A stretch of 64,000 nt of DNA from Hydrolagus colliei. Its lineage: Eukaryota. The DNA lies in the NCBI GenBank assembly GCA_035084275.1, contig CM068743.1:51398001-51462000 (forward strand), in the 5' to 3' direction. The notes beneath the pieces are model-generated. The model made no database searches. It saw only the letters and a program-made list of their open reading frames with translations, and was not told where the DNA came from. A program made the translations under genes and the position numbers. Each line of letters opens with the position of its first letter. Positions within the stretch are counted from its first letter, which is position 1. Positions 1 through 64,000 of this stretch are shown in pieces.

Positions 1-1542
1 AATGGCAATCAAACTTTTTTTGTTGTGTGAAATTTAATGCAGTGCAAATCTAAGATTTTCTGGCAAAAATATAAAGGAAAGGTGTTTTTTGAGAAATTAT
101 GTTAGTTTTGGCCCTGCTCAGTTGTTTTTGGAAGAGAAAAACCTTGAAAACTGAAAGCAGTGTTTAACTTTAACTTTGACTATTTTCAACGTTTGCATTC
201 TTTTGAACCAGTCCCGGGCACATTGCATGGTTGTTAAGCTCATAACGTGCATTGAAATCATTGAGATTGTTACACAACCTTAAATATATTTAATTAGACA
301 TCATTAAATTATTCTGCCCCTTCACCAACCATACATTGTATTTCAATTCCTCGCATCTGCATTAAAACTCGCTTTGCTAGTTTAATACCATTGTCATTTT
401 ATAGAGGTATAAAAATAGATGGCCCCGCAACTAACACCGAGCGAGCAACATTCCTTTTAGCCGCTCTTCTTGACGTTGCTTTCTTTTTTCTGTGAACTTG
501 TTTTTAATGAAGGCATCCGAAGTGACTGCAATGCACCCGAGGAATATGTTCACAAAAACTAAACCTTTGAATGCGAGATGAGTTAGTGCAATAGATATTC
601 TCTCTCCCCCCCCCCCCCCCCCCCCCCCCCGCCACCCCTCCCAAGCATTTTCCACAATTCACATTAGCAGCAAACCTTGAGTTGTTTTTTAAAGTCTAGT
701 AGTTGATAATGGGGAAAGGTTTTGTTTGTTGTGGAGTTGAACGTGACCATGCCCGCTCCTCCGCTAGCCCGAGGCAGCAATATGTTCGCAAAACGCTCAA
801 TTCAACGCATTCTCTTGTCAGCTTTGTAGAGATTGATATCCATACTTTACGGCGGGATTCATTTCACACTGGTTTGGATAGATTCGAGAAAACATCTCCA
901 ACTCGGGGACGATGTTATTTATTTTCTCTCTGGGATCCACATATGGCTGTAATCTAGTGTATTAGGCGACGCAGGCTCGGGTGTGCATTAAACGCCATGT
1001 AAGCGTTTAAAAATCGATCGCTTTACCATTACAGAGTTCGCTAAGCTTGTTATGGAGTTCTGATCACCAAATTATCCAAAACTGTGAAAAATTTCTTCTG
1101 GCGAAATACAGTGAGCACGTTTTACTGCTGTCCCTATAAAATAAAACAAGAGTGAGCAAAGCAAATAGAGATTATTGGTGATTAAATTAACCAAAATGCA
1201 AATTCTTCTGTGGAAAGCGATATGTAGGAAATGTGTTGAAAAATCACTCTCTCTAAAAAATAAGTGGGTTTTGATATATTTCCACAGCGGAAATCGTTGG
1301 TTGTTATTTCCAAATCCATCCTCGCTTCAAGTCAGCTTGTTGGACCGACGTGCAGTAAATATGCCAAATGCGCCTTTGGTGTGACGGTTAAACACCTTCG
1401 CAGCATTTATTCGGGCTTTCCCCCCCTCCCCCCCCACCTCCCCTTGTCGGCTTTAGCAGAGCTGAGATGTGAGGAGCTTTGCGCGCTGGGTGTGAGGGGG
1501 GAATCCAAAGTGATGCATGTCAATTTCTCCAGGCAGGCATCT

Positions 1543-1650
1543 GGTCACATGACTGGCCTGTCCTCACGATGTATGGAGATACATTTCCACGTCAGCTTAC
1601 GTTTCCAAATTTTTACTCCGCGGATCAGCTTCAAAGAGGCAGCAGCATCT
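1543..1650 (+). promoter_or_regulatory. hoxa11 proximal promoter / 5' leader conserved block
   Basis: GGTCACATGAC E-box (1543-1553) followed by ATTTCCACGTCAGCTTACGTTTCCAAATTT...GGATCAGCTTCAAAGAGGCAGC, recognised from memory as close to the mammalian HOXA11 5' region; lies directly upstream of the CDS. Confidence 0.7.
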
Positions 1651-1712
1651 AAGGACCATGTTTAGCTCCGCGAATGCAAGCTATTCCTGCGCTAGGGGAC
1701 CCCAAGAAAGCG

Positions 1713-2322
1713 ATGATGGATTTTGATGAGCGGGTTTCTTGTGGCTCTAATCTGTACTTGCCCAGCTGCACCTACTATGTCTCGGGCCCGGATTTTTCCA
1801 GCCTTCCTTCTTTTTTACCCCAAACGCCGGCTTCTCGCCCCATGACGTACTCGTATTCTTCTAATATCCCCCAAGTCCAACCTGTGAGAGAAGTTACCTT
1901 CAGAGACTATGCCATCGACCCTTCAAATAAGTGGCATCACAGAGGCAATCTGTCCCATTGCTATTCCACAGAGGAGCTCATGCACAGAGAATGTCTGCCT
2001 GCTGCCACCATGGGCGAGATGTTGATGAAAAATAGCGCCGGTGTTTACCATCCCGGCTCTAACGCGGCTTCCAGCTTCTACAACCCGGTGGGCAGGAACG
2101 GGGTCCTGCCACAAGGGTTCGATCAATTTTTCGAGACCGCCTATGGGTCCAGCGAGAATCAGCCGTCAGAGTACTGCGGGGAGAAGAGCCCGGAGAAAGT
2201 ACCGTCTGCAGCAACTTCAAGTTCGGAGACTTCCAGGGTGTCCGTGGAGAAGGAGAGGAGTCCCGGGAGAAGCAGCCCCGAGTCTTCTTCCGGCAACAAT
2301 GAGGAAAAAGCCAGCAATTCCA
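1713..2322 (+). CDS. hoxa11: Homeobox protein HoxA11, exon 1
   Basis: [39 protein letters not shown]... is the Hox11 N-terminal domain. ATGs at 1713 and 1716; donor A|GTATGT at 2322/2323, phase 1. Confidence 0.95.
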
Positions 2323-3528
2323 GTATGTAGACTCAGTGCCCACTTATGAGAGAAAGTTTGCGATCTCGCGTGCTGCTGTTAAAAATTTTATGTGCTGTTT
2401 TATAAGCATATAAGGGGGTTTATGGACGGCCTGTAGATTTCCCAACAAAACTTTTTTTTATATATATAAATGACAGGATCACGTGCTCAGCTCTGAAATT
2501 GGCCGTGAAATAACTCCAGCCAATCGCTGCATTAAAATGCTCCCCTCTGCACCTCAAAAAACCGAGTTTGGGGTTCAAAATCTCATTCCTTAAATTATTA
2601 GGTGTAAATTCATGAAAAGATTACGCTTGGCCGCTTCTGATCTCCCTGTGTTCTAGAGCAGTCTAGCAATACTATAAAACACACGTGTTGACACAAAAAC
2701 TCTATTTATAGGTTGTATTCAGCTGCATAAGTAACCGCTTTGGAACATAATAAGGCAAAATGACATTTTTAACAGCTACATAAATAGTGTAATACTTTCA
2801 GCATTGAAGCCTTATATCATAAAAAAGTTATAACAGAACCGAGTAGCTATATTTTATTTAATAATCACATTTTATAGCTGGATGTTCGAGCGATACAGTC
2901 TTAAAGCTCCATATTACATTTGAAGGTTGCCCCATGTCGAGTTTCACACTACAGAATAACTGTAACGCGCACCCCCCACACCCCCCCTCCACCCCCTCGC
3001 CTTGAAGTCAAGATAGAAGTAGTTCCCAGCATTTAAACCATGAAACCTGAAGTGCCCCCATTCCCCCTGACCTTCACAGCCACAGCAACATGTTGACAAA
3101 ATGAAAGTCTGTACAGCTGCACAGTTGTCATTTCATCCCAAACTTTTTTCCTTGTCTTTAAAATCCCAATTGAATTGCAATGGTTCACGGTTCCTCTGTC
3201 CTAAAATAGACCGAGAATGTTTAGTGCTCAGTCTCACTTGTAGTTTGAAAGCATGTGGCTGGAAAGGGAGACCTGCAACTTTCAATTCAAATTGGATCAG
3301 TGCTGCAAACTTTGCAATTGTAGGCTTTACTCCACAAACTATCAAGATGTTTAAGAAAATGTATTTGCTTTTTAATGGCCTAGGGCAATGCTGAAAGAAA
3401 ATGGTGATCAAAATGGATGTAATCCAATGTTAGACATTGAATTTATTCACAGTGCGGAATATGTAAACGCACACAAAGTTAATCCATTTCGTTTATCAGT
3501 GGTCTCACACACTGTTTACCTGGTGCAG

Positions 3529-3761
3529 GTGGCCAACGTACACGGAAAAAGAGATGTCCCTACACCAAATACCAGATCAGAGAATTGGAGAGAGAGTTTT
3601 TCTTCAGTGTCTACATCAACAAAGAAAAGCGGCTTCAGCTTTCCCGGATGCTCAACCTCACCGACCGCCAAGTCAAAATTTGGTTTCAGAACAGGAGGAT
3701 GAAGGAAAAGAAACTAAACAGGGACCGCCTTCAGTATTACACCACAAACCCCCTGCTCTGA
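3529..3761 (+). CDS. hoxa11: Homeobox protein HoxA11, exon 2 (homeodomain)
   Basis: Acceptor TGCAG| at 3528; reads (S)[76 protein letters not shown], stop TGA 3759-3761. This frame is not in the ORF track. Spliced protein about 280 aa. Confidence 0.96.
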
Positions 3762-6047
3762 AATTACCCTGAGATTGAAGGAAGCACTTCTTACTAACTT
3801 CCCCCCATGCGAAGAATCTCCGGCAGAAACCAGAGCTAAAAGACCCCCTCAAGTTCGAGTTTGGGAGAAGACACTTTCATTCGGCTTTGACGGGATGGAC
3901 TACCTTGAGAAGGCTCGGACGCCTAGCAGATTTTCTCGAACTTTAAACTGTAACTGGAATCAATCTCCCTAGTTTATTTCACATTCGCAGGCAGGCACAC
4001 CACAGACACACCATCACGTTTCCAGCCGTGCTGTTTGTGTGCATTGTACAAAAGATTGACGTCGGGAGACCAAGGTGAATGCCTGGAGTTAGTTCAGCGA
4101 ACCCGAGGTCAAAAAAGAGAAAGTTTCGAACAAAAACTGAGATTATAAATGGCTCCGGATTTCAGCATCGGAGCCACACAAGAGAAACTCGACTGTTGTG
4201 GATCAGCTGCAATAATTTTTTAAAAAATAAAATGTGCGCATGCTTTAGATTAGGAAGCTTTCAGTGAATCTCAATGCCAATTCCAATTTATTGGACATAT
4301 ACATTATTTCTTATTTTCAGTGGCAAAGAGTGGCAAACCAAACAGCTACATTGTTCCTTTGCAGCTGAATTTTCTGCATAGAGCGATAAGTGTCCAAAGC
4401 ATCTGACGCCTGTTCATCGCATCTTAGAATATGGATATGTGCCTGTTTATATAGAGAGAATTAAAGATAGATTACAAGGTACAATGCATCTCTATAGCAA
4501 TTGTAAATGTTTTCCAATAATGTACATCCAATAGACCCCACAAAGTCCCATTTTTTTTTAAAAAGCATGCGTGTGAATATGCAACCAGAAGATTTGAGAT
4601 AAAGACGCGGCTTCTAAAGGAAATAAGTTTTGTGTTAAATTCACCAAGGGAGCAAAGAAAAATAAGTGTAATCTAATTATTTGCAGACGATCAAAACGAC
4701 GGGGTTTAATATTAATCACGCTGTCCTTTTCGGTAAAGTGATAAATAAGCATTTTTGAAAATGGGATATTTAAGCTGCTTAATCAGATCCGCGGGTGCTT
4801 AATTCCAATTTAACACATTTTCAACTGCAGTTTACTTTTAACTTTTCAAATAGAATATATAGTACCAGTATTAGCATATTCGAGCACAACTTGATGTAAA
4901 TATATCGCTCATTTTGGTACAATATGAATGTGTATGGACTGTTTTCAATGAGAATGGGGTTTCAAAAATGCTGCTCATGCATCCATTGTTTTCACGGATG
5001 ACTCTAAGGGGACAAATCTGCAGTAGTAATAATTCTTAAAGCCATCCTTATCCGTGTGAACCAAAGACAGAAATTAATTTCCTTATTTGCACAATGGCAA
5101 CATTTTCCTGTACATTCACCATATAAGCTTTTATAGGCCGATATATCCATAGGCCGCATTGTAGAAATATTGTCTACACGTTACCTGTTCACATATACCA
5201 GCCTTAAAACTGTTTTGATTGCTATTCTTATTTAATTTAAATGTTTCATTGTGATCTGTATCATGGCCATTGGTAGAAAAGAATGACATGCCTTTATGTG
5301 CTAATCGAATTGACAGATGACAGTGCTGCCAGCATAGCAAAGTATCCATGTCATGTTCTTCGATAATTCCAATTCAATCTGCGGCACACTGAATTCACTC
5401 CGAGAATATAAATGAAGGAAATTCCATAAAAGGTAGTGCTTTTTTACATTCCGCTACCAGTGTTAAAAACAGGAAAGAAATTCTTTTTAAAAAAAGTCTT
5501 AATCAAACGCTGTTTAATTAAATGTGATATCAAAATTTCCCTAACATTTGTATATAATTTATATTTATCAGTCTGAAAAAGTGTAAGAATTGCATGTACT
5601 CGTTCAGATGGCGCAAAAGTAAAATCCAAGATAGAAGAGGTAACTAAAGGTGGTTTTTATGGAGGCTTTTTTGAACTTTGTCGGGTCCTCAACGCAAACT
5701 AAAATCACCTGCAAGTACTGTACTCCTGTGCGTTTCATGTACGTAATAAACAATCATTAAAGCTGGATAACATTCCACACATATTATATATTAGTACTTT
5801 CTTTCTGGGTTACTTTTTAATGATTGAAGACTTTGAATCAGATAGAAGGCAAATATAAATACAAGTATTTGCTAAGACACCTTTGAAAACAATGCCATTT
5901 AAAACCGAGTTTCCTTGGAAATAATAGAATACTGTTTTTAATTAAACTCAGTTTAGTTTGTGAAAGTACTTGCAATTACAAGTTGTGTAATGTTGTGACT
6001 CTTCATCCTTTAACTGGAAAAACGCAGCTCCAAAAGTTAGGTAGGAT

Positions 6048-6078
6048 CCACAGCAGGATTTTTAGGATCCTGCTGTGG
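6048..6078. repeat. Perfect 12-bp inverted repeat with 7-nt loop
   Basis: CCACAGCAGGAT (6048-6059) and its exact reverse complement ATCCTGCTGTGG (6067-6078). Confidence 0.85.
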
Positions 6079-6732
6079 TAGTGATTGCCATGCTTTCATA
6101 TTACATATTTTAATACCAGTTTGCATTCTGCTTTCCTGCCTGTTTACTGGCTTTGAACTTCTGTTGCGCCATGGACGTCACCTCTAACCTTGGGGGTGAA
6201 GGAATAGCAGGGTTTGAAGCTTCCATACACCGGTTACACTCCCTCCGGAGGGGACAGATGCCCAGTACGAATTATAAAAGATTGGTCAAGAAGACTGACA
6301 GAGTCGCTGGCAGGTTAGAAACTTGTGCCATGGAAGCTTAACGTTGCGTGCGAATTTCTTTTAATAATGGATAGCGAAAGCCGTAATTAAAAGTTGTGTT
6401 TCGCGTTCAGCTTTAGGGAAGAGGGAGTTGAGACCAGGGATGTACCAGATTAAGAGGCTGAGGCATCCGAGGCAAATGACAAGGGATCTTCTCGGTTGCT
6501 GTGGTTACTAACAGCAGGACAAGCCATAAAGATCGTTTTAATATGGCTATCTTCGCCTTCGAAAGCTTACCGCAAATGGATCCAGAATTGAAACGCTGGG
6601 ATGGATTTCAAAATAATCCAATGTTAGCTGTTCTCACATTGTAGGTACCTCTTTCCAGCTTTCCTTGTTGGTTTCCCTGCGGTCTACGTGAAGAAGCTGT
6701 GACCATGATTTTTTTTCCAAAAGGACCACAGT

Positions 6733-6747
6733 CCACAGGGTGGCGCC
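6733..6747 (+). promoter_or_regulatory. CTCF-like motif, hoxa11-hoxa10 interval
   Basis: CCACAGGGTGGCGCC, approximate match to the CTCF core CCASYAGRKGGCRS. Confidence 0.4.
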
Positions 6748-8942
6748 ATTTAGATCAATGTCAAAGCCGCTTTGGAGCAACAAAACCTGTAAGGAAAATA
6801 CTTTTTTCTTCTTCTTCTTCGTTTTTTTTGTTTACCATTTGACCACTTTCAAAGGAAGTGCATTCGTTTCTTAATATCAATGTATTGCTTCGGAATTTGG
6901 AGAGTTAAGTTAAAAGCTTGCGGAATGTCTTAGCAAAGCCCCAAAGCCGTCGTCTGAAACGCACAAAAAGGTATGTGATCAGACTCCAAGCATGTACGGC
7001 AAGGACTTTTTTTTATTCCACCCAAGTCCATATCTCAAGTTAAAAAATATTTCAGTCATTTATTATTTTCCCTGCAGTTCTATCAATGGAAATTCTAAGT
7101 TTGATATTGAACTGCACGCGAGAATTAGTGCCCGAACCCATGAGAATTGTTGTTTGAATTTTATATCCGTGTACAGCCTCTGGTAAACGCAGATCTGCCC
7201 TGTTATTCCAACCTCACGAGCAGACTTGAGCGAGCTTGCAAACTAAGGCAGCGTTCAAGTGTATCTTACGTTCAATTAAAATTAAAACTTAAACACTTTT
7301 GAGCAGACAATATTTCAGAAATGAACTTCGGTTAGTATTCTAGTTACAACGTTTATTTCGACAGATAAAAATCGTTCTTCTTTATCTGTACAACTTTTCT
7401 TTTTTTAAAAAAAAACGATGATTTCCGTTATTGGGTGTCCTCTGCTGTGGTATAATGTATACAGACAGAATAGTAAGAAAAACATAGGCTTATTGCTATG
7501 TCACCAGTAAGGGAAAACGTGGTTTGACTTTCGGTATTTGGGTAACTTTTTCAGCTTCCTAGTTGCTAAAATGAATATACATATTTTCAGAAACCTTAAA
7601 ATAAATTTAAAGTATAATCCACTACAGCCAACTACAGAGCTAAGCTTTTTCTACCTAATATTTAACATGTTTCTTCAATTCGTGGAACCGTCTGTCTTTT
7701 TTTGTCTTTTGGCTACATCTGTGTGACCACAAAGGACAGATTGCTCTTTCTCTTCCTATTTTGAAATTAACTTATCATAGGAGGTTGTATTTTCTTAGAT
7801 TTTTTCCGTATAGAGTTAAAACATAAACCGAGTGTAATTGGATTGATACGTTGTCGATTTTGTTGACTATTTGTCATTTGCATACCCTTACTTCAAATAT
7901 CTGACCATTTCGTTTCGGAATAAGTGCCTGTGAAATGTTGTGAAACGTGGCAGTTTGGTATAATTGTTTACTGTGTATTTCACTTCAGTAGGCGGCTGTG
8001 CACTCTGCTTTTTCGTTGTATGTTTTTTTTAAATTTCGATTGGTGTTATTTAGCAGGATGTTTCTATTTTCCATTACAATATGTTATTATAGCAAATATT
8101 GATGATGGTTTGTACACTCGGGATTGTTCATATTTGCTTGTGACAAACAGATTTTTTTGAAAAAGTCTTGGTGCAGATCACTATTTAATAAACACAACAA
8201 ACCACATTAGAACTAATCATACAGTAGCTGTAAATAAATTAGTTCAGCATATGTTTCTATCAAGCAAAGGGTATTTCAATTCCGAGTTTGATAAGTGAAC
8301 TAAAATAATCAAATAATTATTTTATATTATATTATTTCGAATTATATTACAACTGAGCAGGATAGTCGTTCATTCAAAACTTTACCAGAATGCATTTCTT
8401 GTGTGCAAAACGTCACTTGACACTATAATTTACAATAATAATTAACTTCACAAGCAGGGCTGGACTGGGCACTGCTCTAACACACCATCTGCTAGAATTG
8501 GAGTGTGTAAATGCAGAATAAAATTCATAACGAATTTATTTTTCATTTACGCAAAACTGTTGTGCGTGTTGATAGCCGTATGTGTGTTTGTATAGCATGT
8601 GTGTATATATAATATTCCATGTCTATCTATTTAGTAAATTAACTGCTAATCAAGCAGAGCAAGTATTATGCATCAATTAAAGTCCAGTATTAATTCAATA
8701 ATTGCGTTTGGTAAACTTAGTTGTTTTCATGTTGAATTCGGATCCTATCAAAGGCACTTTTTTTTCTCAACCTGCTTTAACAATGACTCAAGAAAAGATT
8801 GCGTCTTACAACTTTATTGTGCGATTCTTAGTTTAATAGAGTGTTATTAGTGATCCGCGCATGTCATGGCGTGTTCTTATCTAGAATCAGTAAAACTTCA
8901 ATATTTAATGCACAAGTCAGTGGCTGATGTAACTTCAGACCA

Positions 8943-8958
8943 CAGCGCCCTCTGGGTC
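8943..8958 (-). promoter_or_regulatory. CTCF motif (candidate A10|A11 site)
   Basis: Minus strand reads GACCCAGAGGGCGCTG, a good CTCF core; a CTCF site between Hoxa10 and Hoxa11 is known in mammals. Confidence 0.55.
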
Positions 8959-11900
8959 TGGAATTAATGTTTGCACCACAGTGTTATACCAATGATTCAT
9001 TCATTCAGTGTGTATGTGGTATGTGACTGTCTGTATGTGTGTCTGTGAGTGAGAGAAATAGGGGAGAGTGGTGGTGGTGTTGGGGTGTGTGGGGGGGGGA
9101 ATTGTAAGTGAATTCACGGTTCACTTAAAGCAAATTCTTTAAACTATCTATATAATGCAAAATAGAATGGCAAAACAAACTGCAACCAATGAATCATACC
9201 TCTCCATTCACTGTGATAAACTAGCAATTTTGATCTCTATTAGTGCTCAATCTTAAGCTTCCAAAGAATCTTCTTATATTTTAGAATTACTAAAAATCCA
9301 TGCCCTGAAAACCACGTAGGAACTAGGACGCTTGTTTAAAGAATTAAACTCGCCAGGTAACAGATAAGTGAATTCTAAAAATTCTGGGAGGAATGGTGAG
9401 GATTTTCCACGTAAGAACGCCTAGCACCTCGGAACAGTAAGAAGCAGTACCAGATAGTAAGGATCAGTAAGAAACAGTGAGGGAAGCTAAAGAACAAACA
9501 GAGAAACCGACCTACTGCTGTGGGTGCTTTTATTGAAACTGTTAAGAAAATAGGACAGTCTAGACATTCTAAATTTGGGTTGAACGCTGATTGTTTTTTA
9601 CGGTGGGCTAATTTCTTCTTTCACTGTTTCAGACAAACACAGGGCAACAAACATTTGTTCTACACAACCAGTTGGCTTTTTCCACTAACGAATATAGATA
9701 CATTTTAGCTGTGACTGGTAACGCATATTGCTCTGCATGCAAACTCAGTCTGCTTGACTCCGATTTGGCATACAAGATAATCATTATGTTAAGGAATATT
9801 ATGCTGAAAGGCAGTTTTGTTGTGAGCAGTAAAGCGCACGATATTATAACACAAGGTTACTGTAGGTTGTTTGTTTCAAGCGGATGCGTGCCACGTTGAA
9901 CGAGCGACTGCATCTGGCGAAACTTTATTTTGTTATTCAGAGCTGAAACAGTGCGCCACACAGGAATCGCCTTTACACACCTATTCTGTAGCACGTTGGA
10001 CTGTATTTTATTTCTGCAGCAATGGAGGTTTGGCATTTTGATCAGCTATTAAACGACTTTAAATTGAGCATTAAAACACACACTACTCCTTTGTATGGAA
10101 GAATCAAACTATTGAATGCTGGCGTTCACGTCAGTGCAGTTCTATGCAGGAGACTAAGCGAGAAATTTGTTTTAATTGTATATTTTACACCAAGACTTGA
10201 TTTTCAACGCGGTGAGTAACATGGACATTCTTTTTGAATTGTGCCCTGACCCCCGCTGGGTCACCTTCACCATGGCCTAAGCAATTGAATTGCCGCCCTT
10301 TTTGGAATAAAGCCAGTGAGCAGATCTGTCAGCGGTATAAACAGTGCAGCCATTTATTTAAAAGCATACTAAATAAAATCAGAATCCGTGCCTTCCATTG
10401 TAAATTACCCAAATGAGTACAGAGTATTAAATAAGCGAAAGACGATGGCTTGTCTGAATAAAATCTAACAATAGCGTTTGTTTAGTAATAGTGTAGCAGA
10501 TAATGTCCGTTTCTATCATTGTGCGTGTGTTTTATATGCATGTATTATTATTATTAGTTATGTTTGAGTGCATTTGAGTGAACATTTTACGTCGAAACCT
10601 TTTTTTAAAAGTGCACACTGGCATCATAATCAACTTACCTGTTAAAGCGATATCGCCGTACCGTACACTGTAAAGTGGTGTGGAGAAACACTCCATTGAG
10701 ATCATTCCCCACAACATTAATTCTGATACATTTGAAGCTTAGCACCTTTTTTTTAAAGGTATCCTTGGTTCTGAATTTGTTTAAGTACCTTGGTCAGAAA
10801 ATGTGTGACCATAACAATATCGATATGATTTTATTAAAACCAAAGGCGCTCGTATTCATACCGTTCTTTGATTGTACAATATTGGTTCCTTTCTACCTGT
10901 TACTTTAATTGATAAGACTTGAGACATTGCAGTCGCTATTTAATTTTGATGAAATGACTGAAATAAGTAAGCAAAATTATGATTTTGAGCTTTAATGGAA
11001 CCATTTATGGAAAGCGTCAGGTTCTATTTAAAGCATAGAGTACAGTCAAAATAGACTGTATTTTAGATACTGTACGTAATACATCTGGATACTAAGAAAG
11101 TGTATTTAAGATGAAATAGAGCTGAATAAAATATATCGACTAGATTACATGTACATAAACTGGTTGGTATGTACTGTGCAACTGATATGGTTGATTTGTA
11201 CTATACGTTCATAATAGCAATCAATTAATTTTTTTTATTTTTCCTCCATGTTTTACTAAGATTATTTTTACAACAATGCAAGGATTATTTCGTTTTCTAT
11301 CTTTCTTTTATATCAGGGGATCTTCGGTTCATTTACATCGGAAAAAATAATTTCTGCATTTATTCCTGATCAGTAACCGCCAGGTTATTTAATCAACTCC
11401 CGTTAAGAAATCGGACAAATGATATCGCAGCAAATTAGTAAGACTCGAAATTAGTGGGAAAAACAAGTCTGTAGTGAATAAAATAAACAAATCAACATGA
11501 GGGTTTTCTCCTAATTATTTGGCTCTGATATTAATGTGCATTGTTTTGGGGAGTATCTATACAAATATGATTTCATACAATTTTACCCCCACAATAATGT
11601 TTCTGTAAACGTTTCTGTTTCCCAACAACGTACTACAGCTTTAGCCTTAAAATCTAACACAGGGAAGGCTGCGTTTTAATGCCCAACGGATGTTAGTCTT
11701 TGATCCATATTTGTCCGAAAAAATGTTTTATGTAAAGACGAATTAAAATAAACTTTCAAATACACATTGATATAACAAACTGTCCCGGAACCTGAAGTTT
11801 TCAATAAAACAGGTTAACGTAAAGACAGATACAATACGTCATTATTTTCAGATTTATCTCTTAGGCAAAATAATAATTATCTTTTTTTCAAACCTAAACT

Positions 11901-14900
11901 TTCAACAGATAGATAGATTTTTAAAAATAAAGTGGGTTAAAGCAACTTCCAAGATTGCCAAACATTTACTCTAGTTGGGAGTTTGAAAATGAATCACTGC
12001 ACACACACAATGGCTTGTACACTTGAACGGCGAGCCTAGTTTAAGACTTCACAAAGTGCTGGACCGTACAGTATATGCTATTGCAAGTTGGAGGTGATCA
12101 GTTAAACATAATATAACTACACGCGGCCTCGGGTGAATTCACAGGCATTGTCCTAAAATCTGACTTTAGCAAAGAGTGAAAGGCTTGTGATGTCTGGTTT
12201 CAGTCTTAAGTTCACGATCTAGGCTAAGAACGAGTCCGGGCTGTGAGAGCAGCCAATCTGCTCAGCTCACGCTTTGGTATCAGCTTTTAACCAGAGAGAG
12301 TGTTTCGCCGCAATGCCTTTCAAGCTTCGGCTGCAGACACTGAAATATAGACAACACACACTTTACCTCGTTTGGAGTAATGTGTCAGGATGTTTGCCCG
12401 TTTATTGGCGCCAGGAAGAGAAATAGAGAAAACTTGCAATACACGCGATCAATACAGCTTGGCGGAGAAATATCTTCGTTAGTCTCTCAACGTCAAAGGG
12501 CAGTATAGTGCTGTGTGTTGCATTCTGTAGCTGTTTCTTGCACCTTTTCTCCTGTTGTGCAAAATATAGCCCATTTGATTTGTATCATCCCCCTACTCGA
12601 CTGAATTAAACGTGTTTATTGATTGTTAACCATGTCGGATGTCACAACCAAGGGTGTGTTAGCAAACTGGAAAAGAAACGCAGATTTTTTAAAAAAAAAA
12701 TGAAACACCGTTGGAGCTTTTTTTCCCCAGTGTGTTTTGGGAATGTACACAGCAGCCACGAGGCCGGCCTCCAAGGCTCATTCCTGCCTATAAAGCTCAA
12801 AATGAGACTCCCAGTGTCCTTGGAAACCGAAAGACCAATCCACTATCCACATTCGATTTTTACAGGGAATCCGAGTTATAAACCTTAAAGCCTTTCCCAA
12901 AATATACCATTAAAATTATCCAAATATGGCATAAATTTATTAAGCAATCAAATTTCTACCAGAAAAAAAGTCAGATAAATATCCTGTCTTCAACACGTTA
13001 ACACACTGCTGGTTATCATTTGTGTACAGTAGCTTGAGCATTTACATATGAGAGTCGACTATGCATTGCGTTTAGTTTTTCCCCATTAAATCTTTGTCTA
13101 CTCCCATGATCGTATGTGTCATAGGCACAGTGGGACTGCAAAAGAAACATTTGCAGGTTAACTTAGGAAGCCCACATTTCTGGACGACAGTGATAATTTT
13201 AAACAGTCATTTATGTTACTAAACAAGCAAGAATAACGAATCCTTTGAGACGGCCCTTAGAAAACACAATGCATGGGAGCTGGACTTCCTATCCCGCTGA
13301 CTTTTACACCGACTATACTTTAACTAACCTGTTTTAGATTAACACTCAATGTTAACAACATTTTCAGAGCTTTTGACCAGCGCCCAAAGTAAAACCAAAA
13401 AAAAACCATGGCGGTGGTAGGGGAGTGGGGGGTGGGGGTGGGGGGTTGGTGGGGGGAGAGGAAGTATGCTTGTGCTCAAATAGACTGGTAAAGCGTAGCT
13501 ATTGCCCAAGACTGAAGGTTAAATCCTTTGTCACTGTGAAATCACACTGTTTACTCCCGACCCGAGCTTGCTTTCAGGCGTCAGTCCCGGCTGTACTTGA
13601 TTGCAAAGGTGGCGAACAAAATATGCAGAACGTTAGTTACACAGAACGGCCTCTCTTATTTTTTTGGAACTGTATTATATTGTAGCACATTATTCTGTAA
13701 TGCCACGAAGTTAACACTTCGAAGGTAAATACTGCTCACAACTACTAAACTCTGTAGGTTACCTTAATTTAGAAATGGAGCTTGGATTTGATGGACGAAA
13801 AAGTATTTACTTTCGAAAAAATATTCTACAGGCACAGTAATGATGGATAATGCCTTGTTTTGATGTGTAGTTTTATTTTAATACGACCGCCTCGCCAAAG
13901 GAAAGTTTACATTAAACTGGAGTTCACGATCAAACTCTATACAGTATTACCCTTTGAAGTTACTCAAAGTTTGGCGGTTTCGAACAAGAAATGACTGTTC
14001 AATTTCTCTTCCGAGTCTTGCAAGCAGGGTTTGCTTGTTTTATGTTTGGCCGTTCTACAAGTAAAATGCTTGTAAATTCAGTTTAACAATCTTGTGTTTT
14101 TTTGTATTTTTAAGACAAAATCGTGAGGTCAACGTTATAGATGTGGTAAATGTTGTCTACTACAGCTCAAACTGCTGAAAACATACAGTTAAATATTTTG
14201 AAGCAAATTCTTCCCAAAGCTTGAAATGGTAAGTATTACATTTTAAAAAGAAGTCATTACCGATAATCAGCTTTTCTGCACTGCGCTGTGTAAATATACA
14301 GAAAACCTTGGTGCCGCTTTATTAGTTTGTTATCGCTGACCTTCTACACTTAACCCGCAGAGCTACAGTCCATTTCATTAACCTACTAAACTCGACACTA
14401 CAAACATTAAACTAGAAATGCACACTAACGCCTGCATGTTTGGAAGCGTTTTGCAGCACGCGTGGCAGAATAATAATAATATTGTTCTATTTAAGTAAAA
14501 CCAGGTCGAATGTTGCTCGTGGCTGTAATTATCAATTTAAAATTCCAGTTACATTCGAGTGACCGCAACGTGATGGTCAAGATTACTTATGTTTACTCGG
14601 TTTATACTGAGTCTCCTAAACCCAACGTACCTTTCACTTGAAGCATAAGGATTAAAAATGGACATTATAACAGTACAAACATATATTTTGTCAGCTGCAG
14701 AGGTGTGTGTGTGTGTGTGTTTGATGGGGGGGTGGGGGGTGGGGGGGGGGGGGGGGGTGAGTGCTGGGAGGTGGGAGAAAATAAATAAAAATACTAACAT
14801 TATTGCAATAACGAAACATAAAGCAATTTTACATATTACTAATTCTCGTGGCTTTATTGCACAACATTTGAGACTACGTTTAATTTTATTGAGTAGACGT

Positions 14901-15157
14901 GCTGTTAATAAACCAGAATGAGGGAATAAAGCTGCATTTAGGAGCTGTGCAGTTTACCCAATACACGTATGGTGACCTTTTTGCAGTTCTAATGACGTAG
15001 CTACCCCGTGGGGGTGGGGCTTGTGGGCAGCTCTGCTCTGTGATTGGCCGAGGCGCTTGTCCTGCTGCGGAGGTATCTCTAATCATATTCAGCGTGTTTG
15101 CACAAGAAATGTCAGCCTGAGCGGGATATCTTCTGCTTTCGCCAAATTACCCCAACA

Positions 15158-15917
15158 ATGTCATGCTCAGACAGCCCGGCAGCAAACTCCTTTTTAGTAG
15201 ATTCTCTGATCAGCGTGGGCCGTGGTGGGGACGGGACTTATTACCCCAACAACAGCCTGTACCTGCCGCCTGCGTCTGATCTGTCTTACGGCATCCAGAA
15301 CTGTGGACTTTTCCCATCTTTGAGCAAACGAAGCGAGAACAACCCTCAGAGTATGATCCTGACTTCTCATCCCTACGTGAGCGGGATGGAAGTTTGGTCA
15401 GATCCTCCCAGATCTTGTCGCATGGAGCAGCCTGCAGCCCAGCAAGTGGCAGCGTGTTCCTTCCCGCAGAGCATCAAAGAGGAAAATGCATATTGTCTGT
15501 ACGATTCTGAGAAATGTCCCAAAACCCCCACCGCCACAGATCTCTCCACATTCCCAAGACTGACATCAGAATCGTGCTCCATTAATGACAGTACTAATAG
15601 CGGCGGGGTTCCTGTCCCCGGCTACTTCCGCCTGTCCCAAGCCTATCCGACATCCAAACAGACACTTTATAGCAACACTGGGCAGGCTGGGGCCTCTTCA
15701 TTCGTGCCCCAGTCACAGATCCGTTTCGGAACCCCCCCTTCTTCAGCTTCGACCCCGAGTGAGTTGGGGAGGAAAGGAAGTGAAGGGACGTCCCCTGATC
15801 ATTTAACCTGTGGTTCGGAGAGGGAAGAAGTAGACGTCCAAGCTTCTTCAGCAAATGAACAAACATCTCCCGAACCTTCAGAGAACAGCAAAAACTCTCC
15901 TCAGAAGGAAACAAAAG
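15158..15917 (+). CDS. hoxa10: Homeobox protein HoxA10, exon 1
   Basis: MSCSDSPAANSFLVDSLIS...IKEENAYCLYDSEKC...GGVPVPGYFRLSQAY are Hox10 motifs; donor G|GTAGGT at 15917/15918, phase 1. Confidence 0.95.
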
Positions 15918-17551
15918 GTAGGTAAATATTATACCAGATGGACTCTGCACAGTCCTCAGAAGGGGTAAACGTGGCAAGTACAGTTAACAAGTTTAACAAA
16001 GGGGGGGTTCTTGTGACCTTGTGAACTTTCCATTTTTAGGCGTGAGCTGTGCTGTAAAAATTAATGCCCAATATAGTTTATTGCATTAGCCCACGCTCTG
16101 GAGTCATTTGCTGCCACAGTTTAAACTTGTCAGTTAAGTTACAAAACCACGATTCCTTTCTAGAGTTATTTAAGTGTGCCGCATAGTAGGACATATTTGC
16201 ACACAGTGTCCAAAGTAAACAAAAGGCAGCCAATAAATAATACTCTAAGGAACATAGTGATATTTTATGATGCTGCGTTGGTATCGAGAAAGGAAGTATA
16301 AACTTTATTTAGAAAAATCCTCAAAATCTTGAGGATGTGTAAATATATATGGTGCTATTTGTGGCTATACTAATATTCCTGAAATGCTAATTTAAATGCA
16401 ACAAACCTAACCTGAGGCTGTGAATCAGTTTCAACCAATGGTCGTTCTTTTGTGCATTGGAAATCTGATAAACTGCGTGGAAACAAACATCAAGCAGCAT
16501 AAACGAAAGTAACAATAAGAATGAGGGGATCTCTGCTAACGAACTTGTGAAGGTATACCTGGAGGAAATCATTCCAGAGTTTAAAAAGAGTTTAAAAAAA
16601 ACGTAGGGTGGTAATGATCTTGAAACATCCCAATGGCGAAGAAACTATCTCATTCCGTTTCATCTGGATCTGATGATTTTTAAAAACAGAACATTCGGCC
16701 AATTTTGTTTAATTGTAGACATAGTTGAAAATGAGCCCTTGCAACTGAATACCGGTCGGAAATGGTATTGGAAAGAAATACACTAATTGGCACTAAAAGT
16801 GGACTCTGCACGTTATTTGGATTTTACTTAGGATTCCAACATACATTTCTTCCATGTGTTAGTCGTTGAGCATGTATTTAGGGATATTGTAGAATGAGAA
16901 AGTAAACGAAATTATTGCCTGAAATCATTATATCAAATCACTGTATGAAATGATTGTATGAAATCAAAATAATCGGAAAATTCACTTCAAATCAATCCAC
17001 ACAGATTTTAGTTTTTAAAACAATTTAGAATATGAAACGCAAGATAAAAAAGTGAAAACGTTAACTAAAATATAAACATTATCATAGCAGGCAGAGAAAC
17101 AGACAGTACGAAATCATTTCGATTTTAGTTGAAATACATTCAATTCTCCGTTTTCTTGAACAGGGTTTGTCATTGAAGAACTTATCTTCATGTTACGAAG
17201 TATTTAGAAATATGTTCGTTTTGTGTTCTGTGCATTCAATGGTGTGTGAGTCTGTTGTAGAAGCGGTAGCCAATTTTCTGTGCTGACTCAAATTCTTTTG
17301 TAAGTGTTAATCAAAACTAACACCATTATACATTTTAAGTATTTAATAACCCACGGATAGCTATACTGAGGAAACAAACAGGAAAATCCAGCCTGTATAT
17401 GACTTCACCAGCTCAAAGCAAGATCCTAAATTGATTTTTTTTTACAAACTATGGTTAACTCTCCTTGTTCTGTTTACTCCCCTCTCTCTCTCTCTCTCTC
17501 TCCCTCTCCACCTTTCGTCTCTTGTGTCTCCTTTTTTCTCTTGCTTACTAG

Positions 17552-17826
17552 GGGAAGTAAAATCCGAAAATACGGCCAACTGGCTAACTGCAAAGAGTGG
17601 CAGGAAAAAACGATGCCCTTACACCAAACACCAAACCCTGGAGCTGGAAAAAGAGTTTCTCTTCAATATGTACCTGACTCGAGAGCGTCGCCTAGAGATT
17701 AGCCGCAGTGTCCACCTGACTGACAGGCAGGTCAAAATCTGGTTTCAAAATCGCAGGATGAAACTCAAGAAAATGAATCGTGAAAACAGGATCCGGGAGC
17801 TAACAGCTAACTTCAGCTTTTCATGA
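17552..17826 (+). CDS. hoxa10: Homeobox protein HoxA10, exon 2 (homeodomain)
   Basis: Polypyrimidine tract plus CTAG| at 17551; [86 protein letters not shown]. Spliced protein 344 aa. Confidence 0.96.
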
Positions 17827-19691
17827 TAAACAAAAACACTGGTTTACAGATTCCAGCGGGACATTGAGAAGTTGTGCTATTATTACTGAGAGACTAAAAA
17901 CTTTTCCACTTACCTCTGACTTTCCAGCTTCATGCTGGTTGTAAATATTTACAAACTACGTGTTTTGTTTTTGGTTGTGGCGGTAATCTGTTTTGTCGCT
18001 ATAATACTAATGATGATGATAATATTAAGAAAGTATTGCCATTGATAAGCAAGGCATGTACAAAAGTTATCAGCCTGTATGATAATTTTCCAGACGATAG
18101 TGGGGAAACCAATGTCAACAATATTTTAATTGTGTGTTAGTTGCCAATTATCAGCTAAGTGCATCCAACCTTGTAACGTTTAAATGCAGATACCCATTCT
18201 GTTAAAATTAGTTCCCAAAAGTCAATGCCGTATACTGACACGTTCGTAGAACTTAAATGTGAATATTCTGTAAAGTGTGCTGTTACATAATGATATCACA
18301 TACCTTGAGAGACCGGATGCATCCGAGCACATTTAAACATGTGGATTATTATTGCAAACATAAAAAGGTAGCAATGTCGCGTGTTGAATCCATTACTGTC
18401 AAATCACCTTTAAAACAAAGCAAGCAAAGGGATATATAATTGATATGTTTTGGTGTATGAAAAGAGGAGCTACTTATACTACAGGACTCAGAATATGCTA
18501 TCAGTCCTTTGCTGCTGCACTGTGTATGTTAAAAAGAGACCTTGTGTTTTCATGAACGATGAATAAAAACATTTCGTCGGATTCCTTCGAGACAGAAATA
18601 TGTACATAATTTTATATATATACTTCTTTTATTTTTTTACTTAATTTTGTGTTCGTCTCTTTTCTTGCCTTGTCTGTTCAGAAAGTTTACAACAGGAATA
18701 GTGGATTTAAACACTGGCAATTGCTGTTCCAATCCATTTAAATATTACCTAGACGGTCGTAATTTGTCTGGGCTATATAGCAATGGTGCTGTAACGTTTG
18801 TCGGCTTTTGTTGAGTTTTATGACTTGCTAGTATATCTGGGTTGTTGCTGTCTTGGACGAGTGGTTTCAGTTGAGCGAACAGCCACGAAGAAAGAGGGAG
18901 CAGAGCGCTGCTGTGATCTAGGGGATTGATTTTCTTTGCTCCTAACGCACTTCAGATCTTTTAATCAGCAAAATTCAGAAGATTCTGAGAAATCGAATAA
19001 ATTCAGCTTTTGAAAGGATAAGAAGCCCGAAGGCATTAAATGGTGAAGGTAAGGTATGTAAGGAGAATGAATGTCAAGGCCTGTTTTCCTACAGGGATTT
19101 ATTTTTGAAGGAATACCAATGATAATAGCTAAACATTCTGTATTCTTGATAGTTTTTTTTAAAAAAACAATACGAACATAATTTTAACATATACAAGCGC
19201 AAGTTACTGTACCGGTGAAATTTACAATCTATCTGGGGGGAGGGTGCGGTGGGGGGGGGGGGGGGGGGGGGGGTGCGGTGGGGGAAGGAACAAAAGAAAA
19301 GACCTTTACACAGACTGTGTCATCTGACTGGTTCTTTTCTTGAGCCAAACCTTGAACTCGTGATTATTGTAGTACAGACAAGTTACTATGGATTATCTTT
19401 ACTTAAATGAATAAGATGCATTAATTCCGCGTGAAATCCTGACTTGCTTTTAATCTTTTCAATTAAATGCTCTTTCGATCTACAAGGCGAAAACTGATTT
19501 GTGTAAAATGATTAGAATGAAGTATAGTATTACCCGCTGAAAAGAGCACGTTTTGTTTTCGGTAAAGCATTAAACCAGCAAGTGACTAAGGGTGTAGAAA
19601 ATGTGACTGTTCGATTTTAGTGAATTTCTTGAATATGCCTTAAAACATTCCCATTTGTGTAGGGTGATAGGAATCTAAAGAACCAAGATAG

Positions 19692-19775
19692 AACTGATGT
19701 GTGATTTAGGTAGTTTCATGTTGTTGGGGCTCGAGTCTAACTCTACAACACGAAACTGCTCGAATTACTGCAGTT
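19692..19775 (+). ncRNA. mir196: miR-196 precursor hairpin (HoxA copy; positional orthologue of mammalian mir-196b)
   Basis: Mature 5p TAGGTAGTTTCATGTTGTTGGG at 19707-19728; complementary 3p arm CTACAACACGAAACTGCTCGAA at about 19743-19764; basal stem AACTG/CAGTT; canonical position between Hox10 and Hox9. Confidence 0.95.
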
Positions 19776-22700
19776 ATCGTCTTCGCCAGTGAATCTATCG
19801 CTGGTTTGGATAAAAACATCACTTTACCAAACAACACGTTTAACCAATTGAGAAAAAAAATGTTGTAAGCAGTAATCCGGCAATATTTATTTGAGAAATT
19901 CCAAGTATTTTATAAGAGCGATTTCAACAGCTTCCTGATTAAGCGTTCTCGATAGCAATGCAACTTTGATTGTTTTTTATAAAATAAAAGAGCAGTCTGT
20001 GCTTCGGTTTGCAATCTAGCATGGATTTACGTTTTTTTAAAAAAAGTTATTGCCAATTAGAAATTGCGAAATGTTTTTGTGCATTGGGTTCATATTTTCT
20101 AAGAAGGATCAAGTTCATGTGTAATTTGATTATTTGATCAATTTTAGATTTCTGCTAGACTGTGATTGTGCTTCTGAATCGTGATTTAAATGTCGTTTCT
20201 GGTCGATGCCGCATTGCTGCGGATATTTTCAGGATGTAACTAATTTCATCCCCACGGCAGCATAATACATGCATTGAGAATTCCTCTTTGTTTGTAATAA
20301 ATGTTTCAACATCATGTTAATATTACATAAACAGTGCATATTTTTTTGAGTGTATTCTCCTCGTGATTGATCTTATGATTCCCAGTGAAAATCGGAAATA
20401 AGCAGGGACTGGCGGAAGTGATATATTAGGGTACGTGTTTTAAGCATATGTATTCCACCAAGTGAAAGACAAAGAAATTACTTGGAAGGCACAAGGCCTC
20501 GGTTATGATCATTACATGGCGCCTAGGCGCGTAAATTTGTTTCAATCTGGGAAACAGCGACCTCGGTGGACGGTAGTGGAATTGCTTCTCTGTTGGAGAC
20601 CTGCCGCTGCAGGAAACCAGACTAAACACAGAGAGCAGACATCCTATTATATACTGGCTATTTAGACGAGACAAACAGAAGCTTTAATCTAAGGAAAGCA
20701 GGTAAACAAACACCAAGGCATTTTATCTGGTGGGTTGGCTATTTAAATGGCAGATCCGGTTTCCATTGTCATGTTTTAACCTATCGAAGTATTTAGTTAT
20801 ACCGAATTCGAACAGTTTTTGTGTTCAATCTCGCCAGTGAAGTTTTCCATTAATTTATATTATAAAATACACTCGGAAAAAAAAACCCCAGTACGTTAAC
20901 CCAGTTAAGGAATCCAATCATTTTCGGATTGCCACGTGGGAGTAAATCATTTCTGTATATGTAAACCAGCCTTCGAATGAATTTTTGCAAGTTACCCACA
21001 AATGCATTTTTCAGAAAAAGATACATTTAATTTAAATTAGCACAGTTACGGTGTTCATGTAATGTGTTTTAGCAGTCGATTTTAACCCAATGCAGGTATC
21101 GCATGTTGCGAAACAAATATTTGAATGCTTGATAAAAATCCATTTAGAATGTTTTATTTCGTGAAAAATAAAACAATTTAGGGACCAAATGTATATTTTG
21201 TATCCTCAAACAGTTCAGCAACCCACACTATTCTATATATCTATATATATATATTTATATATATGGCTATTTCATTACTTGGGCAACCATCACATCTTAT
21301 TCAAAATATATTGCAAATCAGCCACACGTATAACTATTTCCTCCATCATTAATATATCTAATTGTGTTTTGATATAAAATATAGTTTGGAGAGAAATCAG
21401 TGGGATTCTTGTGTAAGATACTTGATTCGAACAATATCATTATAATTTTTCAAAAAGTATCTCTGGCGAGGCCAACATGGTGTCAGCTTTATGTCAAGTG
21501 CACACGTTTGCTCCCTATTAGTTTATGCTATTAATTTGTAAGTTTTTTTATTTTTTACTGGAAATGTACACCTTTACTGGGGGGAAAAAGTCACTGTTAT
21601 CATGTACACGTTCTTCTAATTTGAAGGCGAATTTCATCACACGAATTTTTAAATATAGAGCAGTAAATCGTTTGTAAATTTCTTTTTTTTACTAATTCAT
21701 CGGTTTTATTTTTAAATATAGTGCGTGCAATGTAGTCTTTGTTGTGTTAGAGCTTTCTTTTAGTGTTGCTGTTGTTTTGGGGGTGAGTTGGATTTTATTT
21801 ACCATTATTTGGGGAAAACAACAATTTCCAACAACTGCTTTGCTGTTTGAGAACATCTTCAGTTGGTAGTTTTTGTTTCCCAAACACAGTATTTAGATGT
21901 AGTTATGGGTCGGTTCAGCCTAATTTGAATTCCTTCCTATAGACGTCTTCATAATTTGGTTATTTGTTATTTTATTGTTCAAATCTTCTTGTACATCTTT
22001 GTCAAGTCATTCAGTTTACAGGAAAAAAACATGAACGAGATTAAAGTGCTTTGAAGATGCTGTTGTTCTTGAACGCTGGTTTGCCCACAAACGGACGACA
22101 TCTTCACGCAGATGTTATCTGAATGGAAATACGGGCATCAGCTTTTAAAGTTCCCTTTAAATCACATTAAGCCATAAAAAAACGGAATGTGTGCGAGTTT
22201 TCTTCGTTTTTATGCGTTGGGAATTTAATCGTGCGGTTTTATACTACTGTTGTACTATTTTATTTGGGAGGGCGGTGGGTGATGTTGTTGTTTGTCTACT
22301 CTTGCTGATGTGTTTTCGATTTATATTTTACTTAGTTGAGAAAACGTTTAATGCACAGTATTTGCGAATTTATCTGATTTTCGTACGTTGGGAGTCACCC
22401 AATTCACCCACCAAGAGCGTCTTGTATTATTGATATATTTCATTATTTCTTTTGAACGCTTTTAATGCAAATGAAAAAAAGAAAGCACACGAAGCTCCAA
22501 ATCAGGATGTAAAAGTCACTTTTCAGTTGTTATCTGTAGTCCATGCACTTCACCAGGCAATAAAAGCGGGACATAGTCCGAATATACATACACGCTTTAA
22601 CATTAGAATCGAAACATATACTAAGTATCTGCTACATGCAGAATAAATGATTTGGGGGTTTAATAATAATTTACTCTGAGATCTTTGGTGGGTTATATCC

Positions 22701-25414
22701 ACTCACGTAAAAATAGCTTGTTTTCTTTCTCAGGTTTAAAATTTCAATTCCTGGTCTGAAACCTTTAACTTGTAAACAAGCTAGTGTGAGGTCAACTTCC
22801 AAACACAAATTTTGGAAGAGCCTTGCTGAACCTCCAACCTGGACGGCACGACAGTGATTCGAAACTAGCTCTAAACCGTGATCAATGTAAAACCGAGAAT
22901 TCACGATGCAATTGGCAACATATTCTACTATGACCAAAATCAAGCATTTTATACCCAAACTATAAATCTTTTAGGTATCACAAGACCCGAAGCATTCCAA
23001 GGTCGTAGTTTAAATTTCTCCCAAACGCTTGCAACAAATTATATTCTACAGCGCAGGGTATTTTCGATTGGAGAAGGATTTTGAACAAGATGCAGTTTCA
23101 GAGCAATATATATAATGTAATGTAAGCTAATGAATTCGCTTTGCAAACGCAGACGGGGGTGTCTGTGAATCCCAGTTTCAGGCCAGCTGCACAGGAAACA
23201 CAAACCCCTTTCCCCGCTTTGGACTTGAATTGTTCTCAATCCTGCTCCAGACCACAGCACCCCGCCGACTCCGCTGTAACACTCCGCTGGTCAGGAGCCC
23301 ACGGCCGCGGGCGCGGAGGGGAGCGAGTGGGGGAGCGCGCAGGCAGCAATCAAAGGATAAATGGCCACAATTGCTAACCAAAGGAATGAAGGAAAACAAT
23401 CTGAACCGAGAGAACATGCGATCCAACAAGGTGTGGGGGAGACTGGCAATATCACTGGGGACGATTAACCTGGGCCACAAGGAAGCGTATGGGGAAGCAG
23501 GCGTGTGGTAGCAACACGCTGTTTTAAATATGGGATCTGATACTTTGTCTTTGTTTAATACGTACTTCTGCGGTTTCTACCTCACCCAAAAGCACATTTG
23601 CTTCAGGGTTATTTTCAGTGTTACAATTTTACCTTAACTTTAACGTTCACCCATTGAGCGCATGCTGTTGGGGGAATTAGTTTCAATCGTTTTGCGTTTT
23701 GTGGCCCAAAGAAGGAACCATGAACTCCCCCGCCCCCCGCCTCCTCCTTCCCCCAGTATAGTGTGTAAAGAACCATAAAACAATCACAGAATAATGCTTT
23801 TTTTAAAATGAGATACACTTACAAATCTACAGCATTCACCGCCTCCACTTGTGTTACTGTTTGTCTTCGAACAAGATCCGAGCATTTAAAAACGAAGGTA
23901 AGTTTCCACTTACGGGAATTTTCTTTCAGCTTTGCGCATATTTATGATAACGTTGCACATGTTTTAAGATCGGTTAAAGTAAATTGTAACATAATATGAC
24001 GGGGATGGAGCTGTGGTGTAAACATTCTCATTGTGCAGAGTTAAATCTGGACACTCGCATTACATAAACAAACGCACTGGCGCCTGAGACTGTGGAGTGG
24101 GAGAACGTGCAATGTAATGGTGTTTTTAAAATCGCATTAATATAATTACTTTGGTACAAAAATTGCAAGATTTCCGTCATGGTCGCCATAAATTCCCCGC
24201 TTTAAATCGCTTGATCAAAACGTTACGATTACAAGTTCATTGACTGTAAAAGTAAATGAATCCCTCAACATGGATCTCCTGAAACATAAGACGATTACGG
24301 CATCCTACTTGTCTGATTTCCCCGTTATTTAAGAAGGCTGCTCGGCACAGGACACACTCTGTGAAGCTCACACGCAGGCCTACTGAATTTTCCATGGATA
24401 AAGTCAGCTTTTAAGTTGGGCGAATGTCCTTATATTAAAGCCAACGTATGTAGCCAAGCTTAACGGCGATCTCTTACTCGATAGCAATATCAATCTGATA
24501 CGTTTGTATACATATATACAGTATGTTTGTTTAACGCGTGGCTTGGGTTTTAATTGTTATTGACTGTATAACAGATACATTTCCCGAGTATTGCACTGGG
24601 ATGTTACTGCCTGTTGTGGTGGGGAGCTTTCCAGCTGCACTCTCCTCAGAGCCCGCAAGTGAGAGAGCGAAACAAGAAGCCCAAGAAATTGCAGAAAAAC
24701 CCGGTGGTGTTGTACACCTGATGAAGAAATACATTGATAGCAGCGTTGGTATCTGCCAAGCAAAATCACACGTCGAATACGGAAGTGGTGATTAACTGTG
24801 CAGCACGCTAGGTAGGGCACGGTTTGGGGAACGGCTCGGGTTTGCCAACATGAGGTTTTTATTGCTGAACCTGTTGGGAAAGGGAAACGCCTGGAGTATA
24901 TTTTTACGTGCGTTGCATTTACGAAGTTAGAGAGTCTCTCACAGCAGCAGGTAAACACGCGACTTCCCAGAGGCGCGGTGTGTGGGGGGGTAACTTCACT
25001 GCAGATCTGCACTTGTTCAGGGCCCGTTTCTTTTAAGCAAAAAAAGGAAACCTGAGCAGGAATAAGAAAATACCTGTCCAAGCTCAGTGCTGGGTTGCAT
25101 TTGTCTGCCCCCCTCCCTCCCTCCCGCCACCCCTCCCCCACTTTGCCGTTTATAGTTTCACTCGTTCCGTCGTCTTATTTTTTTTATAATTATTATGATG
25201 GTGATGATGATGATGATGCGAAGGTTAACGATTATAAGGTGTTCGTTAAGAAAACGAGCCACTGATGGGAAGATTGATGGTGGCGTAAAATAGTCCCTGG
25301 GACCAGAGCAGCCAAAGAAGCCTCGCTGGAAACTCAGCTGGTCGCAATGAAGAGACGCCGGGACACGGAGAGGTGATTACATCCCTTTGCGTTAAAAACC
25401 ATATGGTGTTGGTG

Positions 25415-25545
25415 TATAAAATTATGGCTGTAAAACATTGACCCTGTAACAACCTGCGGATTGATTTATATTCCATTGTTGTTGTATTGATCACGTGGGG
25501 GCCGCGGCCAATGGCGGGGCAGAGCGTCTGCACCATATTAACAGC
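25415..25545 (+). promoter_or_regulatory. hoxa9 proximal promoter (Hox/Pbx site, E-box, CCAAT, GC box)
   Basis: TAAAATTATGG, TGATTTAT (25462-25469), CACGTG (25492-25497), CCAAT (25508-25512) and GGCGGGGC, in the order remembered for mammalian HOXA9. Confidence 0.7.
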
Positions 25546-25649
25546 CTGGACTTGTTCGGGCGGCAAGTTGTAATTGAATGCCGCTTCTTTCCTATTTTCA
25601 CCGGGAGCTTTTGCTGGGGATTTTGTGTTTGTTTTTTTTTTTGCCGACG

Positions 25650-26195
25650 ATGTCGACGCCGGGGACCCTCAGCAATTATTATGTCGACTCCCTCATAATG
25701 CACGACAACGAGGACCTGCTGTCGTCCAGATACGCCCCCGGGTCCCCTGGTGTCTCAGCCTCCCCCCCGGCAGCCGGCTCTCCCTGAGCACCCGGACTAC
25801 TCCTCCTGCAGCTTCCAGTCCAAAGCCACGGTGTTCAGCACCTCCTGGAGCCCGGTGCACAACCACCAGAGCTCTGCCGGTGTGCCCGCCGTGTACCACC
25901 CCTACATTCACCAGGCGCCCATCGCCGCGCCCGACCCCAGTACATGCGCTCCTGGCTGGATCCCATCCCGGGGAGCCTGTCCTTCCCGGGCTGCCGTCCG
26001 GCAGACACTACGGCATCAAGCCCGAGCCGGTGACTGGCCGCAGGAATGACTGCACCACGTTTGAGGCGCACACGTTAGCCTTTTCAGAGTACACTTGTGG
26101 AGCGTCTGCCGGCGACAAACTTGCGAGCGAGGTTCCCTTATCTGAAAATAAGGCAGAGGTTGAGACAATCGCAGATAAGCTACACATTGATCCAA
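25650..26195 (+). CDS. hoxa9: Homeobox protein HoxA9, exon 1 (three apparent frameshifts in this sequence)
   Basis: MSTPGTLSNYYVDSLIMHDNEDLLSSRY, then QPPPRQPALPEHPDYSSCSFQSKATVFSTSWSPVH, then YMRSWLDP, then LPSGRHYGIKPEP...HIDP, spread across frames by indels near 25744-25747, 25935-25940 and 25988-25990; donor A|GTAAGT at 26195/26196. Confidence 0.88.
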
Positions 26196-26757
26196 GTAAG
26201 TGCGGGAAATTCCCCCCCACCCCCCCTCCCACCCCCTTTTCATCGCTTTTCAGTGTGAATTATATATTTGAACCGTTATATATTTTTGTCTTGTTCTTTC
26301 TAGCGTAAACGTCGTTGTGATATTTCGTCACAGTCTTGTGGTGTGCCTTTTTTTTTGTCACCACAGTGAAATACTTAACGTTCACACAGACCCACCCCTC
26401 CTTCATCCCTGAACAAAACTGTAACGACTAATAACTGACTTGATAATACATATACTTATGTTGAGGGCAAACTCTAACGGATAACGAGTCTGCTGTATGA
26501 AGAAACACAATTCATATAAATACACACGTAGATATCATTTTGATACGTAATTTCTGGACGAATACGTGTCGGGTTAATTGATCAATACAAAATGATAGAT
26601 TCCCATCTCATTTGTTTGCCTAATGAATGTTGGCTGTTCACAGGGCAAGCATGTGTGTGTATGTATATGTGCATGTGTAAATATATTCATGCTATGTGCA
26701 AACATACTGAAGTTATAGCAACACGCCCCTAGAATTCAGTTTCACCCCCATCTCCCT

Positions 26758-26788
<31 letters not shown>

Positions 26789-26914
26789 CTCCCTTGTGTT
26801 ACAATAATCCCCATTCCGCCAACTTAAAACATGAAGTAAACTTGAAAAAAGGGGGGGGGGGGGGGGTGGGGGGTTAAGGTGTAATAATAAAGTTATTTTT
26901 AAATATATTTCCAG

Positions 26915-27151
26915 GCAACCCTTCTGCCAATTGGCTACATGCGAGATCCACCAGGAAAAAGCGCTGCCCTTATTCTAAACATCAGACCCCTGGAGCTGGA
27001 AAAGGAGTTCTTGTTTAACATGTACCTTACAAGGGACCGCAGATACGAGGTCGCCAGAGTGCTTAACCTCACCGAGCGACAAGTTAAAATCTGGTTCCAG
27101 AACAGGAGGATGAAGATGAAAAAAATCAACAAGGAACGACCCGAAGGATGA
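26915..27151 (+). CDS. hoxa9: Homeobox protein HoxA9, exon 2 (homeodomain; one apparent frameshift)
   Basis: Acceptor TTTCCAG| at 26914; [24 protein letters not shown], then an extra C in the run at 26987-26990, then [53 protein letters not shown]. Confidence 0.9.
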
Positions 27152-28095
27152 TCGGTGACCAGGGGGGTGGGGGAGGGAGGGAGGGATTGGGGGGGGGAAG
27201 GGGGGGGGTGGGGGGGGGGGGGCGAAAAGAATTGCAATAACAGGGTTTTCAAAAAAAGAAGGGGGAAAAAAAAGAAAACGATTTCATAATTACACCCGAA
27301 GTAGGCCTCACATCAAACAACAAGAAAAGGAAAAAAACCACGGGGTCGTTTTGCATTTGCAGTAGCACAAGTGATTCCTTTGCCAGTGTTTTGGACACTG
27401 TATTGGGTGGGGGGGGAGGGAGGGATGGGGGTGGGGGGGAGTTGATACAGTTGTAGTTGGGAACCAAAGAAGGAGATATTTGCGGCAAAGTAAAAGTCTG
27501 TGGTTACGGAATCTACCTTTTATTTACATGGAAACTACCTTCTCTTAATCCACTGTTATTCGTGGACAATAATCTAGTGAATACTGTATTAGTGGTTTTA
27601 CATGCAGCGAATGAGGCTGTCTATATACTTGAATCCTTGTGTCTGTCTGTTGTGGTAATTATCTCTGTGACTGGGCCTCTGTGCTTGGGTGATGTCTGAC
27701 TAGTGGTCGTGTAAACAAACAAAGGTCTCAATTTAACTCAGGATGTTTAATATAAGGTAACACCGCTGTGTAGTGCATATGAAATGTAGTTTCGTTGTGA
27801 ACTTGGAACATATCTTGTATTATTTTCACAGTGAATTACATTTAGAAAGCCCCGGGCTCACGCTGTCTTTGTGAGTACCGGCCTGGCCCGGGGTGCATGG
27901 TGATTGTGTTGTTCTTCAGAAATTATATGAAATTGAACTACATAGAATGCTAATATAAGTTTTATTTCAAAGAGCAGCGCTGAGCATTATGCTACCCGAT
28001 ACTTTTGTCTGTTGAAATAAAAGCACGAGTAAAGTTCTCAGACAACTTCGTATTTATCGGTGTTTTCGTGGTGCAACAACGTATGAATTTTAGTT

Positions 28096-28130
28096 TGAAA
28101 CTACCTATATGTATAACTAGCAACTACCTA
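28096..28130 (+). promoter_or_regulatory. Paired miR-196 8mer target sites downstream of hoxa9
   Basis: TGAAACTACCTA (28096-28107, complementary to miR-196 nt 1-12) and ACTACCTA (28123-28130); a further GAAACTACCT at 27531-27540. Confidence 0.65.
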
Positions 28131-29782
28131 TGTTTTGTGTGTGACTGTCACCCTTAATATTGTTTTGATGCATTTATGAACGATTGAACAAATAAACGAT
28201 ATTGTCAATAAATGTATTGTGTACAATACAAGTAAAACTCTCTGGGTGCAATAGTAAGAGCTTGTCAGGGTTGGCTTTGGACCTGTAGAACTAACGCATT
28301 TACACTGTATATACGTTTGAAATGAATACCTCCTGGCATATTGACCAAACTATGCTGTTTGCTATGAAATGTCATTTTATTTGTTGTCTAATAAAATATA
28401 TGTTTCACTATATTTACATAGGCTTTCGATTTAAAAATGCAACGAATATACTGCATCCAATTCTGCTAATTGTTGCTATTTGTTCATTCCTTAATCATTT
28501 TAAATTTTGTAAAAATACGCTGAACGCAAAAATCAGTTTCAGTTGCAATCCAGTCACTGGTTTCTGAGGCACATGACGAAAGCATCAACCGCATCAGTAA
28601 AGCGGATATGCTTCGAAACCAAAATTGGGGAGTTCAAAGTTTAATGCAATAAAAATAATAAAACAATTGCTGGCAAGATTGTCCCTTTCTAGCGAATGTA
28701 TACAGTATTATTAAATACACAATGCTGGTTTCAAAATGTATATTGTGCACACTTCAACGTTCACATAACAACAAGAGTTACTAGAGTTGTGACAATCTTA
28801 CGCTAGCATCATGCGTTTTCAAATTCAAACAGTTAAAAAAAAATTAACTGCAGGTTTGTGCCTTGTCCATCAATATTAGGAAGAGCTTTATCACCTGAAC
28901 AGCTACAGTGCAATTTTTAGTGGGTCAATTCAATTGAACTGAAAATGTGATTTCTGATAGAAACAAGAAATCCAAACCACGGCTGCAACATCTTGTTAGT
29001 GATAAATTCACACAGATTTGAGCTTCACAAGCAATTCTCACTCATTAGTTCTGAAAACGGAAAATATTTAATAACAAACGTTGTTAGTATATTCGTATTT
29101 GCAGTTGTTTGTAACATTGGCTGTGAGTTATTTATTTAAGCCGTTGTTTTACTGGAAATGGAATGAGAACCTTAACTTGACTTTTGAAGCAAGTTCTTGG
29201 ATTTAACCATATTATTAAAAAGCAACGTTAAATAATGTCTTGGCAACAATCCTGCCGGTGCTTCTCAGCTGTCCAGCACTAGAGTCAAATACTTAGGAAC
29301 CAAATAAAGTTAAATTAGTCTTAGACAGACATCTTACCGATATAAAATGTGCACCGCCTGCCCGTTTAGTCAACTTCCCTTCCAAGAATAAGGATGCCTA
29401 GTAGCTTTTTTTAAAATCCCGAAGACAGTTTGGATAGATTTAGTGGAACTCAAATGGTTTGGAAACTGAACAGAAAGGCCCCAGTAGTTGTACGTCTTGG
29501 CAAAGGCTGTCGTTAGTAAAATTCTGAGTGGTGTACCGCAATAAAAGAAAATGACTGCTGTAAGCGTTTATGGGGTGTAAAACACTGGAGGTTAAGGGGC
29601 GAAGCACGTAAACAAGACACCGAGGATCACACATTTGGAGAAGTCAGTGTGAGACTGCAGCTATTTGTATCGAGCCTCATCTATTGCAAAAATGCTCTTT
29701 TTTGGTGCGATATTAAAATAGTTGCTAAACGTGAACTGTCTTTTTTATTTTCGTCTTCAGTCCAGAGGGTTGTAAGGCTGAG

Positions 29783-29796
29783 GCGCCCTCTGTTGT
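29783..29796 (-). promoter_or_regulatory. CTCF motif, hoxa9-hoxa7 interval
   Basis: Minus strand reads ACAACAGAGGGCGC. Confidence 0.5.
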
Positions 29797-30241
29797 TGCA
29801 GATCGAACTTCAAAGACTAAACGGGGAGACTCGCAATAAAATGAAGGGTCTGGCAAGTCGTCTGGAATTCAGGTTTTAATGAGTTTACAACTGTCCAGCT
29901 ACAATCAGTATTTTTCCAGAGAAGGCCATCCATGTGTTTTGTCTGGCTGCTTAGACAAAAGGGTCTGCGGAAATAACGACCTTTATTAGTCTCGTCTCTA
30001 ACGTGGGCCCCTCAAATATCCCTTTGCTAATTTATAGTCTGGTGTAAAAGGGTCTTTAGCAATGTTAGAGCAGGGCGGGAAGCAAACTATTTGGAATTAA
30101 ATTTGATTTATCTAGAAAAAAAGGGATGTGGTCATATATATAGTCACTAATTTTCATGTTTAGGCTGCAGATTGACAAAAACAAATGTATTTTTATTCAT
30201 TCTCGTTGAAAGCGATTTCCTCTTGTCACTTCGCTTTATAT

Positions 30242-30257
30242 CCAGCAGATGGCAGTG
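30242..30257 (+). promoter_or_regulatory. CTCF motif (candidate A7|A9 boundary site)
   Basis: CCAGCAGATGGCAGTG fully matches the CTCF core consensus; a CTCF boundary between Hoxa7 and Hoxa9 is established in mammals. Confidence 0.6.
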
Positions 30258-32199
30258 TTAATCCACCAAACAATACAAAAACAGTGCCACCAAGCTGTCA
30301 AAGAATGCAATAGCCACCTTAAGGTTGGATTTATTTATGCAGTAGCTTGTTAAATAGGACGAAAATATTCTCTACAAATGACACATGAGAACAAAATACT
30401 GAGGTCAGTGAAGTATACAGATTTGGAATCTAACAACATGTTTAAAGACCAATTTGATCACGTGGTTAACAAATCAATTTGCAGTTTTTTGAGTTTTATT
30501 CAATCTCGAATGCCGCTTGCTATTCCGGTTGCAGCAAGGGGGAATGATTCGTGGGTCTGATAAGGTTATACAGAGGCCTGATAAACACATACTTTGGGGG
30601 TTTTTTTTTTGGGGGGGGGGGGGTCGTACTGAAAACAATACGTATCTAAGTTTTAATTTGTGACTTATTCTTCAAGTCGGAGAAGTAACATCAATATTAT
30701 TCTGCGCACTCTGCTTTATAATTAATATTCATATAGTTTCATATTTAATACGTTCGAATACATTTCCAGCAGAATTTTTAGAGGACACAATGTAATATTT
30801 AACGGATATTACATTTGAAATAGATAATTACCAGGTACACCTTGTTTTCTGCAGGAACAGCCAGAGGCAGAGCGATGCAGGTATAAGATAGAGCAAGAAT
30901 CTAAAGATTTGTAGAATTATATTTTGTCCCTTTAAAGCAACCTACGATCATGGACACAAACAAGATGAAGTGAGAGAAACAAAAAGATAAGACGGGGTCT
31001 CTGTTAAAGCTTAAACAACATTAGAAATCCGTGTGTAATTATAGTATAACTGTGATATATTAAGTCATTGTAAACTGCGTGTTTACTATGTTTAAGTGTA
31101 TGTTAACTGTCACAGCATCATCAGGATCCTTACGTCTCCGAAGGCAACAAAGAGGCTTGTTTGGGATGGGAAAATCCACATAAAGCGTTTAAATGGTCCC
31201 CAAACAACACTGGTCAGTGGAGGTTGTTCGGTAAACTTGGGAGTGCACGGAATCTATGTTTATTTTACAAATGGAGAGATTAATTTGTGCTGGTGTTTGA
31301 ATGTATGTGATGTTGCGTAACATTGCAATCACTGTCTGACACTCAAGCGTCTTCCTTTTTATGTAAGGTGATTGTTACATTTCAATACAGTCACTTCATT
31401 TTCCTCACACAACACGAATCGAAATCTTTAGCTCTGAAATCCCATGAAAGGTTTCAAGTATTGTTCCACTCAATTCACATTTTAGATGGGGGAGGTACCA
31501 AATTGAACCCCAAATAAAGATTTTCGCTTACTTTCCTTGTGACGATAATTATTCTTTCAGTTCATTTGTACCAAAGTAATATTCGGCTTTACACTTTCTC
31601 GAAAGGTTCAGTGCAATTATAAACAAAAATGTCTATTTTATTTGCATATGTAATACAATCCGTTTTAATTATCTTGTTACTTTTAATCCAATATTACATA
31701 GAAATCAAAAGGTAGTGGGAAAATACTCTAATTTTATTATAAATACATAATAATAATTTCTGGTCATACAATACGTTTCAATTTTGACCAAATTATAAAC
31801 AACATAAATATTTATATTTAACATTGTACAGAACATTGTACAGAATTCTTATTAAATCGTATATAAAATGGATAATATTCTATGATTACTTTGTTCCTTC
31901 TTTGCTGGTTAATTCCACCGTGATGGGTGTCACGTTTTGATGTGCTATGTTCTGAGTAGCACAATAACAAGTGTTGCAAAGATTCTCTCGCGTTCTTGTC
32001 CTGGATAAGTACATGATATCACATCTATTTTCAAATCAACTGTAATCATTCATTGGATCAACGCAGTGAAATATTAGTATAGAACCTTTGTCCGTATCAA
32101 TCAAAATGCAAAAAAAAAAAAAAAAAATCCTCCAACATCAGCAAAAATCTACAGTTAAATATATAAATGTGGTCAAATGATTACGACGTGATTTTAATA

Positions 32200-32345
32200 T
32201 GTATGAATGCATGCGATGTAATACATACATATATGTATGCATGCATGTATGTATGTATGCACGCACGCATGCATGTACGTATATGTATGTAAGTATATGT
32301 ATGTATGTATTTTTGATTGTATGCATTTATGCATGTATGCATGCT
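32200..32345. repeat. Degenerate (TATG/CATG)n microsatellite
   Basis: Runs of GTAT/GCAT tetramers, e.g. atatgtatgcatgcatgtatgtatgtatgc. Confidence 0.85.
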
Positions 32346-35074
32346 TGTGTGTAAGTGTTTGGGTTTGCATGTATCTTCCTCTATATTTGTATACACACTT
32401 ATGTTTGTATTCCTAATTTAAATTTCCACCTGGTCATACTTGCCTAAATTTCGAATTCTTAAAAAACGATAACTATGATCTATAGCTCCAACTAATTTCG
32501 TCGTATTAATTTTAGCTTTATCGTGGCATGTGGTTTCAGTCTTGATCCGCAAACATATAGAAACCTGCTGGTATATTCACAACAACACAACGTTACACAG
32601 CTACAGACTTTACATGAGCAAGCTGGCAATTGAAATGACAACCGCAGCAATTTAACCATACATATATTGTCTTTGCTTTAATTAGCTTCAGGGCGATACA
32701 CACATCAATGCGGTCGCAGTTTGTATTAATGAAGAAAAGTGGTTTGAGATTGTTTGCAGACCTGAGCGTATTTTTTAACGTTTTCTTAACGGTGAAGGTT
32801 GATGTAATGTGAAGTAGTCCTGATTAAAATCGTGTACAAAATACCATATCGATGCTATATTTGTGGGGGGGAAAACAAAGGCTGCTTAAAGCACATGAGT
32901 GGGACAGTGCAATAACAATACTCTCCTTACAAAGTGCCAAGAAGCTGACCGGTCTGCCAAGCTTTGGGTTTAAGGTCGGAGTAAATTGCAAAACAGAAGA
33001 GAAAAAATTCAGCTGTTTTTTCAAACCATCTGTTTTATATTATTGTGGGAATCTGCGCGTTTGTCCACCCTGGCAGTGAACATTTCCTTAAGTTTACATC
33101 ATTCTTTTGTTGAAAACGTGGCCATACAGTGCAACCAAATAAATCCACATCTATATTTCCCATGTGCTTCCTGATAAGGCATCTGATTTTATTCTCGTTA
33201 GGTGGATTGTTGATGTTCGAGTGTTTGCTTTGCTTTTACTTTGCATCGTTTCTTCGCTGTTTGTCACAGAAAGTATGATCTGTATCTGGCGACTTACTTT
33301 TCAGTGAGGTATTCTCAGACCTGAAGACAAATGAAAACGTTTATATTGCACGAATTTCTCACCATCGACAGTAGAAATATCCATGATGTTTTTGAGTGAA
33401 ACTACTGAAATTTGGGAAAGAATTTTAAAAAAAAAAACAAAATTCGCACATCTCTCTCCATTTGGTAAACCACGTTAAAACTACTGGGTCTTTTCAAGGA
33501 ATATATTTCGGGGGGGAAAGTTCATTCGCTTCCCGGAACACTTCAATTACTATTCTGCTTAATCTAAGATGGAGATAACAGATAAATGTTCTGGGTTGAA
33601 TGTTGTTTTGTCAAACGAAGATTGCTTCAAACCAGCGAGAGACGAATGTAGTTAGTACACTAACCTCATGCTAAAACATCCCCACAGTGAGGCAGACCCT
33701 GTCTGCTCAGCACAAAGGTTGCTTCTCGTTATAAGTGTCTCCAGAGATCAAACGAGAAAAATAATTTACAATATTAGAGGAAATGCTTTGGAATGGTTTG
33801 CGTGAGGATCCGAGCCGAAATCAGCGTTTTCTGATAATTATTTATGCCTATCCTTCCATACGCCAAACACATTGTTATAGAATGGTTACTTTACAAGGAG
33901 TTTCTATTGAGGCGAATACAAGGAATTCAGAATTCAGTCTTGTCCACTAAAATATAGTGGAATGTGGAATGAACGCACACATGAATCATTCGCATTGCGG
34001 GAACCCCCGCATTAAAGCGCGCAGAAAGCAGTCAGGGGAAAGCAGAATTCACAAATAAAGTGTGTAAAACGGCTTCGGAAACAAGTTCTGTGATTTAATG
34101 AGAGGATTGAGAAAAAAAAGTTGTAAAACAGAAGGAGGAAATGATGCAGGGGCAATTCCCCTGCGGGGATTTGGCCAGATTACCTAGCAACTCGAAAAGA
34201 TTTTCACAGAATAGTTGTTGCACTGGTAACAGTAGAAGGAAACATGGTCTCTTATCTGATATTATGCACTTTAGAGAATCAATATGCCACACGTTTGGAA
34301 ATCTTTAAAAACCCTCGACTGAAGAGCTAATAAGGAGGTACTGGCTTCACGGTGAAGGTCCCTGAGTAGTGCTGCAGTCTGTATCCTTCTGCGTTTATAG
34401 CTCCGCTAAAACCCTGCAGTATCCTGTTCTATAATCCAGAGATTAGATCCCACTGATAATTAATCGACGGTGTTAACAGTTTCTACGTTACTTAACCCTA
34501 CTCAAGTTTCTGTAGGGGATTGCAGCTCGTCGCAGGCGGGGAAAACAAGGCATCCGTCAGAAGAGCCGAAAAGCAGCGGAAATCTTGTGATATATATAAA
34601 AAAAGAGAGAGAAAGCTTGTAACATTATGTATCAAAGCCAGTGCCAACACGGTTTGTAACCCTGAGGAATGAAGAGTTGAGTGATTTATGCTTACGTTTC
34701 TTCAACGGGTTTTAGTTTCTCGAGGGAGTGAACCCAGTGCCCACGGGACCCCTCGCTGTGCACGATCGGGGCTAAACATTTGATTCGAATAAATTTAGAA
34801 ATTTATTGTCGATCTGATTTTTCAAACCATACCTGTGATTCCCAAGCCTACACACATGTGAAGGGGAGGGGGGGGGGGAGGGGGGGGGGCTGGAATCACC
34901 CCCAAAGCTTCTGTTCTGCGCATAATTATTCCTCTTTTTTTAATAAAAAAAAGGGAAAGTGTGTCCGCGCTCGGCACCTGTGTTGTTGTGACGCCAGACT
35001 CCCATGTTTGTATTTTGCTGCTTTTATTTTGAAAATCATCAGATAAGGTGATACTTGCCACCGGTGCCTCGGGA

Positions 35075-35215
35075 TGCTATTGGATGGTGGGATCACATGG
35101 TGGGGGGGAGTCACGTGAATGGAAATAAGAGGGGCCGAAGGAAAATGGGTGTTTGGTGTAAATCTGGGTGTAATGCTGCCATATATCACGCTATCTCGTA
35201 AAACCGACACTGAAT
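35075..35215 (+). promoter_or_regulatory. hoxa7 proximal promoter
   Basis: ATTGG (reverse CCAAT), CACATG and GTCACGTGA E-boxes, GGTGTAAATCTGGGTGTAATG, CATATATC and CTCGTAAAACCGACAC blocks typical of Hox7 promoters, directly upstream of the ATG. Confidence 0.6.
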
Positions 35216-35246
35216 AGTCTCGGCCAACAAATCACCAGACAAAATT

Positions 35247-35640
35247 ATGAGTTCGTCGTATTATGTGAATGCTCTTTTTCCAAAATATGCGGCGGGGACA
35301 TCCGTGTTCCAGAACGCGGGCGGCTTTACAGAAGCGACTTCTTGCGCCTTTGCCACCAACTCCCCGAGATCGGGCTATGGAGCGGGCGCCAGCGCCTTCC
35401 CAGCCCCGATGGCCGGGCTGTACAATGTTAACAGTGCAATCTATCACGGCCCTTCCATGTACAACACAGGTTATTCCCTAAACTCAGATTCCTACAACCT
35501 GCGCTGCTCCTCCCTAGACCAGAACATTCCAGTTCTTTGCAGCGATCTGAACAAACAGGGTTGTGAAAAATTGGATCAGACAAACGTGCACCCTCAAGCA
35601 GAGAGCAATTTCCGGATTTACCCCTGGATGAGGAATGCAG
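35247..35640 (+). CDS. hoxa7: Homeobox protein HoxA7, exon 1
   Basis: MSSSYYVNALFPKYAAGTSVFQNA...ESNFRIYPWMR hexapeptide; donor CAG|GTATGA at 35640/35641, phase 1. Confidence 0.96.
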
Positions 35641-35790
35641 GTATGAGACATAAATGTAACATAGCTATGAGATGGCCATATAAATGGCCGGCTAGGATGA
35701 ACGCCAGTACATCCTTAAAGTAGTTAAAGAGTTTTAATGATGGCTCAGCTGAGTTCCTCAAACGCATGTGGCATTGTATGCAGATAGCAA

Positions 35791-35818
35791 TCATAAAACT
35801 TTTATTGCACAATTAATC
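35791..35818 (+). promoter_or_regulatory. HB-1-like homeodomain/Cdx site cluster in hoxa7 intron
   Basis: TCATAAAACTTTTATTGCACAATTAAT: opposed ATAAA/TTTAT sites; HB-1 elements are described in Hoxa7 and Hox4 introns. Confidence 0.5.
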
Positions 35819-36747
35819 AGTACAATCCTCGTAAAAGCACTCGACTTCCGCTCCTTTAAAGTTAACAGCAACTCACATATTGCTTGTTTACCCCCCTTTT
35901 TATTAGCATCAATGGGAACCCTTTTTAACCGGGGAAAATTCCTGTATTCACAAGTAAATATAGAAGTGATATGTTCCAGGACTAACACACGTTTAGAGAG
36001 AAAGCAATGTCGATTTGGCATTTAAGAAATTACTTTATTGCTTTTCACCTCAAGAAAGAGCCCTTGGCTCATATGAAGTTTCCTCCTTTGCTATTTGTCT
36101 TTTTTTCTTCTAAATTTGCCACCGCAGTGCCTCAATACAGAGGAATTTCCCGTCAGTGGAAATGGACAATTTCCCTTTGCTAGCGTCAATAACAGCACAT
36201 TTACACATTCAAAGAATCACACATAGAATTACACCATTAAAACCTCGTTGGATTCACCCTATCGAAAACCGGTGTCGAAATGTTCCTACTGTGACTGCTG
36301 GCAATTGTTAAAAGTTATGATTGTTTTATATTGATATGAAACTTGTTTATTTGTGTTGACTGGCTTTTTGCCATGTGTATTTATTCATTTTTTTTACGCT
36401 GGCAAAGCTTCCATTCAGAAACAGCAAAAAAAAACAGTTTGGTGCAACTTCAACCTTACCCCCCATCTTAATTTATGTAAGGCAAAATTCGACAGAGTCT
36501 CACACGGAAAACAATGAGAATATAAATCATTTATATTTCCTTCTCAGACTCATATATATCCCTACCATTGAAGCTTTGAAGACACAGAATGTGTAAACAA
36601 TACCCCTGACTCAAAACAAGAAACCGCCGAAATCTCCAAATATTGATGTGCATCTCGAGCCTTACACTGGGCTGTTTATACATGGAAATCATTCAGCAAT
36701 AAACATTAAAGCTTTTAATTATAAAACAGCGGAAACAAGAGACATAG

Positions 36748-37092
<345 letters not shown>

Positions 37093-37162
37093 GACTTCCC
37101 CATGAATCCAGAAACGTTTCAAATCTATGAAGTTGTTTTGCAACAGCTAACTATGACATTAA

Positions 37163-38176
37163 ACTACCTAACCACAATCGTGGACAGTTGAAGAAATCCT
37201 GTGCTATAGCACGCGTAATACTACCTATATGTTTCCGTAACCTCTTTCGTATTTATAATTTCAAATTGAATATAAGATTATTCTCTCCAGTACTGGACGC
37301 ATAGACGTGTTGAGTAAAAGAAATAGGAATTGGGTTTAGAATCATAATGTCTTTAATATATTAACAATTATATATATAATTGTTATATATTAATATAACT
37401 CGGAAATAGATTCGGAATCTGCGAATTAGTGAAATTAATTGGAGTTCGATTCGGAATGGGAATTAGACTCTGTGAGTGAAGCGGTAAGCATAAATGGCAT
37501 TAAATTGAGACGTGGTGTAGGGCAGAAGTAAACAATTTGAACTGAAATTCAGAATCCGCATTGGCAGCAATGAAATAGACGGTGAAGTACGCAGACATGG
37601 CGTGGGAGCCTTCAAGATGAAAAGGATAAAATTGTGGCCTATTGATAAAATTATTACGATTGGATTTAGAATCTGTATCTGCGTTAATCAAAGAAGAACG
37701 AATAACAGTAGCAAGCACAGAAAACAATTTTAACCACTATTCTAGTCTATCTAATACTAAACACTCCATGCTACTATATAATCTCTTGCACTGAACTATT
37801 CCTGAGAGTTATTCTCTCTACTTTAAAAAAAACTTGCAAATATACATTTTTACAAAAATATTCTGTTGATCACTTTGATTCACACGAGTACCAGTGCTAT
37901 GATGATAATCATTCATTTTAATTAAACTGGAAATTAAGCGTTGAAACCACAAAAACAACAATTTCCACAATTAATGGAAAGCTGCAATGCTATTTTTCTT
38001 CTCAATTTCTTTGTTTACTCAAACACAATTTTAGCAGGTTGTTCTCTCGATGTATCCGTTTACTCAGCAAATCACGGATCAATTAGCAAATAAAAGGTTG
38101 ATTCGCATAGCAATGAAATGTAACTACCTAAACCACAGTAGTGGATTACTTGCACATCAATATGAAAAACTACCTA
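37163..38176 (+). promoter_or_regulatory. Four miR-196 8mer sites in the hoxa7 3'UTR
   Basis: ACTACCTA at 37163-37170, 37220-37227, 38123-38130 and 38169-38176; Hoxa7 is an established miR-196 target. Confidence 0.75.
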
Positions 38177-39197
38177 AATGTTTTAACAATCACGTCTTCT
38201 AGATAATATTCGTTTCTCGACAAATTGTTCTTACAGAGGTCCTGTTTTTTCCACATTCGTGGAATATAATCTGGCAGTTTTAAAAATGTGAATTATTCTT
38301 CGATGTAATTTTTTGTAATAAAGTGCACACTTTAAAACTTCGAAATAACCAGAACTACCCAGATCTCGGTTTGGCATTTGACGTGGAAAGAATGCTTTAG
38401 TACTGTGTTAAAGACCTTTCTGTATAAATAAGCAGACATGTCACATTAGTGGATGGGAATTGCAACAAGACATAAAAATATACTTTTGTGTTATCAAACA
38501 TGTACATTTCCTAAACATTAAAAAAAAACAGTATTGCTATAGGATGTATCCGTGTTAACTGTGTCGTGTTGGTTGTCTCCTACATATGTACTGTACAAAT
38601 GAAAATAAAGAAATGAAAAATCGAATCCCCAAATGTAATAGAAACCCGATTTTCACTGTTGATTGAATATGCTGTGGCTCTGTTTGAATACAGTATTCCG
38701 TGTGGTATTTATGTCAATCGAAAGTTTGCTTTGTAATCTGTGTACGTGTTGTTAAATAATACCTGATATTAAAAAGGTTCAAGGTGCAATCTATTTAAAA
38801 AAATGTTCGTTCCAGTCATGTATGCTTTAAATGAAATCTCTGTAGGAAAACAAAATATGAAAAACATTAAACGATTCTCGAATGCAATGCTTTCTTACTT
38901 CCTTGGGTGTCGAAAATAGTTGACACTAAATAAATATGCATATGGTGCATATACGTTTCTTTACAAATGTATGAATTAATTAGTTAAGAATTAATTATTG
39001 TATAGGATTCTTATAACAGTATTTAAAAGGAAATCACTATACACATAGTCGTTCAATCTCTGCACGTTGTAATTTTTTTTCTAATTAAACATTTATAACT
39101 TTATGTAGACCTGCACATACGAATCAAATAGTGACTCCACTCATTTATACCACACATATGGAAATGGTAGGTAATACATTCTTGCTACAATACTTAT

Positions 39198-39500
39198 TGA
39201 AACATATTAATAGGAGAGAATACTCTTTCGAAATTTAGGCAATTATAGAGTGAAACGGGTTTATTAAATAATTTGGATTTAGTTTCAAATCATGTTCATA
39301 TTTGTACTTCCAATAAAGAGTTAAATTAGCTGAGAAAAGCCCAGATGATTTTTTTCAGTTTTTGAAACATTAAAAGGAATCGTACACTTTCGAAATTCAG
39401 GTAATCAAAGAGTGAAAGGTTCTTATTTAATAATCTGGATTTAGTTTCGAAGCATGTCCATATTTGCACGTCAAAATAGTCTTAGATTATAGAGAAGCCG
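39198..39500. repeat. Diverged tandem duplication, period about 162 bp
   Basis: CTTTCGAAATTTAGGCAATTATAGAGTGAAA...GGATTTAGTTTCAAATCATGTTCATATTTG (from 39225) versus CTTTCGAAATTCAGGTAATCAAAGAGTGAAA...GGATTTAGTTTCGAAGCATGTCCATATTTG (from 39387). Confidence 0.85.
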
Positions 39501-39922
39501 AGTCAATGTTGTATTCTTGTATTGCAGTTTAATCGTATTCAATTTTTAAAAAAGAGCCGAGTTGCGGCTCTCAAATCGAAACTGAACGAATTTTAGACGA
39601 GCCCGGCGATGTACATACTGCGGCACTTCTCCACTTGCAGTTTTCCTGATATAAAATTAACCCGGTTACGTTGCATCTGCAGAATATTAAAAAGGAGAGG
39701 AAACAGTACATATCGATATATAAGATACGTGATTTTACGTAAACCCGATTAATGTATTAAAACAGCAGTTAGAATAGAGGAAACGTGTAGTAATCGTTTA
39801 AAAAGAACATTTCCCCTCAACTTAATATTAATATAAAGTATATGGTTTTAAAATGGATTATTATATTCACAACCGTGAAAAATTCTTTAATAATTTTACA
39901 ATATAAACTTGTTTCTTTGTTA

Positions 39923-40115
39923 AAAATGGCGTCTAAGACCTGCCTCCTAATAGTCATGGGGAAATGTCATAAATCCGTTGTTGTTTTATGAAAATTTACA
40001 ACTTTGCAATAGAACTTTACGAGTTGTTCGGTTTTTCCATTGGCCGCTGACGGTCATGTGGATTGCAGCCGTGAACATGAACTTTTTATAATTTCCCTTG
40101 CGAGTATAGAGCAGC
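39923..40115 (+). promoter_or_regulatory. Conserved Hox7-Hox6 intergenic element (H8/7-6 four-cluster-sequence type) / distal promoter
   Basis: YY1 motif AAAATGGCG (39923-39931), GTCATAAA...TTTTATGA, TTTACGAG, CCATTGG, GGTCATGTGG and GTGAACATGAACTTTTTATAA; recognised from memory as the block shared by paralogous clusters. Confidence 0.7.
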
Positions 40116-43100
40116 ATTCTTGTGCTTCGCGGGTCTAGGCTCGGATGTAGGAGCTTTGCAGCCTTTTTCAACGCATGATTTTTTTTTTCTTTTGCGTTTT
40201 CTCTCTCTCTCTCTCTCTGTCTCGAGTACAGTGATTATCGCTCATGGAGCTTCAATGCAGCAAGCCCCTAAGCACGCACCTCATGGTTAGTAGCTACGAA
40301 TTCCTCCACGGAAGGTGGGACGCTGGATTTAAAAAGCCCCGGCTCAGATCTGCAGGGCAGTTTCCTGCTCCTCGTCACCCAACGCCGCCGGCAGAATGGG
40401 GGAGCCATTGGTCTGGGATGGAGCTGAACAGACAGCTGTCAAAATGCCATGGGCTTTGCAAACAATGACAGGGGCTTCTGCAAACACTGCGGGCATTGCA
40501 AATAAACTCGACCACCAGACCAAGCCATGGACTGAGCAGTCAGCTGCAGGGTAAGGGCCTATTCGACATTCTCAGCAGTGTATATTCTACTACAGTGCTC
40601 TTTTAACTGGAATATTCCACCTTGTGTGCTTAAAGAACCTTTAATATGTCAAAGTTGAAAAACTGATGTGGCAACCGGATTAAAGATTTCCACAGTGTAT
40701 TACTTAATTACTTAAGTTTTTATATATATAAAAATACTTCCTCTTGAACCTTTTTTTTTACTTAGTTGATGTGTTTTTCTCTTTTTTTTAAAAAAAGTGT
40801 AAATTGTATCATTGGAAGTTGTACGCTCGCTTTGCTTTGATCACCAAACCGCTAGTTGGTTCCGAATATTTTGGCCAAGGAACGCATTTTACAGAAGTAG
40901 ATCGCAGCCTTAATGATGTTTTCAGAAACTGCCAGCAGGATCATAGAGGTGTATGTAGCTTATTGTAGCCAATTAATTTGCATGGAATTCTCTATATTTT
41001 CAAAGAACAGAACATGAACTCATGTTAATTTTGTGTAAATTGGTGTTTAGATTGATCGCGCTACAAGTCTTTTGGTGAATATTTTTTTTCCTATCCTATC
41101 GTTTTTAAACGCCATGATTTTCGTTTAAGATGCTATGCAGTTTTTAATGTCGCTTTTGAATATTTGTATCACATGAATAGATTGTACGTTGTCATCCAAC
41201 ATTGCAGGTTAGGTGATATTTCGGATATACGTTATATGGATTGATAACACTATTCGCTTAATCTGCGACTTTATTTTCACTGATATTTATCAAGAATGAA
41301 AAATGATTATGAACGCAACCTTTGGATGTGTATATGGAAATGCATCTGTTGTTATTTCTGACTTATACGAAGGGAAAATTCGCCCTTCTGGTATTCAGCC
41401 TGAGTCTGACTTGAGCGTGTGTTGATATTTATTACCTATCCTTTCGGAATCTATGCTGCCACCGTGTGTTTGGAGTGAGGACAACCGCAGGTTGGTGCAG
41501 CATCGAGCAGTCATGTGTTGCTGATTAAGTGGTTGAGTTGCATTTACAAATTAACGGTTGTTAAACGTTGTATCCTTGTTTTGGGGTCGGAAGAAGTAAA
41601 TTGTACTTGGCTCGCAGAGCATCCGAGGATATTGAACATTGAGCAAGTGGTATTTGTGTCTTGTTTAAAGATACAATGGTAGGAAATTGATTATTTAAAA
41701 TGTAAAAATCACGGAATGTATGAAATGAACTTTGAACTGTGATTAGATCTCCCCCCTCCCCCCACCCCCCACACACACCTTCCAATCGACACGCATATAT
41801 TTGCTTGATTGTTTTGAGAATATGGGTAATCTATAGGCGAAATATCAGTAACCTACTAGCTGTTGGGATGCTTGGAACACTCTCGACATTGGTTATTCTG
41901 CCCGCTTTCACGTTTTGCAAATAGTTGATATACAACATACACAGCTCCTTAGCCGATAAGTTCTGACTGGTTGTATGGTTCAAAATGTGTGCCCTCGAAG
42001 GTCAGTCCGCAAATTACCATTAAACAAAAGTATTTACATAATATGAGGGTTATTTAACTTATAATTGTTGAATTATAACAAAACACCCTCTAAGAGATAA
42101 AATAATACTTTCCTACGAAATAGACCTTTACTCGAGAAAGGTAAAGAGAACATGAATTTGAGTTTAAATTAGGTTTGGAAGGCAAGACTTTGGTTGAATG
42201 TACAACAAACAACAGCGGTGTACATTAAAAAGGTGTACAATGGCCATTTTGTGACGATAAAATATTGCATTTTTTATAAAGCCTTTTTAAAATAAAAGCC
42301 CACTTAAAAATACAAGTAGACCGTAGCAATATTCCAATGAGATAGGATGTTTCCAAAAGACGATAGAGTTCTTTTAAAATAATTTCATTGCACGATTTGT
42401 ACAATTCCTTAAAATAAAACAAAAGGTTTTTAACTATAGAGGTGGGAAACAGCATAAAAATAAAATTCCAGGCCAGTTTCCATTATGAGTCAATGGCTGG
42501 TATTTCGCGATTCTTCCGAAGTCATTTAAAGGAAAGGATTTTAAAAGAAGGATTAAATACGTAGATTGAATGTATATCGAGTTTCTTTTACCCCAAGTAT
42601 AATCGTTTGGAATGGCAAAGCGAATTTCGCGTTAAACTCTGGAACAAATAGAACATAGGCCTCAATTATTCCTAATAAGCGGGGACAAAAAGTTACTTCT
42701 AACTAAATTGTTGACTGATTAAGTTGCATCAGCTTTTATGACCTCTTGAACAAATAACAATTCCTCAAAAAATATACTCGTAACGTACTGGTAGCTACTC
42801 AACATCTGGGCATATTTTGTTTGCAATATATAGACTTTATCCTCTTGGAGAAAAAAATCGCTGATATTCTTTTAATGCAATATTCATTTTTAATTTCTCA
42901 CTGCCAGGATCCATACATTTTCTATACTTTATAATTTTATCAGTGTTGTTATGTTCCAGCCAATTAAACCGGCAACGGAAAGAACAAATCGCACTGAGGA
43001 TATTTTAACCATTAGGCTCCCAACTTTGTAAAACCGTCCTCAGCTACTTTGGAAGAAAAATATTTATATAGTTGCTTTGGTTGCTAACCAAATTGAACTA

Positions 43101-45567
43101 TAAATGCAATAATTAGATAATGGGCAAGAAATGAAACAATGGAATGTATTTCTCAAATTATGTATATTTTCCAACCAAAAGGTGATTATAACCACATTTT
43201 TAATTCAATATTATTCGGTTGACTATCAAATTGACATATACTCTATGGAAATACAGTCCTATTTTATATTGTTTTTTGTCCGATTGCTCGAATAAAACGT
43301 GATCACGTCGCATTTTATTAGCTGTTTCACCTCATTGGGAAAAAACAATAGCCATGCATTTCTCAATGCCCTTTTGTTGTGTATCGTTCAATATTTCCTT
43401 TCCTCGGGTGCATTTTGTCATTTGCACTATAATTATTCCGAAAAGGTTTACAAGTGTGCAAGAATTGTGGGGCAATTGCCCAAATCATGCCCCCCACTTT
43501 TATTTAAAGGTTTGACGAATGAACGTAAATTAAAAACCATTCAAAAAACAAATCATAAACAGAATAGATCAAGCGTTGATGAGAAAACTTAGAATTTATT
43601 AAACTGGTATGTACAATTAGCAAGAAAAAGGTACAATACAATATGTTACACAACACAACAAGAGGCTTTTAGGACAGCAACCGAGGAAAGCGGCAAGCGT
43701 CGGCCTTTCTTTAAGAGCTTTCGAACTCGCGTATTCTTGCACATTTCCCTCCACACTTGTGCTGCATTATACTCACTTCTTGAACAGAAACAGCTTTTGA
43801 TGTTGGCCAGCTTCAATTTGGCGATCAGTTTCGGCCTACAATTAAGAAGGAAAGACAAATATAAGACTTCAGGGTCGGATATTAACCCGCTCATGACATT
43901 TAACCATTTGTGACCAATAAAGTATTTTGACCTGAAACAAGCCATATTTCCGACAGTCAACATGCAAAAAAAACAGTCGACTAACCAAGAAACAAACGCG
44001 TGCACTAAATGACCTTTTCTAATAATAATTGGGTCAGACTTGTTTGTTTGGAGGTGCTGTAACAATACTTGCAACAAAGCTTTAAATATTTGTCCTATTT
44101 AAATCAGACAATATATACGTTAGGTGTATACAGTACATATTATGCACGATGTCTTAGCAATGTCAATACGTGATGTAACCAATGTTGACAGGGAAGGAAA
44201 GCTGACGAGATCATGGGATCCTTAGCAAGGAGCCCTTGACTTCCGTCCTTTCCCTGCTTGTGAAGCCGCGCACTGAGTACAGCAAATGCTCTGTTATTTC
44301 AAACACAAATGCCTCCATCGAGATGTTCAAAAATGCCTAATTATTCCAAAAGAAACATTCCACTATTTTATGGTCGATAAAGCCTTAACAGGGTGTAATT
44401 ATGGAAAATCGAAGTTGGGATTTGGGGAGTATTAGCGAATTTCAACCGTATGCAATTAAAACAACATTGTGATGGAAGAGAGGCCAACATACAGGCTTAT
44501 CAAGTATGAAATGGAGCCTGTGTGGATCTGCAGCTCGCTTTGACGTCTCAACAAACCCCGTGAACATTGGTTAAATAGTTTTCTCCAGAAGTACTGTAGC
44601 GTTTGTATGCTAAATGCATGCGTGTGTATATGCATGGTTTAATGAAGAGCGCTGGTGCAATAACAATTGCTCCCCACAAACTACAGAAAAATTATTTTAA
44701 AGCTGAGATATCGCTTTGTGTTCGTCTCTTAGGCTGTATTTTATGAGAATCAAAATTAAATCTATAAATCATCTTCTTTAATAATACACTTACCACTACG
44801 ATTTTTCTGTTTGTTTTCCCACTATGAATTTATTGACATAAACCAGTTCATGGAATCAAGAAAAATTTGATGTTTCTCAGTCCCAGCAATTGGAGAGGCT
44901 ATTGTTCTCCAGCGCGTTTAAAAGAGGCTAGAAACACATATTATGGAGAGACTGTTGTCTGGTGTTTCTGAACTAGTCTAAGAAAGGTAACGAAAGGAAT
45001 TTTGATGTCTCGAAAAGATCCAATCAAGGGCTAAATTAATAAGATGAATTAATCCTCACAACTGTTATTACCTTGTTCTGTTCTATCTTTCGCACTTACC
45101 TATAAGCACATCCACTGAATTAATCATTTATCGATTTATATCCTATTATCCCCCATTTTGGATCATCTATCGTCTAATCACTGTTTATCAAGCTATTGTT
45201 GCATAGTTTATGCATATGTGACTCCCACGCGCAAAACTGTATGAAATATATACAATTACACATCACAATATCTTGTAATGCAATAATATTCTTATTCGTG
45301 CAATAATATTTTATTAGAACCACCCCTGTTTTAGTTCAGAACTGATTTGGTTGTTTGTAACTTTGCTGGTTCAGTCGTCGGTTCTCTGGGGAGCTTTTTG
45401 AACCAAAGTCGGTTTCTATTGGCCAGAGGCTGATCAGCTGGTTATATTTGCTGCTGTCGCTTTGGCGCTCGGCCACCCTGAAACAAACCACCTCGATGAC
45501 TACTAATAGCTAAACCACATTGTGTACTAATACATAACAAATCATATTACTACAGAGTGTGGAGCAA

Positions 45568-45997
45568 ATGAGTTCGTATTTTGTAAACCCTACTTTTCCT
45601 GTTTCACTGCCTAGTGGTCAGGACTCCTTTCTCGGGCAGATCCCACTCTATACAGCTGGGTATGATGCTCTGAGACACTTTCCAGCTTCCTATGGGGCAA
45701 CGACCCTCCAGGACAAGAGTTACTCGTCACCTTGTTATTATCAACAATCCAACTCAGTAATAGCTTGCAATCGTGCATCGTACGAGTATGGAGCTTCTTG
45801 TTTCTATCCCGAGAAGGATATAGCCAGTATATCGCCATCCAGTAGTGGAAAGCATAGAGCCCAAGATGACTTCTTTTCCTCAGATCAACATTACAAATCA
45901 GATTGTGCGCAAAACAAAATTTTAAGTGAGGAAGCAAACGACCGGAAGTACAGTACACCAATTTATCCTTGGATGCAACGAATGAATTCAAGTTCTA
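45568..45997 (+). CDS. hoxa6: Homeobox protein HoxA6, exon 1
   Basis: [43 protein letters not shown]...[14 protein letters not shown]; donor A|GTGAGT at 45997/45998. Confidence 0.96.
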
Positions 45998-46177
45998 GTG
46001 AGTATTTTCCTTTTTCGCAGAAAATAATAATAAAAAGTTTAGCTTCAAATGTTGTGCTTAATTTCAACGTTAAGTGGAATGCATACGCATGCAAATATGT
46101 TAAATGTTACGTTTAGCGTTGTATAATTGTTTTTGAAACAGCAAACTTGGAAAATGTACCAAATTTGCCAATAATAA

Positions 46178-46480
<303 letters not shown>

Positions 46481-48219
46481 CGTGCACATTCAAAATAACT
46501 TAGTCTGGGCCTTTCTGTTAGATAGTGGTTTGTGTACTCAATCTGCTAAACAGAGTAGAAAAAAATCCTATTAGTTTCCGTTACTATTCTCCATGAGCTT
46601 GTGTCTGTGTATAAGTGGTAGAAGTATTTAAATAATTCCGCATTCCATAGGATACTATAATTATTCGACATAGGATTAATTGTTTTATAAATGTGAAATG
46701 TGAGTGTTTCTGCTTCTCTAGTGGTTATTCTGTGATGACTTGCTTTCCAAATAGTACTCCCAATTGTTTCAATCGATATTTTTCTTCGTGGATATAATTT
46801 GACAGTTTTCAAATAAATGAACGCAATAGGTATGTCCTTTTGATACAGTTAAATACAGTGCTGCATTTTCCCTTATTTTATCTGATTATAATTTATTATT
46901 GTCTTTGACAAATATAAAAGGGCATAGTGTTCAATCAGCATTTTATGCTCGCTCTGATCAGCAAAATATCTATATTTACTTTTATTTGGCTCCATATTCG
47001 TAGGATAAATAATGCCAGTGTGCCAACAGTGTCGCCTCTAAATTGAAATTTCACAAAATCGTAACCCGATTTCAAAGTGCTTATTTTTAAGGTAAAGCTT
47101 TCACAAAACTTTATTTGGCACGGGAGGCCTTGCGAAATTGATCGGTAGATGTCCTTATTTCAAAGGGGGAAAAAATAGAGAATATACGTGGTAAGAATGA
47201 CTATTCGGTTACTGGAAGCCATTAAATAGGATGATTTTCATTAAATCCGTAACTAAGGACGTAGCGGGAACCGCTATTAAATTTATGAAGCATTTATTCT
47301 TAATATTCATCACAGCAAATGTGTTCTGAACTTGGAAACGGTATCGGGCACAAAGCTCTCATTTTTATTAGGTGAATGACTTGTGTATTTCTAAAGTGGG
47401 TCTTTATAGTTAGATACAGCAATCTCCCATCTAATCTAACCCAACAGAAAGTGAGGCGTAAATAAATTGTTTCCCGGAAACCGAGGTACGAAGGAAAATT
47501 TATTTACCGGTGGAAACGGGGTTCTGGTTTAGGCTGCACTGTAATAAAGTAGATTGGAACGATTTAAGCGCATTTTCCAATATACGTGACATGATTTTTA
47601 AGAGCGGGAAGATTGGTTTGATAGTTCAAGTGTCTGTTTTCGAAATTTCAAGAAACACGTACAAAAACATTAACATCGCGGAATTGTGTGAACAAGATAC
47701 ATAGTAGGGAAAACAGCGGTACAAGGGGGGGGGGAAATCGGCATTTTTGATCTGGTATAATTTCGCATTTTTCTCGAAATAATCAGCTATTGGTAGTTAA
47801 CGCGTTCGAAAAAAAACATCAGATAACTAATCAAAATTATATCCGATAGAGATTTTATTTGAAAAAAACACCCACTTTACAAGAAAACCTGAATTATTTT
47901 TGCAACACAATCCGCGATTGTACATAGAAAGAAATGATGTAGGCTGAGGAAAGGGGTGGTGGGGGGGAGTGGGGGGGGGGGGGGGGGGGGGGGGGGTGAG
48001 GAGAGGCTGAACACCGCAAAAGGATGGTCAGAAAAGCATCTGGTTTGGAAAGAAAGAAAAAAAAAGGACCTGTTTTTTTTCCTCCCACTGTTTTTAATGG
48101 TGAATGTGATTTATTTTACGAAAATGTAACGGTTACTTTTGAAATGTGCGGTAGCCTTAATCCGACCCGAGGCCGATTGCCCCGTTCATCATAACCAAAG
48201 GAAACTTAGCCCCCTGTCT

Positions 48220-48233
48220 CCAGAGGGTGGCGC
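48220..48233 (+). promoter_or_regulatory. CTCF-like motif (candidate A5|A6 site)
   Basis: CCAGAGGGTGGCGC with a second GCCGGTGGCGC about 40 bp downstream, in a GC-rich patch upstream of hoxa5 where a mammalian CTCF site is known. Confidence 0.45.
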
Positions 48234-48344
48234 GCAAGGACAACCCATAGCTGCGCCTGGGAGCCGGTGGCGCGCCCAATGCTCGTGCCCCCGATGGTGA
48301 ATTCCCCGCTACCTTCCTGTTTGAAGCCACAGTGCCCGAGTTTA

Positions 48345-48525
48345 CCTCTAGAGGTCATCAGCGAGAATTTACGACTGGACAACAAAAGCACGTGATTCCA
48401 AGTCGTACCCCATATTTGGGCGCCTACGTAGGAGGGAACGAAGTACATGTCCCAGTCATTTCCATAATTCATCATAAATTGTGCAGGGTGCTAGACGCAC
48501 AAACGACCAAGAGCCACAAATCAAG
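48345..48525 (+). promoter_or_regulatory. hoxa5 highly conserved promoter / 5' leader
   Basis: GAGGTCATCAG..ATTTACGACTGGACAACAAAAGCACGTGATTC..AGTCGTACCCCATATTTGGG..CCTACGTAGGAGGGAAC..AGTACATGTCCCAGTCATTTCCATAATTCATCATAAATTGTGCA, recognised from memory as near-invariant upstream of vertebrate Hox5 genes. Confidence 0.85.
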
Positions 48526-48553
48526 TAAAAAATAAATAAATAAAAAAAATCAA

Positions 48554-49154
48554 ATGAGCTCTTACTTTGTAAACTCATTCTGCGGTCGCTATCCAAATGG
48601 CCCGGACTATCAGTTACATAATTATGGAGATCATAGCTCGGTGAACGAGCAATACAGGGATTCTGCAACGATGCATTCCAGCAGGTACGGCTACGGCTAC
48701 AATGGGATGGATCTCAGCATTACTCGTTCAGCATCTAACCATTTTAATGCCAATGAAAGATCTCGAAGCTACTCTGCAGCAGCAGCAGCAGCAACGACAG
48801 CAGCAGCAACAGCAGCAGGGACAGCAGCAGCAGATACCAGGTACAGCCAACCTGCCACATCCACTCAGTCTCCTTCACCTGACCCTCTGCCCTGCTCCGC
48901 AGTGGTCACTCCGCCTGCCAGCGACAACAACCACGGAATCAAAAACTCCATCGCAAGCCCAACTACCTCCTCAAATTCCAGCAGCAGCAGCAGCAGCAGC
49001 AGTCACATCAGCAGAGATGGGGTTGGCACGTCGCCTGGTACTGAGGATGACACCCCGGCAAGCAGCGACCCGCCAAGTTCACAGAACGGGCAAAACACAG
49101 CACAACAGCAGCCCCAGATTTACCCCTGGATGCGAAAACTGCACATAAGTCATG
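48554..49154 (+). CDS. hoxa5: Homeobox protein HoxA5, exon 1
   Basis: [55 protein letters not shown]...[15 protein letters not shown]; donor G|GTAAAA at 49154/49155. Confidence 0.97.
48776..48832 (+). repeat. Coding (GCA)n-derived alanine-rich tract in hoxa5
   Basis: 19 codons AAAAAATTAAATAAGTAAA built almost entirely from GCA/ACA; a separate (AGC)7 poly-Ser tract lies at 48980-49000. Confidence 0.9.
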
Positions 49155-49590
49155 GTAAAATCCCTCCTCTCTTTTATCTTTGCATTAGTGGGATCCTAAA
49201 TGATCCTAAATTATCACGGATGTTATAAATCAGGCGCTAAATGTGCAACCCCTAATGCTCCTTAATATCTCTGCAAGGGTCATGTTTTTAAGTTGCTATT
49301 GTATTTGAAGTCGTTGGGTGATGGAATATTAATTAATACGTTGGCTAGTTGAGCATCTGTAGTGTGAGGTTAAATAGGAACCGATTTTTTTTAAAAAAAA
49401 CATGTAATTGATTGAAAAAAAACACCTTTGACCAAGTGAACACTCAACATTTAGTTCCAGTTAAGTTTCTAAGACAGTTATTTTTAGATACAAGGGAGAG
49501 CGCAAAGCCAGGCGAGACATGTGAGTGATAGATTTCGGTCTGGTGCTTTCAGTTGGGCTTTATGAATTTTTACACCACATAATTTACTGA

Positions 49591-49887
<297 letters not shown>

Positions 49888-51344
49888 TCAATAGAAGTAC
49901 TGGGCAGTAGCTGATCAATTAGCATAATGTCAATACAGTACTGACTTCCAAAACTCTTTTCCCCTGTTACTTCTATGAAGAAAATCATTTCAGTGTTGCC
50001 GTACTCCAATCCTTGAATTGTTAGCCTGTTCTCTGGTCGTACTGTTGCCTGTACAAGTAATTTGCTTACAGTTGTTGTCTAGGAGTAGCATAACCTTGTG
50101 GATTATAGCTGTTTTAACTTATTTATATTAATACAAGCGGTGTTACTTGAAGTAACTGTATAAATCGTCCAGTAAAGAAAAATGTAATTATGTGTTGCAG
50201 TCTTTCAAAGTGTATGTATGTGTTAGTTGCTACATGTCAAAATAGCTCCAAGCTTGCAATAAGTAATTTAATTTCAGACTATCGTCCTTTGTAATTGATA
50301 TCGTAGTGTTATATCACTGAGATGCTACCTATTCTGTGTTATTAGTGAACAGTGAATTTTGTGAAGGATATTGCGATTTTGAACTGTATGTCTATGCTGT
50401 GCCTTGTATGACTTTGCACGAATTCCAATAAGTGGCTCTTAGCGCAGCGTCAGTGTATGTTTTTTTGTGACAAAGGATAAATATAAAGCCTAAAGTCTGG
50501 CAGCTTAAGAAATTCGTGATGAGCTTTTGTATTTGTTTTTAAGACTGACTGGAAGTTAAAATAAAGTTTCTATAGTAACTTTCCTGGACTTTTGTGTCCC
50601 AGATAAGCATTCCTGTTGTGTGTTGTCCTGTGAATTAAATATTTTAAATGCTTCTATTCGTCAACGTTTTAATATAAAATTCCGCTAAAACTAACAAACG
50701 GTGTCTATTCTGTACAATTTTGCACCATTCATTCAGATGGACATGCTCCAGCTAATGTGAGTATCAGTGCTCACATGAAGCAAACAAGTTGCGCGAACTT
50801 AGGTCGAATGATTCAAATATGCATCTTTTGAACTCTGGTTATTTAATGTGGCTGAAAGCAGAACAATATCGACAACATATAAACCCCCTTTTTTCTGTAT
50901 TGGATGTTAGTACTTTACGTAATTCGAATTAATACGCTTGCCTCCGACTGTAACACTCCATACACCCTGATTGTTGTGCGCACCTCAAACAGCATTTGCT
51001 AATCAGGTTCATTTTATGCTAAACACCAATTTCCCTTTCTTCCGTGTATTCATACAAGACCTCGTGTGAACACCAAGATACTTTGAAAGTCTTTTGCGTT
51101 GATCCGGAAAAAAAAGTGGGCATTGAAGTACTCCAAACACTTTTTGTTCAGCAGGTAGGCGTTAGTCACGTTCCCCCTCAACTCCTCTACCAAAGTGTAG
51201 AGTAAATGTTTTCCAACAGGTATCTTTCGTTTTAGAGTTTACTTACCGCATGTAGGCAGAGCAGGAAAAAAAAGCAGGTCTTAGCTCCTGACATCAAGTA
51301 GGGATCAGCACTTTTACTCTTTCTGCTTACTTGGTGTCTGTCCT

Positions 51345-51575
51345 TTAAAGTTATAAACAGTAAACTTTTATACACCTCAGTTCGGGCTATATGACATTTG
51401 GGTGCCAAATGAATAGGGTTTTGTCTATGAATTAGATCGTAAAATCATCCATAGCACAGACTGATAGCCTCACTGGCTATAAAAAATCACGTGGTGTCAT
51501 TAAAGTAAGTTTTATGGTTTTGGGGAGTTGACAACCAACAGTATATTCTACATAACATATAATCTCGCTGACGCT
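51345..51575 (+). promoter_or_regulatory. Conserved element 3' of hoxa5 (paralogous Hox5-Hox4 block / distal promoter)
   Basis: TGACATTTGGGTGCCAAATGAATAGGG...ATTAGATCGTAAAAT...GGCTATAAAAAATCACGTGGTGTCATTAAAGTAAGTTTTATGGTTTTGGGGAGTTGACA; dense Hox/Cdx/Meis/E-box motifs recognised from memory as a cross-cluster conserved block. Confidence 0.7.
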
Positions 51576-54500
51576 GGACTGCATTTGGCTCCTTTGCAGA
51601 TTGCATGTGCACACAGGCCACTCAAATGGCTAATCTTCATGACCAGAGGACTATCCATACCAACTCCAGTGTACCAGAAAGTTATGTATTCTTGCCTCTG
51701 GAGGTAAGTTTTGTTGAAATATTATTGTTATTTACCATTGATGGGGAAAACTCGGCCCAGTAAATGGCTCCTCATCACCACCCAGAGTGCACTGAGGCAG
51801 AAATGGGCCAGGGTGAATCAGTTGTGGCTTTCTTTGGGGGTTCAGATGATCTCACTTGTTAAATAAGCCGAAAACAGAGAGAATTATTCTCATACGTGGA
51901 ATAACTTAGAAAAGTTGAAACGATGGAGCTTCATTTGAAGTGAGGTGTATCTCAGAAGTTATTTTACCCTCTGGAGGATTTTCATTGAATTGACTGTTAA
52001 TGACATCATTTTCATAAGGTTTGGCAGAAAATTTCTATTTGTTTCTCTCAAAGTATTAGTTTCTCAAAAGTTGTTTCAGTTTTATTTGTGCATTCGTGTC
52101 TCGTGGAGGGGGTAATGCCTCTGTGCTAGCAGGAATTTATTCGTTTGAACAGTGTGTAGTTGTTACTGTTTCAAGTACAATAGAACATTAAGTTTTTATT
52201 GTCATGCTTAGAGAAGCTGCAGGGCATAAGTACTTTTTATGACTGTTGTAAGAGTGTTGAAAGCTTCCTCGTGTTGTTCTCAAAACTGCAGCTTGCTTTT
52301 TGATGACTCAAGTACACAGTATCCTTATTATATATGCCATCATTACCATTTCCTTTTAAGAAATCTCATTATTTTATATGTAACTCTGGTGTCAACAGTT
52401 CTAACCATGTTCCATATGTTTTTTTTGGTGAAAGACAATTAAGTAAATGCAACAAAACTTAATTCAAACAACTTCGAATGACAGCAATGTCTGCAATAGA
52501 GGTGCTGTACGGCTCTTTTTCCTGAAAACAACATGCATTTAAAACACAGCCAGCGGAAGAGTTACTTCAGCTTTAAATCTGAGTGTAGTAACACCAACAT
52601 TGTTTTAGCTCAATTGCTGGGTTCCCACAGTTCTGACTGACCAACCATAAACTTTATGACCGGCGTTTCTTTTCTTTGAAGCTTCCGCTAGCCTAATATC
52701 CAGATCTACAAGAAGAGTGTTTGAAGTTACATTGTCTCTAACGAGTCCTTCAATGCGGAAGGTGGACATTAGCCCCCAATTGGTGTGAGATTTTACATTG
52801 GCAAACCCAATCGTTAATATAGGAAATGGAGAGAGCAGGCGGCCACGTCGTTAAAGTGGGACAGCACGGTTGAAAGCAATTAGCCCATCCAGAATTTCTA
52901 CTCAAAACATTCCACTGTAATTAGGTCAGTTTTACGATGTGCTATAAAGATCCAACCACAAATAAAGGAAATAGGGCCTGTATTGCTGCAGTGGTTCCGG
53001 ATCGCCCAAGTCAATCGTGTCAATCAGTTGTAATTTCCTTTGTATTAGTTTACATTTAGATATGACGGTTTTAATATATCACTTGTCCACTTCACTTAAA
53101 TAACTTTTACAACAAGACGAAACAGACTTTAGTTTCACTCAGATTAAGTGAATGCTATTCAACGCAACGTTATGTATCATTCACAAGATTTAAGTTGACT
53201 TTTAGCGGCAATTGCTTTCCCTAAACATCAATGATATTGTGATACGTTATTCAGTTTCAAATTGCATAAAGTTTGGGCTTAAAGTACCACTATTGGGTAT
53301 GTTTATATTTCGTGGAGGTCTCCAACCTTTTCAATTTGAAGCTACGAGACTCTAAGGAGAAGTATCTTGGCAAAATTAAAGATTTAAATATGTAAATATT
53401 TACCTCATCCTCATTCGTATATATTATACACATAGATATTCTGCGGTGAATAACAATGGGCTAAAAGGCATGAAAATGCTGCAAATACTGAATCCCTCTT
53501 TCTGTATTTTTCTTGATGAGGCCAAATGCATATTGCCTCAAATAAGGGGTCATCAGTTGTCACAGCTGCACTTGCTGAACAAACTGCAGGGACAATGCGA
53601 GGGTTTTAATAAAATAATCAACGCGCATTATTTACTTATATGATTCAGTGTCTTCTGAAAATAAATGTGTACACATGATTCACGACTCATTTTACTATGG
53701 CTGGTGCTATTAGTGGTACTTTTAGACGGACTGACGTAATTATATACGAGGAAGTAAAGTACATTTAGAAAATTTCATCCGAAAGTTGTGTAGGAAAAGA
53801 TAGAAATATACTTTAGCCGCTATCTCTTCCATGGCCCAAAAATGCATTTTCATTGGAATGTTTCATTTTACACCCCAATATCTACAGTATAAGCCAAAGA
53901 GCTAGTTCAAAAATATAGTCACATTTATAAATTTACCTTCCACCTAAGCTAACACATCTGTAAAGGTTTGGGTAAACCATTTGATGTAGGCTATGAAATG
54001 TATCAAAAATTGTTCCTTTACACACCACCTCATAAATCAATGAGTAGATACACAGCAATACAGTACTATTTACCGTTTTGCTGTGTTCTTGTGTGGAATA
54101 GGTTGGGGATTACAGTTGATTAAAAGAATAACATAATTTTGAAAAACATGATTAGTAAATTTAAGGGGTTTGGTACAGGATTGGTGGGTGTAAAATGTGG
54201 AATGTGATTTGTTTATGTTTCGCCAGAGTAAGGGCAACGAGAGGACAACACGATTTTCAATAACAACAAACTATACTAGTTTATCTTTTGGACACAGCAG
54301 ACATCTTTTGCGACGTTTCTAACTGTGTCTTTCCCCTAAGTCCAAGGCAAAACGTCCAAACTCATTGTTTTGTGTAACTCAGTCTATGTAAACTTATGCA
54401 GCATAGTATGTGAAAATGTAATCACTCTTCTCGATGTCTTTTCAGCAATCTCGAGAGTTCTGCAACATTGTGATTTCCTGTTTATGGACAAAGTAACAGC

Positions 54501-57500
54501 TAATTGATTTGACGTTCATTAGAGAGAGTAAAATAAATGAAAGAGGAAGCACCCAATGCGGATTCTTTTGTAAACGTACACAAAACAAAACAAAACGGAA
54601 ATTACTTTAAACGGAAGAGGAAAATTCATAGAAATTCACATTCAATAATATTTTGGAGCACATAAATAGAATTAAAGTATTGTGTGACATAATAATGAAG
54701 CCTTTGCATGGTTTTAAAATTACATTGACTTTATCTCAATATCTGTAGCCTGCCTGGTGTGAAGTTTCATTTGAAATGCTTTGCATTCCAAAGATAGTCA
54801 TGAAATATTTTATTGAGTATTATAATCGAAAATTTATTTAAGAAAAGTTTACAGGGGATAGGAAGTTCTATAATCACCACATGTTATTTTTTTTCATTTG
54901 ATTTCAACTGTTCTATTCGCCAGTTACAAGTTTGATATTAATTGTTATTCAAAGGGCAGATTAAATGGAAAGAAAGGAAATCAAACGGATGTCTGAATAC
55001 GCCGATAGGAATTTCTCACCAATACGTTTGTGGTACAAATTGACCTCTTCTTGAAATAAGGGGTTGTTATTCTTCAAGAAAGGGATAGATTAAACGTTGT
55101 GAACACAATATATCCTGGATCACATGTAAAATATCGCTGTGCCATTGCATCATTCTATCGTTGAATTAGGTAGAGAAAAAAAATAAAACCCACTACAAAA
55201 ACCTATTGGATTGTATTTTATTTTGCCAACACAATCGGTACATTAAATAAGGAAGTAAAAGTTGTGCAGTCGTAATCATATAACTTTGCTGAATAGCGTA
55301 TTATCACGTAAAATAGCGATATGATTTACGTTCACAATTTTGTATGCCAACACTGGAGCTTTTGACGAAGGCAACTAACGCAATGAAGGTATCGTTTCGC
55401 GAAAAGGTCATATCTAATCAATGGAAAAAACTGATTTAAACCTAATTTATTATTTTCTGGGTTCTCAACTTGATAGTTTGTTATCGTTTGATTCAAAATC
55501 CTGAATGTACTGCCTGTGCTGCCATTACTGTTGTTAGTGGGATATCATAAATAATCTTGAGTGTGTAAGAAACGATATCAAAGGTAGATCCCAAGATTCC
55601 CATTTTGCCTTATACCTGATAACTAGCAATGTGGATCATTTCGTGGTGCTAGGATTTCTCGTTGCTTAAACCTGTTAAAGCATGTACTCGAGAGACAGAG
55701 AGAGAAAGGATTATCGGAAGATGTATCTGCACACCCTACAAGTCACCAGCAGAGCTCGCTTTAGACCAAGTTCACAGTCACATTGCATTAGTATGAACGT
55801 GGGAGCTCACACGTCTATTGTTCTATCAATACAGCGGAGAAGGAGAAAAGGACGTAAATATTAAAATAGTCTCATAAGGTTAACGACTTTTTGTCAGGGT
55901 TATCTAAAATTGCCTGTGGCAACTGCCGCAAAAAAACTTACCCATTTTGTATATCCAACTAAATAGTAGAGCACTTGAATAAATAGCTTGCAGACAGCTG
56001 ACGTTTCATGCCACGTTTGAGATTAATTTAAGGAGAAAGAAAAGGTTTCACTCATTTCAAAAAAAGTAACGATTCTCTCACTATTTCCAATCCTGAAATT
56101 AGTAGTGCATCGTGAAAATAGTGAACGAAAGGGGAATATCATTTCAGTCCTCGGTGGCGCTTTGAGAGTGTTGTATCTCTGTATCCTGGTTGGCAGGGCG
56201 GTGCAACTGTAGGTCAAAAAGTTGAGGGTCAAAAGTTTACGTTTTGCACGACTTGTAATGATCTGCTCAGACAGAGTTTGATGTCAATGTTATAGCGCGA
56301 TCTTGACTATCAGCACAAAAGATAAAATAGCTTTGAGTTACTCGTGTATCATACTATGGACTCCAGGTGAACCCTGGCGACTGAGCGACCTCAATTACTG
56401 ACGAAAGGAAAGAAAAAATATTCTTTTCATGACCAAGACACGCTGTATTTCATCTTGAAAAATTGACCACGGTAATTTTAATGTCTGTTGTGTACGTGCA
56501 GCAGGTAAACCTTTAGCAACTGTACACAATTTAAGTGACTTGTAAACATATATTTGAATTGTTTTATTCAGTTTAGTTTTTTATCGTGTGCACTCTCGCT
56601 TGTTTTTAAACGGGCGAGATGGCGCAGCAGCGAAGCTGTTGAATTGCTCACACCATGGAAGCAATCTCTGACTCCGGGCTAAGACCGGCATCAATTAGGT
56701 TAAAATTCACGTAGAGTTCCCCAGATAATAGACTTAGTTCAAAACTGTAGTGCATGTGATGTTTGTATTGTCTGTACATTTTCAAAATCACGCTATTTTC
56801 AGTGATTCAATGAAAACCTAGTTTTAAGTACTTTTGATTATGAATGGCCTAACTTGTATTTCAATCGATTTTAATGCGCTCGAGCATAGTGTGACACTCG
56901 ATTGAGTGTTAAACTGTGAGGCCAAAAGTTCTTTCTCCAACAAAAATCCAGGAATGCGATTTATTTATAAGTGTTCAAAACTGACAACATTTGTTCATTT
57001 TTAAAACGTTGGGATCTGCCTTGATTTTTTTTACCACATATGTGTGATTCAATAATAATTGTAAGACTCCTGTCAATGGAGTGAACATGATCAGAACAAT
57101 TTAAAATGAAAATAAAGTGGTGCAATTAAATACCAGCTATTCCATTCAATCAATTAATATAAAAGGTCGAAGCAAGCAATGTGGTTTTGTGTGAAACTGC
57201 TTTCTAAACGTAATGCGGTAATTCCTGTTCACCATATGAATTTTAAAGAAACGTATTGACAATCTAACATAGGACTTAACTCCAATTAACCGATTGATTT
57301 AATTTTTATTTAAATTTAGTTGATTACAATCTGTTTGTTGGGTCAAAAAAAAGCAAAATTTGTGTTACACGTTTTTGTAAAATCGTGGAACTAGACAACT
57401 GAATTTATACCTTAATACTCAGACTCGATTTTTTTTTAATGAATAATGTTCCAAAATATTTCGTAAGCTTATGTTGAGTTGTTCTGCCTTACTCTGTAGC

Positions 57501-58661
57501 TTTTGAATCGAAGAATGTTTGTAGCTCAGAAAAACGTATCAAACAAATCAAGCAAAGATCGCCTCACATAAACAGAGAACAAAAAATATAGAATTAAATG
57601 AAAACTGTGTTGTTCTTAGGTTAGTTCAAAAAGATTCAACAACTTGGATTTTGCAGGTTAATAAAAAGGCAAAATATATAATGTAACCAGCAGAGTAATC
57701 ATTTCTGAAGTCCCTTTTTATTTGGATTTGACGTGAAGGGATTTTGCAAAGACCAATTGAATTCTAAATGGAACTTCCAATTGAACTCCTATGGATCCAT
57801 CTGTATGTTCGTGGTGTAGATAAATTATTGAATATAGATAGAAAGGATGCTCATTCTCGCAGGATTTCCTTTTCACTGCGTTAAAGTAAGAGCAAAATGA
57901 AAGCTTCAGCCATGTCTATCACATACAAACTCAACATTTCTCTCCTGTAATAAGAGGGGGTTAAATATGTCAGTATTCAACGAATACATTCGTTTATCTG
58001 AGTTAACACTTGTTACTAGTTTTGTAACTTGTCCATGATTGTGTCATTATGGTTGTTAATCTGTTCATCATAGTTCCCAATTTAATGCTATTCTAGAAGC
58101 AAAGGTTTGTTGACACTCATTTAAAATTGGCAACTGCCCATTTCAAAGAAGAAACTTGCCCTAAAAAGTGATGATATTAACCTCAAACTTCTTTTATAAC
58201 GCTATTTTGAATGACTTAACCCAGCCTGAAATGCTTGAACCCTGCAGCACACGTATATAGACAGAAGCGAGAATTTGAAATGCAATGCAGATGTATTGCT
58301 AAAACAAAGCAGGCCTTTGTGTAAGTTTCTTGCAAGTTAAATTAATTTCAAATTCAGAAACCACATTGTCCAACCACTGACATGGTTTTATTTAGTGTTT
58401 CCTCTACTTTGATTACTATCAATGATTTACCAAAGCAAAAATATCACAAATTATTGCTTTTTTGAACTCCAAAATTGAGAACATTTTATTTTAAATATTT
58501 AAAGACGATTACCAAATAGGCTATTGAAATACTCAAGACTGCATTGAACCCATGCGATTTGCCTTGTTTTCCCCCCTCCTCAAAGGTAATGACCTGGGCA
58601 AAACACCCTAGTATCTGAAAGAGCACTATAGACCTTTTAGAAATGGCTAAGTCCAAGGCCG

Positions 58662-58678
58662 AGGTGAAATTCAGGTCA
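58662..58678 (+). promoter_or_regulatory. DR5 retinoic acid response element upstream of hoxa4
   Basis: AGGTGA-aattc-AGGTCA, 2925 bp upstream of the hoxa4 ATG; matches the known Hoxa4/Hoxd4 5' RARE type; flanked by YY1-like AAATGGC (58641) and TGTCA motifs. Confidence 0.85.
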
Positions 58679-61419
58679 CCGCGTCTAACAAATATGAAAA
58701 TGTCGCCTCACGAATGGCACGCCTTGTTACTTAACAAAGACTGTCAATGTATAAGATTAATAAGAAACAAAATGCACACGGTGTCACTTTTCGGTCACTT
58801 CCAAACTTAGCTTAGCGTATCCTTCGCGAAATCTAATTCATTGAATAAAAATGTTTTGTTTCGTTTCTCGTGTTGGAGCTCAATAAACGCGCAGTTGTGC
58901 AGCGCTGTGGGATGTGGAAGTCTGCTCGAAGATGTATCTTCGAAATATACCGTTTTACTTGTTTTATTTGGATGCTGAGGCGGACATTGGCTATTTTAAC
59001 CATATGTCCCAGATAGAACTGGAGAACAATTACATTACCACCATGGCGCAACCTATGTGATAAACCCAGGGCAGTGCTGGCGGATTCAGACGCTAAATGA
59101 GGAATTTATGACACTATCAACCAAACTACTGTTTCCTGTTTGGAGGGGAAATTAAACTGGTAAAGTCTAATCTCTGATTTATCAAACCACGAAACGATCT
59201 TCACTTAAGCAGTAAACGGATTCCTCGACACTTTCTAAATGTAAATTTGATATGAACGCTTTTAAAATATACACCTTTCAAAATATTGTGTAAAAAAATG
59301 CTAACTTTGGCTTTATCTCGAAAATGGCTGTAAATCTAACCTTGCAGTAAAAATGTCAAATGTGCAGGCAGGCGAGATAACACTTGGGGGTCTTGGCTTC
59401 ATCTCTGTTTATGAAGAGGAAACAAAATCTGCAAAGGCGACTGACCCGCGTTTACTTGTCCTCAGTAATTTCTTGCGTATATGAGATGCAAACTTATTCC
59501 TAATTTTTCCTCCTAGAGCATCAAACGCATATTTCTCAAGTTAATCAACGGGCGATATTATTTACCAGAAGATTACTTTATCAGATCAAAGTAATTTGCG
59601 CCACCCATGTTTAGAGAAACTCACGTCTTTTATTGGGGAGAGGTTAATTTTACTGTATTTTTGGAAAACGAATAGAATGTTCTATTTACATTATAATACT
59701 TATTTTGGGGACATTTAAAAACATGAATTATTTAAAGAGGAAGAATTAAATGTAAACATCTGTACAAGCTGCTCTACGTAAACAACACAAAATATTAGGC
59801 CATCATCCATGGAGATAATCTAAACACATTCCATTTGTATATAAACTAGTGGAAATACATATTTGTTTATTGGATTGAAAGTCGATTAATTTCACTAGTA
59901 CGATATTTTATTGAAAACGTTTCACTGGACGATTCCGTTGGGTGGCAAACAGGACAGTGGGATAAATGCACCTTACAACTCGTGTTTCACAAAATAGTTC
60001 AAAGGGCTCGTTCAATTCAAACATCACATTCAATATCCGAATACAAAGAAATCTTACAAATATTAAAATAGGGGCTGGTAATGAATGTAAGATTGACAGG
60101 AACTGGCAGGGTGAACCCGTTATGTTTCAGAAAACAAGGCCCATTAAACACAATTACATTCCAAAAATATAGTGGCGTAAAATTATCATTTTCGTAAAAT
60201 AGAACTAATTATTTATTGTTTGAGGTATTTTTAATATAAAATATTAAGTAATCATAACAATATTTACTACATTTGACAAAATATTGAAAATTGCACTTTT
60301 TGAGTGTGTGTTTCTATTCCGAGGAAAGCGAATCTTTAAAAGTAAATGAATACTAATAATGGTTAGTGGTTTATACATATATATCAAGCGACTTATATCT
60401 TGCAATTAAGTAACGAATTATCATAGGTGCGGACACCATAAAAATGAGAAAACACTAGAAGCACCTGTAATATAAATTATTGATTGAGTGTTTTCCATAT
60501 ACACTCGCTCGGCAGGGGGAGGGGGACATGAAATACACCGATATTGTTCAAAAATTCGAAATAACAATTGAATGTCGGTTAAGTGTCTTGGGGAGGACTC
60601 CTGTTGAAATTAATCGTTTTGTTGAAGATTTGTTTTGTATTTTATTTATTTGTTTCAAACAAGAATTACATTTGCTAGGCAATTATATTAATAGAAGGTT
60701 CGTTTGCATCATGTTATATTATGTCCAATTAGATCAAATACAAGAATTAATCTCGTGAAATTGCATTTCCATTACACAATGAAGGTATGCATCGAACGAT
60801 TGAAGAATATGTTGTGCGTATTTGAGTACATTTAGAAGGGATCTGAAATGAATGTATAACTAAAATAAAATATCTTGGCTGTGGTCAGAATCCTCCACCA
60901 TGTTCCTAAGCCAGAAATGTTTCAAACAAATCTACAGTGATACATGCCATGATACCCAGGACCCAAATATTTTTTGGAATTTGTAAAATATAGTCACAAT
61001 TTTAATGAAATTCGTACTATAACATCTGAAGCCTTTCGGAAACATTTTGACAGTACGTTTTACAACAGAACCGAGAAGCGAGAATGTTTGATTCTCGTAT
61101 ACTGCATTTATTTTTCCTGCAGAAAACACTGAGAAAATTATTACATGGAAAACTATTTTCAGATAGAAGAACAATCCATTCAGACAACAAGCAATCTTTA
61201 ATTGACGTTATTTATTATGTTTTTCCCCCACCGGCATACATTTGAAAACATTTATATTTTACAATATAGCGTTTTTCTTATTTCGAATCTTACATTGTGT
61301 TAAGTCACTAGTTTTCTTGCATAGCTGGAGGTTTTCCTTCCTATGCAAAAAAAATGTAATTTCAGGGTAAAATTAGATTTTGAATGATAATATAGATTTT
61401 TGGACTAGACTCCCTGCAT

Positions 61420-61586
61420 TCATCATTGGTGTATTTCCTTATCCGGGGCCCACAGGCAGTCACCCCATTGGCTGACTGCATCACATGAACAACTAACTTT
61501 GTACACTTGACAGCAAGTAGGAGGGTTCTTATGGAACAGAAAAACGACAACGCGAGAAAAATTAGTATTTTGCACTTCAGAAATTA
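61420..61586 (+). promoter_or_regulatory. hoxa4 promoter / conserved 5' leader
   Basis: Two CATTGG boxes, CACATG E-box, CTTGACAGCAAGTAGGAGGG and CAGAAATTAATG, all typical of Hox4 paralogues. Confidence 0.75.
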
Positions 61587-61587
61587 A
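61531..61587 (+). other. Upstream ORF (18 aa, MEQKNDNARKISILHFRN) whose TAA overlaps the hoxa4 ATG
   Basis: ATG at 61531-61533 is open to TAA at 61585-61587; the final A is the first base of the hoxa4 ATG (TAATG). Translation is not shown. Confidence 0.55.
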
Positions 61588-62004
61588 TGACCATGAGTTC
61601 GTTTTTGATAAACTCCAACTACGTTGAGCCAAAATTTCCACCTTGTGAGGAATATTCTCAAAATAACTACATACCAAGCCAGTCTCCAGAATACTACGAG
61701 CGGCCGCGGGACACTGGATTCCATCATGAGGCACTATACCCACAATCAAACTACCCAGAGCCGACCTACAGCTTCAACAATGTCCAAGGCACTGGCAACC
61801 GAGACATGTCGCAAAGAGGTCATGTGCAGTCGCAGGCTAGTCTCCAAAATCACACACCGAGACAGAATCAGCTTTGTGAAGTGGTCCCAGTAGCCACACC
61901 AGCTTTGTGTAGCCAGAACGCGAAAATCCCCACTATCCAGAAAGGTACTCCCAGCAAAGAGCCTATAGTTTACCCGTGGATGAAGAAAATTCACGTTACC
62001 AACG
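61587..62004 (+). CDS. hoxa4: Homeobox protein HoxA4, exon 1
   Basis: MTMSSFLINSNYVEPKFPPCEEYSQ...KEPIVYPWMKKIHV; donor G|GTAAGT at 62004/62005. Confidence 0.96.
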
Positions 62005-62090
62005 GTAAGTAACTAAAAGCTGACTGAAGCAATTCAAAATCACTCGAAAGCGGATGTGCGGAACCCTTTTCTGTAACTAGCCCTTTCATG

Positions 62091-62150
62091 AGATTTACGA
62101 TCACCTAACTGTTAGGTCGGTAATTACAGCGCCCATAAATTTTATTGCCC
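62091..62150 (+). promoter_or_regulatory. HB-1 element in the hoxa4 intron
   Basis: GATTTACGA...GGTAATTAC...CCCATAAATTTTATTGC, the characteristic Hox4 intronic homeodomain/Cdx site cluster. Confidence 0.8.
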
Positions 62151-62356
62151 TGGATCTTGCTCCTGGCCATGTGTCTTTGATGCTTTTCTAACCTAAAAAC
62201 CCAGGGCCATTTTATTGCAGTAGATTGTTCTCCGTTGTCAGTACCCATTGAAAGAAAAAGTCTTGTCTTTTATAACCTTCATTCACGTGCATCTAATCCC
62301 ATTGTCAGATTCGTGTCTGTATCTGTACTTATGCTTGGTTACTTTTTTTTGTTCAG

Positions 62357-62682
62357 TGAACCCAAATTACACTGGAGGGGAGCCCAAACGGTCTCGAACT
62401 GCTTACACCAGACAGCAAGTCTTAGAGCTGGAGAAGGAGTTCCATTTTAACCGTTACCTAACCAGGCGTCGACGCATTGAGATTGCACATACTCTTTGCC
62501 TGTCTGAACGCCAGGTGAAGATCTGGTTTCAGAACAGAAGGATGAAATGGAAGAAAGATCACAAACTACCTAACACTAAGATGCGTTCTGCTAGCTCATC
62601 ATCTTCTACCAGCCAGCAATCACAAGTATCCTCTCATGGCCCTCAGCCAGATGGTTCAACACCAAATTCATCAAGTCTATAG
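62357..62682 (+). CDS. hoxa4: Homeobox protein HoxA4, exon 2 (homeodomain)
   Basis: Acceptor TTCAG| at 62356; [78 protein letters not shown]... Spliced protein 247 aa. Confidence 0.97.
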
Positions 62683-64000
62683 CTGATTCAAGTCACCAAC
62701 CCCTCTCTCACAACATAGTTTGGACCAAAATGTGTTTGCTACATAACAAACTTGAATATGGAGCGATTTCGTGCAGGGTACATGTTGTTAACTCCAAAAG
62801 AGACAAACATTTCTATTATGTTAACCCATTCTTCACAGACTCTCAGAGCCTTTCTGTGTGATTGGGTACATGTTGTATCCTCCATTACCTCACAGTAACC
62901 GTTGTTGGGTTTTGTCAATGTGCTTTCCTCCTCCATAAACCCCAAAGCAAAACGAGCAACAGACATTGAATAATAGATATTGTGAGGAACTGTAAGCGTC
63001 ATTATTTCAACTCGTGTAGTCTGTTGGAATATTTTGTAAGGTCTGTAAGAATAAATCTGTTTTAGTAAGCGAGGGAGACAGCAATATGATTTTGTGAATA
63101 TCGGAATGGTGTTAGACCGAATGAAACTGTCCAAATGCTACATATAAAGAAATAAATTATGTCACCGGCGTTATTTAAGGTGTTTTTTTAATTATTATTT
63201 TATACATGTATCCTCCATAGAGTTATGGTACCGGAATCAGTATAGCAAATGTTCAAGGAGAGATTTCAGGCGAGTTGTATATTTAACAATCTTGGTACAG
63301 TCCAAACTGTGACGAAACCATACAAATCATTGGTAAGGTTTGTGTATATTTCTGTGGATATTTCAGTGTACTATGTGCAGTGCCAAATGTTGCAAAAGCA
63401 AAAGACATGAGCTGCAGTGTAAAAGAAAGCCCGTGAATTTAAATAAAATGTTAATTCAAGGAACATCACAGTTCTTATGTGTACGATTTACTTCGTGTCA
63501 GGATTTCACAAAAACGGTGATGTCTTCTACTTCAAAACGTGACTATGCATTTCAATGCATTATATTTTTGTTTATATTTTATTTTCAAAATAAAAGCAGC
63601 TCTAAAATTCGGCTGCAACATATCTTGCGTGATTCTGAAGAATAAATGGGTGAAAGAGGATGAGTTACTGCCTGGATCCACAATTCGTCTTTTGCAGCTT
63701 TCCACATCAATTTCTACGTCACCAAGTCGTAAATAATGCAGTAAAATGTGAAGCGATTAAATAATAAGTGATCTATGTGGTGAAGAGCACAGCCTTTTAT
63801 AGCCCCGAATGTTATATTTGCAATCCTAGAATACAGTATAATTGACTTGCTTTCCTATGTAGATAATCGTTGTATCCTGTTGTGTTTTCTCACACAATCA
63901 AACATTTAGAGTAGTGATGACTTTCAAATAAAAAGATACACAAAATCAAGAACTTGGATCATCTTGCCTTTTATTGCTCATATATAGATTGTCATATAAA

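Follow-up and report, generated by a model that had tools for sequence, protein, structure and literature searches.

The upstream ATG (uATG) that precedes hoxa4 in the chimaera Hydrolagus colliei is real and ancient, and it lies within a nucleotide-constrained block of promoter, leader and splice acceptor. On balance, we favor the explanation that the upstream open reading frame (uORF) it opens, which sits in an ancient Hox4 block of ~150 nt, is an ordinary inhibitory uORF in proximal transcripts, and that the TAATG overlap between the uORF stop and the hoxa4 start likely follows from conservation of the nucleotides and has no role of its own. The viral-style coupling or micropeptide that an earlier sequence-only reading of this locus had proposed does not hold up.

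The window, the whole 64,000-nt stretch that was analyzed, covers the HoxA cluster with the run A11-A10-A7-A6-A5-A4. The gene is assigned to hoxa4 because it is the final Hox gene in this run and its exon 1 best matches Callorhinchus milii HoxA4 (135 of 139 residues, as against 130–132 for the 14 shark and ray proteins among the 15 compared). The 247 codons of the coding sequence equal the length of chondrichthyan HoxA4 records. The features are listed below in window positions, and negative numbers are counted from the main ATG of the gene concerned.

61435–61446, plus strand: 12-nt block TTCCTTATCCGG, which we take to be an Ets-like site; identical in all four Hox4 promoters, at -151 to -157
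61465–61471, minus strand: CCAAT box (CCATTGG on the plus strand); in all four paralogues, about -122
61481–61487, plus strand: E-box-like TCACATG; in all four paralogues, about -106, including an ATG at -102
61497–61522, plus strand: predicted zone of proximal transcription starts, placed solely by analogy with human HOXB4 5' RACE
61531–61587, plus strand: uORF of 18 codons; uATG context weak to middling, C at -3 and G at +4
61579–61580, plus strand: likely 3' splice acceptor AG (-8/-7) following a run rich in pyrimidines; predicted exon start AAATTAATG
61587, plus strand: first hoxa4 ATG, in the poor context UUAAUGA, T at -3
61593, plus strand: second in-frame hoxa4 ATG, A at -3 (span of both ATGs 61587–61595)
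61587–62682, plus strand: hoxa4 coding sequence of 247 codons; exon 1 61587–62004, exon 2 62357–62682, GT-AG intron

Re-reading of the window sequence reproduced the reported uORF exactly. Its 18 sense codons run from the ATG at 61531–61533 to a TAA at 61585–61587, the final A of which is the first base of the hoxa4 ATG at 61587–61589 (TAATG, 61585–61589). A second in-frame stop (TGA) immediately follows the TAA, and the main frame begins M-T-M. The upstream bases were shuffled 20,000 times at lengths of 60 nt and 90 nt with TTAATG kept fixed. An ATG-started frame ending on that TAA arose in 17% (60 nt) to 20% (90 nt) of the shuffles, so a single overlap is unremarkable and carries little weight alone; such frames of at least 18 codons arose in 0.7–2.6%. 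It is the retention of the uATG in all four Hox4 paralogues, rather than the one overlap, that is above chance.

The paralogous loci were found by searching the genome with the N-terminal 26 residues of hoxa4. Four loci were obtained and assigned by alignment score as A4 (the window), C4 (L002), D4 (L003) and B4 (L004). A uATG is present at the homologous site in all four, always with a pyrimidine at -3, in keeping with the claim of an ancient leader shared by Hox4 paralogues. The A4 uATG (-56) opens 18 codons that end in the stop/start overlap. The C4 uATG (-53), which differs from A4 by 3 nt, opens 17 codons that end in the same TAATG overlap, in line with what the sequence-only reading had said of human HOXC4. 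The D4 uATG (-58) opens 11 codons, and the frame stops 22 nt before the main ATG; the B4 uATG (-64) opens 29 codons that enter the coding sequence out of frame. The TAATG overlap is therefore confined to two of the four paralogues, A4 and C4, and TTAA is retained in D4 and B4 though it is not the uORF stop there.

In B4 the first ATG is replaced by AAG (L004:1498–1506) and only the second remains, which, unless it is an assembly error, is natural support for the sufficiency of the second methionine. The idea that initiation is biased towards the second methionine of hoxa4 is plausible, given T at -3 of the first ATG, A at -3 of the second, and a B4 gene that has only the second.

Upstream of the block, 7 of 36 columns are identical in all four paralogues; immediately ahead of the uORF the figure is 21 of 43, within the uORF 32 of 67 and in the coding sequence 35 of 54, which indicates that the conservation starts before the uATG and not at it. 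Between A4 and C4, the uORF peptides have 13 of 17 aligned residues in common. The 17 uORF codons differ by one synonymous and four non-synonymous changes, compared with eight synonymous and four non-synonymous changes in the 21 coding codons 3–23, both being small numbers.

Orthologous leaders were read indirectly, from annotated proteins whose N-termini extend into the leader in the main frame. All 27 sarcopterygian HoxC4 records with a leader (coelacanth, lungfish, amphibians, turtles, lizards and birds) imply the 53-nt spacing of the chimaera C4, and 17 of the 18 positions of the main-frame translation are invariant. In HoxC4 the first base of the main frame is the third base of the uORF codon, and eight of uORF codons 2–11 allow a synonymous change that would be visible in the protein. 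None of these eight wobble sites has changed in any of the 27 records, and the invariance continues upstream of the uATG. A selected peptide should drift at its wobble sites, which argues that the nucleotides are conserved and not the peptide. The annotated 33-residue extension of these HoxC4 proteins (P0005 and 26 others) has its first methionine at the ATG contained in the E-box motif of the promoter and is therefore likely an annotation artefact.

The 116 HoxD4-type records examined comprise 44 unextended and 72 extended proteins, 2 of the latter with other 5' ends and 70 showing the leader. Of these 70, 54 have the uATG site in frame, 7 have it in the stop/start frame and 9 in the third frame; these counts are not frequencies, because only stop-free main frames show in such records and the query favored the in-frame class, and the two out-of-frame classes show the ATG only indirectly. 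The in-frame class consists of teleosts, including zebrafish and medaka, and bichir, and the third-frame class includes camelids, an anole and two killifish-group fishes. The D4 site thus occurs in all three frames, which indicates that D4 does not hold it to any one of them. The in-frame uATG of HoxD4a in teleosts and bichir (P0016 and 53 others) predicts an N-terminal extension of 19–23 residues. The uATG spacings recur by lineage: 57 in bichir and a catfish, 58 in this genome and two camelids, and 60 in most teleosts. Some one-base differences in spacing fall within runs of G/A, where assembly errors are possible. Among the protein matches no HoxA4 record carries an N-terminal extension; because a stop interrupts the main frame in the chimaera A4 leader, such records are of little use for judging A4 orthologues.

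The upstream half of the block resembles a known promoter. The core promoter of human HOXB4 spans -153 to -55 and contains HXRE-1 and an E-box, and 5' RACE places its starts 65–90 bp above the ATG, as described in PMC2193192. As in that promoter, CCAAT-like and E-box motifs lie 100–125 nt above the ATG in the chimaera. By position, the CCAAT box at 61465–61471 is likely the equivalent of HXRE-1, and TCACATG at 61481–61487 likely that of HXRE-2, a USF site. The proximal 5' region is likewise described as extremely conserved in a study of Hoxa promoter E-boxes (Akirtava et al., 10.1101/2022.02.10.479744). However, both systems account for the upstream half of the block and not for the uATG, and the motifs here are predicted. 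Just before the uATG, at about -70, AGTAGGAGGG is common to all four paralogues. If the HOXB4 start offsets are transferred to hoxa4, the cap would lie 10–35 nt above the uATG, which would then be included in the transcript.

Published work on Hox leaders provides the closest parallel. Ivanov et al. (2022, PMC8892498) report in their main text a Hoxc4 uORF that is conserved from mammals to fish and that was scored as translated in mouse and as part of the leader defined by CAGE, and Hox uORFs of this class repress 1.2–2.5-fold and respond to eIF1/eIF5; the stringency response is shown for Hoxa1, a9 and a11. The published Hoxc4 uORF is probably the paralogue of the hoxa4 uORF. The hoxa4 uORF shares with the class a short AUG-started frame in suboptimal context (C at -3, G at +4) and a main AUG in UUAAUGA, the context listed for human HOXA4 and HOXC4 (Dataset S1, PMC8892498). 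A short leader and deep conservation are probable further likenesses, the uATG being kept in the four paralogues of this genome and, by indirect reading, in C4 and D4 orthologues. Unlike the class members, Hoxa4 is absent from the 13 uORF genes given in that main text, and Hoxc4 is not among the reporters described there. The same main text makes no mention of the stop/start overlap or of its sharing among A4, B4, C4 and D4, and among the papers searched, that main text included, we found none on uATG sharing across Hox4 paralogues or on the overlap.

An inhibitory uORF would work as follows. Transcripts from the proximal CCAAT/E-box promoter would start 10–35 nt above the uATG. Part of the scanning ribosomes would initiate there, terminate at the overlap and mostly leave, which would lower HoxA4 output, and the remainder would leak past and initiate either at the first hoxa4 ATG, which is weak, or at the second, which is stronger. 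HoxA4 output would then follow eIF1/eIF5 stringency, as for Hoxa1, a9 and a11. The uORF would be missing from transcripts that are spliced to the AG at -8 or that have their start below it, and the TAA would likely be kept because it belongs to the context of the exon start and weak start codon, AG followed by AAATTAATG, and not because it functions as a stop. This explanation is favored by a uATG retained in all four paralogues while the frame outcomes differ, by a TTAA kept where it is no stop, and by the variable D4 frames, the fixed C4 wobble sites and the missing synonymous excess between A4 and C4. It is also favored by the conserved, repressive Hox uORFs, Hoxc4 among them, in the published text, and by HOXB4 start offsets that would include the uATG. 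However, regarding the overlap as a by-product does not predict the 53-nt spacing of C4 in 27 of 27 records and in this genome, nor the exact 3-nt difference between A4 and C4, although a frame kept in one of the three paralogue comparisons equals the chance expectation.

The inhibitory uORF may also lie outside the main A4 mRNA. The leader of mouse Hoxa4 is given as 15 nt (Akirtava et al., 10.1101/2022.02.10.479744), that of human HOXA4 is 47 nt in RefSeq (coding sequence from base 48), a mapped start of human HOXD4 lies 21 bp above its ATG, and Hoxa4 is off the list of Ivanov et al. A transcription start downstream of the uATG is what the sequence-only reading had itself named as evidence against its proposal, and mouse Hoxa4 is reported to have one. 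These leaders suit a second explanation, possible though we tend to doubt it, in which this DNA serves as promoter and, in transcripts from distal starts, as the last part of an intron, so that the uORF is outside the main mRNA and its ATG and TAA survive as DNA and splice motifs. The AG at -8/-7 is present in A4, B4 and D4, where it is preceded by 9–11 pyrimidines in 12, and C4 of this genome reads GG (L002:1493–1494) in its place. Thirteen annotated isoforms (gene models) have a foreign 5' end; the switch falls exactly ahead of K-L-M in 10 of them and one residue before that point in 3. From the AG, the pyrimidine run and these switch points, AG followed by AAATTAATG is likely a splice acceptor for distal-promoter transcripts, and mouse Hoxd4 P2 transcripts are described as splicing into the coding exon (PMC3185001). 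At the acceptor site, Q-K-L stands in the sarcopterygian C4 records, consistent with CAG.

The nucleotide-level invariance also agrees with a DNA function, and the uATG lies inside TTTATG, which resembles a CDX2 site, in C4, D4 and B4. We considered such a site as the reason for the uATG; it would fit these three better than A4, which reads CTTATG and so keeps the ATG without the full TTTAT motif. Against a location outside the mRNA stand also the HOXB4 starts, which lie above the site, and the Hoxc4 element, presumably orthologous, that is reported in a CAGE leader and translated in mouse.

Two further explanations give the overlap itself a role. In the broader one, which we consider unlikely, a single uATG that predates the gnathostome Hox cluster duplications persisted in all Hox4 leaders, and small indels changed its frame to give paralogue-specific, dose-setting geometries (stop/start in A4 and C4, a short uORF in D4, an overlapping one in B4, an in-frame start in teleost D4a), and the fixed UAAUG of C4 and A4 would be a cellular reinitiation site free of the viral TURBS. 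In the narrower one, the coupling that the sequence-only reading had put forward, termination-reinitiation at the overlapping ATG ties HoxA4 and HoxC4 output to the uORF; this we regard as quite unlikely. The exact UAAUG geometry in A4 and C4, a C4 spacing unchanged from chimaera to birds, cellular stop/start cases (GAD and SLAMF1) and some viral cases without motif 1 speak for it. The likeness to TURBS systems (influenza B M1/BM2 and caliciviruses) is in this geometry, in which the stop codon overlaps the start or lies no more than about 20 nt from it. However, influenza B and calicivirus reinitiation is described as requiring a UGGGA motif within a stem (PMC5972666, PMC10275272). This motif 1 (TGGGA) is absent from the 120 nt above the ATG in all four paralogues, the hoxa4 leader has no motif 2/2* stem, and the upstream frame is 18 codons instead of a long functional ORF. 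The leaders fold no better than dinucleotide shuffles (200 each), with MFE z-scores of +0.4 for A4 and +0.8, +2.0 and +0.8 for the others, and no stable structure was found in them. Reinitiation after a short uORF needs a minimum spacer for reloading of the initiator tRNA, and in hoxa4 the spacer measures -1 nt for the first ATG and 5 nt for the second. In addition, the overlapped ATG is in a poor context, D4 and B4 are without the geometry, so that the uORF frame is kept in two of four paralogues, and about one shuffle in five gives an overlap.

That the leader encodes a functional micropeptide, or that the 19–23 residue extension of teleost HoxD4a is functional, is highly improbable despite the likeness of the A4 and C4 peptides and the 54 in-frame D4a records, because synonymous changes are not in excess, all three frames occur over the same nucleotides, the C4 wobble sites are as fixed as the others, and this genome's D4 and camelid D4 encode near-identical main-frame residues with the uATG site out of frame.

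If the inhibitory uORF is translated, cartilaginous-fish hoxa4 would join those Hox genes that are controlled by start-codon stringency, and the published Hoxc4 uORF would be dated to before the Hox cluster duplications. The four natural frame variants provide a ready comparative reporter series for uORF geometry versus output. The annotated N-terminal extensions of HoxC4 and HoxD4a call for caution, as they may read out conserved promoter and leader and not protein.

Within the hoxa4 intron, a CCATAAA-TTTTATTG motif pair (window 62133–62147) is also found in the B4 intron and resembles what is presumably the homeodomain element HB-1 of Hox4 introns. Short uORFs occur above other HoxA genes of the window as well: A10 (-49), A7 (-102 and -74), A6 (-72) and A5 (-107). 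The ATGs of hoxa6 (window 45568) and hoxa5 (48554) carry C at -3 and lack G at +4, which matches the published mammalian contexts.
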